Of a DNA stretch of 64,000 nucleotides, positions 1 through 64,000 are shown piece after piece. Both the position numbers and the translations under genes were made by a program. Origin of the DNA: Vulcanimicrobiota bacterium (GTDB lineage Bacteria > Vulcanimicrobiota > Vulcanimicrobiia > Eremiobacterales > Eremiobacteraceae); the NCBI GenBank assembly GCA_963812135.1, contig CAWETU010000001.1, positions 1,824,001-1,888,000 on the forward strand. Reading direction: 5' to 3'. Each line of letters opens with the position of its first letter. Positions within the stretch are counted from its first letter, which is position 1. Under the pieces are notes generated by a model, which searched no databases, was not told the DNA's origin, and saw only the letters and a list, made by a program, of their open reading frames with translations.

Positions 1-778
1 GCGCCTCGACCTCGTCGCGCTTGAGGTCATCGTGCCACACGTTCTGCTCGATGTCTTTGAGCTCGCCTAACGCGACCACCGCGAACATCTCTTCTGGGAT
101 GTTGTAGCCATACGTCGCGGGATCGTCGCTCGGACGGAACGCGGTCCATACCATGCCGGTGACGGCGGTCGGTGCGCCCTTGCCATCGTTGATGAGTTCG
201 CGATGGCGGTAGGTCGAATAGCTGTGATCGCGTTCGAGCTGCATGAGGCCGAGCGCACGCTCGTACGCCGACTTGACCTCGGGCGTGAACACCGACGAAT
301 CGCGCGTCTGCTTCCAATACATCCATGCGAGCTGGATCGGATAGAGCAGCGAATCGAGTTCGTACTTCTCTTCGGCTACTTTATAGTCTCGGTTGAAGGC
401 GTTGGCGTATGGATCGAGCGCCATGTTCCTGGCTTCGCGCGAGACGACGCCTCGCAGCATGTTGCGCACTTCGGGATCGGCGACGAAGAAGAGATACGGT
501 CTGACCTGGGCGCTCGCGTCGCGCAGCCACATCGCGCCGATGTCGCCCGTGATGACGTACGTGGTCTGGTCGTTCTCGAACGACACGTCATAGCGGACGG
601 TCGAGAGCAGGCATTGCGTGTACAGCTGGCCGGTGTCGATGGTGCCGCCATGGAATTCCGCGGCGGCTGCTGAGATGGCAGGCAGTTCGGTGGCCCGCGC
701 GACACCCGCAAAACTGAGCACAAAAATGACCCCGGCGAGCGCCGAGGTCCAACGCATGACGAAGCGGACCGGTTTCAT
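1..778 (-). CDS. Secreted glycoside hydrolase family 125 (exo-alpha-1,6-mannosidase-like), runs off the window start
   Basis: Manual translation from ATG 778: signal peptide, then TGDIGAMWLRDASAQ, DPYANAF, KYELDSL and TGMVWTAFRPSDD motifs typical of GH125. Confidence 0.85.
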   Translation of the reverse strand, partial: MKPVRFVMRWTSALAGVIFVLSFAGVARATELPAISAAAAEFHGGTIDTGQLYTQCLLSTVRYDVSFENDQTTYVITGDIGAMWLRDASAQVRPYLFFVADPEVRNMLRGVVSREARNMALDPYANAFNRDYKVAEEKYELDSLLYPIQLAWMYWKQTRDSSVFTPEVKSAYERALGLMQLERDHSYSTYRHRELINDGKGAPTAVTGMVWTAFRPSDDPATYGYNIPEEMFAVVALGELKDIEQNVWHDDLKRDEVEA

Positions 779-880
779 GGGAGTTGCGAGCGCTCCTAAC
801 TCTTCGTATGTGCTCACTCCTACGACATCGGCACAGTTCGCAGTGCGCAGTAGACAAACCCTGCGCTCAAGCGCTGATTC

Positions 881-2079
881 TCAGCGAGTTGTGACCGTTT
901 TCTCACTTTGAACGACGGCACCCAAGGGCAGACGTATCGCCAGGCATCCTCCGCGCCTCGGCCGTCGCACGAGCTCTAGGCTGCCGGCATGCGCTTCCAC
1001 CAACAGCCGCGCGATCGACAGACCGAGCCCGACGCGGCCGTCAGCATCGGGCGCAAAGGGCGTTCCAAGCGCGGATGCTGCGCGTTTGGAAAAGCCCGAG
1101 CCGTCGTCCTCGACTTGAACCGTCGCTATTCCCGCACTCGCGGCGATGCGCACGCGCACGCGACCGCCGGCCGGCGAATGCCGCACCGCGTTATCGAGCA
1201 GGTTGATGAAAACTTGCTGGATGCGCTCGGCGTCGACGACCGGCGTCGCATCGCCGCGCACGTCGAAGCGGATGCGCCGGCTCGGAGCGATTGAAAGAGC
1301 GCTCCATGCGGCGCATGCGAGCGCTCGCAAGCTATGCGGCCGAGCGGATAGCGACAGCCGCCCGGCCGTCCATGCGCCTGCGTCGATGAGGGTCTCGACC
1401 AGACGATGCAGTCGCCGAGCTTCCACTGCGACGATTCCGCCGTACCGCATGCGCTCGCGCGTGTCCAGATCTGATTCGTCGCGCAGGCGCTCCGCGTATC
1501 CGAGAATGGCCGTCAACGGCGTGCGCAGCTCGTGGGTCACCGCCGCCAGGACGAGGGCGCGCTGCGCTTCGATTCGCGCGACCACCGCTGCGCCGCGAAT
1601 CGCTTGGCGCAATCCGTCGAGCGGCCGATCCTCTGACACCGGATCGACGACCGTCCAGCCGGCGATCACGCCGGGCGCATCCGCTTTGCCATTGCCGCGC
1701 GCGAGAGCGCGGAGCTGCGAGCGCACCGTCGCTTGCAACCGGCCCGCGATGAGTCCGAGGTGTGCGTCGTTGACGGTCGCGCGCGCGGGTGCGTCCACCG
1801 CGCGATCGACGAGCAGCGCGACGAACCAGCGCGCGCCAGGCCCGGCGGCGACCCGATCGCTGCCGCGCAACACATTGCCGACGGAGTCGCGCAGCGCGGT
1901 GGCCACCACGCGCTTACACGCGCTCAGCAGCGCGCGCCGACGCCGAACGGGCACGCGATCGACGCCCGTCAGCTCGAGATAGAGCAGCGGCGCAGAGCGG
2001 CGTGCCGCCGCGAGGTCGAGGAGCGGCGCGCCGAGCGAACGCAGCTCGCCGATGCGCGAGCCGGCCGTGCGCCGTTCAA
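881..2079 (-). CDS. Histidine kinase (HisKA + HATPase) with an N-terminal degenerate GGDEF-like region; start uncertain
   Basis: THELRTPL H-box, NLLDNA N-box, DDGSG and GLGL G-boxes; first in-frame GTG is at 1954. Confidence 0.8.
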
Positions 2080-2786
2080 GGGGGCGCTGAGAACTTGTAG
2101 CCAACGCCGTGCACCGTTTGGAGATGCTGTGGCGCGGACGCGCGCTCTCCGAGCGCGCGGCGCAAGCGCCGGATGTGGACGTCGACCGTGCGCGGGTCGC
2201 CCTCGTAGTCGAAGCCCCAAATGGTTTCGATGATCTGATCGCGCGTGAACACGCGGCCTTGGTTGCGGACGAGCAGCCACAACAGATCGAACTCTCGCGG
2301 TTTGAGCTTGACCGGCCTGCCGTCGATCGCGACTTCACGACGATCGGCATCGAGGCTCACCGCGCCTGCGGTGTAGCGCTGACCCGGTGACGGCGGCGCC
2401 TGACCGCTACGCCGCATGACCGCGCGCACGCGCGCGATCAGCTCGCGCGCTGAAAACGGTTTGACGAGGTAGTCGTCCGCACCGAGCTCGAGGCCGACGA
2501 TGCGATCCACTTCGTCACCTCGCGCCGACACCACGACGATCGGCGCGCGCGACTCTTTGCGCAGCGCCTTGCAGACCTCAAAGCCGTCGAGTCCGGGCAG
2601 GCCGATATCGAGCACGACGAGGTCAGGGGCGTGCGCACGCGCCCGGCGTAGCGCCGCCATGCCGTCCACGGCGATGGCCACATCGAATCCCTCGGCAGCC
2701 AGCGCGTCTTTGAGCAACGCAGCGATGTTGGGCTCGTCGTCGACGACGAGCGCGTGCAACGTGGCGGGTCCGGCGGCGACGGTCAT
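2076..2786 (-). CDS. OmpR/PhoB-family response regulator
   Basis: LVVDDE, LDIGLPG, GADDYLVKPF, RTVDVHIRRLR, TVHGVGY; ATGA overlap with pgeF stop. Confidence 0.93.
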   Translation of the reverse strand: MTVAAGPATLHALVVDDEPNIAALLKDALAAEGFDVAIAVDGMAALRRARAHAPDLVVLDIGLPGLDGFEVCKALRKESRAPIVVVSARGDEVDRIVGLELGADDYLVKPFSARELIARVRAVMRRSGQAPPSPGQRYTAGAVSLDADRREVAIDGRPVKLKPREFDLLWLLVRNQGRVFTRDQIIETIWGFDYEGDPRTVDVHIRRLRRALGERASAPQHLQTVHGVGYKFSAPP

Positions 2787-3610
2787 CGCTGCAGGAATCC
2801 GATCGAGCCCATGAGCGGTCCGCCGCTGCCGTTGCGGCGATACGAATGCAGCGCCGGCTTGCCGTCGGGCGAGCGGTAGCATCGCGTACAGGCGGTGGCT
2901 ACATTGATCTGCGATCGCGGCACGCCGGCGTCGAGGAGGTTCGCGATGAGGACCGCGCCTAGGTTGAGCGAGACCGAATCGCTGCGCTGGCGCGGCGCGG
3001 TGAGCGCGGACGCCGGTCCCACGGCTCCGTCGATGTCGGCGAAACGTTGCGCGACTTCCGGTCCCACCTCAAAGCAGCACGGCCCGATGTGCGGTCCGAT
3101 CGCCGCGACCATCGCCTGGGGATCGCCCCGGTGCTCGCGCAGCGTTGCGACGGTTTGTTTGACGATGCCGTCGGTGGCGCCGCGCCAGCCGGCGTGCAGC
3201 ATCGCGAGATGCGAATGCTCGGGATCGACGAGCCAGACGGCAGCGCAATCCGCGGTGCGGATGATCAGCATATCGTCAGGCGAACTCGTCCAGACGGCGT
3301 CGGCATCCGGTGCGCTCGGGCGCCCCGCTTCTGCCTCGACGCATGTCGCGCTGTGGATTTGCGCCAGGCTGATGAGGCTGCGTTCCCCTCGCAGCCGCGC
3401 GCCCGCAAGCCATGCCATTGCATCCGCGTCGAGGCGCGCATCGACGCCGACGGGGCTGGCGAATCCTAACGCGCCTGTATCGGCGAGCGCCGTTGCGACG
3501 ACAATCGGCTCGCGGCCGGTGCTTTGCACGACTACAAAACCGCCGCCCAGGTCCTCGGTGACATCGGAATCTTCGTCGGCGCTCGAGCCGAGGTCCCTGT
3601 CCAGCCGCAT
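2783..3610 (-). CDS. pgeF: YfiH/PgeF-family (laccase-domain) purine nucleoside phosphorylase
   Basis: TADC, HAGWRG, IGPHIGPCCFEVG, HSYRR motifs. Confidence 0.88.
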   Translation of the reverse strand: MRLDRDLGSSADEDSDVTEDLGGGFVVVQSTGREPIVVATALADTGALGFASPVGVDARLDADAMAWLAGARLRGERSLISLAQIHSATCVEAEAGRPSAPDADAVWTSSPDDMLIIRTADCAAVWLVDPEHSHLAMLHAGWRGATDGIVKQTVATLREHRGDPQAMVAAIGPHIGPCCFEVGPEVAQRFADIDGAVGPASALTAPRQRSDSVSLNLGAVLIANLLDAGVPRSQINVATACTRCYRSPDGKPALHSYRRNGSGGPLMGSIGFLQR

Positions 3611-3611
3611 G

Positions 3612-4115
3612 TTATTCCAGCGTTTCGAACTCGGGGATGGCGCCGCGCGTCTGCGCCCGCTTGCGCAAGGCTTTGGCGATCTCCGGCGCGGTGAAGCCCT
3701 GGCGCTCGAGCCGGCGACCGAGCTGTTCGTAGCGGTCTTGCGGCCGCATCGCCTCGAGTTTCGCCAGCGCCCGATCGATGCGCTCCTCGTCGTCGTCGGT
3801 GAATCCGTCGAGGACCTCGCGCGCAAGATCGCCGTCGATGCCATGGCGCAGCAGATCGTGCAGCAGCCGCATGCGTCCGACCGGCTTGCGGTCGAGCACG
3901 CTCTTCACATAGAGCTGAGCGTAGGTGCGGTCGTCGACGTAGCGCCGTTCTTCGCACGTGGCGACGGCGGTCTCGATCGCTTCGGGATCGTAGCCGCGAT
4001 CGCGCAGCTTCTGTGCGAGCTGCGACTTGGTGAGCCGCTTGTACGAGAGCAGGCGGACGGCGGCCGCCAACGCGGGCGACTTGTTTCGGTCGAATTCATT
4101 CGACCGCTCCATCAT
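3612..4115 (-). CDS. recX: Regulatory protein RecX
   Basis: [16 protein letters not shown] and YVDDRTYA motifs; directly downstream of recA with ATGA overlap. Confidence 0.88.
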
Positions 4116-5153
4116 TTCTCGACGGCGGCGTACCTGATGCTGCCGTTGTCCGCGGCGTTGGGTTGGGCTTTGTCGAGCAGCGCACGGATCTTGTCCTCGA
4201 TCTCCTCCGCGAGCTCGGGATGCTCTTCCATATATGCTTTGGCGTTCTCGCGGCCTTGACCGATGCGGGTCTCGCCATACGTGTACCACGAGCCCGTCTT
4301 GCCGATGATGTTCTGCTCGAGGCCCACGTCGATGAGCGAGCCGCTGCGGCTGATGCCCTTGCCGTAGGTGATGTCGAACTCCGCGACCTTGAACGGCGGC
4401 GCCACCTTGTTCTTGACGACCTTGACGCGCGTGCGCGAACCGACGACATCGGTGCCGACCTTGATGGTCTCCAGTTTGCGGATGTCGAGGCGCACGCTCG
4501 AGTAGAACTTGAGCGCGCGGCCGCCGCTGGTGGTCTCCGGATTGCCGAACATCACGCCGATCTTCTCGCGGATCTGGTTGATGAACACCATGGTGGTCTT
4601 CGATTTGCTGATGGCCGCGGTCAGTTTGCGCAGCGCCTGCGACATGAGGCGCGCTTGCAAGCCGACGTGCGTGTCGCCCATATCGCCTTCGATCTCGGCT
4701 TTGGGCACGAGCGCGGCGACCGAGTCGATGACGACGATGTCGACGGCGTTCGAACGCACCAGCATCTCGGCGATGTCCAGCGCCTGTTCGCCGGTGTCGG
4801 GTTGGGAGACGAGCAGGTTGTCGAGATCGACGTGGAGGTTGCGCGCATAATTCGGGTCGAGCGCGTGCTCGACGTCGATAAACGCGGCGACGCCGCCCGC
4901 CTTTTGCGCCTCGGCGATGCAGTGCAGCGTCAGCGTCGTTTTGCCCGACGACTCCGGGCCGAAGATCTCGACGACCCTGCCGCGCGGCAAGCCGCCGACG
5001 CCCAAGCGCCAAGTCGAGCGCGATCGAGCCCGTGGAGATCACATCGATCTGCACGTTGGCCGCGGCCTCGCCCAGCTTCATGATCGAGCCTTTGCCGAAT
5101 TGGCGCTCGATCTGCGCGAGAGTGTTTTCCAGAGCTTTTTCTTTTTCCGACAC
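4112..5153 (-). CDS. recA: Recombinase RecA with an apparent +1 frameshift near 5004
   Basis: [11 protein letters not shown]...[11 protein letters not shown] in one frame, GVGGLPRGR...GPESSGKTT onward in the next; length 3n+1. Confidence 0.95.
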
Positions 5154-5200
5154 CAGGGTCTCCCTTATCCGATTGTTCCAGCCGAGTGCCAGAACGCTAC

Positions 5201-5229
5201 ATTATACGTCCTGACAGCCGCCCTGTCAA
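5201..5229 (-). promoter_or_regulatory. Consensus sigma70 promoter of recA
   Basis: TTGACA (5229-5224), 17 bp spacer, TATAAT (5206-5201). Confidence 0.85.
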
Positions 5230-6131
5230 AACAGCGCATCGACGTACGACGCCGGGTCGAACGCCTTGAGCTGGTCCACCTGCTCGCCGAACCCGACGTA
5301 TTTGACCGGCAGGTCGGCTTGGTCCATGATCGCTACGACTATCCCGCCCTTTGCCGTCCCGTCTAGTTTCGTGAGCACGATGCCCGTCACTTCTGCCGCG
5401 TCGTGGAACAGTTTGGCTTGCGACAGCGCGTTCTGTCCAGTCGTGGCGTCGAGCACAAGCAGCGTTTCGTGCGGCGCGCCTTCGATTTCGCGAGCGATGA
5501 CACGCCGTATTTTCTTGAGTTCTTCCATTAAGTTGTGCTTGGTCTGCAACCGTCCCGCGGTATCGATGAAGACCACGTCGATGTTGCGGGCCTTCGCCGC
5601 AGCCAGGCCGTCGAAGACGACTGCCGCGGGATCCGCGCCCTCGGCGTGCCGGATCAGCTCCGCGCCGGCGCGCTTGGCCCAGATGGCGAGCTGTTCGGCT
5701 GCGGCCGCGCGGAACGTGTCGCCGGCGACGAGCAGCACGCTGCGACCTTGCGCCTTCGCTTGGGCCGCCAGCTTGCCGATCGTCGTGGTCTTGCCCGACC
5801 CGTTCACGCCGACGACGAGCACCACGTGGGGCTTGGTGCGAGGCGGCACGGGAGCGAGCTTGGGGTGCGTGAGGTAGTCGGCAACGTCGGAGCGGAACAC
5901 TCGCACGACGTCGCCCGCGGCCCGCAGGTTCTGCTGTTGGGCCGCCAGTTTGAGCTGCGCGACGATCTTTTCGGTGGTGCTGACCCCGAAATCGGCCGAG
6001 ATCAGCGTTTCTTCGAGCTCGTTCCAGAACTCGTCATCGACGAGCTGGCGGCCGATGAGGGCGTTCCAGTGGCCGGCGAGCCCGTTGCGCGTCTTGGACA
6101 GGGCGTCGCGGAGCGAGGAAAGCCACTGCAT
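5226..6131 (-). CDS. ftsY: SRP receptor FtsY
   Basis: GVNGSGKTTT, DTFRAAA, DTAGR, TKLDGTAKGG. Confidence 0.97.
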   Translation of the reverse strand: MQWLSSLRDALSKTRNGLAGHWNALIGRQLVDDEFWNELEETLISADFGVSTTEKIVAQLKLAAQQQNLRAAGDVVRVFRSDVADYLTHPKLAPVPPRTKPHVVLVVGVNGSGKTTTIGKLAAQAKAQGRSVLLVAGDTFRAAAAEQLAIWAKRAGAELIRHAEGADPAAVVFDGLAAAKARNIDVVFIDTAGRLQTKHNLMEELKKIRRVIAREIEGAPHETLLVLDATTGQNALSQAKLFHDAAEVTGIVLTKLDGTAKGGIVVAIMDQADLPVKYVGFGEQVDQLKAFDPASYVDALF

Positions 6132-6303
6132 GGACCGACTGCTTCGACGGCGGCGCGCCGCCTACTTGTGGATAACCCGGTTAGCGGCGCGCCCTGGGCG
6201 ACCAGGCGGCTACGGGTTCAACCGGACGCGCTGGCATCGGATATCAGGTCTTAGCCGCCGAGCGGGCGCAGCCGCGGGCGGTGGCTTGATTCTGAGTTTT
6301 GGA

Positions 6304-6912
6304 TCAACGTGCGCCCGTCGACCACGTAGCCTCAACATCGGGCAACCCGACGGAAGTCCGCCTCACAAAAATTAGCGTGTCGCGCGGCGTTGTGGAGTGT
6401 GGCTTCATCTCGTTTCCCTTAAGATGCTGCTCTAGGGTGAAACCGAGTCGGCGCGCGACTGCCGCACTACGCGTATTATCCGGATCGCAATGTATTTCAA
6501 CGCGCTTTGCTTCGAGAACTTGAAAAGCATACCGCGTCAATGCGGCGGTTGATTCGGTGATGTACCCCTGGTTTGAGAATTGCTTGCGTACCCAGTAGCC
6601 GATCGCAGCGCTGCTGCTTCCCTCAACCAGATTGTTGAATCCCGAACTACCTACCAGAGCGTTGCGCTGCCGCTCAAAAAGCAAAATCCCCAACAAGCCC
6701 CCTTCAAGCCGAACTGTGCGCGCGTCGCGAATGAAATGCTCGCACTCTTCAAGTGAGGGCTTCTTTTCGGCCCAGGACATCCACGCATGGAGATCCTCGA
6801 ACGATTCATTAATGGCCGCTCTTAGCTCTGCCGCATCTCCGCGCGCATGCGGTCGAAGCAAGAGACGCCTCGTCGAGATCGGAAAAGGAAGGTTTGCAAG
6901 ATCAAGTCGCAT
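6304..6912 (-). CDS. RimJ/RimL-type GNAT acetyltransferase
   Basis: IGYWV...QGYITE and N.RS.AVARRLGF motifs; visibly lower GC than neighbours. Confidence 0.85.
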   Translation of the reverse strand: MRLDLANLPFPISTRRLLLRPHARGDAAELRAAINESFEDLHAWMSWAEKKPSLEECEHFIRDARTVRLEGGLLGILLFERQRNALVGSSGFNNLVEGSSSAAIGYWVRKQFSNQGYITESTAALTRYAFQVLEAKRVEIHCDPDNTRSAAVARRLGFTLEQHLKGNEMKPHSTTPRDTLIFVRRTSVGLPDVEATWSTGAR

Positions 6913-6924
6913 TGCAGCTAGTAG

Positions 6925-7534
6925 TTAGTCTGACACTGTGACGCGTTCCCTCGCCGCTTCTGGCCAATGCGTGTGCATCTCGAGGCGCCGCACTCCTTTA
7001 GGGTAACTCGACGGGGTTTTCGTCGTATAGTCCTGCGAGAGGACGGTGATGTATTCGAAGTTCTCCCAGATGCCAGGATCGTCGTTCGACTCCCGCGCGA
7101 GCGCGGTGAAATCGGCCAGACGGTTCCAGCTGCGAGGGATCACCGCGCAATAGCGATCGAGGAAGAGCTCTGGGTCGACGATTCCGGTTTTGACAAGGAT
7201 CCCCAGCTCCTCATACGTGTTGCCGATGAGGATCGCCGCCTGACGAATCTTGACCAACTCCGGATCGACCTCGGCCGGTGAGGGATCGCGGACGAACGCC
7301 ACGACATAGCGGCGGAACGCCGGGTCGGCCATCGCGGGTCCCAGCCTGTGCACCACCACCTGCTCCGCTTGCTTGAATTCGTCCCTGCTGAAGTTCTCGC
7401 CGATGCTCAGCATCGCGGCGATCTGATTGCCGGTGCGCATGTGGCGCAATTGGATGATCGCCGCGATCGCGGTGGTGGCGATCACCGCGGCGGTCAAGCA
7501 GCGTTCCAGCGGTGTTGAGAACTTCGAGCGACAC
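6925..7534 (-). CDS. DUF4760-like membrane-anchored protein, +1 frameshift near 7496
   Basis: GTG start MSLEVLNTAGTLL continues after one extra base into TAAVIATTAIAAIIQLRH; N.YEELG and WENFEY motifs. Confidence 0.65.
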
Positions 7535-7548
7535 GCCGATGTCCGCCG

Positions 7549-8379
7549 CTACGAGGCTTGTTGGGTTTGTTGGGGTTTCTTGCGGACGTACTTTTGGCGG
7601 ACGGTGGGGTCGCCTTCGCGGAAGCCCAGATCGAGATGCAACGTCTTGAGCTTGGAGCGCAGCCGGATGACGGCTTGCGCGTGGATCTGCGATACGCGGG
7701 ATTCCGAGACGTTGAGCACGCTCTTGATGTCTTTGAGCGTCAGCCCCTCGAAATAGTACAGCGAGATGACGGTGCGCTCTTGCGGCGGCAGCGACTCGAC
7801 CGCTTCTGAGAGCGCGCCTTTGACTTCGGCGGATTCGACCTGATGGGTCGGGTCGGGTCCGGAATCCTTGAGCGTATCGAGCAGCGCGACGTCGTGTCCC
7901 TTTTCGTTCGGCAAGAACTCTTCGAGCGATAAGATCGACGTGCCGCGGACCTTGAGCAGCAGCGTGTGGTACTCTTTGAGCGACAGGGCCAGCTCTTTGG
8001 CGACTTCTTCATCCTCTGGGGCCCGGCCGAGGCGGCCTTCAAGGCCGGCGAACGCTCGCTCGAGCTCGCGCGCCTTCTGGCGCACGGCGCGCGGCACCCA
8101 ATCCATCGCGCGCAGGGCATCTAAGATGGCGCCGCTGATGCGGGTCGTCGCGTACGTCTCGAATTTGACGCCGCGCGAGTCGTCGTATTTGCCGATCGCG
8201 TCGATCAATCCGAGAATGCCTTCATTGATGAGGTCGTTGATCTCGACGTGCGAGGGAAGATTGACGGAGATCTTGCCGGCGACGTATTTCACCAACGGCA
8301 GGTATTTGTGGACGATCTCCTCGCGGCTCAGGTTGTGGCCGGCGATCGCGTACGTGCGGGAGACCGGACGCGTGATCAT
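7549..8379 (-). CDS. FliA/WhiG-family (sigma28) RNA polymerase sigma factor
   Basis: DLINEGILGLIDA, KFETYA, LRAMDWVPR, SESRVSQIH. Confidence 0.93.
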   Translation of the reverse strand: MITRPVSRTYAIAGHNLSREEIVHKYLPLVKYVAGKISVNLPSHVEINDLINEGILGLIDAIGKYDDSRGVKFETYATTRISGAILDALRAMDWVPRAVRQKARELERAFAGLEGRLGRAPEDEEVAKELALSLKEYHTLLLKVRGTSILSLEEFLPNEKGHDVALLDTLKDSGPDPTHQVESAEVKGALSEAVESLPPQERTVISLYYFEGLTLKDIKSVLNVSESRVSQIHAQAVIRLRSKLKTLHLDLGFREGDPTVRQKYVRKKPQQTQQAS

Positions 8380-8660
8380 CGCTTCGCCTTGGCCTTGGCC
8401 GGCGTGTGGCCGTTGCCGGCGAGCATCTGATTGAGCGCTTCGCGGCGGAAACGATATTGGCCGCCGGGCGTCTTGATCGCCTCGACTAAGCCTTCGCGCG
8501 CCCAGCGCCGGATGGCCGCGTCGGTCATATTGAGTTCCCGAGCGACCTCACCGGATGTCATCCAGTCGTTCGATCGGTTCTTTCGACGCGTCACTCGCCG
8601 GTCTTCGACCATACGCGTATCGCTTCTCTCTGTATAGGAGGATGAGTCCAACTCACCCAT
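8376..8660 (-). CDS. BldC/excisionase-like small MerR-type HTH protein
   Basis: WMTSGEVAREL...IRRWAREG...TPGGQYRF; ATGA overlap with the sigma gene; start could be 8612. Confidence 0.8.
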   Translation of the reverse strand: MGELDSSSYTERSDTRMVEDRRVTRRKNRSNDWMTSGEVARELNMTDAAIRRWAREGLVEAIKTPGGQYRFRREALNQMLAGNGHTPAKAKAKR

Positions 8661-8812
8661 GACAAGAGCGCGGTCCCCAGGTAGGGTCCGGTCGTTTCAC
8701 GTTTTTTCGGTTTTATCCCTTTTTTACGAGCTGAACGAGATTATCTATATTGACGCGGGCACAAAAATAGGCGGTCGAGTAAACTCGACCGCTACATATT
8801 GGGTTTGGCTAG

Positions 8813-9475
8813 TCAGTCTTGCGGGACGGCCTCGGTCGAGAACGTCACCTTGGTCTGCCCGAACATGATCTTGTCGCCGTGGCGCAGCGGCGTGGGCGCG
8901 TGGGGCACGAGGCGCTGCGAGCCGTTCAGCGAGGTGCCGTTCGTGCTCTCGAGATCCTCGATGATGAAGCTGCCGTGGCGGCGCACGATAAAGGCGTGGC
9001 GGCGCGATACGAAGTTGCCGTGGTCAAAGGGCGCGAGGTCCATGTCCGGATACACGCCGTCCGTGACCGAAGCCCGGCCGACCAGCACGACGTCCGCGTC
9101 GAGCGGCAGGTCGATCTCGCTGCCGTCGCGTTCGATGTGGACGGTGAGGCAGCCGCGCACTGAGGGGGCTTCGAGGCGGTGGGTGGCGGATTCGTCGAGC
9201 TGTGCGATTTCGGCCGGCAACGGCTCGCCGCACATCTTGCAGTAGGTCTCGCCGGAATAATTGCGTGCGAAGCAGCGCCCGCACAAGCGCGCGCTCTCAT
9301 CGCTGCGGACCGCGCCATAAGTCGAGCCCGCAGAGGGTTTATGGGCTGGGCCGGGCCGATCGCCCGTGCCATCCAATGTCATGCGTTTGCTCACGCCTGG
9401 CCGGCTTCCTGAAAGCGGATCTTCCATCCGATATCGTATCATCGTGGCCACCTTAAGGGGTGTGATGGAGCACAC
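8813..9475 (-). CDS. Zinc-ribbon + FHA domain protein (start uncertain)
   Basis: CGRC..N...YCKMCG; GR, SRRHA and DLESTNGT FHA motifs. Confidence 0.85.
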   Translation of the reverse strand: MCSITPLKVATMIRYRMEDPLSGSRPGVSKRMTLDGTGDRPGPAHKPSAGSTYGAVRSDESARLCGRCFARNYSGETYCKMCGEPLPAEIAQLDESATHRLEAPSVRGCLTVHIERDGSEIDLPLDADVVLVGRASVTDGVYPDMDLAPFDHGNFVSRRHAFIVRRHGSFIIEDLESTNGTSLNGSQRLVPHAPTPLRHGDKIMFGQTKVTFSTEAVPQD

Positions 9476-9559
9476 ATGCCCTCTACCCCATTGTTCGTCC
9501 CCTACGCCATGGTAGCCTATTAACGGGACTAGATGCTTGAAGGTTGCGTGAGAGCCTGT

Positions 9560-10580
9560 TTAAGCGTACCTGATACGCGGGTTGAGCAGCGCATAGGCGA
9601 TATCGACGCCTAAGGTTGACCAAGACGAACGTGGCGGCGAAGAGCAAAATCGTGCCGTTGACCAGCGGGCTGTCGCGGTTGCTGATGGCCTCGAATGCCA
9701 GCCGGCCGACCCCGGGCCAGGCGAATATGTGTTCGGTCAGGACCGCGCCCCCCAGCAGCAGCCCGATCTGCAATCCGATCACGGTGACGATCGGGATGAG
9801 CGCGTTGCGCAAGCCGTGGCGCACGACGACCGCCCACATACCGAGCCCTTTGGCCCGCGCGGTGCGCATGAAGTCCATCGACTGGACCTCCAACATGCTG
9901 GCGCGCGTCATCTTCGCGATGATCGCGAGCGGAATCGTGCCGAGCGTGATGGCGGGCAGGATCAGGTGGCGAATTGCGTCGCCGAACGCCGCCCAGTCGC
10001 CCGCGAGCAACGTGTCGATCAGCACGAAGTGCGTGCGCGTCTCGATCGCATAGCGCAGCGAAAGGCGCCCGCCGATCGGGAACAGATCGATGCCCGCGCG
10101 GCTCGGCTCGTAGGCGAAGATATACAGCATCATCCATCCCAGCCAGAACACCGGCACGGAAACGCCGACGAGCACGACGATGTTGATCGCCGTGTCCAAC
10201 ATGGTGCGATGGTTCAGCGCGGCCAGGATGCCCGCCGGAATGCCAACGATCACCGCAAACAGCATCGCCGCGACGGTCAGCTCGACGGTTGCGGGGAAAT
10301 GCTCCATCAGCTTGGTCCCGACGGGCACGTTGTCGCTCAGCGAGCGACCGAGGTTGCCGTGCGCGATCTGCCACAGATAGGCGCCCAGCTGCGCGTACCA
10401 CGGCTGGTCCAAACGCAGCTCGTGCGTGAGCTGTTGGATCTCGGCGCGGGTCGCATGCTCGCCGAGCATGATCTGGATGGGATTGCCCGGGATCGAATGC
10501 AAGAAGAGAAACGACAAGACCGTGATCGTCAGCAACACGGCGACGAAGCGCAGTGCGCGTTGCGCGATGAATCTGGCCAC
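9560..10580 (-). CDS. DppB/OppB-type peptide ABC transporter permease, +1 frameshift near 9612
   Basis: [16 protein letters not shown]; canonical end [13 protein letters not shown] lies in the next frame. Confidence 0.9.
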
Positions 10581-10726
10581 GGTTTTGGGCCTTTCCTCGC
10601 GCCGACACGCTGCCCTGCACGCGCGGTCGCAGCCCGCGCGCGCCGTTTCGCAGGAGGCACGGGTCGGACCGCAAAGACCTTCTTCTCACCATTTGCGGCG
10701 CTTTTCTTGGAGCACGTGACATCTTC

Positions 10727-12835
10727 ATGACCCCTGCGATCGGCTTCTCTGTTTCGATTTGGTTCGCGGTCGGCTGCGGGGTGCTCGCCCTCCTGTATGG
10801 CGCGTACCTCATCAATTGGATCCTGCGCAAACCCGCCGGCACGCCTCGCATGCAGGAGATCGCCGCGGCCATCCAAGAGGGCGCGCTGGCGTACATGCGC
10901 CGCCAATACACGACGATCGCCATCGTCGCGGTCGTCCTCGCCGTGGTCATCGCAATCGCGTTCCGCGCGTGGGAGCCGTCCGTCGGCTTCCTGATCGGCG
11001 CAATCCTCTCGGGTGCGACCGGCTTCATCGGCATGTCGATCGCCGTGCGCGCCAACGTGCGCACCGCAGAGGCGGCTAAGGATGGCTTGCCGGCTGCGTT
11101 CGCCGTCGCGTTCAACGGCGGCTCGATCACCGGCTTGCTCGTCGTCGGTCTTGGCATCATCGCGGTCGCCGGCTACTTCGCGCTGATGCACTCGGTCTAC
11201 GGCGGCGACTTGCGTGCCGCGCTCGGCCCGATGATCGGGCTTGGATTCGGCTGCTCGCTCATCTCCGTGTTCGCGCGTCTGGGCGGCGGCATCTACACGA
11301 AGGCCGCAGACGTCGGCGCCGATCTGGTCGGCAAGGTCGAAGCGGGCATCCCCGAAGACGATCCGCGCAATCCGGCGGTCATCGCAGACAATGTCGGCGA
11401 CAACGTCGGCGACTGCGCGGGCATGGCGGCCGACTTGTTCGAGACCTACTGCGTGACCACCATTGCGGCGATGCTGCTCGGCGTGCTGATCTTCGGGTCG
11501 CAGCCGACGCTCGCATTGGCCGCGTCGCTTTTCCCGCTCGCCATCGGCGGCGTTTCGATCATCACCTCGATCATCGGCACATGGTTCGTGCGCGTGCGCG
11601 GCACGGCTATCATGGCCGCCATGTACTCCGGGTTGACGGTCGCCGCCGTGCTGGCCGCGATCGCGCTCTATCCGCTCACGAAACACGTCATGGGCGACGC
11701 CGACGCGCTGATGGGCGGCACCGGCCAGTACGTCGCGTGGCGCTTGTGGGCGTGCGCGCTCATCGGACTGATCATCACCGCGTTGATGGTCATCATCACC
11801 GAGTATTTCACGGGCACGCAGTTCAAGCCGGTCCAAGAAATCGCCAAGGCGTCGACCACCGGCCCGGCGACCAACATCATCACCGGCCTCGCGGTGTCGA
11901 TGAAGTCGACGACAACGCCCGCTCTCGTGATCGTGGCCGGCATCTTGAGCTCGTATATGCTGTCGGGCCTGTACGGCGTCGCGATCGCGGTCATGGCGAT
12001 GCTCTCCATGGCGGGCATCATCGTCGCGCTCGATTCCTACGGCCCGATCACCGACAACGCCGGCGGCATCGCCGAGATGTCAAAGCTCGGTCCCGAGATC
12101 CGCGCGATCACCGATCCGCTCGACGCGGTCGGCAACACGACCAAAGCGGTGACCAAAGGCTATGCGATCGCTTCGGCCGCGCTGGCTGCGATCGTGCTGT
12201 TCGCGTCGTTCCAGCAAGAGCTCAGCGAAGCGGCGACCTCGGCGGGGCAGCTCATCTTCAAGCTCGACGATCCGTACGTGTTGGCAGGCCTACTGCTCGG
12301 CGGTGCGCTCCCCTATCTGTTCGGCGCGCTGTGCATGGAAGCGGTCGGGCGCGCCGCGAGCGCGGTCGTCGAAGAAGTGCGACGCCAATTCCGCGAGATC
12401 AAAGGCATCATGGAAGGCACCGCTAAGCCGGAATACGGCAAGACCGTCGATCTGGTGACGGCGGCCGCGCTGCGCGAGATGCTCGTGCCTGCGCTCATCC
12501 CCGTGCTCACGCCGATCGCGGTCGTGCTGCTCGGCGTTTTCCACATCTTGTCGAGCCACAACGCCGCGCTGATGCTCGGCGGCGTGCTCGTCGGTTCGAT
12601 CGTCACCGGCCTGTTCGTCGCCATCTCGATGACCTCAGGCGGCGGCGCGTGGGATAACGCCAAGAAGTACATCGAGGACGGGCATTACGGCGGCAAAGGC
12701 AGCCCCGCGCATGCAGCGGGCGTCATCGGCGACACGGTCGGCGACCCTTATAAAGACACGGCAGGCCCGGCCATCAACCCGATGATCAAAGTGCTCAACA
12801 TCGTGTCGCTGCTCTTGGTGCCGTTCCTGAAGTAG
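10727..12835 (+). CDS. hppA: Membrane H+-translocating pyrophosphatase, K+-independent type
   Basis: [36 protein letters not shown] carries the Lys determinant. Confidence 0.95.
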
Positions 12836-12860
12836 ACCGGCGACGAGCTTCGCTCGGGTG

Positions 12861-13568
12861 CTACGTCTGCGGGCCGCTCAAGACGAGCGAGATGTTGTCG
12901 GTGTAACCGTCGTTCGCCGTGCCTTCGAAACGCGTCGCGGTCACCTTGACGCCGATCGAGCGCGTGCCGGCCGGCAGCGTTCCCTCGGCAGCGCGGCGCA
13001 ACAACGCCGTCAGTCCCTGTCGATTCGCGGCCGTCACCGGTCCCAGCGTGACGCCGCCGAGGCGCGCGTGCGTGGAGCCGTAAAACGTCGCGGCTACCGT
13101 GGCGTAATCCGCTTGGCTTGAAAAACCGCCTATCCACGCTGAAAACGCGTACTTGATCTGACCTCGGTCGATCGAAGCGGCAAGCGGCGTCACGTCGATG
13201 CTTTGGCTCGCTGTTGAGATCGGATCGCTCGTGCCGCCCGAGAACAGGTTCTTGCCGCGGTCGGTCGCTCCAGGCGAATTAAGCGACGGATAGTCGTCGT
13301 GGCCGTAGTTGACAGCGGTGAAATTGCCGGTGGTCGTCCAGCCGGGGACATTCGTGCTGCCCTTTTGCGGCAAGCCCGGACCGGCTTCCGCATCGCCGTT
13401 CACGACGAGGTTCTGCCCGATGAGCGAGCCGGTGTCCGCGCCGACGCTTGCGGCGGGCAGCGCGATCAGCAGCGCGATGATCGCAACAAATGCGAATACG
13501 CCTTTGGCCGGCCGAATAAATTCGACCACTACAGAATCGTATCGGGTCACAGAATCAGATCGGGTCAT
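12861..13568 (-). CDS. Secreted beta-sandwich hypothetical protein
   Basis: Hydrophobic signal segment then NLVVNGDAE...GW. Confidence 0.65.
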   Translation of the reverse strand: MTRSDSVTRYDSVVVEFIRPAKGVFAFVAIIALLIALPAASVGADTGSLIGQNLVVNGDAEAGPGLPQKGSTNVPGWTTTGNFTAVNYGHDDYPSLNSPGATDRGKNLFSGGTSDPISTASQSIDVTPLAASIDRGQIKYAFSAWIGGFSSQADYATVAATFYGSTHARLGGVTLGPVTAANRQGLTALLRRAAEGTLPAGTRSIGVKVTATRFEGTANDGYTDNISLVLSGPQT

Positions 13569-13582
13569 TGAGCACGCCCTTT

Positions 13583-14215
13583 CTAAAGAACGCCGAAGAG
13601 ATGGCGCAGGCCAGGCCAGAGATGATATGCCTCGCGCATGAGCCGATGAAGCTGGTCGAGCTCCCAGGCTCGGCCCTGCGGGAAGATCGCGACCAATCCC
13701 AAGAGCACGATCGAATAGAAAATCACACCCAGTACGCCCCAGATAAGACTCTCGAGCGTGATCTTCGGCCAAGCCCCTGGCGTCCGGCGCGGCCGCGTCG
13801 AAGCCGGTGAGACCGGGGTGGGGGCAGTATAACTCGCGCTCGTCTCGTCGGCTTGCAGGTTTGAGGGCATCATGGACTCGGCTGGACCGCCGAGCAGGCG
13901 CGAGATCTTGCGCCGCTCGTCGTTATTGAGGTCGACGAAGTCCGCCAGCGTGCGGTATCCGCCCAACTCGCCCGCCTCCTCTTGCGAGCGCACGCGGATG
14001 AGGCCGCGAACCGTGGCGTTGATCTGGCGTAGGTCGATGATCGAGAACAACACCGTCCCCGCCGGTATCTCCACCGGGAACGTCGTCACCAGACCCTTCT
14101 CGTCCAAGTGCGTCACGCGGCCGGTGAGGTCGAGGTTGTATTCGGTGTTGCGCGCCTGCAGCTGCGCCGCAACAGCGAGCGGGGTCGGGAAATCGTCGGG
14201 CCGGTCAGCTGCCAT
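13583..14215 (-). CDS. Degenerate PilZ-like domain protein with a C-terminal TM helix
   Basis: GRVTHLDEKGL...G...V...F.DL...ERRKI pattern; lacks RxxxR. Confidence 0.55.
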   Translation of the reverse strand: MAADRPDDFPTPLAVAAQLQARNTEYNLDLTGRVTHLDEKGLVTTFPVEIPAGTVLFSIIDLRQINATVRGLIRVRSQEEAGELGGYRTLADFVDLNNDERRKISRLLGGPAESMMPSNLQADETSASYTAPTPVSPASTRPRRTPGAWPKITLESLIWGVLGVIFYSIVLLGLVAIFPQGRAWELDQLHRLMREAYHLWPGLRHLFGVL

Positions 14216-14229
14216 TCGATCGTCTCCGC

Positions 14230-14727
14230 TTACTGCGCGCCGCTTGGCGGCGGGCCGGGCAGCACGATGAGCGTCGCGTGGACGAGCGGATTGAAGCCGT
14301 CCAGATAATCGGATTTGCCGACGTCGAAGAACTGCAGCGTCTGGCTTTGCCCAGGATCGATCTCGCCGGTATCCCACGAGCCGTCAGAGGCCGTTGCGGT
14401 GTGCGGTTTTTTGTCCAAATTCGTCCACGTGACGAATTGACCACCGTAGACCCGGATCGTCAAGGGGTGGAAACCATCTTTGTCGATCGTCACGGCGATC
14501 GGCGTCGGTGCGCTTGTCGGTGACGGGGACGCGCCAGGCGAGGCCGACGTCGACGCGGTCGGCGACGCCGCAGGTGTGGGCGTCGCCGCGCTCGCGGCGC
14601 TCGAATAGCCACCGCGCGCGCCGACGAATCCGCCGGCAACGCACAGCGCCACCACTATCACTACGACCGAAGCGCTCTGACGGCTTCGCGGTCCCGCTGC
14701 CAACAAGCCATCACCCCGTTGGGTCAT
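14230..14727 (-). CDS. Exported cupredoxin-fold protein with Pro/Ser/Thr linker
   Basis: F.P...V..G..VTWTN.D..PHTAT...WDTG.I.PG. Confidence 0.7.
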   Translation of the reverse strand: MTQRGDGLLAAGPRSRQSASVVVIVVALCVAGGFVGARGGYSSAASAATPTPAASPTASTSASPGASPSPTSAPTPIAVTIDKDGFHPLTIRVYGGQFVTWTNLDKKPHTATASDGSWDTGEIDPGQSQTLQFFDVGKSDYLDGFNPLVHATLIVLPGPPPSGAQ

Positions 14728-14950
14728 GCCACGTATGACGGGCTGCAAACAGCCCGGCTGGTCGGTCCCCCAAGCCTCGCATCGCAGCCGGTAGACTTGC
14801 ACCGACCGCCGAACGTGGGTATATCATTGCATGCGAGGGGAGCGCCCGCCCTTTCAGATTATATCGGCGAATCCGAATGTCCCGCAGGAACTTCCCTGGG
14901 AGCTTCATGCGAAACATCTGACGGGTCCGCGCACCGTTTCTAGAGATAGC

Positions 14951-15811
14951 ATGAAGATAAGTGAACGAACGCACACTACTGGGTCGCATCTAAGCCGCAA
15001 ATGCTTTCTCTGCGGGCTTTCGGGCATCGGCCTCTCGGCCGCAGCCCTGGCGACCATGCCGCAGGTCGCGCTGGCCGACGATCATGCGCAAGAGCGCAGC
15101 ATCGGGCAGCAAGTCTTTGACGACCAGCGCAAGCAAGGTTTGATCCTGGACACATCCCCGTATTACGACATCCTGCGCGCGACCGGACAGCGGATCTCGG
15201 ATGCGGCTCAACCGCACTGGTACACCATGAACTGGGTCGTCGTCAAGGGTGCGCAAGCTAACGCTTTCTCGGTGCCGGGCGGCTGGGTCTATGTCACCGA
15301 CAGCCTCTTAAGCCAGGCGCAAAACGTCGACGAGCTCGCCAGCGTGCTCGGCCACGAAACGGGCCACCTCGTGCTCGGCCACGTGATGAACCGCCTCAAG
15401 CAGGCGCAGAACCTCAACATCCTGTTCGCCATCAGCAGTATATTCGTGCGCAGCCAAGGCGCCGCGAATCTCTATAATCTCGCCGAACTGGGCGCCAACT
15501 ATGGGTTCTTGAACTTCTCGCGTCAGCAAGAGTACCAGGCCGACCACGAAGGAGTGATCCTGGCGGACAAGGCCCACTACAATCCATGGGGCATGATCTG
15601 GTTCTTCCAGAAGCTTGAGAAGCTCTACGGCGATGTGGGCTTCGAGCAATACGTCCAAGACCACCCGGCGACAAAAGAGCGCATCTCGCGCATCGAGACG
15701 TTCTTCAAGAGCGAGCCGGCCGTGTACGCGAAGTGGCCGAGCCAACTCGTGGTCGCCAACGGCCTGCCGAAGGGCGACCCGAACGCGCGGCTCGTCGTCT
15801 ACAATTCCTAG
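14951..15811 (+). CDS. M48-family zinc metallopeptidase, exported
   Basis: NAFSVPGG, HETGH (HEXXH), SRQQEYQAD, HP...RI. Confidence 0.9.
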   Translation: MKISERTHTTGSHLSRKCFLCGLSGIGLSAAALATMPQVALADDHAQERSIGQQVFDDQRKQGLILDTSPYYDILRATGQRISDAAQPHWYTMNWVVVKGAQANAFSVPGGWVYVTDSLLSQAQNVDELASVLGHETGHLVLGHVMNRLKQAQNLNILFAISSIFVRSQGAANLYNLAELGANYGFLNFSRQQEYQADHEGVILADKAHYNPWGMIWFFQKLEKLYGDVGFEQYVQDHPATKERISRIETFFKSEPAVYAKWPSQLVVANGLPKGDPNARLVVYNS

Positions 15812-15822
15812 CGTTGGATTAT

Positions 15823-15854
15823 GAAGAGGGCGCGACCGATGTCGCGCCCTCTTC
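15823..15854. terminator. Hairpin between convergent M48 peptidase and rplL
   Basis: gaagagggcgcgac-cgat-gtcgcgccctcttc, 14 bp perfect stem. Confidence 0.7.
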
Positions 15855-15902
15855 ACGCTTGCCGATGGACGGTCGAATACATTCGACCGCTACGACGGTT
15901 GG

Positions 15903-16280
15903 CTACTTGACCTCGACCTTGGCGCCTTCGCCTTCGAGCTTGGTCTTGATGGCCTCGGCCTCTTCCTTCGTCACGCCGCTCTTGACCGGTTTGGGCGCGC
16001 CTTCGACGAGGTCTTTGGCCTCCTTGAGGCCCAGACCCGGCACGACTTCGCGCACGACCTTGATCACGTTGATCTTCTTCTCGCCTGCGGCGAGCAGGAT
16101 CACGTCGAAGTCGGTCTTGGCCTCGGCTGCGGGTGCACCCGCGCCACCGGCGGGCGCTGCGGCTGCCGCAACCGGCACCGCAGCGGACACGCCGAACTTG
16201 TCCTCGAGGGATTTGACGAGCTCGTGCAGCTCGAGGACGGAGAGTTTGTCGATCTGTTCGATGATATCGGTGACTGCCAT
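15903..16280 (-). CDS. rplL: 50S ribosomal protein L7/L12
   Basis: [20 protein letters not shown]. Confidence 0.98.
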
Positions 16281-16332
16281 GATACGATGAATTCCTTTCT
16301 CAAATCTCGGTCGAATGAATTCGACCGCTACG

Positions 16333-16866
16333 TTAAGCTGCTGGTTGTGATTCGGATCGTTGCGCGTGCAGCGCGTGCAGCGTGCGCACGAGTTTCGAGA
16401 TGCCCGCTTGCAGCGTGCCGTGCAACCGGTACAACGGCGACTTCAGACTTCCGACCAGTGCGCCGTGCAACTCGCGACGGCTACGGATCTTCGACATCGT
16501 GTCGACTTCGCCGGCTCCGAGGAGCCGTCCGTCGACCAACGCCGCTTTGATCTGCAGCTTCTTCGAGTCGCTCGCGAATTTGGCAAGCGCCTTGGCCGCT
16601 GCGACCGGGTCGGTCGTGACGAACGCGACCGCGGTCGGTCCGGCGAGGACGTCCTTGAGCTGCGCGCGACGTTCGTCGCCCACCGCGATCCCGAACAGCG
16701 CGTTCTTGACGACCGAATAGCTGGCCGCGTCTTTGCGCAACTCGTTGCGCAATGTCCGCAGTTCGCCGACCGTCAGGCCACGGTAATCCGTGAAAAACAT
16801 GCTCGCGGCACCATCGACCCGCTTGCGCAGCTCGACGATCTCAGCGTTCTTTTTCTCAGTTGGCAT
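16333..16866 (-). CDS. rplJ: 50S ribosomal protein L10
   Basis: DYRGLTV..L..LR, VVKN; position between rplA and rplL. Confidence 0.96.
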
Positions 16867-16919
16867 ATAGTTCGTTCACCTCCGTTTCGCTCGGTCGAAT
16901 ACATTCGACCGCTCCGTAT

Positions 16920-17072
16920 GAAAAGCGCCCTCTCGAGTCACTCGAGAAAGCGCTTGCGATCGGGGTGTCGATCGAACGGATTCGATCGCTACTTCTTCGC
17001 TTCGCTTCCTCGGCAGGCCCCATCGCTGGGATTAGCTCGGCCATTGTTGGGCCGAGACCTGCGGTCATCGGA
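16920..17072 (-). promoter_or_regulatory. L10 leader (L10-L12 autoregulatory RNA) with attenuator hairpin
   Basis: GACCGCAGG...UAA...CCUGCCGAGG at 17008-17072; U-tailed hairpin at 16920-16955. Confidence 0.7.
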
Positions 17073-17135
17073 CGCTCTCATCGCGAGCTTTCGCTCGCGA
17101 CGACACCCGAGCTGCGCTCGGGTGCTACATCTTTC

Positions 17136-17840
17136 TTACGCGGCTGTCGCCGACTTGAGCCGTGTCGGGTCGATCCGCACGCCAGGCCCCATCGTGCTCG
17201 TCAAGGTCACGCTCTTGAGATACGTGCCCTTGGCGGACGCGGGTTTGGCTCGCACGATCGCATCCGTCAGCGCCGTCAGGTTCTCGAGCAACGCCTCTTT
17301 GGAGAACGATGCCTTGCCGACGACGACGTGGATGTTCGCAGCCTTGTCCAGACGGTATTCTACCTTACCGGCCTTGATCTCCGCAACCGCCTGCTTGATG
17401 TTCTGCGTCACCGTCCCGGTCTTCGGGTTCGGCATGCGCTGCGCGAGGATCTTGCCGAGGTTCGAACCGACCGCGCCCATCATGTCCGGCGTGGCGACGG
17501 CGACGTCAAAGTCGAGCCAGCCGCCCTTGATGCGATCGATCAAGTCCTGATCGCCGACGACGTCCGCGCCGGCTTCTTGCGCTTCCTTGGCCTTCTCGCC
17601 TTTGGCGAACACGATCACTTTTTTCGTCTGGCCGGTGCCGTGCGGCAACACGACCGTGCCGCGCACGTTCTGCTCGGGCTTCTTCTGATCGACGCCGAGT
17701 CGCACGTGCAGCTCGACCGTCTCGTCGAACTTCGCCTTCGCGTTGGCCTTCACGAGCTCGACGGCGCGCGCCGAGTCGAACAAACGCTCATCGCCGAGCG
17801 CTTTGAGGGCTTCGCGGTACTTTCTGCCTGGTTTTGCCAT
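17136..17840 (-). CDS. rplA: 50S ribosomal protein L1
   Basis: [33 protein letters not shown]. Confidence 0.98.
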
Positions 17841-17849
17841 GATGTCTGG

Positions 17850-17886
17850 TTCCTCCGTGGTGCGAGCGGCTTTCGGCCTCCCACGA
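17850..17886 (-). promoter_or_regulatory. Probable L1-binding mRNA hairpin upstream of rplA
   Basis: cgtgggaggccgaaagccgctcgcaccacg: GGGAG internal loop with GAAA cap next to the SD. Confidence 0.45.
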
Positions 17887-17894
17887 TCAGATGC

Positions 17895-18314
17895 TTAGCC
17901 GACTTCGATGCCCATCGAACGCGCCGTGCCCGCCACGATCTTGGCAGCGGCCTCGATGTCATTGGCGTTCAGATCGGCCATCTTCGCTTTGGCGATCTCG
18001 CGAACTTTGTCCATCGAGATCTTGCCGACTTTCTTGCGGTTCGGCTCGCCCGAGCCTTTCTCCACGCCGGCGGCCTTTTTGATCAGCTCCGCAGCCGGCG
18101 GCGTCTTGAGGACGAACGTGAACGACCGGTCCTCGAACACCGTGATGACGGCGGGGATGATGTTGCCCTTGTCCTTTTGCGTGCGCTCGTTGTAGGCTTT
18201 GCAGAACTCCATGATGTTGATGCCGTGCTGGCCGAGCGCCGGCCCTACGGGCGGCGCGGGCGTCGCCGCGCCTCCCGGAACTTGGAGCGTGATCCTCGCG
18301 ATGACTTTTTTCAA
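17895..18314 (-). CDS. rplK: 50S ribosomal protein L11
   Basis: [22 protein letters not shown]. Confidence 0.98.
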
Positions 18315-18317
18315 CGT

Positions 18318-18926
18318 CTATACCTTCTCGACTTGATAGAATTCGAGTTCAACCGGCGTCTCCCGGCCGAAAATCGATATGAGCGCGCGCAGGCGCTCCT
18401 TTTGCGGGTCGATCTCGTCGACCGTCCCCGTGAAGTCGAAGAACGGTCCGGACGTCACCTTGACGCGATCGCCCTTCGCGAAGTCGATCTTCAGCTTGGG
18501 CGTCTCGATGCCCATCTGCTTGAGGATCGTCTTGACTTCTTTGTCCGCCAGCGGCAGCGGCTTCTCGCCCGAGCCCGGCGAGCCGACGAAGCCGGTCACG
18601 CCTTGCGTGTTGCGCACGACGTACCACGATTGGTCCGTCATCTTCATCTCGACGAGCACGTAGCCCGGATAGACCTTCTTCTCGACCTCTTTGCGCTTGC
18701 CGTCCTTGAATTCGACTTCCTTATCCGTGGGCACGAGCACGCGGTACACGAAGTCTTGCATGTTCATGGACTTGATGCGCCGCTCGAGGTTCGCCTTGAC
18801 CTTGTTCTCGTAGCCGGAATACGTGTGGACCACATACCACTTGCGGTCCGGATCGTCGGGCGTGGCGAGCAGATCGAGCGCTGCCGCGTCCAACTCCGCC
18901 TGTTGCTGCTGAAGTTCTTCTGCCAC
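18318..18926 (-). CDS. nusG: Transcription factor NusG
   Basis: WYVVHTYSGYE, PGYVLV, KOW GPF, IFGRETPVEL. Confidence 0.98.
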   Translation of the reverse strand: MAEELQQQQAELDAAALDLLATPDDPDRKWYVVHTYSGYENKVKANLERRIKSMNMQDFVYRVLVPTDKEVEFKDGKRKEVEKKVYPGYVLVEMKMTDQSWYVVRNTQGVTGFVGSPGSGEKPLPLADKEVKTILKQMGIETPKLKIDFAKGDRVKVTSGPFFDFTGTVDEIDPQKERLRALISIFGRETPVELEFYQVEKV

Positions 18927-18930
18927 GACG

Positions 18931-19221
18931 TCAGCCTTGCGCCCCGAACAGGCGCGCGACGATCGCGCTGATCAACGACGTCCAGATCGCCACGACGGCG
19001 ACCAAGCCGATGGTGATGAGCGTCGCCGATACCCATTCGTCGCGGCTCGGCCAGGTGACGCGTTTCATCTCGGAGACGATCGCGCGATAGCCGTCGACAA
19101 TGCGCCGCCATTGGCGCTCGCGCTCTTCGGTGCGCGCCTCTTTCTCTTTGTCGCTCGGTTTGCCCACGGCTTTGCCGCCGGTGTCGTCGGCGGGTCTGCC
19201 TGGGGCCATGATGCGCTTCAT
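18931..19221 (-). CDS. secE: Preprotein translocase SecE
   Basis: EMKRVTWPSR plus TM helix. Confidence 0.93.
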   Translation of the reverse strand: MKRIMAPGRPADDTGGKAVGKPSDKEKEARTEERERQWRRIVDGYRAIVSEMKRVTWPSRDEWVSATLITIGLVAVVAIWTSLISAIVARLFGAQG

Positions 19222-19263
19222 CGTTTCCTTTCGGTCGAATCCATTCGACCGCTACATTTGATC

Positions 19264-19339
19264 TGGCAGGGCGGACAGGACTTGAACCTGCAACCAACGG
19301 TTTTGGAGACCGCTACTCTACCAATTGAGCTACCGCCCT
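19264..19339 (-). tRNA. tRNA-Trp(CCA)
   Basis: 76-nt cloverleaf, loop CTCCAAA, encoded CCA end. Confidence 0.97.
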
Positions 19340-19502
19340 ATCTTGTTTCCTTGTGGGCCGTGTGGCACTTGCACCAGCGGCAGTACTTCTTCAGCTCCAG
19401 CCGGGCGCTCGTGTGTTGCCGGTTCTTCATCGTCGTGTAATTGCGGCGTTTGCAGTCGCCGCAGGCCATCGTCACGATCACTCGGTTCTCTTTCTTCGCC
19501 AT
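19338..19502 (-). CDS. rpmG: 50S ribosomal protein L33 (Zn-binding C+ form), 54 aa
   Basis: [17 protein letters not shown]...[17 protein letters not shown]; absent from the ORF track. Confidence 0.96.
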
Positions 19503-19509
19503 GCGTCGA

Positions 19510-20703
19510 TTACTCGATCACCTTGGTGATGACGCCCGCGCCGACCGTGCGGCCGCCCTCGCGGATCGCGAAGCGCAAGCCCTCTTCCGCCGCGATCGGC
19601 GTGATCAGCTCCACGTTCATCTTCACGTTGTCGCCGGGCATCACCATCTCGACGCCTTCGGGCAGCGTGATCGAACCCGTCACGTCGGTCGTCCGGAAGT
19701 AGAACTGCGGACGGTAGTTCGAGAAGAACGGCGTGTGCCGCCCGCCCTCGTCCTTGGAAAGCACGTACACTTCCGACTCGAACTTCTTGTGCGGCTTGAT
19801 GCTGCCCGGTTTGGCCAGCACCTGGCCGCGCTCGATGTCGTCGCGCTCGATGCCGCGCAGCAGCACGCCCACGTTGTCGCCCGCGATGCCCTCGTCGAGC
19901 AGCTTGCGGAACATCTCGATGCCCGTCACCACCGACTTCTTGGACTCGCGGAAGCCCACGATCTCCACTTCGTCGCCCACTTTGACCCGGCCGCGCTCCA
20001 CGCGACCCGTGCCAACCGTGCCGCGACCGGTGATCGTGAACACGTCTTCCACCGGCATCAGGAACGGTTTGTCCACGTCGCGCTGCGGCACAGGGATGTA
20101 CTTATCAACCGCGTCCATCAGCGCGAGGATCCTGTCCGTCCACTCGCCTTTGGTCGTCTCTTCCAATGCCTTGAGCGCTGACCCGCGGATGACCGGGATC
20201 TCCTGGCCGGGGAACTTGTAGGCCGAGAGCAGCTCGCGCACTTCTAGCTCCACCAGGTCGATCAGCTCGGGGTCGTCCACCATGTCGACTTTGTTGAGGA
20301 ACACGACCAGGTAGGGCACGCCCACTTGGCGCGCCAGCAGAATGTGCTCGCGCGTCTGCGGCATCGGGCCGTCCGCCGCCGACACCACCAAGATCGCGCC
20401 GTCCATCTGCGCCGCGCCGGTGATCATGTTCTTGATGTAGTCCGCGTGACCGGGCGCGTCCACGTGGCTGTAGTGGCGCTCCTTGGTCTCGTATTCGGCG
20501 TGATACAGCTGGATCGTGATACCGCGCTCTTTCTCTTCGGGCGCGTTATCGATCTGATCCACCACCAGCTTCTTGGTCCCCGTGCCGGCCTCGGCCAGCA
20601 CCTTGGTGATCGCCGCCGTCAACGTCGTTTTGCCATGGTCCACGTGACCGATCGTGCCGATGTTCACGTGCGGCTTATTGCGTTGATACTTTTCCTTGGC
20701 CAT
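19510..20703 (-). CDS. tuf: Elongation factor Tu
   Basis: [27 protein letters not shown]. Confidence 0.99.
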
Positions 20704-20833
20704 TGCTGTTCTTGTGATTCCTTTTCGCTGCGCGTAAGAACGGGCCGGTCGAGCAAGCTCGACCGCTACAACCGCTCTAAAGAGGCGGCATGCTGACGCA
20801 ACCCCGGTTTCCGGAATGTGAAAATCGAAAGTT

Positions 20834-20907
20834 CGCGCCCGAGAGGACTTGAACCTCCAACCTACGGCTTAGGAGTCCATTGCTCTATCCAGTTGAGCTA
20901 CGGGCGC
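20834..20907 (-). tRNA. tRNA-Arg(CCT)
   Basis: Cloverleaf, loop CTCCTAA; CCA not encoded. Confidence 0.9.
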
Positions 20908-20913
20908 GCGCTG

Positions 20914-20985
20914 AGCCCTCGGCGGGGATTGAACCCGCGGCCTCGTCCTTACCAAGGACGCGCTCTACCACTGAGCTACAAGGGC
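20914..20985 (-). tRNA. tRNA-Thr(GGT)
   Basis: Cloverleaf, loop TTGGTAA. Confidence 0.95.
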
Positions 20986-21011
20986 AGACGTCCCAGCGGT
21001 GACCGCACCTT

Positions 21012-21040
21012 ATACTACCCGAACCGCCGGACGTTCGCAA
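21012..21040 (-). promoter_or_regulatory. Sigma70-type promoter for the Thr-Arg-tuf operon
   Basis: TTGCGA-N17-TAGTAT. Confidence 0.6.
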
Positions 21041-21079
21041 GCGTGCGCGCTTTGCGTCACGGCCGGGCAGTTGCGACGC

Positions 21080-21256
21080 TTACCGCTTTGTGAATGAGTC
21101 TTGGACGCTGTGGACGCCCGATTCGACCGCCTGCTCGCCGCGCCAGAACAGGCCGATGATCCAGCGGATCGTCGCGATGACGCCGATGATCGCGAAAAGC
21201 ACCAGCAGCCCGAGGACCCACGCCGCCGCGTGCGCGATGTTCGTCAGAATGTCCAT
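21080..21256 (-). CDS. Small 58-aa membrane protein
   Basis: MDILTNIAHAAAWVLGLLVLFAIIGVIATIRWIIGLFW...; fills the intergenic gap. Confidence 0.7.
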   Translation of the reverse strand: MDILTNIAHAAAWVLGLLVLFAIIGVIATIRWIIGLFWRGEQAVESGVHSVQDSFTKR

Positions 21257-21270
21257 GGAACCACCCTGCG

Positions 21271-22221
21271 TTAGTGCGGCTGGATGACCGTGATGCCGCT
21301 CGAGAAGCTGCTGCCGCCGCCGCTGAAGCCCTGGTTTTGAAGTCCTGAGTTCGCATTGTTGTTGATGTTCGAACCGCTATTACCGCCGAAGCCACTGCCG
21401 CTGAAGCTACTGCGCGGAATCGTAGAGTTCGCGCCGCCGCCGATGCTTGAAAAACTGCCGTTCGCGGAGAAGTGGTTCCCTTCGCTAAACGCACCGATCG
21501 CGATGTGTCCGCTCTGGAATCCGGCAGTTTGGCTACTGAAGCCCCCCAGGGAGATGCCCGATAGGCTTCCGGGCGCAAAATACGTTCCAGCCGCGGCGTT
21601 CTGGTCCCCAAACCCCGTCACGATGTAACCACCGACGTTCGAGTGCATGGTGCCGAACTGGCTGCCCGTCGGGCTTGCGTAGTTCAATGCAGCCGCGCTT
21701 CGCGCCGTGCTGGTGCGCGTGACGGTGGAGCTGTAACCGCTTGGTGCCGACGCTTGCGTGACGGGCGGCGTCGACCCTTGCGTGACTGCCACGCGATAGG
21801 ATTGGACGTAGAGCGCTCGCTGGATCGCTGTGATGTCGTTGACCAGTCTGATCGAACGCGGATCGGCAGAGCACCCGAGGTTCGACGAGCGTTGTCCATT
21901 CCACCCGATGAGCAGCGCGTCGTCGCAGCCGCGCTCCGGGAGTTGGGCGAGCGGTCCTGCAGCGGCGAGGTCGGCGAACAACGTTTGGATGAGCGCGGTT
22001 TGCAACTGACCATCTGCATGGCCGGCGCCGTCAAGCGCCCAAGCTCGTCCGCTGGGCTCGACCACGATCAGGAATCCGGAGCGGTCACGCCCGCCAAGGT
22101 TCGATATCGTCACCGAACCTGGAGCCGGCTGCGTGCCTGCGTTGCCCGCGCCGATCAGGGCGAAGGGCAAGGCGGCTAACGCAATGGCAAATAGGGTCTT
22201 GGGAAATGTCATCATGCTCAC
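21271..22221 (-). CDS. Secreted hypothetical protein with G/S/N-rich tail; paralog of 29574-30155
   Basis: Signal peptide; shared DGAG, LFAD.....PL..LP and ALYV..YR motifs. Confidence 0.75.
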   Translation of the reverse strand: MSMMTFPKTLFAIALAALPFALIGAGNAGTQPAPGSVTISNLGGRDRSGFLIVVEPSGRAWALDGAGHADGQLQTALIQTLFADLAAAGPLAQLPERGCDDALLIGWNGQRSSNLGCSADPRSIRLVNDITAIQRALYVQSYRVAVTQGSTPPVTQASAPSGYSSTVTRTSTARSAAALNYASPTGSQFGTMHSNVGGYIVTGFGDQNAAAGTYFAPGSLSGISLGGFSSQTAGFQSGHIAIGAFSEGNHFSANGSFSSIGGGANSTIPRSSFSGSGFGGNSGSNINNNANSGLQNQGFSGGGSSFSSGITVIQPH

Positions 22222-22238
22222 CTGATGGCCCCTGGGGC

Positions 22239-22314
22239 TGGAGCGGGAGACGGGTCTCGAACCCGCAACATCCAGCTTGGAAGGCTAGCGCTCTACCAAT
22301 TGAGCTACTCCCGC
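22239..22314 (-). tRNA. tRNA-Gly(TCC)
   Basis: 76-nt cloverleaf, loop CTTCCAA, CCA end. Confidence 0.96.
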
Positions 22315-22364
22315 ACGTCTTCCTATGTTTGGGAGGTTGTCCCGCGCTTCCTATGTAGCACGTA

Positions 22365-22941
22365 CTATATGCAGACGTGCTCGTTGTCTTGCACTGAGAA
22401 CGCTCGCCACGCTGGAGCCTGCGTGCTGCCCGCGGGCCGCTCGAGGAGATAGATCAAGCGACCGCCTTCGCTCGGACCCGCATCCGCGACAGCGGCCGCG
22501 AACATTTGCGATTTTGCCGACTTCTGTTTCGAGTCGAATGGGACGTAGCGCACCGTCACCGGCTCCCCGCGCCACCACACCAACACCCCGCCGCCGTTGT
22601 CCGTGACGTAGAGCCGCACGGCGTCTTCGTCGATCACCGGATCTGCGCGTTCGCGCGGCGTCGCCGACGCCACTCTTCCGAGCGCGTCGACATCGACGTG
22701 AAGGTCGTCAGCCTTGACGAGGTGATCGTTGCGCACGGCATCGATGCCGGGCAATTTGAAGATGCGCGTCGCGTGGGGAGGTGCACCCAAGCAGAGGGAC
22801 TCGATCGAGTTGGGCGGCGGCAGCGCTGACCTTTCGCGGCAGCCGCCGAGCGCGACCAACAAGCGCGCAAAAAAGAACGGCCGAGCAGACCCGGCCGTTA
22901 CGAAGTTCTACCGCGTGACGATGTGTCGTCGGCGCGGACAT
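22365..22941 (-). CDS. Putative lipoprotein, +1 frameshift near 22861
   Basis: ATG 22941 just after the upstream stop; AVLFCAL joins LVALGGC lipobox after removing one base. Confidence 0.55.
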
Positions 22942-22947
22942 GGTGAG

Positions 22948-24528
22948 CTACTGCCCGCAGGTCGTGCCCGCGTCCGTCGAACAGAGCGCGATGATGTTGT
23001 ACTGCGTCGTCGTCGGCGTGAACGGCGGCGGCTTGGTCGCCAGACGCGAGTCGTAGACGCTGTCCGTGCTGAAGCCGCTGACCGTCGTGCCGAGGGTGCC
23101 GCGCTTGCCGCGCACGTTCTCGATCAGGCTGCCTTTGAGCGTCAGGACGCCGGTGCCTGGCGCGCAGGTGCCGACCGCGGGGCAAAGTATGTTATAGAAC
23201 GTGCCGTCGTTGCAGACCGCGCTGCATTCGCCATAGTAGCCGGTCAGTAGCAGACCGTCGACTTCGATGTTGCCGTTGGTGGAGTCATCCAGGATGATGT
23301 CATTGGCCCAAAACGCGAGTTCGTCGTTCACCGGGTCGGAATACTGCTGCCCGCCCAGGAACACGATGGACGGATGGGTTACCGAGTTGTCTGGCACCGC
23401 AAAGGTGTACAGACCGTGGAACTGGTCGCCGGCGGCGAACTGCATTCCGCCGGTGGCATAAATCGCACCGTTCGCGCCGGTGACGCTCGGCGGCTGCTCG
23501 CCGCTCGGAATACCGCTGTACGATGCGATGGGTGTGAATAACGGAGGCCCGCTGTTCACGCGGGTTGTGCCACCTGCAACATCGATGACCACGTCATACT
23601 GGATAGTCGGACCACCGTTGGTTATTTCGAGCTGCAGCGTCTCAACGTTACCCACGACGGTCGACGTGATCCCCGCCCAGCCTTTGATGAAAAGTCCGCT
23701 GTTCACCGGGCCGCCGCCGCCAGCAACGGGGTTGCCGTTGATGTAGAGACCAGCCGCCCCTGGGATCACACCCGCGATCGTCGGATTCCCGGTCAACGAA
23801 GCGTTGAGCACCGCGTTGTTGTCCGTTGCCGTCGGCAGCTGCAGCGGCTGGCTCACCTGGTGAAAATTCGCCTGGTCGGTGATGATGGCGGACCAGTCAG
23901 CCGCCGTCGAAGGCGCCGCCGGGATCCAGTTCGGGGCGTTCGCGGTCCACACTTCGTTCGTGAAGATAGCGGGCTGCGCGTCCGTGTAGAAGATGTTCAT
24001 CGGTCCGCCGCTGTACACGGGCCCGTCGAACGACTCGCCGTTCGTGTACACGACCGCGGCGCCGTGGTTGTTCACCTCGCTGATCGTGAAGTAGTTGAAC
24101 GCTGAGAACGGCATCTTTTGGATCAACGCGTCGACGCTGCGCGTGCTCGCGCCGGTGGTGGCGGTCGCATGCAGCATGTAGTAAGGAAGCACGGATGTCG
24201 TCCAGCGATACGCGTCCACGCTCACCGTGTAGTTCGTGACCGTGCCGTCGTCATCGTTGAGCGCGCCGACGATTGGTGCGGGCACGACGCCGGGGGCGGC
24301 GCCGGCATCGTTGAACTCGATCTGGTACTGCATCTGCTCGATCGCGTAGTAGTCCGCCCGCAGCGCCGCGTTGCTGTGGCCGTGCATACCGGTGATGTTG
24401 ACCTCTTTGGCGAGGTTTTCCATCAGCACACCGATCAGGATCAGGAACACGGTGATCATCATCAAGGTGGCGATGAGCGCTATACCTCGCTGGCCGCCGA
24501 TCCTCATCTCACGGGACTGCTTTGTCAT
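22948..24528 (-). CDS. PilX-like minor pilin/adhesin, copy 2
   Basis: QRG|IALIATLMM prepilin-type leader lacking E5; Cys-rich C-terminus. Confidence 0.78.
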   Translation of the reverse strand: MTKQSREMRIGGQRGIALIATLMMITVFLILIGVLMENLAKEVNITGMHGHSNAALRADYYAIEQMQYQIEFNDAGAAPGVVPAPIVGALNDDDGTVTNYTVSVDAYRWTTSVLPYYMLHATATTGASTRSVDALIQKMPFSAFNYFTISEVNNHGAAVVYTNGESFDGPVYSGGPMNIFYTDAQPAIFTNEVWTANAPNWIPAAPSTAADWSAIITDQANFHQVSQPLQLPTATDNNAVLNASLTGNPTIAGVIPGAAGLYINGNPVAGGGGPVNSGLFIKGWAGITSTVVGNVETLQLEITNGGPTIQYDVVIDVAGGTTRVNSGPPLFTPIASYSGIPSGEQPPSVTGANGAIYATGGMQFAAGDQFHGLYTFAVPDNSVTHPSIVFLGGQQYSDPVNDELAFWANDIILDDSTNGNIEVDGLLLTGYYGECSAVCNDGTFYNILCPAVGTCAPGTGVLTLKGSLIENVRGKRGTLGTTVSGFSTDSVYDSRLATKPPPFTPTTTQYNIIALCSTDAGTTCGQ

Positions 24529-24537
24529 TGACGGCTC

Positions 24538-25200
24538 CTATCGCATCATGTGGACGTTGTCGACCAGCGTGTACGGCTGTTCCGCATTCACGCCGCTTGC
24601 AGGGTTGATCACGTTGTTGACCGTGATCGACATCCGGTATTCGTACTTGTCGCCTTGGATCTGTTGCAACTGGAAGTCGGTCACGTTGCTCGCGAGCAAT
24701 GTCGTCGTCGCGCACGGTCCAGCCGCCTGATAGGCTGCGACCGACTGGACGCACTCGCTGACCTGTTTGGCGATCGGGTCATACGATATGGTGTGGACGT
24801 TGTAGTTGGGTACCGGGTTGCCGGCCCCCCCGACATTTAACGACGCGGGCGGCGCAAGGGATTGCACGCGATAGAACGAGATCGCGGTCGCTATCCCAGG
24901 CGGCGTGGGGAACGCGTCGATGCCGATGACCGCCGGCGCAGGCGTACCGGTGCCGGGCGGCGTCGGCGTGAGGTCCGCCGGATTCACGTCCTCGGAGGCC
25001 TGGCTGAGCGAGCCGTTGATATTGGCGATCGCGATGCGGGCGAGTTGTTCGTTCGACATGTTCTCTTGCGTCAGCGTGTTGTGCGTGAACGCCTGCTTGA
25101 AGAGCGCCGTCGCGAAACCGAGGACGAGCAGCAGGATGGTGAACGAGATCACCAACTCGATGAGCGTCATGCCGCGCTGTCTGGTCACGCAAGTCTCCAT
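24538..25200 (-). CDS. PilW/PulJ-like minor pilin, copy 2
   Basis: QRG|MTLIEL class III signal. Confidence 0.82.
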   Translation of the reverse strand: METCVTRQRGMTLIELVISFTILLLVLGFATALFKQAFTHNTLTQENMSNEQLARIAIANINGSLSQASEDVNPADLTPTPPGTGTPAPAVIGIDAFPTPPGIATAISFYRVQSLAPPASLNVGGAGNPVPNYNVHTISYDPIAKQVSECVQSVAAYQAAGPCATTTLLASNVTDFQLQQIQGDKYEYRMSITVNNVINPASGVNAEQPYTLVDNVHMMR

Positions 25201-25201
25201 A

Positions 25202-26017
25202 TCAGATCGGGATCGGGGTCGCCGTCGGGACCGGCGTCGGTGTAGGCGTCGGCGTCGGGACCGGGGTCGGCGTCGGGACCGGCGTCGCGGTTGGCGTCGC
25301 TGTCGGTACCGGCGTCGCCGTTGGCGTTGGGGTCGGACTCGGCGTCGCCGTCGGGACCGGCGTCGGCGTCGGGACCGGCGTCGCTGTCGGAACCGGCGTC
25401 GCGGTTGGCGTCGCTGTCGGCGCAGGCGTCGGGGTCGGCACCGGCGTGGGCGTGGGCGGTGGCGGCGTCGGCGTCGGGACCGGTGTGGGCGGCGGCGTCG
25501 GCGAAGGCGGCGGCGTCGCGGAGTAATTCACGGGCGGCGTCTGGTGCGTGAACGCATGCAGCTCATACGTGTCGATCTTGCCGCCGACCGTGCTTTGCAC
25601 CCATACGGTGAGCTGAGCGCTGTCGCCCGTCGGGCCAGGGTCGGTCATGAACCATTGATATTGAATATTCGCGATCTGCGACGGCGCGAGGTTGCACACC
25701 GGCGGGGTGTGCCATGTGCCGCCGGGCGGGCCAGAATCGTTGACTTGCGTCATCGCGTTGTTGCACGGATCCTTTGGAATGTCATTGGTCTTTGCAAACC
25801 ACAAGTTAGGATCGCCGTGCATCAGCGCCAGCAGATAGTTCGCAGAGGTGATGTCGACCGAACGTTGCGACGACTTGCTCTGCGCCCACGAGCTGGCGAT
25901 CATCTGCTCGGCGACGAAAATGAAGACGAGGACCAGCAGCACGAGCGCCACTAGGACCTCTATCATGGTCATTCCGCGAGCTTTGACACCAAACGACTGT
26001 GGGCGATTACGAGGCAT
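25202..26017 (-). CDS. PilV-like minor pilin with long Pro/Thr tail, copy 2
   Basis: ARG|MTMIEV signal; about 100-aa (PT/AT/VP) tail. Confidence 0.82.
   Translation of the reverse strand: MPRNRPQSFGVKARGMTMIEVLVALVLLVLVFIFVAEQMIASSWAQSKSSQRSVDITSANYLLALMHGDPNLWFAKTNDIPKDPCNNAMTQVNDSGPPGGTWHTPPVCNLAPSQIANIQYQWFMTDPGPTGDSAQLTVWVQSTVGGKIDTYELHAFTHQTPPVNYSATPPPSPTPPPTPVPTPTPPPPTPTPVPTPTPAPTATPTATPVPTATPVPTPTPVPTATPSPTPTPTATPVPTATPTATPVPTPTPVPTPTPTPTPVPTATPIPI
25205..25520. repeat. Coding tandem repeats (Pro/Thr tail)
   Basis: Reiterated gtcggc / accggcgtc units. Confidence 0.85.
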
Positions 26018-26062
26018 GTATGTCCCGTCCGATCAGTCTTATGACTAATTGGTCCCCCGGTA

Positions 26063-26151
26063 TGTGACATGTCTCACACCCCGAGTGGCGTTTTCCCTTC
26101 GGAGTCCCTAGATATGGGACTGCGCAAGCGAAAGGTGTGACGCCCGTCACA
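26063..26151. promoter_or_regulatory. Two CRP/FNR-family-type sites
   Basis: TGTGA-N6-TCACA exact at 26063-26078 and 26136-26151. Confidence 0.7.
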
Positions 26152-26255
26152 CGCCGTGTTTCCGGGGGCACGTGCGGGCGCTAGCTTGCTCGATCGGATC
26201 GGACGAGGGGGTCGGCTGGCCGACCGCATCGGGGGCGGACCGTTTGACCCACAAG

Positions 26256-26286
26256 AAAGCGCCCCCGCATCATGCGGGGGCGCTTT
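26256..26286 (-). terminator. Intrinsic terminator after PilX-like copy 1
   Basis: aaagcgcccccgcat-c-atgcgggggcgcttt. Confidence 0.75.
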
Positions 26287-26313
26287 GTCGCTGTGGGTGA
26301 GGCTGCTGCGCTT

Positions 26314-27921
26314 CTACTGCCCGCAGTTCTTGCCGGTATCGTCTTCCGTGCACAACGCGAGGATGACGTACTGCGTGGTCGTCGGCGTGTACGGCGGCGG
26401 CTTTGTCGCCAAGCGCGGATCGTAGACGCCGTTGGTCTCAAAGCCGGAGACGGTCGAACCGAGCGTGCCGCGCTTGCCGCGCACGTTCTCGATCAGACTG
26501 CCGCGCATCGTTAGGATTCCGGTGCCGCTACCGACCGGCGCGGTGCCGCAGCTCGGCGCAGCCGAGCAATATTTGTTGTTGAACGTGCCGTCGTTGCAGA
26601 CCGCGCTGCACTCGCCGTAGTAGCCGGTGAACATCGCGCCGTCTATCTCGATGTTGCCATTCGTTTGGTCGTTGAGGACAATGTCGTTCGCCCAAAATGC
26701 CAGTTCGTCAGTCGAGTTCAGCGACGTGTCCGCGTACGTGACGCTGCCCTTCATCGTGATCGTGGGATTCGGCAAGCCGTTGCCGTCAGGCACGCCAAGC
26801 GTGTATTGGCCGCGGAACGACGAGCCGGCGTTGATCGTCATCGCGCCCGTCGAGAAGATCGCGCCGTTGGGGCCGACAACTCCGGGCGCCTGTTGGCCGC
26901 TCGGCGTGCCCGTGTAGCTCGCCACGGTCGTCACGCCTTTTTTGACGACCGTCGTATTCGTATTGAAGTTGATGTTGACGGTGTATGTCGCTGCGGTCGT
27001 CGTCACCGTCAGCGTCTCGGTGTTGAGCACGGAGTTCCCGACAGACGTGATCGTCGACGTTCCCGCGATGAAGAGCCCGGTCTTGAGCGGACCGCCGCCA
27101 CCACCGGTGACGTTGGCGCCATTGATGTAGAGTCCGCCCACACCTGGAATCACCGGCAGCGGCGAAGGGGCGGGGTTACCGGTCAGGGCGGCATATTCGA
27201 CCGCCGAATTATCATTGGTCGTCGGCAGCGTCAACGGCGACGTCACGGTGTGCCAGTTGCCCTGATTGGCGATGACCGCCGCCCAGTCCGTGCCGTTGGC
27301 GGGGGCGCCGGGCACCCACGTCGTCACGCCCGCGGTGATCACCTCATCGTTGAAGATCGGCGGTTGGCCATCGGTGTAGGCCACGCGCATCGGGCCGCCG
27401 CTATAGACGGGACCGTTGAACGTCTCGCCGCTCGCATAGAACACCGCGCCGCCGACGTTGGTGAATTCGCTGATGGTGAACATGTTGAACGCGGAGAAGG
27501 GCTGCTTTTCGATCAGCGCGTCTACGTTGCGCTGGGATCCGCCCGCCGTACCCGTCGAGTGGATGATGTAGTACGGAAGCACGCTGGTCCATTTCTTAGG
27601 GTCGACAGTGACGCTGAACTGGACGTTCTTGCCGTCGTCGTCGGTATACGACTTGAGCTGCGGCGCCGGCGTCGAACCGGGCGCCGCGCCTGCATCGTTG
27701 ATCTCGAACTGGTACACCATTTCGTCGACGCCTGCGTACGCCGCTCGCTGGGCCTCGTTGCTCGTGCCGTGCAGACCCGTCAGCTTAAGCTCCGAGATCA
27801 CGTTGGTCATCAGGGCGCCGATCAAGATCAGGAACACCGCCGTCATGAGGAGGACGGTGATAAGTGCGAGGCCGCGACGCGGTCTGCGGCTTGATCGTTG
27901 GGCGAGCGTACGCATGTTCAT
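26314..27921 (-). CDS. PilX-like minor pilin/adhesin, copy 1
   Basis: RRG|LALITVLLM; clear paralog of 22948-24528. Confidence 0.78.
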   Translation of the reverse strand: MNMRTLAQRSSRRPRRGLALITVLLMTAVFLILIGALMTNVISELKLTGLHGTSNEAQRAAYAGVDEMVYQFEINDAGAAPGSTPAPQLKSYTDDDGKNVQFSVTVDPKKWTSVLPYYIIHSTGTAGGSQRNVDALIEKQPFSAFNMFTISEFTNVGGAVFYASGETFNGPVYSGGPMRVAYTDGQPPIFNDEVITAGVTTWVPGAPANGTDWAAVIANQGNWHTVTSPLTLPTTNDNSAVEYAALTGNPAPSPLPVIPGVGGLYINGANVTGGGGGPLKTGLFIAGTSTITSVGNSVLNTETLTVTTTAATYTVNINFNTNTTVVKKGVTTVASYTGTPSGQQAPGVVGPNGAIFSTGAMTINAGSSFRGQYTLGVPDGNGLPNPTITMKGSVTYADTSLNSTDELAFWANDIVLNDQTNGNIEIDGAMFTGYYGECSAVCNDGTFNNKYCSAAPSCGTAPVGSGTGILTMRGSLIENVRGKRGTLGSTVSGFETNGVYDPRLATKPPPYTPTTTQYVILALCTEDDTGKNCGQ

Positions 27922-27928
27922 TTTTCTC

Positions 27929-28555
27929 CTAGTTCATTATGGTGACGTCGTCGTTGAGCGTAAACGGCGATTCAGGCTTTGTCGGATTGAGGATATTGTT
28001 GATGCTGATCGTGATCTGATATTCGTTCGTGTTGCCATTGACTTGCATCACGCCGAAGTTGGTGACGTTCGTGGCCAGCACGACTGGCGCGGGCGATGGC
28101 TGGCCGGCTTTGTACACCGTCTGATAGTCCATCGTGTACTCATTGAGATTGACGCCGTCCCACGAAATGATGTGCACGTCGTAGCCTGGATTGGGCGCAT
28201 TCGTCACCCCGGTCGGGATGCTTGCGGGATCCAGCGTCTTGACGCGGTAGAAGACAATCGCCGGAGCGGAGGTCGTCTTCGGCACCGGCACCAGAACCGC
28301 GGGCGAGGGGGTCCCGCCGGACGCATCGACGCTATTGGCGTCGACCGACGCTTGGCTAAGGGACGAGTTTACCCGTGCCATCGCGACCCGCGTGAGTTGT
28401 TCGTTTGTCATTTTCTCTTCAGTCAGCGTGCTGTGCGTGAACGCTTGTCGGAAGAGAACCGTTGAGAGGCTCAGCACGAGCAGCATCACCCCAAAGGAGA
28501 TCAGCAGCTCGACGATCGTCATGCCCCGTTGGGCTCTTGCGCGCATATTCGTCAT
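27929..28555 (-). CDS. PilW/PulJ-like minor pilin, copy 1
   Basis: QRG|MTIVEL. Confidence 0.82.
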   Translation of the reverse strand: MTNMRARAQRGMTIVELLISFGVMLLVLSLSTVLFRQAFTHSTLTEEKMTNEQLTRVAMARVNSSLSQASVDANSVDASGGTPSPAVLVPVPKTTSAPAIVFYRVKTLDPASIPTGVTNAPNPGYDVHIISWDGVNLNEYTMDYQTVYKAGQPSPAPVVLATNVTNFGVMQVNGNTNEYQITISINNILNPTKPESPFTLNDDVTIMN

Positions 28556-28557
28556 CC

Positions 28558-29313
28558 TCAAATCGGCAGCGGCGTGGCCGTCGGCTTCGGTGTCGGCGTC
28601 GGCACCGGCGTCGCGGTCGGCTTAGCAGTCGGTGACGGCGTCGCGGTCGGTACCGGCGTCGGCGTCTTCACCGGCGTGGCCGTCGGCTTCGGCGTGGCGG
28701 TCGGCACAGGCGTCGCGGTCGGTACGGGCGTTGCCGTCGGTTTCGGCGTCGCGGTCGGCTTCGGCGTCGGCGTCGGCGACGGGGTCGCCGTCGGCGTCGC
28801 GGTCGGCGATGGCGGCGGCGTTGCCAGCGTCAGCTGCGTGGGGATCGAATGCGTATAGCCGCGCATCTCATACTGGTCTGTCATGTTGCCGATCGTGCTG
28901 CGTACCCAAACGGTCAGCTCGGCGCTTTGCTGGAACGGCACGGTCTCGGCCCATTGGTACTGGACTTGGGCGAGTTCGGCCGGAGCGAGGTTACAGGCGG
29001 GCGGCGTGTGCCAGGTCCCACCAGCCTTCGGCCCAAGATCGGTGACCGGCGTCAGCGAGTTGCCGCACGGATCTTTAGGCGTGTCCGGATAGGCGCCCCA
29101 CAGCTGCCCATCGCCGTACATGACGCCCATGAAATAGTTGGCTGCGGAGATATCCATCGAGCGCTGCGAAGATTTGCTCGTCGCCCACGAGGACGCCACC
29201 ATGTTCTGACCGACGAAGATGAAGATCAGCACAAGCAGCACCATGGCCACCATGACCTCAATGAGAGACATGCCTCGTGCCTTCTTGTTGGTCGAACCGC
29301 TCACGTCACCCAT
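28558..29313 (-). CDS. PilV-like minor pilin with Pro/Thr/Lys tail, copy 1
   Basis: ARG|MSLIEV; ([12 protein letters not shown])n tail. Confidence 0.82.
28562..28820. repeat. Coding tandem repeats (Pro/Thr tail)
   Basis: 18-bp-period PTATP(K/V) units. Confidence 0.85.
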
Positions 29314-29487
29314 CGTAACTTCCTTTTTTCTCTGCACAAACGTCGAGTAGGTCCCAACCATCCATGGCTGGACGCGTATCCCCCTATGCATTCAATCGGG
29401 TCTCTCTTCTACTAAGACGTATCATGTACTGCGACTCGTCGCTCACACCACAGTAGGTGTGATGCGCAACACTGCGCGCGAAAAGTC

Positions 29488-29512
29488 GCAGCCGCGTCGA
29501 TGACGCGGCTGC
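29488..29512 (-). terminator. Hairpin terminator
   Basis: gcagccgcgtc-gat-gacgcggctgc followed by gactttt on the minus strand. Confidence 0.6.
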
Positions 29513-29573
29513 AATCAAACGTGTGAGTGTGATAACTCGTCACATGTGACGCGTGACCCAATGTCACATGCGA

Positions 29574-30155
29574 CTAGTACCCGCCATAACCGCCAGGAAC
29601 CGGCACCGGCATGGGCGCCGGCGCGGGCATCGACGGAATCGCCGGCCCTGCTGCGGGTCCTGAGGAAGTCGCCGGCTGGCTGCCACCTGCACCTGAATGA
29701 AGCGTTATCGAGCGGCTCCGATAGTTGGCGACATACAGCGCGCGGGCCACGGCTTGGGCGTCGGCATAGAGCGCTGCGGCTTTCGGATCGTTGGCGCATG
29801 TCACGTCAGGCGTGGTCTCGCCGCGATAACTGACGAGCAACGGGGTCGGAGCCTTTAGCGTCGGAGCGCAAGCGAGCGCGGGCAGCTTCGAGAGCGGCAT
29901 CGCGGCCGAGACGTCGGCGAACAACGCGCTTACGACGGAAGGTGGCAACGCGCGCTGGGCGCGACCCGCGCCGTCCACGGCGGTCGCGTCGCCGCTCGGC
30001 GCCACGACGATCCGATAGCCGATGAGGTCGCCGGTGGGCGGGCTGACGATGACCACGCCGCCGGCCGGCACCGGCAGCGGCGGCAGCCCGGCATCGCCGA
30101 GCGCGACGGAGGGGAGTGCCGCAATCGCGAGTGCGGCGATGAATAGCTTACGCAT
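29574..30155 (-). CDS. Secreted hypothetical protein; paralog of 21271-22221
   Basis: Signal peptide, shared motifs, two Cys. Confidence 0.75.
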   Translation of the reverse strand: MRKLFIAALAIAALPSVALGDAGLPPLPVPAGGVVIVSPPTGDLIGYRIVVAPSGDATAVDGAGRAQRALPPSVVSALFADVSAAMPLSKLPALACAPTLKAPTPLLVSYRGETTPDVTCANDPKAAALYADAQAVARALYVANYRSRSITLHSGAGGSQPATSSGPAAGPAIPSMPAPAPMPVPVPGGYGGY

Positions 30156-30233
30156 CGAAATCACCTCAACCAGAGGCCGTCGGCGTGCGCCCCTCTTCCT
30201 TATATATAGAGCGGCTGAAATTATCCGGTAGAT

Positions 30234-30317
30234 TGGGCAGGGTAGGATTCGAACCTACGTAGCGCTGAGCGCGGCAGATTTACAGTCTGCTACCATTAAC
30301 CACTCGGTCACCTGCCC
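30234..30317 (-). tRNA. tRNA-Tyr(GTA)
   Basis: Cloverleaf with long variable arm, loop CTGTAAA. Confidence 0.96.
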
Positions 30318-30384
30318 GGAGGTCGCATCCCTTTGACGATTTGGGTTTGACCGCCTGGCATTTTTCGGCGAACAGAAGGCGACC

Positions 30385-33300
30385 TTAGTGGCGGGGACGG
30401 ATGGCCGGCGGCATCGCCCGGCGCGCCGCCGATGCCACGCCGTTCGGCGAAAACGCGTAGACGATTCCCTGGAAGCCGACGACATAGAGATACTTGTCGA
30501 TCATCGGCTGCGCATACGCGGCACTGCCGACAGTCGTGCCGCTATTCCACAGCGCCGCGCCGCTGATCGCGTCGAATGCGTACACCGTCTTGCCCGGGCC
30601 ATCGGTGTCATAGACGACGCCGTTCGCGACGCTCGGCGCCGAGTGCGGCAGATCGGTCGTCGTGTTGACCGCGGAGTTCTGACCGAAGACCGGATTCCAG
30701 AGGAGCGCGAGCGTGCAACCGCCCTGCGGCGAAAAAGCCGCGAGACCGTGCTTGTAGGTCCCATTGGGTGAATCACCCGGCACCGGCACATACACGAGGT
30801 TGCTCACGGGCGAGTACGCGGGTACGCCGATGAAGTTGCCGTTGTCGCTCGGAGGCGACATGGCTAGGGTTTGTGTGGGACCGCTGCCGATGCTGTTGCG
30901 ATTGTAGGTCACCAACACCCCAGACTTGTTCATCGCCGCGAGGCAGCCGCCGGGATAGAGGAGCGGCGTCGCTCCGAAATCAGCGTCCGGCGAGGCCGGC
31001 AAGCCTGGATAATTCGCCGCCACCAATCCAAGCGCCGACGTGAGCGCGACGATGTCTTCCGAGTAGCCATAGTTTTGCGGGATCGGGAAATTGATATTGT
31101 CCGCGTTGCCGGTTGCGATATACACCGTGTTCGTCGCCGTATCGATCGACGCGCCACCGTATCCCCAGATGCCGCCGCCGCTTTGACCCTGGGAGGGGAA
31201 GAACGTGCCGAGGTGGCCGCCGCTATGCGAATCGAGCGCGTCGATCTGCCCGTACCACGGCGAGATGTCGCACGTCGATGAGGTTTCGGCATAGATGATG
31301 CCGTTGGCAGGGTTGAGCGTCAGCCCCGCATAGACGAAATTGTGCGTGTTGTCGAGCGGCGACTGCGGGATCGCGACAGGCCACCCGCCCGCTTCGGCTC
31401 CGGTCGCGAGATCCAGGGCGTGCAGCTGCAGGTTCCCATCGGCGACGAAGACTCTGCCTTGCGACCGGTCGATGGTCGCGGTGTGACCGACGCCGAACGG
31501 CAGGCTCGCTCCGCAGAAATACGTCGCGACGGGCAGCGATTTTTGCCAGACGATGGCGCCCGTGTCCGCGTCTAGCGCCGCGAAAGAGCCCGGACAGCGT
31601 GCCGACATAGAGCAAGTTATGCGAGGTACCGGCCACGGTGACGTTGCTCGCGAGCACAGGTTGACCCACGATACCCGACGAGCTGAGGTTCGTCGACCAC
31701 AGCAATTGTAGGCTGCCGACATTGCCGCTGCCGATCGTGGTCTCGTTCGGATTATATCCCGTGCGCGCCAGATCGTAGCCGAACGTCGGCCAGTCGACAT
31801 AGCCGGTCGTGGGCGGCGGCGTCGGAGTCGGGCCGACTCCGGTTTGCGCAGCGCTGTAGTGCGAGCTGACGTCGGCGGCGGTCAGCGCTCGATTGTAGAT
31901 GGCCACCTCGTCGATCGTGCCGGAGAAGCCTGGGTCTTCAGCGCTCGTGTCGTCGCCGATGCCCAATCCGAATGTGTTGTCATATCCCGTGATGGCGCCC
32001 GCCTTGGCGACCGATGCGACGAGCGCGCCGTTGATGTAGAGCTTGCCGGTCGCGCCATCATAGGTGGACACGATGTAGTACGGCGTGTTCGGCTGCAGCC
32101 CGGATGGGGATGGTACGATAAGCACGCCCGACGACAGGAAGAACTGTGCGGTGATGACGCCGTTGAACCCGAAATAGAGATCGTACGGCGCGTAGCCGCG
32201 ATCGCTGCCATATGCCACCGGCACGGTGTACGCGGGTGGCGTCGCGTTGAATTTCAAGAACGTCTCGACGCTGACTTGCGGCGCTTGGAAGAGAGAATTC
32301 GGCGCGACGGTGACGATGTTGGCGGCGGTGCGCAGCCCCGGGAACGACATCGCGGCATCCGAGCTCGTCGCGATAAGTCCGACGGCGTTCTTGATCACGT
32401 TGGCGCCTGCGGTACCGTTGAGGTGGTCCGAGGAGCTGTCAAGCACCGTCGGGCCCGCATCGTCGAGGCGGTAATACGCGACGGGGCCGCTATTGAGCAC
32501 CGCGTTGCTATAGGCGCTTGTCGAGGGCGGCGTTGGCGATGGTGACGGCGTTGGTGTCGGTGTGGGCGTTGGTGTCGGCGATGGCGTTGGCGACGGTCCC
32601 GTGCCGGTCTGCGCGGCGTTGTAATGTGAGGTGACGTCCGCGGCGGTCAAGGTTTTCGCGTAGATGGCCACTTCGTCGATGGTGCCTGCGAAGCCGGGAT
32701 CCGAGAAACTGGAATCGTCGCCGATCCCCAAGCCATACTTGTTGTCGTAGTTGGTCAGTGTTCCAGTCTTCGTGCCGGTCGCGACCTGCGCTCCGTTGAC
32801 GTAGAGCCTGCCGGTCGTTCCGTCGTACGTCGAGACGATGTAGTATGACGTGTTCGGCTGCAAAGGAGTCGGATCGGTGACGATCAGCACGCCCGACGTC
32901 AGGAAGAACTGCGCGTTGAGCGTGCCGTTCGTGTAGAAGTAGAGCGCGTAGGGAGAATAGTTATTGTCGTTGCCGTACGAGACAGGAACCGTCCACAGCG
33001 CCGGCGCCGAGGTGAACTTGAAGAAGCACTCGACGCTGAGCTGCGACCCGGCTTGAAAGAGCGGATTGGGCGGCACGATAACGCTGCCCGCAGCGGTCTT
33101 CGTACCGGGGAACGACATCGCGGTGTCTGGCGCGGTGGGGACGAGACCGGGGACGCTCTTGACGACGCTCGCGCCGATCGCCCCGTTCAGATGATTCGGA
33201 CCGCTGTCCAGCGCGGTCGAGCCGGTGTCGTCGAGGCGGTAGTACGCGATCGGACCGCTCGCGAGCACCGCATCGTGATACGCCGTCGTGACATCGAGTT

Positions 33301-33430
33301 TGTGAATGGTTCTCGGAGCGCTCGGTACGGCGGGCAGGAACGGCAAGCCGGAATGATGGCCGCAATTGGCGACCGACACGGCTGCCAAAGCGGCCGCGAC
33401 AAACATGAGCAGGCGACGTGAACGCTGCAC
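30385..33430 (-). CDS. Exported protein with 2 LamG-like domains and a PQQ-type beta-propeller, +1 frameshift near 31584
   Basis: Two repeats of YYRLDD...TYDG...LY.NG...F.GTIDEVAIY; DWPTFGYD.ARTG; ALDADTG...W repeats in the next frame. Confidence 0.8.
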
Positions 33431-33538
33431 GGATTCAAGTGTAAATCACGCGGCGGCGCTGCGCTTGGTACCTTAGACCTATTGACGGTGAGCGACACCG
33501 CTCGAATTTATCCGCGGACTTTGGACCCGTAAAAGCGC

Positions 33539-34231
33539 TCAGTATTGTGGGCCGGCCATCACTTTGACGTCGAGGTGGCCGAAGTTGTCGTCGAATGCGC
33601 CAGGCGCTCCGTGGAAACCCTGACTGTCAGCGAAGCCGAGCACGAGCCGGTTCGCGCCTTGCGGGATGTGAAATTTCTGGAGCGTGCTGCCGTTGGTGAG
33701 CACTTTTCCAGTACCGATGTAAAACGTCTGATCGAGCATCGGATAGAGGTCTTGCTTGCCCGAATCATAGGTGACGTCGCGGCGTGCCGGGCCTGGCGCG
33801 CTCGGGCCTGGAGACCCGACGAATACGCCGACAAAGAACATCGTGCGTTTTTGATCGATGATCCCCGAAATGCCGCCCGACGACTGAATGTCGGTCACGC
33901 CGCCCGCGTTGATGCCGCCTTCGGGCCCATTGAACGTGCCGGGGGAGTTGCCGCAGCACGACACTTTGCCGAGCACGCTTGGGAACCACACCACCCCGTT
34001 ACGCATGTTGTTGAGCTGGAGGACGGTCGGCTTCTTGCCGCCGCCGTTCGCTTTGAGCCCGCCGACTCCGGCCGCGAACACGTTGCCTGCCGCATCGACG
34101 ACGACGGTGAAGTTCGCAACGCCTTTTTGATAGGCGTCGGCGCTGCGTGCGCGTTGGGCACTCGATGAGATGCAGACTATTGCGAAAGCAACCACGCCGA
34201 TGACTGCAAATGCGCGTCGGGGAAATCTCAT
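33539..34231 (-). CDS. Secreted hypothetical protein
   Basis: Signal peptide, beta-rich mature region. Confidence 0.65.
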   Translation of the reverse strand: MRFPRRAFAVIGVVAFAIVCISSSAQRARSADAYQKGVANFTVVVDAAGNVFAAGVGGLKANGGGKKPTVLQLNNMRNGVVWFPSVLGKVSCCGNSPGTFNGPEGGINAGGVTDIQSSGGISGIIDQKRTMFFVGVFVGSPGPSAPGPARRDVTYDSGKQDLYPMLDQTFYIGTGKVLTNGSTLQKFHIPQGANRLVLGFADSQGFHGAPGAFDDNFGHLDVKVMAGPQY

Positions 34232-34262
34232 AGCTCCTCCATCGGGATCCCGGACAAGAAAA

Positions 34263-34288
34263 TGGGGCGCGTCCGAGGACGCGCCCCA
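34263..34288 (-). terminator. Intrinsic terminator after the efflux operon
   Basis: tggggcgcgtcc-ga-ggacgcgcccca followed by tttctt on the minus strand. Confidence 0.65.
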
Positions 34289-34313
34289 ACATTCCACAGC
34301 CCGAGCGGGGCTC

Positions 34314-35531
34314 CTATTCGTGCCGCAACGCTTCGATCGGGTTGAGCAGCGAGGCGCGCCGTGCCGGATAGAATCCGAACAGAATCCCGATGAGCGCCGC
34401 GAAAGCGAAGGAGATCAGCACCGATTGCGGCGCGACGATCACGGTCCAGCCCGCCAACTTCGACGTGATGACCGACGCGGTCACCCCGAGCGCGACGCCG
34501 ATGAGGCCACCCACGCAAGCAAGCGTGACGGCTTCGACGAGGAACTGCATGAGCACGTCGCGGGTGCGCGCGCCGATCGACATGCGGATGCCGATCTCGC
34601 GGGTTCGTTCGGTCACCGAGACGAGCATGATGTTCATAATGCCGATGCCACCGACGATCAGCGATACCGCCGCCACGCCCGCGAGCAATAACGATTGGAT
34701 CTTGGCGGTCGCGCTGGCTGCCGCTTGGACGTCCGCGATGTTGCGCACGGAGAAATCATCCGGTTGACTCGGCGCGAGCCGGTGGTTGAGCCGCAGTAGA
34801 CCCTGTACGGAAGTGACGACACTTGCGACTGAATCCGGCGAGCTTGCCGAGATCACGATGGATGAAAGCCATTGGTTGCCGTTGATGCGCAGCTGCATCG
34901 AAGTAAGCGGCACGACGACTTGGTCATCCTGATCGCGCCCAAATCCGCTCTGACCTTTGGCCGCCAGCACGCCGATGACGGTGAAGGGCGCGCCCTTGAT
35001 GGTGACCGTGCTGCCGACCGCATCCCCCGCTGGGAAGAGGTTCTGCGCGACCGTGTTGCCGAGCACTACGGATTTCGACGCGTTCTTCATGTCGTCATTG
35101 GTAAAGAAATGACCCTGTGCGACCGTCCAGTTCTGGACCTGCAGCCACGCCGGCGTGGTACCTAGGATCGACGTTGCCCAGTTGTTGCCGGCGGCGACCA
35201 CCTGTCCATTGTCGTTGGACTGCGGTGCGACGCCCGCGATGCCCGGAATCTCGTTCGCGATCGCCGTGGCATCCTGGGGTTTTAGCGACGTGCGTGCTCC
35301 TGCGCCGAGGTTGACGCCGCCCGTGATGACGCTGCCCGGAACCACGATGATGAGGTTGCTGCCAAGGCGAGCGAGCTGCGCGGCGACCGCGGCGCTCGCG
35401 CCAGCGCCGATCGCCATCGACGTGATCACGGCCCCGACACCGATGATGATGCCGAGCATCGTGAGCAGCGAGCGAAACGCGTTGCGCACGAGTGCCTGCC
35501 ACGCGACGCGGAAGAGAGCGTTGATATTCAT
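34314..35531 (-). CDS. MacB/FtsX-type ABC permease
   Basis: RSLLTMLGIIIG, GGIGIMNIMLVSVTERTREIG, PIEALR. Confidence 0.93.
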   Translation of the reverse strand: MNINALFRVAWQALVRNAFRSLLTMLGIIIGVGAVITSMAIGAGASAAVAAQLARLGSNLIIVVPGSVITGGVNLGAGARTSLKPQDATAIANEIPGIAGVAPQSNDNGQVVAAGNNWATSILGTTPAWLQVQNWTVAQGHFFTNDDMKNASKSVVLGNTVAQNLFPAGDAVGSTVTIKGAPFTVIGVLAAKGQSGFGRDQDDQVVVPLTSMQLRINGNQWLSSIVISASSPDSVASVVTSVQGLLRLNHRLAPSQPDDFSVRNIADVQAAASATAKIQSLLLAGVAAVSLIVGGIGIMNIMLVSVTERTREIGIRMSIGARTRDVLMQFLVEAVTLACVGGLIGVALGVTASVITSKLAGWTVIVAPQSVLISFAFAALIGILFGFYPARRASLLNPIEALRHE

Positions 35532-36265
35532 GCCGTCACCTTCGTGGGAGCCACGGTCGGCCGATCCTCGATGACCACGCCGTCGCGAAAAACGACCGTC
35601 CGCCGTGTCCACGTCGCGACATCGGGCTCGTGCGTCACCATCACGATAGTGATACCCCGATCATCATTGAGGCCGCGGAACACCGAGAGGATGTCTTTCG
35701 TGCTGCGGCTATCGAGGTTGCCCGTCGGCTCGTCAGCCAGGATCAGCGATGGTTCGTTCACAAGGGCGCGTGCGATCGCAACGCGTTGCTGCTGACCGCC
35801 CGAGAGCTCGTTTGGATTGTGATCCGCGCGGTCGGCCAATCCGACCATCTCGAGCGCCCGGCGCGCGCGCTCGTGCCGCTCCTCCGTGCTCACTCCCGCG
35901 TAGAGCAGCGGCAGCTCGACGTTCTCCAGCGCGGATGTGCGCGAAAGCAGATTGAAACCTTGGAAGACGAAGCCGAGCCGCTTGTTCCGGATGGCGGCAA
36001 GTTGATCGCTCGACATGCGCGAGACGTTTTCGCCCTCGAGATAGTAGTCGCCTGACGTCGGCCGGTCAAGGCAGCCGATCAGGTTCATGAAGGTGGACTT
36101 GCCCGATCCTGACGCGCCCATGATGGCGACGAACTCGCCGCGCTCCACGCGCAGCGTCACGCCGTTGACCGCGGCGACGTCGATCTCGCCGAGATGGTAG
36201 ATCTTGTGCAGGTCGCGGACGTCGATAACCGGCACCGCGGCGCCGGATGCGGTGAGTTGGCTCAC
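35528..36265 (-). CDS. MacB/LolD-type ABC ATPase
   Basis: GASGSGKST, LSGGQQQR, ADEPTGNLD. Confidence 0.95.
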   Translation of the reverse strand: MSQLTASGAAVPVIDVRDLHKIYHLGEIDVAAVNGVTLRVERGEFVAIMGASGSGKSTFMNLIGCLDRPTSGDYYLEGENVSRMSSDQLAAIRNKRLGFVFQGFNLLSRTSALENVELPLLYAGVSTEERHERARRALEMVGLADRADHNPNELSGGQQQRVAIARALVNEPSLILADEPTGNLDSRSTKDILSVFRGLNDDRGITIVMVTHEPDVATWTRRTVVFRDGVVIEDRPTVAPTKVTA

Positions 36266-37638
36266 CGGCCACCTGCCAGCGGATTGGTCGTGCTGCCGGA
36301 CCGTGCCTGGAGCTGGCCCGTGATCACGCGGTCGCCTTCTTTGAGGTTTCCGCTTCGGATCTCGAAGTTCTGGCCGTCAGACATCCCTATGACGATCTGT
36401 ACGGGCTGCGGTCTCTTGTTCGCGCCCAACGTCCACACCACCGCACGCGAGCCGGGCGCGCCGGCCAGCGGCGGCGGGGTTGATGAGGTCGACGCCACCG
36501 CAAAGCCTCCCGCGCCGCCTGGGCCGGCCGGCGCGCTGCTCGGCGAGGCCGAACTGACGCGCGGCTTGTACAGCAACGCTGCGGTCGGCACGGCGAGCAC
36601 GTTGTTGCGCGTGGAGACGGCGATCGTCACGTTTGCGGTCATGCCGGGTTTGAGACGCGCGGAAGCGTCATGGATGGCGACCACGGCGTCGTACGTGACG
36701 ACATTGGCAATGGTCGTCGGGTTGACGCGGACCTGCGCGACCGTGCCTTTAAAACTCGTGTTCGGATATGCAGGTACCGTGATGATCGCGCTCTGGCCCT
36801 TGCGCAGCTGGCCGACGTCCGCCTCATCGACCGATACGTCGACTTGCATGTCCTTGAGCGTCGAGGCGATGACGAAGAGCGTCGGCGTTTGGAACGAGGC
36901 GGCGACGGTTTGCCCGATGCTCACTCCGCGGGAAACCACGATGCCGTCGATCGGGCTCGTGATCGTGGCGCGAGTGAGGTTATACGTGCTTTGCTGCAGC
37001 CCCGCCTCCGCGGATCCGACCTGGGCCTGCGACGCGGCCGATTGATGTTGCGACGCATTCGTCTGCGCTTTCGCCTCGTTGACAGCCATGGCGGCGGCAT
37101 CGACGTCAGCCTGCGCGGCTTGCACGGCCGAGGCATCGGTGTCTAACTGGCTTTGCGCGATGTAACCTTGCGCGAAGAGCGTGTGATCGCGCCCCACGGT
37201 CGTCTGCGCCAAGTTCAGCGCTGCTTGCGCCTTCGCATAGTTCGCCTGCGCGCTGGCAACCGAGGCCTGCATCTGCGCGATCGTCGCCTGGGATGCCGAT
37301 GCATTGGCCTGCGCTTGGCTCACTGCGGCCTGTGACTGCAACTCGGATGCCTGAAATGTGGTCGGGTCGATCGTGGCCAGGACCTGGCCTTTGTGCACGA
37401 TCGAATTATAATCCACGTAGAGGTTGTTGATCGTGCCCGAAACCTGCGTGCCCACCTGCACCTCGTTAACCGGGTTGACGGTTCCGGTCTCGATGATGGT
37501 CGCATCGATGTTGGTACGCGTGACCGGCGCGGTGATGTAGCGTGGCGTCGCGCGCTGCGAGGTGAGCGCTCGGATGCCGAAAAATGCGCCGAGCACCACG
37601 ACGATGACGACGATCGCGATGATGATTATTCGTTTCAT
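36262..37638 (-). CDS. MacA-like efflux membrane fusion protein
   Basis: VGTQVSG, I.SPIDG, GQTVAASFQTP, L.PGMTA. Confidence 0.92.
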   Translation of the reverse strand: MKRIIIIAIVVIVVVLGAFFGIRALTSQRATPRYITAPVTRTNIDATIIETGTVNPVNEVQVGTQVSGTINNLYVDYNSIVHKGQVLATIDPTTFQASELQSQAAVSQAQANASASQATIAQMQASVASAQANYAKAQAALNLAQTTVGRDHTLFAQGYIAQSQLDTDASAVQAAQADVDAAAMAVNEAKAQTNASQHQSAASQAQVGSAEAGLQQSTYNLTRATITSPIDGIVVSRGVSIGQTVAASFQTPTLFVIASTLKDMQVDVSVDEADVGQLRKGQSAIITVPAYPNTSFKGTVAQVRVNPTTIANVVTYDAVVAIHDASARLKPGMTANVTIAVSTRNNVLAVPTAALLYKPRVSSASPSSAPAGPGGAGGFAVASTSSTPPPLAGAPGSRAVVWTLGANKRPQPVQIVIGMSDGQNFEIRSGNLKEGDRVITGQLQARSGSTTNPLAGGR

Positions 37639-38120
37639 GAAACCTTTTGTACCTCAGTGTTGTCGACAGCGTCGAGGCGGCGTAGGCCATCGAGGAGCTT
37701 GGTCCGCTCGGCTACAGTCATGCGGCGCAACGCCGCTGAGAGCAGACCCGGATCGAGCGCTGGGCGCAACGCCGCTAACGTGCGCTCTCCCGCGGGCGTC
37801 AGTTCGATTTCGGTTCGGCTGCGGCCGATCACCCGGTAGCGCCGGCGCAACAGGCCTTTGCGTTCCAGGCCGGAGAGCACGATCGAGGCCGTGCTCGTCG
37901 TGACCAACATCTCCCGCGCGACGTTTCCCACAGTGGCTTGCGGCAACGCTGACACCGCGCGCAGCAGCATGGCGCCACGGACCGTGATGTCCGAGCCGCT
38001 CATGCGCCGCGCGTATCGAGATCGATACTTCTTATAGATGCGCGGCAGCAGCCGGCTGATCTCGCCGATCGGGTCTTGCTGTTCTGCCGTGCGCTTGCTT
38101 GTCATGGTCACACTCATCAT
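37635..38120 (-). CDS. MarR-family regulator
   Basis: wHTH pattern LERKGL..R and LT.AG; heads the efflux operon. Confidence 0.8.
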   Translation of the reverse strand: MMSVTMTSKRTAEQQDPIGEISRLLPRIYKKYRSRYARRMSGSDITVRGAMLLRAVSALPQATVGNVAREMLVTTSTASIVLSGLERKGLLRRRYRVIGRSRTEIELTPAGERTLAALRPALDPGLLSAALRRMTVAERTKLLDGLRRLDAVDNTEVQKVS

Positions 38121-38259
38121 ACGTGTTACCCATGCGAGAACGTTGAGACCGTTGATTAAAAGTGCGCTTGAATCAAACATAGAAAAGCCGGGGAATGCGA
38201 AGTCCCGGCCTCAAGACCGGGACTGCTGGCCTTTTGGGCCTTGGAAGCGCTTCTTGACC

Positions 38260-39648
38260 TTAAACGCGGGACGCGGCGGCGATCGCCGCGCGCACCATTT
38301 CGTTCTGTTCTTTCGGATCTTTCCAGCGCGCTTGGGCGGCCGGCGCCAGCTGGTCGATCGGATCGAAGTACAAGAACCACTGGCCAGGCTTCACGCTGGG
38401 TGCGCTGTATACTGCGATGCCGTTCTCCCGGTCGTAGTGGTCGTAGCTGTGCAGGTCGCGCTTGCCGCCACCGCCGGGCGCGTCGCACAAGAAGGTCGGC
38501 GTATTGAAGCCGGCCGTGGTGCCGCGCACGAATTTTTCGATGTCCACAGCGGTCTGGATGGTCGTGCGCAGGTCTTCGACGCCCTTGACCATGTCGTGCA
38601 TATAGACGTAGTACGCATGCACGTTCATGTAGCCGAGCTGCTTGATGAGCTTGCGCATGGTGTGCTTGTCGTCGTTGACGCCGCGGATCAGCACCGACTG
38701 GTTGCGCACCATGATGCCGCGCTCGAACAGCACCTGCATCGCCTGCTGCGTGATGTAGCTGATCTCGTTCGGGCTATTGAAATGCGTGTGGAGCATGACG
38801 TCTTTGCCGAGCTTGCGCCCTTGCTCGACGATCGACGTCAGCGCGTCGGTCCAGGCGGCGTCGGTCAGGATCTTCATGGGCATGACCGCCGGGCCTTTGG
38901 TGGCAAAACGCATGCGCCGGACATTGGGGATGGCGAGCAGCGCCTCGCCGATCTTCTTGAGGCTCTTGGCGGGCAGCTGGTACGCGTCGCCGCCCGATAC
39001 GACGATATCTTGGAGCTCCGGACGCGACGCGATGTATTCAAAAGCCTGTTCCCACAGTTTCGGATCGGTCGCGAGCTGCGCTTTCTCGACCGTGTCCGTG
39101 TCGCCGCCGATCGCGTACGAACGCGTGCAGAAACGGCAGTAAACGGGGCAGGTGTTGAGCGGTAAGAAGAGCGCTTTGTCGACGTAGCGGTGCGTGAGGC
39201 CCTGCACCGGCGAATCCTCGAGCTCGTGCAGCGAGTCGAGGCTCAAGCGCGGGTGGTCGGGCAACAGGCGTGACGCCAAGGGCAAGAACTGCGTGCGGAC
39301 TGGATCTTTGTACGGGTTCTTCCAATCGATCGAGGCGATCATGTACGGCGAGATGCGCACGGCCATCGGCGCGCGATGGAACCCCTGACGAACGTCTTCG
39401 AAGAATTCGGGTTCGACCAGATCTTGGATCGTCGCCATCAGCTCGTCGGGCGATTTCACCGAGTTCTTGCTCTGCCACAGCCAGTCCATGAACGTCTTCT
39501 CATCGACGTCTTTATAGGCGGGGATGTCGCGCCAGAAGTCGCCCTGGCGGAACTGCATGTGTTCGAACGCTTCGGGTCCGGCGGGCGGTTTCAACGCGTG
39601 AATGGTCGCCGCAGGCGCCTGCGTCACGGTGATGTCGGTCTTTGCCAT
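38260..39648 (-). CDS. KamA-family radical SAM/PLP 2,3-aminomutase
   Basis: HRY.DK, CPVYCRFCTR, SGGD, NQSVL.RGVND, DAPGGGGK. Confidence 0.9.
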   Translation of the reverse strand: MAKTDITVTQAPAATIHALKPPAGPEAFEHMQFRQGDFWRDIPAYKDVDEKTFMDWLWQSKNSVKSPDELMATIQDLVEPEFFEDVRQGFHRAPMAVRISPYMIASIDWKNPYKDPVRTQFLPLASRLLPDHPRLSLDSLHELEDSPVQGLTHRYVDKALFLPLNTCPVYCRFCTRSYAIGGDTDTVEKAQLATDPKLWEQAFEYIASRPELQDIVVSGGDAYQLPAKSLKKIGEALLAIPNVRRMRFATKGPAVMPMKILTDAAWTDALTSIVEQGRKLGKDVMLHTHFNSPNEISYITQQAMQVLFERGIMVRNQSVLIRGVNDDKHTMRKLIKQLGYMNVHAYYVYMHDMVKGVEDLRTTIQTAVDIEKFVRGTTAGFNTPTFLCDAPGGGGKRDLHSYDHYDRENGIAVYSAPSVKPGQWFLYFDPIDQLAPAAQARWKDPKEQNEMVRAAIAAASRV

Positions 39649-39659
39649 GGAACTCCTTA

Positions 39660-40166
39660 TCAGCTCACGCGCTGCAGCCGGCGCATCGGTTGCGCCTGCG
39701 CGCTGCCAAGCGCGATGCCGCCGCGTTCGAACGGCGTCGAGAGCACGATCATCGTCTTGCTGCGCACGAGGCCTTTGATCTGCTTGAGACGGCTTAAAAA
39801 ATCGTCGAGATGCGCGGTCGAGCGCGTCATCACTTTGAGGAAATACGTCTCCTCGCCGGCGACGCTGTGGACCTCGCAGACCTCCGGCAGCTGCTTGACG
39901 GCGTCGTTGAATTCGTCGTAGCCGGTGTCAGCCGACGTGTAGCAACTGACGAATGCGGTCAAGCTCAAACCCAAGCGCTGCCCATCGAGCTGGGCCGAGT
40001 AGCGGCGCACGTAGCCACGCGCTTCGAGGCGCTTGACGCGATCGTGCACCGACGACGCCTTGAGCCCCACGATGTCGCCGAGCTCGGCAAACGTCGACCG
40101 GGCATTGCTCTGCAACGCCTCCAGCAGCTTCAGGTCTAATGCGTCTATTTCAGGATTTTCTATCAT
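39660..40166 (-). CDS. Lrp/AsnC-family regulator
   Basis: D.LD.KLL..LQ.NAR, RVKRLE..G, V.GE. Confidence 0.92.
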   Translation of the reverse strand: MIENPEIDALDLKLLEALQSNARSTFAELGDIVGLKASSVHDRVKRLEARGYVRRYSAQLDGQRLGLSLTAFVSCYTSADTGYDEFNDAVKQLPEVCEVHSVAGEETYFLKVMTRSTAHLDDFLSRLKQIKGLVRSKTMIVLSTPFERGGIALGSAQAQPMRRLQRVS

Positions 40167-40294
40167 ATAAGTGGCCTACATAGCGAAATATATTAGGTAA
40201 ATGTACTGTAACACAGAACAAATACCCTGTAAACACGTAAGAGTGGGACGGTGCCAAAAGGCCCGTGAGCGGCATCTCAAGCGGACGTTGAATC

Positions 40295-40369
40295 TGGAGC
40301 CGGCGGAGGGACTTGAACCCCCGACCCGCGGTTTACAAAACCGCTGCTCTACCTCTGAGCTACGCCGGC
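40295..40369 (-). tRNA. tRNA-Thr(TGT)
   Basis: Cloverleaf, loop TTTGTAA, CCA end. Confidence 0.96.
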
Positions 40370-40428
40370 TGATGGTGGAAGGGTTCTCTCGCCAAACGCC
40401 CGCAACCTGGACGCGGGAGTTTGCGCGT

Positions 40429-40950
40429 TTGGACATCATTCAGGTCGCGTCGCTGGTCATCGCACTAGCAACTGTCGTCTTCACGACGTACATGCTGTCT
40501 CGGCAAGTGCGTCAGATGGAACACGAGCGCAATGCGCTCGCGATCCTTGACGCGACCGACCGTTTGACGTCATCGGAAGTCGTCAACGTCTTCCTGCAGC
40601 TGCGCGACGTCGACAAGCGCTATCCGACCGACAAGGACATCAGAGAGAGGTTCTTCGGATCGCCCGACGAGCACGCGCTCAATCAGGTGGGTCAATTCGT
40701 CGAGACGATCGCCTGCCTTGCGCGGCGCGAAGTGCTCGACGTGACGCTTATCGTGGACGCGGTCGGCTTTATGCTGCGCGAGCGCTGGGCCACGATCAAG
40801 CCGTTCGTGATGCATTGGCGCACGTACAACAACAACGAGTTCCTGTTCGAAAACTTCGAGTGGCTGGCCAACTACAGCGCCTGGTGGAGAGACATCCCGC
40901 GGCCAAGAGCGCCGAACTACGATCCGAAGCAATTCGCGGCGACTCGTTGA
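40429..40950 (+). CDS. DUF4760-like membrane-anchored protein
   Basis: N-terminal TM helix, W..IKPF and FENFEWL; TTG start after GGGAG. Confidence 0.65.
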   Translation: MDIIQVASLVIALATVVFTTYMLSRQVRQMEHERNALAILDATDRLTSSEVVNVFLQLRDVDKRYPTDKDIRERFFGSPDEHALNQVGQFVETIACLARREVLDVTLIVDAVGFMLRERWATIKPFVMHWRTYNNNEFLFENFEWLANYSAWWRDIPRPRAPNYDPKQFAATR

Positions 40951-40961
40951 CCGGAGGTATC

Positions 40962-42521
40962 ATGCACCGATTTTCGACTACCCTGCGTTTTTGGGTTGCG
41001 TTTGCCGTACTGCTCGCGTGCTTCGTTCCCGCGCTCCAGGCACGCGCGGTCGAGCCCGACCCCAGTCCGACACACGGCGCGACCGCCTCTCCGAAACCGG
41101 AATCGTCGGAATCATCGGAGATCACGACGCATCATAGCGCGCAGATCGGCGGCCGCTCCATCGCCTACACGGCCACGGCCGGGACCATCACGCTGCGCGA
41201 CAACGACGGCACGCCCACCGCCTCCATGTTCTACGTCGCCTACACGGAAGATGGCGCTGACCTGCATCGCCGGCCGGTGACCTTCTTCTATAATGGCGGA
41301 CCGGGTTCGTCGACCATCTGGCTGCACATGGGGTCGTTCGCTCCCAAACGCGTCGCCGTCGGCAATCCGGGGTCGATTCCCGGCGCGCCGTATAAGCTCG
41401 TCGACAACGAATACAGCTTGCTGGATAGGTCCGATCTCGTCTTCGTCGACGCGCCTGCGACCGGTTTCTCCAAGCTGCTCGGCAAGTCCAAAGGCAAGGA
41501 TTTTTTTGGCATCGATCAGGACGCGGCCGCGTTCGGACAGTTCATCGAGCGCTTCCTGACCAAACACAGCCGTTGGAATTCCCCGAAGTTCTTGTTCGGC
41601 GAGAGCTACGGCACGACGCGTTCGTGCGCGCTTGCGGCGTGGCTGGAGACCCACGACATCGACGTCAACGGCGTGGTGCTGCTCTCATCGGCGCTCCACT
41701 TCTTGCAGTTCGCGGGCGGCGACGGCAACGACATGCCGTACATCACATACGTGCCGACCGAGGCGGCGGTGGCGTGGTACCACCACAAACTCTCGAATGC
41801 TCCCCAGGACGTGGCGACGTTGGTGCGCTCGGCCGAAGCCTTCGCCACCGGCGAATACGCCACCGCGCTCGCGCAAGGCAGCTCCCTGAATCCGGCGACG
41901 CGCGACGAGATCGTCCGCAAGCTGCACAACTACATCGGGATCAGCGAGAACTATCTGCGCCGGGCGAACTTACGCATTGAGCCTGAGGAATTCGAGAAAC
42001 AGTTGCTCGGATCGAGCTATCGGATCGCAGGGCGCTACGACGCTCGGTTCGTCGGCGTCGACATCAGCCCGAACGCGCAAGTGCCGGACTACGATCCGTC
42101 ATACACGTACGTCGCGTCGGCATTCCTGTCGACGTTCAACGATTATGTCCGCACCGACCTCGGCTATCACACCGACGCGATCTACGAGCCGCTGCACGAC
42201 CTCGGCGATTGGGACCTCAAGCGCACCGGTCAAGCGGGCAACCTCGCGACCGGCGACGTGCTGCCGGACCTCAAGCTGGCGATGACCACCAACCCGCATC
42301 TACGGGTCTTCTCGGCGAACGGCTACTACGACATGGCGACGCCGTTTTTTGCGACGCAGTATCTGATCGACCATGCGGGTCTGGACCCGTCGCTGCTCGG
42401 CCACGTGCAGTACGGCTACTATTCCGCCGGCCATATGGTCTATACCAACCCGTCAGCGCTCGCCGCGTTCAAGGCGGATCTTGGACGTTGGTACGACGCC
42501 GTGCTTTCTGAAGGTGGTTGA
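40962..42521 (+). CDS. Secreted S10-family serine carboxypeptidase
   Basis: NGGPGSS, GESYG, GYYD.ATP, AGHM. Confidence 0.92.
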   Translation: MHRFSTTLRFWVAFAVLLACFVPALQARAVEPDPSPTHGATASPKPESSESSEITTHHSAQIGGRSIAYTATAGTITLRDNDGTPTASMFYVAYTEDGADLHRRPVTFFYNGGPGSSTIWLHMGSFAPKRVAVGNPGSIPGAPYKLVDNEYSLLDRSDLVFVDAPATGFSKLLGKSKGKDFFGIDQDAAAFGQFIERFLTKHSRWNSPKFLFGESYGTTRSCALAAWLETHDIDVNGVVLLSSALHFLQFAGGDGNDMPYITYVPTEAAVAWYHHKLSNAPQDVATLVRSAEAFATGEYATALAQGSSLNPATRDEIVRKLHNYIGISENYLRRANLRIEPEEFEKQLLGSSYRIAGRYDARFVGVDISPNAQVPDYDPSYTYVASAFLSTFNDYVRTDLGYHTDAIYEPLHDLGDWDLKRTGQAGNLATGDVLPDLKLAMTTNPHLRVFSANGYYDMATPFFATQYLIDHAGLDPSLLGHVQYGYYSAGHMVYTNPSALAAFKADLGRWYDAVLSEGG

Positions 42522-42522
42522 C

Positions 42523-44109
42523 ATGCGGCGCACACTGTTGCTGGTTCTCGTGCTTTGCGTGCCGTCGCTGGCGAGTGCCAGCAGTATGAGCATGAACTCG
42601 TCTGCACCGTATGCGCGCCAACATCACGCCGTTTCCACGTCGAGCGCGCAGGCGCAGTCGTATTTCGATCAGGGCCTGACGTTGCTGTACTCGTTCAACC
42701 GCGCGGCGGCGCGCCACGCCTTCGAGCAAGCCGCGCACGCCGACCCGCACCTGGCGATGGCGCAGTGGGGCGTCGCGATGACCTATGGCTCTAACATCAA
42801 CGTGTCGGTTGATGAAGCAGGCGAGCGGTCGGCGTATGTCGCGTTGCAGCGCGCGAAGGCACTTGAACCCAGCGCGAACGAGTTGGACCGGGCGTGGATC
42901 AGCGCGCTTGCCGCGCGTTACACGAACGCGCCAAAAGCAGATTTCGCGAAACTGGACGCCGCCTATGCGGCCGCGATGAAAGCGCTGGTCGCCAAGTACC
43001 CGGACGATCTTGACGCAGCCACGATGTACGCCGAAAGCCTGATGGATCTGAAGCCATGGGCGCTGTATACCCCGCAGGGAACGCCGGTTTCGGGGACCCA
43101 GACGATCGTCGCCGTGCTCGAGTCGGTCATGCGGCGCGACCCCAATCATATCGGCGCGAACCACTTCTACATCCATGCGACCGAGGCGTCGACCGCGCCG
43201 GAACGCGCGCTCATCGCCGCGTCGCGGTTGAGTTCGATGTCGTTCGAGCCTGCTGCGGCGCATCTCGTCCACATGCCAGCGCATACCTACATGCGGACGG
43301 GCGCATTTGAGTCTGCGGTGATGAGCAACGAGCACGCGACGCAACACGACCGCGCATATCTGGCCGCGAACGAGGATCGTGAAGCGTCGGGCTATTACGC
43401 GCACAACCTAACGATGCTCGCGTACGGCTACGGCATGCAGGGCGTCAGCGCGGGCGCTGCTGCGACGCAAAAGCGTCTCGCGGATTCAGGCGCGATGGTG
43501 CCCGCCATGTACGTGCCGCTGCGCTTTGGAAACTGGAGCGAGATCCTCGCATCCTCGCAACCGGCCGAATCGCCGGACGAGCCCATGCGCGTCGCCTTTT
43601 GGCATTTCAGCCGCGGTATGGCGTATGTAGCGACCGGGGATCGCGCGCACGCGCGGATCGAGCTCGATGAGGTCAAGTCGGCGAGCGCCACCATCAAGAT
43701 GCCGCAGATCTCGGGCTATACCAACAGCTCGGCAAATCTGCTCGAGATCGCCCAAGACGAGCTCGGCGCGAAGATCGCGCAGGCAGGCGGGGATTCTGCC
43801 GCAGCGGTGGCGCTGCTCGAGGATGGCGTCAAGACGCAGGATGGGTTGATCTACATCGAGCCACCCGATTGGTACCACCCAGTACGCGAGTCGCTCGGCG
43901 GTTTGCTCGTGCAGTTACATCGCTATAGCGAGGCCGAAGCTGTCTTCCGCGCCGATCTACAGCACAACCCTCGCAATCCACGTTCGTTGTTCGGACTCGC
44001 CGCGGCGCTTGACGGCCTCGGCCGCACGAGCGATGCGCAGCTCGTACGCCAGCAATTCACCTCGGCGTGGCAATACGCCGACACGAAGCTGACGGTCGAC
44101 GCCCTCTAG
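42523..44109 (+). CDS. Secreted TPR-like protein
   Basis: AQ.YFDQG, H.GANHFYIH, HLVHMPAH, EPP.W..PVR. Confidence 0.8.
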   Translation: MRRTLLLVLVLCVPSLASASSMSMNSSAPYARQHHAVSTSSAQAQSYFDQGLTLLYSFNRAAARHAFEQAAHADPHLAMAQWGVAMTYGSNINVSVDEAGERSAYVALQRAKALEPSANELDRAWISALAARYTNAPKADFAKLDAAYAAAMKALVAKYPDDLDAATMYAESLMDLKPWALYTPQGTPVSGTQTIVAVLESVMRRDPNHIGANHFYIHATEASTAPERALIAASRLSSMSFEPAAAHLVHMPAHTYMRTGAFESAVMSNEHATQHDRAYLAANEDREASGYYAHNLTMLAYGYGMQGVSAGAAATQKRLADSGAMVPAMYVPLRFGNWSEILASSQPAESPDEPMRVAFWHFSRGMAYVATGDRAHARIELDEVKSASATIKMPQISGYTNSSANLLEIAQDELGAKIAQAGGDSAAAVALLEDGVKTQDGLIYIEPPDWYHPVRESLGGLLVQLHRYSEAEAVFRADLQHNPRNPRSLFGLAAALDGLGRTSDAQLVRQQFTSAWQYADTKLTVDAL

Positions 44110-44112
44110 GCG

Positions 44113-46125
44113 CTAATCGTTGTCGGGTTTTGCGCGCGGAGGTGGGCTCGGTTTATCTCCCTCGACCTTCTTCGCCGCTCCGCCGTCGCCAAGATAACGC
44201 ATCGCGCTGGCTGCCAGTCCCTCGAGCGCTCCGTTACCGCCTCCTGTGACGAGGATGTCGGGCACGAAGCGCGCGTTGCCCTCGGAGAGCGATGCGACGA
44301 CATTCACCAACGCCGTGGCGTTCGAGCCGAGCGCCTTCACCTGCGCCTCATAGCCGAGCGCGCGCGCGAGCCCGACGGCTTGCACCTCCGCGCCACGCGC
44401 GGTGCCGGTCTGGCGGATGTATTCGGCGTCGCCGCGACCTTCTTCGACGCGGCCGTTCGCATTGTTCGTCTTGATGTCGACGCCGACTTTTGATTTCGCA
44501 AGCTCGGCTTGCATCTCCGCAGTGCCTTTCGCGTTTTCCATAGAGATGCGCTCGTCTTGCGCCGCGCGCTGCTTCTGGAACGTCGCGATCTCTTGATTCG
44601 CGATCTCGCGCTGCGTGAGCACGCGGACGAGCTCTTCGGGCAAGATGACGTCCTGGATGTAGACGCCGCGCGTCTCGACCCGATATTGCTCGAGCTGTTC
44701 CCGGATATGGCGAAACGCTTCTTCTTGCACCATTTGGCGGGTCTCTATGAACTTGACCGCGGGCATGCTCTGTAGTTTGTCGCGGAAATGGTTGCCGACC
44801 GCCGCTTGCAGCACTTCGTTGACCAAGTTCATCATCGTGCCGACCATCGAGATCACGCGCGGCGCGTTCGTGTCCGGTACGTGGATCTGCACTTGCAGGT
44901 CGATATGGAACACGAAGCCTTCGCTGCTCTTGGCGACGATCTGCTGCAGCTGGGCGTCGAGGTTGTGCGCGGCCGACACCGCGTCTGCCCAGTTGAGCGT
45001 GAGGATCGACGTCGGTACGATCTCCGCTTGGTAGCAGCGCGGGTTGAGCGGATATTTTCCGGTGCGCAGCGGTTCTTGCCAGATGCCGCGATGGCCGGCG
45101 CGGACGAGCGAGCCGAACTTGAATTCGGCGCCGGATGTGTCTTGGGTGGGCAGTCCGACGTAGGCTTTGATCACGGCGACCTGTCCCTGTTGCACGACCA
45201 GCATCGGCACGATCTCCACGCCGACCAGGAACGGGTTCAGGGCGTATGCGCCGTAGAGCAGCGGATCGTGCTGCAACCCGATGCGGCCGCCGTTGTCGAG
45301 AAACGCTTGGAAGTCCTGATAGTTGTTATGCAGTTTGTTCTTGCTGCCGAGAAGGATTTCGATGATCTCGACATCCGAGGCCGACGCCTTCTCCATTTCT
45401 TGGACGTCGTTGAAACCGCCGAGCCTGCTTGCGATGTCGCCTGAGGGCAGCGGATCGCCTTCGTAGGTCGTGATGATGCCGACGCTGTCTTGCGTCGCGC
45501 CGTCCCTGTCCGTCGCCTTTGGGACGATGCGAACCAAACTGAGCTGTTCAGGCCGCAGTCCATAGTCTTCCGGCGCGAGATCCTCGCGGCGGTTGCGTTT
45601 GCCGCGCAGCTCCGGTGACATCGGCAGGCCGTATATCTGCCGCTTCGTCAAGACGATGAAACCCACCGGATGGATCGGCACAAGCGAGCCTGGCGGGAGC
45701 ACCGGGCGCTGGACGCCTTTTTGTCCGCCGCGCGTGATGAATGTTCTCAGATCGCCGAAGTTGTCGAATTCTTTCTTATAGACGGCTGACTTCGCGCCGA
45801 TCGGCAGCGGCCCGCCTGCTTGCGCGATGACGACGCCGATCTCTCCGGCGGGCACCTGCACCCACGGAAACTTTTCGACCTGATAAAGAATCCATGGCTT
45901 CCAGCGCAAGCCCGGCATCAACAGATCGGCTTGATATCCCGCTTCGCCGTGAAAGGCGATCGGATTGTCGTCTTTGAGCTTGCTCAGCGAAAAGCGCTTG
46001 AGGACAAGACCGACTTCGCTCGGCCCGATGCGCCGAATCGATAGGAAGAAGTGCAAAACGAAAAGACCGACCGCTAGCCATATGAAGAACCATAGCCAGT
46101 CGGCCGGCGCAAACCCGGAAACCAT
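44113..46125 (-). CDS. SPFH/flotillin-like membrane protein
   Basis: N-terminal TM, repeated KG.Q...L.PG-like units, SPFH core, coiled-coil C-terminus. Confidence 0.85.
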   Translation of the reverse strand: MVSGFAPADWLWFFIWLAVGLFVLHFFLSIRRIGPSEVGLVLKRFSLSKLKDDNPIAFHGEAGYQADLLMPGLRWKPWILYQVEKFPWVQVPAGEIGVVIAQAGGPLPIGAKSAVYKKEFDNFGDLRTFITRGGQKGVQRPVLPPGSLVPIHPVGFIVLTKRQIYGLPMSPELRGKRNRREDLAPEDYGLRPEQLSLVRIVPKATDRDGATQDSVGIITTYEGDPLPSGDIASRLGGFNDVQEMEKASASDVEIIEILLGSKNKLHNNYQDFQAFLDNGGRIGLQHDPLLYGAYALNPFLVGVEIVPMLVVQQGQVAVIKAYVGLPTQDTSGAEFKFGSLVRAGHRGIWQEPLRTGKYPLNPRCYQAEIVPTSILTLNWADAVSAAHNLDAQLQQIVAKSSEGFVFHIDLQVQIHVPDTNAPRVISMVGTMMNLVNEVLQAAVGNHFRDKLQSMPAVKFIETRQMVQEEAFRHIREQLEQYRVETRGVYIQDVILPEELVRVLTQREIANQEIATFQKQRAAQDERISMENAKGTAEMQAELAKSKVGVDIKTNNANGRVEEGRGDAEYIRQTGTARGAEVQAVGLARALGYEAQVKALGSNATALVNVVASLSEGNARFVPDILVTGGGNGALEGLAASAMRYLGDGGAAKKVEGDKPSPPPRAKPDND

Positions 46126-46285
46126 TGTAAGTCCACTCCTTGCAGAAGCGGCAGCGTCCTTTTGTGGGGACTTTGGCTGGTCCTCTACCGCGCGGTGCGA
46201 CGCGTCGGGAAAGAAAAAGTCCTCGAGCTTCGCTCGAGGACCACACCCAGATGTTCGGTCGAGCGAGCTCGGCCTCTACATCATC

Positions 46286-46933
46286 CTAATAGAGCTCGAC
46301 TTCGCTGAGATTCTTTTCGATCTTGCGCTTGACGCGCTGTAGTGCGTTGTCGATCGACTTGACGTGGCGGTTGAGATCGCGCGCCATCTCTTGGTACGAC
46401 TTGCCCTCGAGATAGCTCAGCAGCACCTGCGACTCGAGGTCGCTCAGGTTCTCCTGGATCCGCTCCTTGATGTCTTCCGAAACCTCTTGGTTGATGACCA
46501 GTTCTTCCGGATCCGACATCTTGGCGCTCGCCATGACGTCAAGCAGCGTCCGCTCGCTGTCCTCGTCGTAGATCGGCTTGTTCAGCGAGATGTATTGGTT
46601 GAGCGGGATGTGCTTCTGCCGCGTGGCCGTCTTGATGGCCGTGATGATCTGACGCGTGATGCACAGCTCCGCGAATGCCCGAAAAGACGACAGTTTGTCG
46701 GCCCGGAAGTCACGGACGGCCTTGTACAGGCCGATCATGCCTTCTTGGATGATATCTTCGCGATCCGCACCGATCAGGAAGTAGCTCTTGGCCTTGATCC
46801 GGACGAAGTTCTTGTACTTGTTGAGCAGAAACTCCATGGCCAGATTGTCGCCGCACTTGGCCGCATTGACGAGTTCTTCGTCCGCTCGCTCGCTGTAGTC
46901 CAGGGTGTCTTCCGTTTGATGAAGAGCTCCCAA
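46286..46933 (-). CDS. sigH: Sigma-H-type RNA polymerase sigma factor
   Basis: YFLIGADREDIIQEGMIGLYKA, TATRQKHIPLN, KSIDNALQRVKRK. Confidence 0.95.
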   Translation of the reverse strand: MGALHQTEDTLDYSERADEELVNAAKCGDNLAMEFLLNKYKNFVRIKAKSYFLIGADREDIIQEGMIGLYKAVRDFRADKLSSFRAFAELCITRQIITAIKTATRQKHIPLNQYISLNKPIYDEDSERTLLDVMASAKMSDPEELVINQEVSEDIKERIQENLSDLESQVLLSYLEGKSYQEMARDLNRHVKSIDNALQRVKRKIEKNLSEVELY

Positions 46934-46994
46934 AGTGTTGATGAACCTCCCAGCCCATGTCTGGCATTCTTATGCCTGCATTATGTCCCTACCG

Positions 46995-47023
46995 ATTATA
47001 GGGGGAGGCTCCTCTTTCGTCAA
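46995..47023 (-). promoter_or_regulatory. Sigma70 promoter of sigH
   Basis: TTGACG-N17-TATAAT. Confidence 0.75.
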
Positions 47024-47057
47024 GGATTGACGGGACTTTGCGCATTTGTGCCGATTT

Positions 47058-47810
47058 TCACAAGCCGGCCGCGCTACGCTGACGTAATACCTCATACAAC
47101 ACGACCGCAGTCGCCGCTGCCGCGTTGAGCGATGCGACCTTGCCGAGCATCGGGATCGAGACCAAAAAGTCGCAACGCTCAGACACCAGGCGCGATAAGC
47201 CTTTGCCCTCGCTGCCGACCACCAGGGTGCACTTCCCCTTGAAGTCCGCCTGCGTGTACGGGCGCGCCTCGGGGCGGTTGGAGAGCCCGCTTACCCAATG
47301 GCCGTCGGCCTTGAGGTCTTCCAGCACCCGCACCAAATTCGGGACAACAGCCACTGGCAGGTGGGACGCAGCCCCGGCAGCCGCCCGCCTGGTCGCTGCC
47401 GTCACCCCCGCCGCGCGGCGATCGGGAATCACGAGGCCATGGGCCCCCGCGCTTTCGGCGGCGCGCATGATCGCCCCCAAGTTCTGCGGGTCTTCGATAT
47501 GATCGGCTACCACGATCAGCGCGTCGTTCTTGCCGGCGATGCGCCGGCGCAGCTGCGCCCACTCTGCCGGCTCGAACGCGGCGACCGTCGCCGCGACGTG
47601 CTGATGGCGGACGTTTCCAAAACGCCTGAAAAAGCTCTCCGGTTCGATCTTGATGGCGATACCGCGGTGCTTGGCCTCGTTCACGATCTCTTTGAGCGCC
47701 GGGTCATTTTGACGGTGCTGCGCGATCGCGATCCGTTTCACCGACTCGCCGCCGGCAAGCGCTTCCGACACGGAGTGGATGCCGACGATCGTCTCGTCAG
47801 CTTCCGCCAT
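47058..47810 (-). CDS. rlmB: 23S rRNA Gm2251 methyltransferase
   Basis: DPQNLGAI.R, GSEG.G, IPM.G..SLN. Confidence 0.92.
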   Translation of the reverse strand: MAEADETIVGIHSVSEALAGGESVKRIAIAQHRQNDPALKEIVNEAKHRGIAIKIEPESFFRRFGNVRHQHVAATVAAFEPAEWAQLRRRIAGKNDALIVVADHIEDPQNLGAIMRAAESAGAHGLVIPDRRAAGVTAATRRAAAGAASHLPVAVVPNLVRVLEDLKADGHWVSGLSNRPEARPYTQADFKGKCTLVVGSEGKGLSRLVSERCDFLVSIPMLGKVASLNAAAATAVVLYEVLRQRSAAGL

Positions 47811-49272
47811 CGACGCTCCACTGCGAGCCTTGCGCGGTGTCTTTCACCGCGATGCCCGCGCGCGCGAGCGCATCGCGCAGCGTATCGGATTTCTTCCAAT
47901 CCTTGGCGAGGCGCGCTTTGTCGCGCAGCGCGACGACTTTCTCCACAAGCTCGATGTCCGGAGCGTCTCGCTCGCCCGCGATGATCGAGAGCGCGATGCG
48001 CGCGGCGTGATTCAACTTGACCTGTGAGGATTGCGGTGCGACCCCGGCGCGCTCGGCGTCCGGCGGCAAGCCCAGCCGCTCTAAAGACTGTTCGGCCGTC
48101 GCGACGACGTGCGCCGCGCGCGCCGCGTCCGCACCCGCTTTAAGCGCGCCTTTGATGTATGTCTGCAGCCATCCGACGGCGCCCGCGGTGTTGAGGTCGT
48201 CGTCCAAGAACGCGTTGAACTCCTCAATATCTGTAGCGGTCGAATTTATTCCGGCGGCCGACGACGCCGGTTTTGCATTCTCGCGCAGCTTTTCGAGATC
48301 CACGTACAATCCGCGCAGACCCTTGCCCGCGGCTTCGATCGATTCGGTCGTGAAGTTGGACGGCTTGCGATAACCGGTCTGCAAGAAGAGGTAGCGGATC
48401 ACCGCGGCGGGATAGCGGTCGAGCATCTGCGCGAGCGGGATGAAGTTGCCGAGCGATTTGCTCATCTTCTGCCCGTCGACGTTGAGCAAACCGGCGTGCA
48501 CCCAGAAATTGGCCATCGGGTGTTTACCGGTGAACGTTTCGGTCTGCGCGACTTCGTTCTCGTGATGCGGGAAGATCAGGTCAGCGGCACCGCCATGGAT
48601 GTCGATCTGATCGCCGAGATAATCGCGAACCATCGCCGAGCACTCGACATGCCACCCCGGACGGCCCGGACCCCAGGGGCTCGGCCAACTCGGCTCGCCG
48701 GGTTTGGCTTTTTTCCACAGCGCGAAGTCGAGCCGGCCGCGTTTGTCCTCGCGCACGGCCATGCGCACGCCCGCGCGCAGCTCTTCGATGCTCTGATTGC
48801 TGAGCTCGCCGTAACGCGGAAACACGCCCTCGTCGACCGCGAAGTAGACGCCATCGCCCGATTCGTACGCCGCGCCCTTGGCGACCAGCCCAGCGATCAG
48901 TTCTATAATGGAAGCGATTTCTTGCGTCGCGCGCGGTTCTCGGTCAGGCGGCGTCAGTCCAAGACGCTTGGCGCTCGCCTCATATTCGGCGAGATAACGC
49001 GTGGCGACGTCGTCCCATGGCACGCCTTCGGTCTTCGCGCGATCGATGATGCGATCGTCGATGTCGGTGACGTTCTGCACGTACTCGACGTTGTAACCCC
49101 GCGCTTTGAGGTGGCGGCGCAGGACGTCGAACGTCAAGAACGTGCGTGCGTGACCGAGATGCGGATGAAAGCTCGGCGTCATGCCGCAGACATAGACCGT
49201 CACCCGCTTCGGATCGAGCGGCTGGAACTCATCGAGAGAACGGGTCCGGCTATTGTAGAGTCGGACTGCCAT
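47797..49272 (-). CDS. cysS: Cysteine--tRNA ligase
   Basis: YVCG.T, HLGH, DFALWK, GWHVEC, KMSKS. Confidence 0.97.
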   Translation of the reverse strand: MAVRLYNSRTRSLDEFQPLDPKRVTVYVCGMTPSFHPHLGHARTFLTFDVLRRHLKARGYNVEYVQNVTDIDDRIIDRAKTEGVPWDDVATRYLAEYEASAKRLGLTPPDREPRATQEIASIIELIAGLVAKGAAYESGDGVYFAVDEGVFPRYGELSNQSIEELRAGVRMAVREDKRGRLDFALWKKAKPGEPSWPSPWGPGRPGWHVECSAMVRDYLGDQIDIHGGAADLIFPHHENEVAQTETFTGKHPMANFWVHAGLLNVDGQKMSKSLGNFIPLAQMLDRYPAAVIRYLFLQTGYRKPSNFTTESIEAAGKGLRGLYVDLEKLRENAKPASSAAGINSTATDIEEFNAFLDDDLNTAGAVGWLQTYIKGALKAGADAARAAHVVATAEQSLERLGLPPDAERAGVAPQSSQVKLNHAARIALSIIAGERDAPDIELVEKVVALRDKARLAKDWKKSDTLRDALARAGIAVKDTAQGSQWSVDGGS

Positions 49273-49927
49273 CCGGCTCTTCGAGTTTCCGTATCTGTGC
49301 TTCGAGCGCTTCGACGCGTTGCTGGAGCGCCGCGATCGCGTCCGCTTGCGGGTCCGGCATGTCGACCCGCGGGATCACCGACTCGACTTGCTTGCCATCC
49401 CGATAGATCACGCGTCCGGGCACGCCGACGACGGTGGAATTCGGCGGCACCGACTTGACGACGACTGCGCCCGCGGCGATCTTTGATCCGGCGCCGACGG
49501 TGATCGCTCCGAGCACTGCTGCGCCGGCGCCGACGACGACGTTGTCTTCGAGCGTCGGGTGGCGCTTGCCGCGTTGCAGCGTTGTGCCGCCGAGCGTGAC
49601 GCCTTGGTACAGCGTGCAGTTCCTACCGATCTCCGACGTCTCTCCCAAGACGACGCCCATGCCGTGATCGATGAACAGGCCCGAGCCGATCTCAGCACCA
49701 GGGTGGATCTCGATGCCGGTGAGGAAGCGCGACCAGTTCGACAAGACCCGAGGGATCACGGGTAGTCCAAGCCGATGCAGCGGATGGACGATCACCCGAT
49801 GCCACACGATCGCGTGGAAGCCGGGATACGCGAGCAGCACTTCGAGCCCATTGCGCGCCGCCGGGTCGCGTTCGAAGCACGCCCGCCAGTCGAGGCGGAT
49901 TTGCCGGAATATCGAGTCTCGTTGCAT
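49250..49927 (-). CDS. cysE: Serine O-acetyltransferase
   Basis: RDPAA, GIEIHPGA, IDHG.G, KRHPT. Confidence 0.97.
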   Translation of the reverse strand: MQRDSIFRQIRLDWRACFERDPAARNGLEVLLAYPGFHAIVWHRVIVHPLHRLGLPVIPRVLSNWSRFLTGIEIHPGAEIGSGLFIDHGMGVVLGETSEIGRNCTLYQGVTLGGTTLQRGKRHPTLEDNVVVGAGAAVLGAITVGAGSKIAAGAVVVKSVPPNSTVVGVPGRVIYRDGKQVESVIPRVDMPDPQADAIAALQQRVEALEAQIRKLEEPDGSPTLQ

Positions 49928-50022
49928 GGTGTCGTCCTGCTTGTGGCTCGGCCCGTTACGGCCGGCTATTTCTCACGTGCGCGCAGCGGGCGCGCGACCG
50001 GGCTTGTGGCGCGAAGCGCCGG

Positions 50023-50112
50023 TCAACAACAGCAGGACAAGGCGATGGCCGGGCGGGTGCAGGCGGTGCGAACGTCGGCGGTGGCCATGATGCCCGTGAG
50101 TTCGCTCGCCAT
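50023..50112 (-). CDS. Putative cysE leader peptide MASELTGIMATADVRTACTRPAIALSCCC
   Basis: GGAGG SD, ATG 50112, ends TGC TGT TGT TGA upstream of cysE. Confidence 0.75.
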   Translation of the reverse strand: MASELTGIMATADVRTACTRPAIALSCCC

Positions 50113-50163
50113 GCTTGGCCGCCCTCCGGCTTCACCGACCGGTGCAGGGCCGAACCGCTTCTT

Positions 50164-51675
50164 TCAGCCGGTTTGCGACAGCGCCGAACGCAGCCGAGAT
50201 GCCAGCCGGGCAGGGCCGAGCAACGGCAAGAGCACGGGGAGCTCGATGCCGTGCTCCTGTCCTGTTGCCGCGATCCGTATCGGTCTGAAAAGCGCGCGTC
50301 CTTTGACGCCGTGCTTGGCGCCGAGCGCAGCGAGCGCTTCCTTCGATAACGCGTTGCGGAGGGCTGCGCGATCCTTGCAACCTGCCGCTATGGCAGCGAT
50401 CTCTTCAACAAGCGCGCGGGACGTCGGATCTGCAAGCGCGTCTTGTGTGCCGGGCTCGAGGCGCATTTCATCTTCTAACACTTGCAACGCTAGTGCTGGA
50501 ACCTGATCGAGCGTCTCAACGTGATCGGTCATCGCGTCGGCGAATAACCCGCGCCAGAGCGGATCCTTGATATCCGACGAAGCGGCAACCGCCGGATCGC
50601 GCGCCGCCCATGAAGCGAATAACTCGGCGCGCTCATCGCGCGGCAGCGCGCGGATATAGTGCGCGTTGAACCAGCGCAGCTTCGCGTGATCGAACACCGC
50701 GGGACTCTTGGTCACGCGGTCCAGCGAGAAGGTCTCGATGAGCTCCTCGAGCGTGAAGAACTCCCGGTCATCGCCCGGCGACCAGCCGAGCAGCGCGAGA
50801 TAGTTGATGAGCGCCGCAGGCAGATATCCCTGTTCGCGATACTCCGCGACCGATGTGGCTCCATGACGCTTCGACAGTTTCTGATGGTCGGGCGCGAGGA
50901 TCATCGAGACGTGTGCGAACAGGGGCAACGGAAGCTCGAGCGCTTCGTAGAGCGCCACTTGGCGCGGCGTGTTCGGCAGATGCTCGTCGGCGCGGATCAC
51001 GTGCGTGATCGCCATCTCGGCGTCGTCGACGACTACCGCGAAGTTGTAGGCGGCGACGCCATCTGATTTCAAGATGACGAAGTCGCCGATCGATCCTGCC
51101 GGGAAATGCACCGCGCCGCGCACGAGATCTTCGACGTACACGTCACGCTGCGGCATCAAGAAGCGGATCGCCGGCTTGCGGCCTTCCGCTTCGAGCGCAA
51201 GGCGCTGTTCGCGGGTGAGATCGCGGCATTTGCCGGAATACTTCGGCGTTTGCCCAAGCCGCTCGGCGGCGCGACGCTCGGCTTCGAGCTCCTCGGGCGT
51301 GCAGTAGCACGGATACGCCTGCTCGATCTCGAGCAAACGCGCGACGGCGAGCCCGTAGAGGTCGATCCGATCGGTCTGCCGATACGGGCCGTACTCTCCT
51401 CCGACATCCGTGCCTTCATCCCACGTCAGGCCGAGCCAGCGCATGTCCTCTTGAATGGCGCGTTCGGATTCAAGCGTCGAGCGGCCGGTGTCGGTGTCTT
51501 CGGAGCGCAGCACGAGCACGCCGTGGTTGCGTCTCGCGAAGAGATAATTGAAGAGCGCCGTGCGAGCGCCGCCGACGTGCAGCGATCCGGTTGGCGCGGG
51601 GGCGAAGCGGACTCTCACGGCGCCTGAGCTCGGCTCAGGCGCGACACCCGAGCTGCGCTCGGGTTCTACGTTCAT
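50164..51675 (-). CDS. gltX: Glutamate--tRNA ligase
   Basis: RFAP.PTG.LHVGGARTAL, EDTD, KLSKRHG; ATGA overlap with ispF. Confidence 0.96.
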   Translation of the reverse strand: MNVEPERSSGVAPEPSSGAVRVRFAPAPTGSLHVGGARTALFNYLFARRNHGVLVLRSEDTDTGRSTLESERAIQEDMRWLGLTWDEGTDVGGEYGPYRQTDRIDLYGLAVARLLEIEQAYPCYCTPEELEAERRAAERLGQTPKYSGKCRDLTREQRLALEAEGRKPAIRFLMPQRDVYVEDLVRGAVHFPAGSIGDFVILKSDGVAAYNFAVVVDDAEMAITHVIRADEHLPNTPRQVALYEALELPLPLFAHVSMILAPDHQKLSKRHGATSVAEYREQGYLPAALINYLALLGWSPGDDREFFTLEELIETFSLDRVTKSPAVFDHAKLRWFNAHYIRALPRDERAELFASWAARDPAVAASSDIKDPLWRGLFADAMTDHVETLDQVPALALQVLEDEMRLEPGTQDALADPTSRALVEEIAAIAAGCKDRAALRNALSKEALAALGAKHGVKGRALFRPIRIAATGQEHGIELPVLLPLLGPARLASRLRSALSQTG

Positions 51676-52148
51676 GTGTCTTTCTCGACGGTTGCCACCG
51701 CGTATGCTGCCATCCCGTCTCCTGTACCCGTGAAACCCAATCCCTCCGTGCGTTTGGCCTTGACGTTGCACGCGTTCTCCGCGACCCCCAACGCATTGGC
51801 CAGCACGGCGCGCATCGCGCCGACGTGTCCGGCGAGCGCGGGCTGCTCGGCCACGATCGTGCAGTCGACGTTATTGACGCGTAGGCCGGCCTGACGCAAC
51901 ATCACCGCGGTCTGTTCGAGCAACTTCACGCTGTGTGCGTTCGCGTACTTGGGATCGCCTGCTGGAAAGCGCGAGCCGCAATCGCCCAAACCTGCGGCTC
52001 CGAGGACCGCGTCGATGATCGCGTGCGTGAGCACGTCCGCATCCGAAAAACCCTCGAGACCTTTGATGAACTGGATACGCACGCCGCCCAAGATCAGCGG
52101 GCGATCGGCCACGAGTCGATGCGCGTCGAACCCGAAGCCGACCCTCAT
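51672..52148 (-). CDS. ispF: MEcPP synthase
   Basis: G.D.H, SDADV..HA..DA.LGA, TEGLGF. Confidence 0.96.
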   Translation of the reverse strand: MRVGFGFDAHRLVADRPLILGGVRIQFIKGLEGFSDADVLTHAIIDAVLGAAGLGDCGSRFPAGDPKYANAHSVKLLEQTAVMLRQAGLRVNNVDCTIVAEQPALAGHVGAMRAVLANALGVAENACNVKAKRTEGLGFTGTGDGMAAYAVATVEKDT

Positions 52149-52834
52149 CGCAGCGGCGCCTGCATCTTCTCGGCCATCAGCCGCGCGAGTTCGAGGTCGT
52201 CCGGGGTCGTCACTTTGATGTTGCCGTACGATCCCATCACGAGTTTGACCGGCGCGCCCAAACGCTCCACGAGCGACGCGTCGTCAGTGCCGGTGAAACC
52301 GTCCTTCAGCGCCTGCACGTGCGCGGCCACGAGCACATCATAGGGGAACACCTGCGGCGTTTGCGCCGCCCACAACGAGGCGCGCTCGATCGTGCGCTCG
52401 ACCGCGGTGCCCTGCGCTTGTTTGATCGTGTCCTGCACCGGCACTGCGGCGATGGCGCTCACGCCGTGATGCGCCGCCGCGATCACCCGGTCCACAACGT
52501 CCAGCGTGAGAAACGGCCGCGCGCCGTCGTGCACCAACACGAGTTGCGGAGCGGGCAGCACCGCGGAGAGCGCCGCGTGCACGGATGCTTGCCGCGTGGC
52601 GCCGCCGGCGACGATGCCGCGCACCTTCGACGGCGCATATTCGGAGGCGACCTCTTGGAAACGCTCGCGGTCGTCCGCTTCGCAAGCGATGTAGATCGCC
52701 GAAATCGAACCTGCGCGTTCGAAGAGCTCGAGCGACCACGCCGCGAGCGGCTTGCCCCCAAGATCGAGCAATTGCTTCGGTTTGCCGAGCCGGTCGCCGC
52801 GGCCGGCGGCCGCGAGAATCGCGACAGTGCTCAC
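52145..52834 (-). CDS. ispD: MEP cytidylyltransferase
   Basis: AAG.G.R, HDGARP, QTPQ, TDD, NIKVT. Confidence 0.96.
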   Translation of the reverse strand: MSTVAILAAAGRGDRLGKPKQLLDLGGKPLAAWSLELFERAGSISAIYIACEADDRERFQEVASEYAPSKVRGIVAGGATRQASVHAALSAVLPAPQLVLVHDGARPFLTLDVVDRVIAAAHHGVSAIAAVPVQDTIKQAQGTAVERTIERASLWAAQTPQVFPYDVLVAAHVQALKDGFTGTDDASLVERLGAPVKLVMGSYGNIKVTTPDDLELARLMAEKMQAPLR

Positions 52835-53886
52835 GTCTTTTTCGGCCTGGCGAAGATCATCCGGCCCGCAGCCGTCTGCAGCACCGACGTGACCTGGACG
52901 CCGACCGTCTCGCCGATGAGCCGCTTGCCGTTCTCGACGACGATCATCGTGCCGTCCTCGAGATAGCCGACGCCCTGGTTCTGCTCCTTGCCGTCCTTGA
53001 CGATGCTGACCGTCATCTCCTCGCCCGGCAGCACGACCGGTTTGATCGCGTTGGCGAGCTCGTTGACGTTGAGAATCACGACGCCTTGCAGCCGCGCGAC
53101 GCGATTGAGATTATAGTCGTTCGTGAGGATCGGCGCTTCCATCTGGCGCGCCAGCGTCACGAGCTTGCTGTCGACGTCGCGTTCTGGCGCGTCTTGATCG
53201 ATGATCTCAAGGCGGCCGGAGATATCGCGCAAGCGATTGAGTATCTCAAGGCCGCGCCGGCCGCGCGCGCGCCGTATGCTGTCCGCCGAATCCGCGATCG
53301 ACTGCAATTCCTTAAGGACGAATTTGGGCACGAGCAGGCGGCCTTCGATGAATCCGGCCTGCACGACCTCGAGCACGCGGCCGTCGACGATGACCGACGT
53401 GTCGAGCAGCTTTGGCGGAGCGTCGGCGTCGTGCGGTCCGCTGCGCATCCAGCTCGAAAGGCGCTGACGCAATCCGATGCGGATGCCGGTGTACGCGAAG
53501 AACAGCGTGATGAGTGCGTAGATGACGATTGAAATGATCGGCCCGTAGCGCGGGATCTGGTTGATCGGCGCGAAGATCTCGCGCACGAGATAGGCGACCA
53601 ACAACCCGACGACCAGACCGATGGCGCCGGACAGCGCCTCGGCCGGCGCCATCTTGACGATCGACTCTTCGACCGAGCTTGAGACGCGTTCAAAGAAGTT
53701 GGCGAGATACGGCGACAACGCGATGCCGATGAGCGCGAAGAGCAACGGGATGCCGAGATCGCGCAGGTGCCCGAGCGTGCCGGTCTGGCCGGCGAGATAC
53801 GGAATATGCCCGAGCTCAATACCGCCTGCCAAGCCGAGCAAGCCGCACAACAGCGCGAAAATTATTCGAAGTAGTAATTTACCCAA
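52831..53886 (-). CDS. PIN/TRAM-domain membrane protein (YacL-like)
   Basis: LDTSVIVDGR, TNDYNLN, GYLEDGTM, QTAAGRMIF; TTG start. Confidence 0.92.
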   Translation of the reverse strand: MGKLLLRIIFALLCGLLGLAGGIELGHIPYLAGQTGTLGHLRDLGIPLLFALIGIALSPYLANFFERVSSSVEESIVKMAPAEALSGAIGLVVGLLVAYLVREIFAPINQIPRYGPIISIVIYALITLFFAYTGIRIGLRQRLSSWMRSGPHDADAPPKLLDTSVIVDGRVLEVVQAGFIEGRLLVPKFVLKELQSIADSADSIRRARGRRGLEILNRLRDISGRLEIIDQDAPERDVDSKLVTLARQMEAPILTNDYNLNRVARLQGVVILNVNELANAIKPVVLPGEEMTVSIVKDGKEQNQGVGYLEDGTMIVVENGKRLIGETVGVQVTSVLQTAAGRMIFARPKKT

Positions 53887-55036
53887 AACCGGCGGGGGCC
53901 GGGAAGAAAGAAGGATGTAAGAATTCGGAGCATGCGGTGTTGGCCAAAAGCCGTCCCCGCGAAGAAAGCCGTACCCCCTGTCCGCCCTCTTCGAGCAGAC
54001 CGGCCTGACGACATTTATTGATGGCAACCGCGAATATCAAGCGTGCGTCCACGCCGAACCGCGCGCGGAAATCCTCGTCCCGGATGCCCTCGCGCGTGCG
54101 CAATGCGAGCATGGCCGCCTCGCCGATGCGCGCCTGAATATCGAGCCGCTCTTCTTCTTCGCGCGGCGAGCGGCCGGCTTCGATCGCCGTGCAGTACCCG
54201 TCGAATGCACGCACGTTGCGGTATCGCAAGCCGTCTTCGTAGCCCGATGCCGACATGCCGAGCGCGACGCAATCTCGTTGCGCCCAATAGCCGCGATTGT
54301 GCCGGCTTTCAAAACCCGGCTTCGCATAGTTGGAGATCTCGTAGCGGTCGAATCCGGCGTGCGTCAACGTCTGCTCGGCCAATTCGAGCAGATCTGCCAT
54401 ACCATCGTCGTCCACGAACTGCTGCGGCGAGCGCTCGAACCAGCGCGCGTACGGCGTGCCGGCTTCGATCGTCAGTCCGTAGACAGACACGTGATCGGGC
54501 GCGCATGCGACGGCGCGCTCAAGCGACCGCGCGAACGAGGCGAGCGTTTGCCCCGGAACACCGGCGATCAGATCGATGCTGATGTTTTCGTGGCCGGCCG
54601 CGCGCGCGGCGGTGATGTATGCCGTGGCCTGCTCGGCGCTGTGATCTCGGCCCAGACGCTGCAGCTCGGCATCGTCGAACGATTGCACGCCGATCGAAAG
54701 ACGATTGATCCCCGCGGCGCGATAGTGCGCGAGATCTTCAGCGTTACGCGATGGATTTGCCTCGAGCGTGCATTCGATGGTGTGTGCGTCGAAGGCGAAA
54801 TGGCCTCTAATCGACGAGAGCAAGCCACTGATGTCATGCGCGCTCAGCGCCGATGGCGTGCCGCCGCCGAAATAGATCGTGGCGATCCCTTCGCTGGGCG
54901 TTGCGATCGTCGAGAGCTCAGCGCGCAGAGCGGCCAAGTATCGATCAATCCGCCCGCGCGCGAACTCCACCACCGCGAAGTCGCAATACGGACAGATGCG
55001 ATCGCAGAACGGCAGATGGACGTAACAACCGGCCAT
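53879..55036 (-). CDS. hemW: Radical SAM heme chaperone HemW
   Basis: YVHLPFC..ICPYCDF, GGGTPS, YEISNYA, HN..YW. Confidence 0.9.
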   Translation of the reverse strand: MAGCYVHLPFCDRICPYCDFAVVEFARGRIDRYLAALRAELSTIATPSEGIATIYFGGGTPSALSAHDISGLLSSIRGHFAFDAHTIECTLEANPSRNAEDLAHYRAAGINRLSIGVQSFDDAELQRLGRDHSAEQATAYITAARAAGHENISIDLIAGVPGQTLASFARSLERAVACAPDHVSVYGLTIEAGTPYARWFERSPQQFVDDDGMADLLELAEQTLTHAGFDRYEISNYAKPGFESRHNRGYWAQRDCVALGMSASGYEDGLRYRNVRAFDGYCTAIEAGRSPREEEERLDIQARIGEAAMLALRTREGIRDEDFRARFGVDARLIFAVAINKCRQAGLLEEGGQGVRLSSRGRLLANTACSEFLHPSFFPAPAGFG

Positions 55037-55044
55037 TGCCGCGG

Positions 55045-55524
55045 CTATTCCTCTCCGTCGAAGTAGTCGAGCGGATCTGAGCGCATCAGCTTGCGCTCGG
55101 GGGATCTCACGATGTGTTTGCCGCTGTCCGGATAGTGGCCGGACTCGCCGATCGGGTTGTCGGCGACGACATACACCTCCAACACGTCGGTGCCATCGTT
55201 GATCAACTGATGCGGCTGGCCCGGTTCGAAGATGAACGCGTCGCCGGATTCGATCGGCGTCGTGCCATCCTTGTGGCGGACTTTACCAGAACCGGAGATG
55301 ACGTGATAGAACTCCCACTGCGCGCTATGCGAGTGATACGGATAGGGCGTCTTGCCGGCGGGGATGCGCAATATTTCGACGTCGAACGGATGCCGTTCCA
55401 TGAGATCCGTCGACTGCGGCTTGCGGCCGAGCGCTTCGGAGACTTCGAGTCCCGCGCCGGCGAATTTGCCGCGCGGCGACGCCCATTTGAGCTCTGCGAT
55501 ATTCTTCGTGTTGACTTTTCGCAT
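55045..55524 (-). CDS. Cupin-domain protein
   Basis: H.H...WEFY.V.SG, H...N, YPDS.K. Confidence 0.85.
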   Translation of the reverse strand: MRKVNTKNIAELKWASPRGKFAGAGLEVSEALGRKPQSTDLMERHPFDVEILRIPAGKTPYPYHSHSAQWEFYHVISGSGKVRHKDGTTPIESGDAFIFEPGQPHQLINDGTDVLEVYVVADNPIGESGHYPDSGKHIVRSPERKLMRSDPLDYFDGEE

Positions 55525-55544
55525 GAGGTGCCGTTCTTTTTAGA

Positions 55545-56387
55545 TCAGGGGATGAAGAACACGCCGACCGCGCCCGGCCCGGCGTGGGTGCCGACGGTCG
55601 GGCCGGCGATCGTGGTGATCATCGAAGCCGGCTCGATCGCCTGCTCCAGGCGGTCGCGCACTTTGGCGGCGAGCTCCGGCGCGACCGAGTGCATGACGGC
55701 GCAGCGCGCGTGCTTTTTTTGCGGCACCTTTGACTTGACGATCTCGATGATCTGATCCACCGCGCGCGCAAACGTGCGGACTTTGCTGTGCTCGGCCACG
55801 AGCCCGTCTTTGAGGGTGATGATCGGCACGATCTGCAGCACATTGCCGAGCATGCTCTGGAGCGCGCCGATCCTTCCGCCGCGCGCTAAAAACGTGAGCG
55901 TCGGGATCGCGGCGAAGAGCATATCGTTGGGGATGTCGGCCTGCGCTTTGGCGACGATCGCTTCAACGGATTCCCCACGTGCAGCCTGATCGCGTGCCTC
56001 GAGCACGAGCAATCCCTCGCCGGCCGACGCGTTTTGCGTGTCGATCACCGTGATGCGATCGGGCGCGACGTGCTGCGCGGCCAGCGATGCCGAATTGAAC
56101 GTACCTGACAGCGCTGCCGAGGCGTGTATCGAGACGATGTGCTCCGCGCCGGCGTCGAGCAATCCCCTATACGCCTGTTCGAACGCGGCGGGCGGCGGCT
56201 GGGACGAGGTTGGATGATGCGCGGTATCGTGCTGGAGGCGATCGTAGAACTGGTCCGCAGTGAGGTCGATGCCGTCGCGGAACTGCTCGTTGCCGAACCT
56301 GATCGTGAGCGGCACGACGGTGACGTCCACCGCGAGATCGCCCAGGTCCGAGATCGAGTCGGTGACGATCGCGATCTTCTGGCTCAT
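55545..56387 (-). CDS. DegV/FakB fatty-acid-binding protein
   Basis: IVTDS, SQP, LSGT, L.RGGRI, THAGPG. Confidence 0.93.
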   Translation of the reverse strand: MSQKIAIVTDSISDLGDLAVDVTVVPLTIRFGNEQFRDGIDLTADQFYDRLQHDTAHHPTSSQPPPAAFEQAYRGLLDAGAEHIVSIHASAALSGTFNSASLAAQHVAPDRITVIDTQNASAGEGLLVLEARDQAARGESVEAIVAKAQADIPNDMLFAAIPTLTFLARGGRIGALQSMLGNVLQIVPIITLKDGLVAEHSKVRTFARAVDQIIEIVKSKVPQKKHARCAVMHSVAPELAAKVRDRLEQAIEPASMITTIAGPTVGTHAGPGAVGVFFIP

Positions 56388-57406
56388 CCCGACGCCTGCG
56401 CGGCAGATGGCGCGAGCATGCGCTCGATGGAACCGACCAGATCTTGACGGGCGGCGCGCAGCGCCATCTGACACGCGTGGTAGACGGTCAGCGCATCCGC
56501 GCGCCCATGTCCGATGATGCAATTGCCGCGCACGCCAAGCAGCGGCGCGCCGCCGTGGTAGCGGTGATCGAGGCGCGAGCGCACCGACCTGAACACGGGC
56601 TTCAACAGCGCGGCGCCTGCCTTGACGGTGAGCGGCGCGGCCTCGATGCCCTCGCGCAACAGCTTGAAGATGTACTCGCTCGTGCCTTCGGCGGTCTTGA
56701 GCGCGACGTTGCCGACGAAACCGTCCGCGACGACGACGTCCGCTTCGCCGAGCAGCAGATCGCGGCCCTCGACGTTGCCGATGAAGTGGATCGGCGCGGC
56801 GGCGAGCAGCGGAAATGTCTCCGCGGTCAGCGCGTTGCCTTTGGACTCCTCCTCGCCGACCGACAGCAAACCGACTTTCGGATCTGGGATGCCGAGCACC
56901 GCGCGCGCGTACGCCGTCCCCATGAGCGCGAATTGCACCAGCCACTCAGGCTTGCAGTCGACGTTCGCGCCCGCGTCGACGAGCAACATCGGGCCCCTAT
57001 GCGCGGGCCACGCCGTTGCGAAGCCCGGCCGCGCGATGCCCGGCAGGCGCGACAGACGGATCGTCGCGAGCGCGAGGAACGCGCCGCTATTGCCGGCGGA
57101 GAACGCGGCGTGCGCTTGTCCGTCGCGCACCAAGTCGATCGTCTTGCCCATCGAGGTGACGCCGCCGCGGCGCACCGCCGCAGCGGGCGCTTCATCCATG
57201 GCGACTTGTTCGACCGCTTCGACGATCGTCACGGTGGGCGGCGCACCGTCGCGCTGGAGGAGCGGCTGCAATCTGGCCGGATCGCCGACGAGCAGAATGC
57301 GGCAGCCCCACTCGCGCGCCGCACGGCACGCGCCGGCCGCGATCGCATCGGGCGCGAGGTCGCCGCCCATGCCATCGATCGCGATGGTGACGTCGCTATC
57401 GTTCAA
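56384..57406 (-). CDS. plsX: Phosphate acyltransferase PlsX
   Basis: D.MGGD.AP, SAGNSGA, D.GAN, DGFVGN. Confidence 0.95.
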   Translation of the reverse strand: MNDSDVTIAIDGMGGDLAPDAIAAGACRAAREWGCRILLVGDPARLQPLLQRDGAPPTVTIVEAVEQVAMDEAPAAAVRRGGVTSMGKTIDLVRDGQAHAAFSAGNSGAFLALATIRLSRLPGIARPGFATAWPAHRGPMLLVDAGANVDCKPEWLVQFALMGTAYARAVLGIPDPKVGLLSVGEEESKGNALTAETFPLLAAAPIHFIGNVEGRDLLLGEADVVVADGFVGNVALKTAEGTSEYIFKLLREGIEAAPLTVKAGAALLKPVFRSVRSRLDHRYHGGAPLLGVRGNCIIGHGRADALTVYHACQMALRAARQDLVGSIERMLAPSAAQASG

Positions 57407-59015
57407 TCGAAACCACGTAATCTGATGTCGGTTGGCCGCCGTAATACGCCTCGACCGACGCCGTCGGGAATTGGGCTTTGAGCGCGGCGGCGAGTTCTTC
57501 GGCTTCGTTGCGCCGGCGCGCGTGCCCGTAATACAGCGTGATGAGCGACGGATCGGTATCCGTCGCGGCGCGGACCATCGCGAGTGCGATAGCGGTGGGA
57601 TCTGCTCCTTCCACCAGCCGCTCCGCGCTGCCGTCGCGCGCTTCGAGCGCGCCCACGAGTTGGTTGCGTTCGACGGCGACGCCGCCGATCTCCGCGTCGC
57701 GACCCGCTCGGAAGATCGAACCGCTTCCCACGACGAGCGATTCGGCGAGCAGGTCGTCCGGTTTGATGTTCGGATCGTCGGGCCGGTTGACCATGGCGAA
57801 GAGCGCCGCGACTCCATCGGCGACGGTGCGCGTGGGCACGACGACGACGCGTTTGTCGGTCAGCGCGTCGACCTCTTTGGCGGCGAGCATGATGTTCTTG
57901 TCGTTCGGCATCAGGTACACGACCGGCGCGAGCACTTTGTTGACCGCGACGAGCAGGTCTTTCACCGACGGGTTCATGGTCGCGCCGCCGATGACCACGA
58001 CGTCGGTGCCGAGCTCCTTGAAGATCTTCGCGAAGCCCTCGCCGGGCGCCACCGCGACGATGCCGCGCGGCTTGCTCTCGCGGTCGACGACGAGCACGTT
58101 GTGCTGCTCTTCCATGTTGTCGATCTTCAGCCGCGAGACGTCGCCCAGCTCGCGCGCCATGTCGGCGATTTTCTCCGGATAATCCGTGTGGATGTGCACG
58201 CGGATCGTGCCGTCGCCGCCGGCGACGATGAGCGAGTCGCCGTGCGGGGTGAGCAGCGCGCGCAGCGAGTCGGGTTCGGTCGCTGTCTTGGCGAGCACGA
58301 ATTCCGTGCAGAAGCGATGCGTCTCGACCTTCTGTTTCGCGGTGAACGTCGTGCGCCGCACCGGGTTGCGCGGGAACGCAGTGGTGTAGGGCGCGCGGCC
58401 GGGCAGCATGCGCAGCACGCCTTCCATGAAATAGACGAAGCCTTGGCCGCCCGCGTCGACGACTTTGGCTTCTTTCAAGATGGCGAGCTGTTCGGGCGTC
58501 TTCTCAAGAGCCTCGTTCGCGGCATCCACCGTCGCGTGCAGCACCGCATAAAAATCTTTTTCACCGGCAGCTTTCTTGAAGCACGCATTCGCTGCGCCGC
58601 TCGCCACCGAAAGGATCGTCCCCTCGACCGGCTTGAGCAGCGCTTTGCGCGCGGCTATCACGCCTTCGTTCAGCGCGCTCGCGAACTCGAGCGTGGTGAT
58701 GGCGTCTCGATGACGCACCTCGTGCGCGAAACCGCGGAACATCTGCGAGATGATGACACCCGAGTTGCCGCGCGCGCCCATCAGCGAGCCTTGCGCGGCG
58801 GCGGCCGCGACATCTTTGAGCGCATTCGAATGCTCTTTGCGGGCCTCGACCATCGCAGCGCGGACGGTGAAGAACATGTTCGTGCCGGTGTCGCCATCGG
58901 GCACGGGGAACACGTTGAGATCGTTGATCACCGAGCGGTACTTGCGCAAGAAAAACGTGCCGGCTACCAAGAAGTCGGCGAACAGCTTCCCGTCGCAGCT
59001 GGTTATCTGTTCCAG
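57396..59015 (-). CDS. DAK2-domain fatty acid kinase subunit FakA (YloV-like)
   Basis: LNVFPVPDGDTGTNM, GARGNSG, DAGG, GGQP; probable CTG start. Confidence 0.93.
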   Translation of the reverse strand: MEQITSCDGKLFADFLVAGTFFLRKYRSVINDLNVFPVPDGDTGTNMFFTVRAAMVEARKEHSNALKDVAAAAAQGSLMGARGNSGVIISQMFRGFAHEVRHRDAITTLEFASALNEGVIAARKALLKPVEGTILSVASGAANACFKKAAGEKDFYAVLHATVDAANEALEKTPEQLAILKEAKVVDAGGQGFVYFMEGVLRMLPGRAPYTTAFPRNPVRRTTFTAKQKVETHRFCTEFVLAKTATEPDSLRALLTPHGDSLIVAGGDGTIRVHIHTDYPEKIADMARELGDVSRLKIDNMEEQHNVLVVDRESKPRGIVAVAPGEGFAKIFKELGTDVVVIGGATMNPSVKDLLVAVNKVLAPVVYLMPNDKNIMLAAKEVDALTDKRVVVVPTRTVADGVAALFAMVNRPDDPNIKPDDLLAESLVVGSGSIFRAGRDAEIGGVAVERNQLVGALEARDGSAERLVEGADPTAIALAMVRAATDTDPSLITLYYGHARRRNEAEELAAALKAQFPTASVEAYYGGQPTSDYVVSIER

Positions 59016-59091
59016 ATGCTTCCTCTTGAATGGTCGACTCTTATGTGATACTATACCGTGGTCATTCTTGTTCGTTTGAGAGGAACCCCTT

Positions 59092-59280
59092 ATGGCTAAG
59101 CGTTGCGACGTATGCGGCAAAGGGCCGGCATCGGGCAACAACGTCAGTCATTCGATGCGCAAGACGCGTCGTCGCTGGCTGCCCAATCTCCAGTCGGTGC
59201 GCATCAAGGAAAAAGGCACCGTGAAGACCGCGCGCGTGTGCACGGTTTGCTTGAAATCGCGGCGCGTCGTCCGAGCCTGA
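59092..59280 (+). CDS. rpmB: 50S ribosomal protein L28
   Basis: C.VCGK...GNNVSHS..KT.RRW.PNLQ. Confidence 0.97.
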
Positions 59281-59326
59281 TCAAGTCGCTCGATCAGATC
59301 ACCCGAGCTTCGCTCGGGCACTACAT

Positions 59327-60373
59327 TCAGGGTTTGATCCTTCGCAAGTGGTCGTAGCCTCCGGGCTCGACCGCTTCGCGTTTTCCGAGCCGCTCGAGCC
59401 ACACATGGCCTGCGCCGGGTTCGAAGCGCCCGATCGGCGTGAGCGGGCGGCCGAAGCGTTTTGCGAATGCCGCCGCGACATGCCGGAACGGCCGCGGCTC
59501 GATCGCGGCGAGCAGCTCGTAGTCGTCCCCGCCGTTGATGACGAGATCCATCGCATCCACGCCAAGCGCCTCCGCGGCAGCCGCCACTGGGCCGCTTGGA
59601 GCGAGCGCGGCCGCGTCGAGCACGAGATCCACTCCGGACGCTCGCGCCATGCGCGCGGCATCCGTCGACAGGCCGTCGGAGATATCGATGAGCGCGTGCA
59701 CGGCCGGACGCGTGCCGAAGAATTGACCTTCACGCACGCGCGCCTGCGGCGTGAAATACGCGGCGCTCAGCGTCTCGAGCATCGCGGCGTCCAGCTTGTC
59801 GGCTCGCGGCGCGCCGATCATTTTCAGCCCGGCGGCCGCCGTGCCCAGCGGGCCCGTGATGGCCGCGATGTCGCCTGGACGCGCTCCCGCGCGCGTGCGC
59901 AAGCGTGACGGACGCACTTCTCCCGCAACGGTCACGCCGAGCGTAAGCGCCGGTGTGCGCACGATGTCGCCGCCGGCGATCGCGCAGCGCACGCTTCGCG
60001 CGAGCGCTGCCAAACCTCCATACAACTCCCGCACCCAGGCTTCGTCGAGCTGCAGCGTCAGCCCAAGAGCGATCACCGCGACGGTCGGCGCACCGCCCAT
60101 CGCCGCGATGTCGGACAGGTTTTCGGCGAGCGCCTTGTGACCGAGCGCGCGCGCGCTGGTCTCAGCCAGTCTGAAATGAACGCCATCGACGAGCATGTCC
60201 GTCGTGAGCAAGCTCAGGTGATGCGGATTGGCTTTCCACGCCGCTGCATCGTCGCCGATCCCGACACGCAGCGAGCGCGGCGGCGCGCCGAGCGCTTCAA
60301 CCATCGTCGCGATCAGCTCGTCTTCGGTGAGAGGGTGCACGGTCGAATGAATTCGACCGCTGCTTAAGGACAT
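59327..60373 (-). CDS. thiL: Thiamine-monophosphate kinase
   Basis: GIGDDAA, NLSDIAAMG, DISDGL, GGDDYEL. Confidence 0.95.
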   Translation of the reverse strand: MSLSSGRIHSTVHPLTEDELIATMVEALGAPPRSLRVGIGDDAAAWKANPHHLSLLTTDMLVDGVHFRLAETSARALGHKALAENLSDIAAMGGAPTVAVIALGLTLQLDEAWVRELYGGLAALARSVRCAIAGGDIVRTPALTLGVTVAGEVRPSRLRTRAGARPGDIAAITGPLGTAAAGLKMIGAPRADKLDAAMLETLSAAYFTPQARVREGQFFGTRPAVHALIDISDGLSTDAARMARASGVDLVLDAAALAPSGPVAAAAEALGVDAMDLVINGGDDYELLAAIEPRPFRHVAAAFAKRFGRPLTPIGRFEPGAGHVWLERLGKREAVEPGGYDHLRRIKP

Positions 60374-61014
60374 TTCTTGCGGACCTGCGCGATCGTCGCA
60401 GCCGGATCCGCCGTGCCGTAGATCCCGGCGCCCATGACGACCGTGTCGGCGCCTGCCCGGCCGATGTCCGCGACATTGTCGAGCGTCACGCCGCCGTCGA
60501 CTTCCACTTCTATCTTGAGGCGGCGCTCGTCGATCAGCCGGCGCGCCGCGGCGATCTTGGCGGTCGACGTCGGGATGTACGACTGACCGCTGAAGCCCGG
60601 GTTCACCGACATGACGAGCAAGAGATCGATGTACGGCAATATCTCGTCGAGCACCAACAGCGATGTCGCCGGATTGATCGCCAGACCCGCGCGGGCGCCG
60701 AGCTCTTTGATGTGGTGGACGAGACGGTTGGCGTGCACGGTCGCTTCCCAATGCACCGTGACGATGTTCGCGCCGGCCTTCACGAAATCGGCGACGTAGC
60801 GTTCGGGTTCGACGATCATCAGATGGGCGTCGAACGTGAGCGGCGAGAGCGGACGGAGGTCGTGCACGATCTTGGGGCCCCACGTGATGTTCGGCACGAA
60901 GCGGCCATCCATGATATCCAAATGGAGATAGTCGGCACCGGCGCGCTCGACGATTTTGATCTGCTCGCGGATATCGGCGAAATCAGCCGACAGCAACGAA
61001 GGCGCGATCTTCAT
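60364..61014 (-). CDS. rpe: Ribulose-phosphate 3-epimerase
   Basis: APSLLSADF, HLDIMDG, MSVNPGF, VDGG. Confidence 0.97.
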   Translation of the reverse strand: MKIAPSLLSADFADIREQIKIVERAGADYLHLDIMDGRFVPNITWGPKIVHDLRPLSPLTFDAHLMIVEPERYVADFVKAGANIVTVHWEATVHANRLVHHIKELGARAGLAINPATSLLVLDEILPYIDLLLVMSVNPGFSGQSYIPTSTAKIAAARRLIDERRLKIEVEVDGGVTLDNVADIGRAGADTVVMGAGIYGTADPAATIAQVRKKCP

Positions 61015-61048
61015 ACGGCTGGCGTTCTTGGCGGCTCCGGCAGTTCCC

Positions 61049-62191
61049 TCAAAGCTGGTTCGTGTTCGTGAGCACGCCCTCGACGTAGGTCTGCACCGTG
61101 CCGGCGCCGGTCAGCGTGATGTCGAGCTGCAGCGTGAAGCCGCCTTTGGTCGTCTGGTCGTACAGATCGCGCGAGCCTGACGCATCCACTAGCACCACCC
61201 GCACTCGCTTTGGCGAGGGCAATGAGGGCAGCGCGACTTGCACGCGGATCGAGCGCGCGGCTGGCGCCGGCGATGGACTTGGCGCGCCGCTCGGGCCGGC
61301 GCTCGGCGGCGCGGATTCAGGCGCGGCGCTCGCCGCTTCTGTCGGGAGCGGCGTCGGCGACGGCGGCAACGTCGGCAGCGGCGTCGGGGTCGGCGGCGGA
61401 CCGCCGCTGACGTGCACAATGATCTTCTCTCCGACCTCGAGCGGCTGGCCGGGCAGTGGGTCTTGGGCGACGACGATGCCCCGCGGCTTGGCGTTCTTCG
61501 CGATCGGCAGCCACAGCGGCGGTCCAAGCGATACGCCGGTCTGTTTCGCGGCGACCTCCGAGAACGGCAAGCTGAGGCCGATAAAATTCGGCACGTATTC
61601 CTGCGGCCGGCCTTGGGCGACCGCGACGTCCACTTTGGTGCCGGCCGGCACGTTCGACGCAGCGATCGGGTTTTGCGACAAGATGCGTCCGGCAAAGACA
61701 GCGTCGCTGTGCTGGCTCGTCACTTTGCCGAGATCGAGCCGCGCGTTCGCGAGCGCGATCTGCGCGTCGCGCACCGACAAGCCGGTCACATCCGGCACCG
61801 CGGAGACGGTGGGACCGTCTGAGACGATCACGTCGACGATGCGGCCTTGGCGCACGTGCTCGCCGGGTGCGGGGAACTGTCCGAGTATCGCGTCCTTGGA
61901 GATCTTCTCGTCGTTGTGATGGGCGACGACGCGCAAGCTGACGCCGAACCGCACGGCGGACGCTTGCGCCGAGTCCACGTTCTGTCCGGTGAAGTCCGGC
62001 AGCACGACCACGTCGCCTGACGGCGAGAGCAGCCGGTATGCGGAGACCGAGACGACGATGATCATCACGACGAGCGCGACGAGCGCCAGTGCGAGCACCG
62101 GGATGCGGGGCATGCGAATCGTCGCCGGTCGCGACGGGGGTTGTGCGTAGCCGACGGTACGCCGGCGTTTGCGCGGTGGTCCGCTGCTCAC
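61049..62191 (-). CDS. Membrane protein with three PASTA domains, no kinase domain
   Basis: TM helix then three (L/V)P...G...Q.P..G repeats and a Pro-rich linker. Confidence 0.85.
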   Translation of the reverse strand: MSSGPPRKRRRTVGYAQPPSRPATIRMPRIPVLALALVALVVMIIVVSVSAYRLLSPSGDVVVLPDFTGQNVDSAQASAVRFGVSLRVVAHHNDEKISKDAILGQFPAPGEHVRQGRIVDVIVSDGPTVSAVPDVTGLSVRDAQIALANARLDLGKVTSQHSDAVFAGRILSQNPIAASNVPAGTKVDVAVAQGRPQEYVPNFIGLSLPFSEVAAKQTGVSLGPPLWLPIAKNAKPRGIVVAQDPLPGQPLEVGEKIIVHVSGGPPPTPTPLPTLPPSPTPLPTEAASAAPESAPPSAGPSGAPSPSPAPAARSIRVQVALPSLPSPKRVRVVLVDASGSRDLYDQTTKGGFTLQLDITLTGAGTVQTYVEGVLTNTNQL

Positions 62192-62949
62192 GCGAGCGCT
62201 TCGAGCACGTCGACGGGGATCTCGGCGTTGGAGTACACGTGCGTCACGTCGTCGTGATCTTCAAGCGCGTCGAGGAGCTTCAGGACCGCAGGCGCGCTTT
62301 CGCGGGTCACATCGACCTGCGATTTGGCGAGCAGCTCGAGCGACGCGGCTGCAACGGTGAGTCCGCGCGGTTGGAGCAACGTGCGTTCGATTTCTGCACG
62401 GACGTGACCGAGCGCGCGCGGCTCCGTGATAATGTCCGCGCCGTCGCGCTCGAGCTTGACGTCGACGACGCCATCGACGATCGCGCAGTCGAGCAGTTCG
62501 CTCTCGGAGATGCCCGCGGTCGGAATGCTGATCACGCCGCGCTCTTCGAAGAGCCAGCCGACGCTGCCGGTCTCGCCGAGGTTGCCGCCGTTGCGCGAGA
62601 ACACGTAGCGCATCTCGGACGCCGTGCGGTTGCGGTTGTCGGTCACCGCATCCACGATCACCGCGACGCCGTTCGGGCCATAGCCCTCATAGCGGATCTC
62701 TTCGAACGCGTCGCCCTTGCCGGCGCCCGACGCTCGTGCGATCGCACGCTTGATGTTGTCCATCGGCATGTTGTTGTCGCGCGCTTTGGCGACCGCCATC
62801 TTCAGCTTGAAATTAGCTTCGGGATCCGGCGAGCCGGAACGCGCCGCGACGATGATCTCTTTGCTCAGCTTGGTGAAGAGCTGCCCGCGCTGCGCGTCGA
62901 CCTTGCCCTTCTTGAGCTTGATGTTGTGCCATTTGGAATGTCCGGACAT
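62188..62949 (-). CDS. YebC/PmpR-family protein
   Basis: MSGHSKW.NIK, YEGYGP.G, TDNRNRT. Confidence 0.96.
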   Translation of the reverse strand: MSGHSKWHNIKLKKGKVDAQRGQLFTKLSKEIIVAARSGSPDPEANFKLKMAVAKARDNNMPMDNIKRAIARASGAGKGDAFEEIRYEGYGPNGVAVIVDAVTDNRNRTASEMRYVFSRNGGNLGETGSVGWLFEERGVISIPTAGISESELLDCAIVDGVVDVKLERDGADIITEPRALGHVRAEIERTLLQPRGLTVAAASLELLAKSQVDVTRESAPAVLKLLDALEDHDDVTHVYSNAEIPVDVLEALA

Positions 62950-62955
62950 GGTGCG

Positions 62956-63690
62956 CTATGCCTGTTGGCGCTGTGCGACCGGCGGGTTGAGCGGCTTACC
63001 CATGCGCAAGCGCACGATGTCGCGGATCGTCCGCAGGATGACTTTGGGCGTCGCGCCCTTGGAGACGCCGGTGGTGCGGGGGTAGTGATGCACGCCGATC
63101 TCCTTGACCGGCACGCCGTTGCGCTTGAGTTTGATCAGCAGCTCCGAGCTGATGAACGCGCCGTTGGATTCGAGGTCGACCCCGCGCAGCGTCTCGCGTC
63201 GCAGAAGCTTCCAGGCGCAGTCGATGTCGCGGATGCGCAGCCCGAACACCATCCAAATGATGAAGCGATACGTCTTCGCGATGAACAGTCGATGCCATGG
63301 ATCGCTGCGCTTGATGCGATAACCGGCGACGACCGGCGTGCTGCGCGCCAGCTCGAGCGTCGCGGGCAGCTCGCCGAGGTCGAACTGACCGTCCGCATCG
63401 GAGAAGAACACGAGGTCTTTGGTCGCGCTGGCGAATCCCGTGCGCAGGGCGGCGCCATAGCCGCGGTTGACGTCGTGGAGCACCAGCCGGACGCGCGGGT
63501 CTTCGCCTGCCAGCGACTCGACGATCTGCGCGGTGCCGTCGGCGCTGCCGTCGTCGACGACGATCACTTCGAAGTCGGATACGTCGCGCTGCGCCGCGCC
63601 GACCGCATTGCGCACGGTGCGCTCGATGATGCCTTCCTCGTTGAACGCCGGGAAGAAGATGGAAAGCGACCGAGCGGCTACGTCGGCCAC
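62956..63690 (-). CDS. GT2 polyprenol-phosphate glycosyltransferase (Dpm1-like)
   Basis: PAFNEE, VDDGS.D, N.GYG.A, DADGQ. Confidence 0.88.
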   Translation of the reverse strand: MADVAARSLSIFFPAFNEEGIIERTVRNAVGAAQRDVSDFEVIVVDDGSADGTAQIVESLAGEDPRVRLVLHDVNRGYGAALRTGFASATKDLVFFSDADGQFDLGELPATLELARSTPVVAGYRIKRSDPWHRLFIAKTYRFIIWMVFGLRIRDIDCAWKLLRRETLRGVDLESNGAFISSELLIKLKRNGVPVKEIGVHHYPRTTGVSKGATPKVILRTIRDIVRLRMGKPLNPPVAQRQQA

Positions 63691-63691
63691 G

Positions 63692-64000
63692 TCAGATCCA
63701 GCCGATACAATCTTGTTTTTGCCCGGGATTGCAAGCCCACGGCAGCCACATGTGCTCCGACCATGTCTTCTCTGGAATCACCACATATCCCAGAATCGGG
63801 TAGAAATAGGCGAAGCTGATCACGCACAGCGCGAGATAGGCGGCGGCCGCTATACGCACGGCAAACAGACGGTTCGGCTCTTCTTTCACTGCGGCACTCG
63901 CCCAACGCCAGAGTCGCAACAAGACATACGCGGTGCACAGGCATACCAATGCGGTGTTATTGTAGATGTTATATTGGAAGTCGATGCGCGGCGAGCCGAC
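63692..64000 (-). CDS. C-terminus of a probable polyprenyl-phosphate-mannose:protein mannosyltransferase (GT39-like); partial
   Basis: PRI.F.Y, FAYFYPIL.......W..HMWLPW resembles the PMT C-terminal region. Confidence 0.6.
   Translation of the reverse strand, partial: VGSPRIDFQYNIYNNTALVCLCTAYVLLRLWRWASAAVKEEPNRLFAVRIAAAAYLALCVISFAYFYPILGYVVIPEKTWSEHMWLPWACNPGQKQDCIGWI

Follow-up and report, generated by a model that had tools for sequence, protein, structure and literature searches.

In Bacillota, the junction between gltX and cysE has a Cys T-box and is listed as gltX-(T-box)-cysE-cysS (PMC4342826, Table 5). The same junction occurs on the minus strand of the window analysed here (the whole stretch of 64,000 nt) from a Vulcanimicrobiota bacterium with a genome of 2.79 Mb, and the original prediction was that a ribosome stalled on the cysteine codons of a short leader ORF frees the cysE ribosome-binding site (RBS), making a ribosome-based cysteine sensor in place of the T-box. 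This reading of the leader as a stall-dependent sensor is supported by three lines of evidence detailed below: a Cys run is found in relatives, no T-box is found, and the arms of the proposed helix covary. We therefore consider it likely, on comparative sequence evidence, that the leader is a cysteine-sensing translational attenuator resembling mycobacterial Ms5788A. The leader is preceded by ispD-ispF-gltX and followed by cysE-cysS-rlmB-sigH (Table 1); the gltX ATG overlaps the ispF stop, and gltX, cysE, cysS, rlmB and sigH all score over their NCBIfam cut-offs in a profile search. At three loci of the same genus, g1 (L002, L004 and L006), gltX and the leader are set apart by ORFs of some 110-340 codons that are not related to one another, and this junction therefore accepts insertions.

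Table 1. Features of the leader and its neighbouring genes, in positions of the window, listed in the direction of transcription
Feature	Position	Strand	Remark
gltX, glutamate-tRNA ligase, upstream gene	50164..51675	-	TIGR00464, 504.9 bits (cut-off 289.95)
-35-like box of predicted SigH-type promoter, contains GGAGG	50122..50128	-	inferred; fixed distance to leader ATG conserved
Upstream in-frame ATG (start first proposed), strain-specific	50110..50112	-	missing from 5 other full-sequence g1 leaders
-10-like box GCGAAC of predicted SigH-type promoter	50100..50105	-	
Conserved leader ORF, 21 codons, predicted near-leaderless, ends Ser-Cys-Cys-Cys-TGA	50023..50088	-	
Anti-SD arm, Leu-Ser-Cys codons	50031..50040	-	
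Three Cys codons TGC TGT TGT plus TGA, predicted sensing tract	50023..50034	-	
Hairpin from leader stop codon, predicted family-wide at that position, no U-tract here	49996..50024	-	
Second GC-rich hairpin, kept in genus g1	49979..49995	-	
Third hairpin, variable	49950..49963	-	
3' arm with cysE Shine-Dalgarno-like AGGA, ending 7 nt ahead of ATG	49932..49941	-	
cysE, serine O-acetyltransferase, predicted direct target	49250..49927	-	TIGR01172, 226.4 bits (cut-off 210.65)
cysS, cysteine-tRNA ligase, start overlaps cysE end	47797..49272	-	TIGR00435, 457.8 bits
rlmB, start overlaps cysS end	47058..47810	-	TIGR00186, 204.3 bits
sigH, candidate reader of leader promoter	46286..46933	-	TIGR02859, 341 bits (cut-off 294.8)

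An Rfam search of the window matched only tRNAs and returned nothing credible in the spacer, no T-box was found in 61 genomes of relatives, and a T-box riboswitch (RF00230) as the leader was thus rejected, there being no covariance-model match to it in the window or in these relatives. As a positive control, a T-box was found just upstream of cysE in five of six Bacillota loci, which agrees with the published listing (PMC4342826, Table 5). A scan of the phylum found no cysE T-box in any member examined; with the best 15 candidates per genome considered, sub-cut-off T-box matches appeared in 3 of 140 genomes, all from a single distant family, where they precede a gene other than cysE. These T-box-like elements (L254-L256) score 81-86 bits against a cut-off of 93 and lie ahead of a gene that we take to be TrpB-like. 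The suggestion that the leader acts in place of a T-box is thus supported as regards position and logic only, since no member of the phylum examined gave a cysE T-box that could have been replaced.

The leader ORF is present as claimed, a minus-strand ORF of 29 codons (50112-50023) ending TCC TGC TGT TGT TGA (Ser-Cys-Cys-Cys-stop), and the distance from its stop to the cysE ATG is, also as claimed, 95 nt. By contrast, the start at 50112, for which the GGAGG at 50127-50123 (10 nt ahead) had been taken as the Shine-Dalgarno (SD) sequence, is probably wrong, as ATG 50112 is not conserved in genus g1. ATG 50088, which has the GCGAAC box 12 nt ahead of it, is common to the leaders of this genus and is probably the real start, while GGAGG is more likely to be the -35 box of a SigH-type promoter than an SD. 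ATG 50112 could serve read-through transcripts from gltX in the host strain and, because the two ATGs share a frame, the correction leaves the sensing logic unaltered. Within the genome, (TGY)3-stop sites number ten, and this leader is the sole intergenic one, intergenic status being judged on gene calls from our own hexamer caller. The host genome has two other Cys-rich short ORFs, one of which precedes an aromatic-catabolism-like operon and overlaps the start of an opposite-strand gene. No CymR/Rrf2 repressor scores over cut-off in this genome.

The second finding is that the Cys run is a family trait. The best titled CysE match (70% identity), labelled Ca. Eremiobacteraceae, comes from a gltX-leader-cysE-cysS locus with a Cys-rich leader, and we examined all 32 genomes of this family (f1), taken as Eremiobacteraceae-level within the Eremiobacterota/Vulcanimicrobiota. 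Two contigs stop within the spacer, both retaining the 3' arm GCAGGAC, which leaves 30 complete spacers; in 27 of them, a Cys run precedes a stop 55-100 nt upstream of cysE, which is what the original prediction had called for in orthologous spacers. The run is missing in the other three complete spacers (genera g6 and g8), which are also without the GCAGGAC arm. The g8 loci L029, which is from an unpublished genome, and L030 still have the promoter-like element and a short uORF but neither the Cys run nor the SD arm, and are possibly decayed attenuators. A Cys-rich leader is found in all three f3 genomes, and three Cys near a stop in none of 46 cysE loci of family f2 (28 initial loci plus 18 top-scoring picks, one being a distant CysE paralogue). 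Unpublished genomes are included in these counts, namely G016 and G010 (leader present, with no complete g5 leader other than that of G010), G013 (which accounts for one of the two g8 losses), and G276 and G259 (both f2); without them, the counts are 25/27 for f1 and 0/44 for f2. A class-wide pattern search gave 12 matches in f1, all of them the cysE leader, and three in f2, all inside coding sequence. No leader was found at five loci from other classes of the phylum; among 79 further GTDB cysE loci, there was one with three Cys ahead of a stop, yet without a start codon; and a metagenome scan, which returned no close relatives, gave 80 loci, 70 of them with 250 nt or more of upstream sequence, none of which had three Cys before a stop. 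In a quick CysE tree (60 rows, quick search, single gene, after removal of fragments, of the paralogue and of 26 f2 rows), f3 groups with f2 (support 92) and away from f1 (support 99), which suggests that the leader was present at the root of the class and was then lost in f2. At the cysE loci L132 (titled NC10) and L240, both outside the phylum, an ORF with Cys-Cys-Arg-Ser at its end stops some 40 nt ahead of cysE and could be a weak leader or the end of a gene.

Comparison of these leaders provides evidence that the ORF is translated. Only the Cys tail is conserved, the N-terminal part being unconstrained, and leader length varies between 9 and 26 codons with the frame kept. The frame was tested by taking, whatever its frame, the first ATG that follows the promoter-like box, a choice blind to the Cys run; this ATG reads into the run at 25 of the 26 f1 loci having both box and run and at all three f3 loci, the sole f1 miss being an assembly whose cysE is also broken into pieces. 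Codon usage in the leaders departs from that of the genome: TGT accounts for 59/128 leader Cys codons vs 993/7251 genome-wide, and the Ser preceding the tail Cys is encoded by TCC in 24/25 cases vs 26/368. The final Cys codon is TGT in all 26 f1 leaders that end in Cys. Some family members have up to 11 Cys in the leader, as might be expected if the ORF encoded a functional, perhaps metal-binding, Cys-rich micro-peptide and the pairing described below were incidental. We find this extremely improbable, considering that a peptide of such variable length has only its tail conserved, that codon choice tracks pairing, and that the element always sits ahead of cysE.

The stop codon is invariant too, with TGA in 27/27 f1 leaders vs 46% genome-wide, which is explained in part by pairing in the base of the hairpin that follows. 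The same bias, together with the presence of selA in 31 of 32 family genomes and a called tRNA-Sec, is what would be seen if UGA and its hairpin were a selenocysteine-insertion signal and the leader a Cys/Sec sensor, a reading to which we give hardly any credence. In the apparent selenoprotein genes of the host itself, the UGA is followed at a greater distance by a stem whose loop begins with GG (the peroxiredoxin stem being identified by eye), whereas the leader hairpins begin at the stop and have variable loops. Moreover, neither the length of the read-through (0 to at least 50 aa) nor its frame is conserved, one leader has TGA-TAG, and in the f3 leaders Cys is not followed by UGA. SECIS-directed insertion at the leader was accordingly rejected, hairpin placement and frame being unlike the selenoprotein signals of the host. 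In that genome (G000), selA-selB is at C1:620232-623509 and tRNA-Sec at C1:612205-612298, and the genes with in-frame TGA are at C1:445689 (+) and C1:1282354 (+). From their motifs, we take these to be a formate dehydrogenase and a peroxiredoxin.

The correction of the start codon brings with it a predicted promoter. In 27 of 29 leaders, a two-box element consisting of AGG, 18-20 nt, GAA (or AAA), 11-14 nt and ATG is found; it persists whether inside or outside gltX, including in the run-less g8, and the boxes travel with the leader where 405-1079 nt part it from gltX. The leader boxes match C. difficile SigH promoters in Table 3 of PMC7438776, whose entries stop about 6-14 nt past GAA. SigH scores over cut-off in 59 of 61 genomes, with near-identical scores across the family. 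In 1442 upstream regions of the host genome, AGG[AG]-N-[AC]GAA peaks at spacings of 16-18 nt (34, 25 and 21 vs about 10), a peak with a weaker antisense counterpart (20, 13 and 13), and [AC]GAA peaks 9-12 nt ahead of start codons genome-wide, which suggests that many genes in this genome are expressed as near-leaderless mRNAs from SigH-type promoters. The leader transcript is likewise predicted to be near-leaderless, starting 0-3 nt ahead of ATG 50088. One RNA contig (depth 2, one mismatch, no loose end) ends at 50089, and a contig from another study spans 49977-50179, across the promoter and into gltX, representing read-through or DNA; both come from small shares of the RNA runs X1-X3, whose contigs, at depth 2-9, are too shallow for starts, strand or levels. 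The parallels with Bacillota SigH promoters (PMC7438776, as represented in its Table 3) are the AGG(A/G/T)-N16-18-(A/C)GAA architecture, the use of operon-internal promoters and an orthologous SigH over cut-off. The differences are the near-leaderless mRNA predicted here, the non-Bacillota phylum, and a SigH dependence that is in our case a prediction.

The helix on which the proposed switch depends was recovered. The leader tail UUGUCCUGCU (50040-50031) pairs with AGCAGGACGA (49941-49932) over 10 bp with one G-U, as claimed, in both the minimum free energy (MFE) and the centroid structures, where the helix encloses three hairpins, and a distance of 7 nt is the modal AGGA-to-start spacing in the host genome. 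Of the 27 f1 leaders, 23 have the TCCTG/CAGGA anchor, and GCAGGAC is found in 3 of 2651 start regions. RNAalifold on a MAFFT alignment returned five pairs, none with a two-sided change, as the helix register moves with the length of the Cys run, and pairs were therefore counted on the motif anchor in 22 rows (g3, g10 and f3 left out; one row with TTCTG), against a shuffle that ignores kinship. The covariation that had been anticipated is there at two flanking positions: +2 is Watson-Crick in 18/22 rows (shuffle mean 10.5), as C-G in g2, g5, g7 and g9 and as T-A in g1 and g4, and -2 is Watson-Crick in 14/22 (G-C, C-G or A-T; shuffle mean 6.5). It does not extend to -3 and +3, where pairing is at or below chance, and the changes represent few events, the C-G at +2 mapping to one weakly supported clade (support 82) whose members, as kin, are not independent.

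In folding predictions for 29 leaders, the probability that the RBS core is paired with the leader tail exceeds 0.5 in 22 and is 1.00 at this locus, the helix being weak or absent in the other seven, which include all three of f3. The whole spacer is not unusually stable compared with shuffles (z = -1.32). As a bare duplex, the pairing is not exceptional at this locus (p = 0.085 vs random start regions, 0.195 vs synonymous recoding), and the corresponding p values fall below 0.05 at only 8/30 and 10/30 loci. Refolding with the Cys codons masked, as had been proposed, gave the expected direction of change: a ribosome-sized mask on the first tail Cys brings the opening cost down by at least 2 kcal/mol in 21/29 leaders. 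Control masks do the same in 8/29 and 12/29. When the mask extends from the 5' end of the leader, the cost is down by at least 2 kcal/mol in 24/29 (control 12/29) and, at this locus, goes from 13.0 to 5.6, compared with 12.5 for a mask ending eight codons earlier. On the long read-through transcript, the anti-SD helix is not part of the MFE structure here, and the switch shrinks to 5.2 vs 4.3. A computed switch that is modest at several loci and often mimicked by control masks is compatible with a helix that only holds cysE translation steadily low, with no regulated sensing by the ORF. We judge this very unlikely because a static helix would need neither a Cys run that stays in frame with its start through many length changes nor the excess of TGT among leader Cys codons.

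The one competitor that deserves more weight, although we still regard it as unlikely, is that the leader does sense cysteine and acts mainly on transcription, the stop-codon hairpin and a pyrimidine-rich spacer leading to pausing and to Rho-dependent or weak intrinsic termination. The hairpin begins at the stop codon family-wide, Rho is present in the host, six of the 28 loci that were scored have at least five T in the 8 nt after the matched motif, and T-rich tails occur in some genera. There are also precedents, PMC1262725 proposing Rho-dependent control for actinobacterial Cys leaders and PMC8632094 describing a Cys uORF plus a terminator ahead of Rhodobacterales cysS. However, none of the six g1 loci, this one included, has a U-tract, a terminator scan finds no minus-strand terminator in the spacer, and a g1 spacer consisting almost entirely of hairpins would be a poor loading site for Rho. 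Termination also leaves the covariation with the cysE SD arm unexplained. A classical transcription attenuator of the trp/his type was rejected on the U-tract count in g1, weak tracts being found in some other genera.

We therefore return to translational attenuation, the dynamic steps of which we infer throughout. A SigH-type promoter would start transcription 0-3 nt ahead of ATG 50088, and read-through from gltX would add a longer transcript on which ATG 50112 would also be usable. When Cys-tRNA is ample, the ribosome would complete the 21 codons and depart, upon which the three inner hairpins would draw the ends together and the 10-bp helix would hide the cysE SD. When Cys-tRNA is scarce, the ribosome would dwell on the Cys codons and cover the anti-SD arm, allowing cysE to be translated. 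The overlapping cysS and rlmB genes would follow via translational coupling and Rho polarity, the latter invoked because Rho is present. The predicted outcome is that a shortage of Cys-tRNA raises both O-acetylserine and the amount of Cys-tRNA ligase.

The mechanism itself is already known; what is new for such a leader is the phylum and the cysE-cysS junction. Among mycobacterial polycysteine leaderless sORFs, which include Ms5788A and Rv2334A (before cysK1-cysE), Canestrari et al. (bioRxiv 10.1101/834739) report that the Ms5788A switch was shown by reporters and compensatory mutants. On that account, the two leaders have in common a short 5'-proximal ORF with a C-terminal Cys tract, a similar distance to the next gene (about 95 nt here, 97 nt for Ms5788A), pairing of the tract with the SD of that gene, an apparent lack of a terminator, and targets in cysteine supply. 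They differ in phylum and locus (gltX/cysE-cysS-rlmB here), in that a SigH-type promoter with a 0-3 nt leader is predicted here where a leaderless start has been mapped there, and in the helix, which is short (10 bp) and closes a multi-hairpin junction in our case. Furthermore, there is a single such locus in the host genome, unlike the mycobacterial ribulon, which is described there as multi-locus, and the origin of the leader studied here is presumably independent of the mycobacterial ones.

Three other systems invite comparison. With the Bacillota Cys T-box (RF00230), the leader shares the gene junction and, by inference, the input, which is the charging state of tRNA-Cys. It differs in relying, as predicted, on the ribosome for sensing and on translation initiation for output, instead of antitermination. 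The uORFC-8-2 motif of Rhodobacterales cysS, as outlined in PMC8632094, is alike in being a Cys-codon uORF predicted to control a cysteinyl-tRNA synthetase gene, but its two Cys codons are internal and it comes with an intrinsic terminator, where our leader has a terminal run and an anti-SD helix. Leader peptides of actinobacterial cys/cbs genes, known from comparative genomics (PMC1262725), likewise have Cys runs near the stop of a short ORF and no conserved terminator; that study reports no conserved helix and proposes Rho, in contrast to the covarying anti-SD helix found here. PMC13096801 and PMC13236596 contributed mycobacterial cases of poly-Cys leaders, and our literature search, whose coverage largely stopped short of subscription journals, brought up no description of such a leader from this phylum. 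Polycysteine translational attenuation, so far shown in mycobacteria, would with this leader reach a phylum that has hardly been cultured, as well as the core cysE-cysS operon, and a ribosome-based sensor would sit where Bacillota keep a Cys T-box, meaning that two devices would read one tRNA signal at one locus. The natural variants, with 9-26 codons, 2-11 Cys, three losses and compensatory pairs, represent ready-made test constructs.

A broader picture can be proposed, but it is tentative and we would not be surprised to see it fail. The leader may be a two-input gate in which a SigH-type, transition-phase-like promoter, giving a near-leaderless transcript, is combined with a poly-Cys sensor releasing cysE-cysS-rlmB. 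On this view, control by cysteine would have evolved independently three times at one ancient operon junction, as the T-box in Bacillota, as the leader at the base of this Eremiobacterota class, and as a candidate DNA operator in f2. In that family, which is without the leader, a TTGAC-N6-7-GGTTA motif lies just ahead of cysE in 19 of 46 loci (e.g., L033, L035-L039, L042, L047, L051, L070-L072 and L077), often with AACC upstream as an inverted repeat. The motif is absent from f1 and f3, and is a candidate operator or unusual promoter. As for the putative reader of the leader promoter, sigH has its own near-perfect sigma70-type promoter (11/12) at 47023-46995 on the minus strand, directly followed by a SigH-type element at 46990-46966, a tandem arrangement that is possibly autoregulatory.
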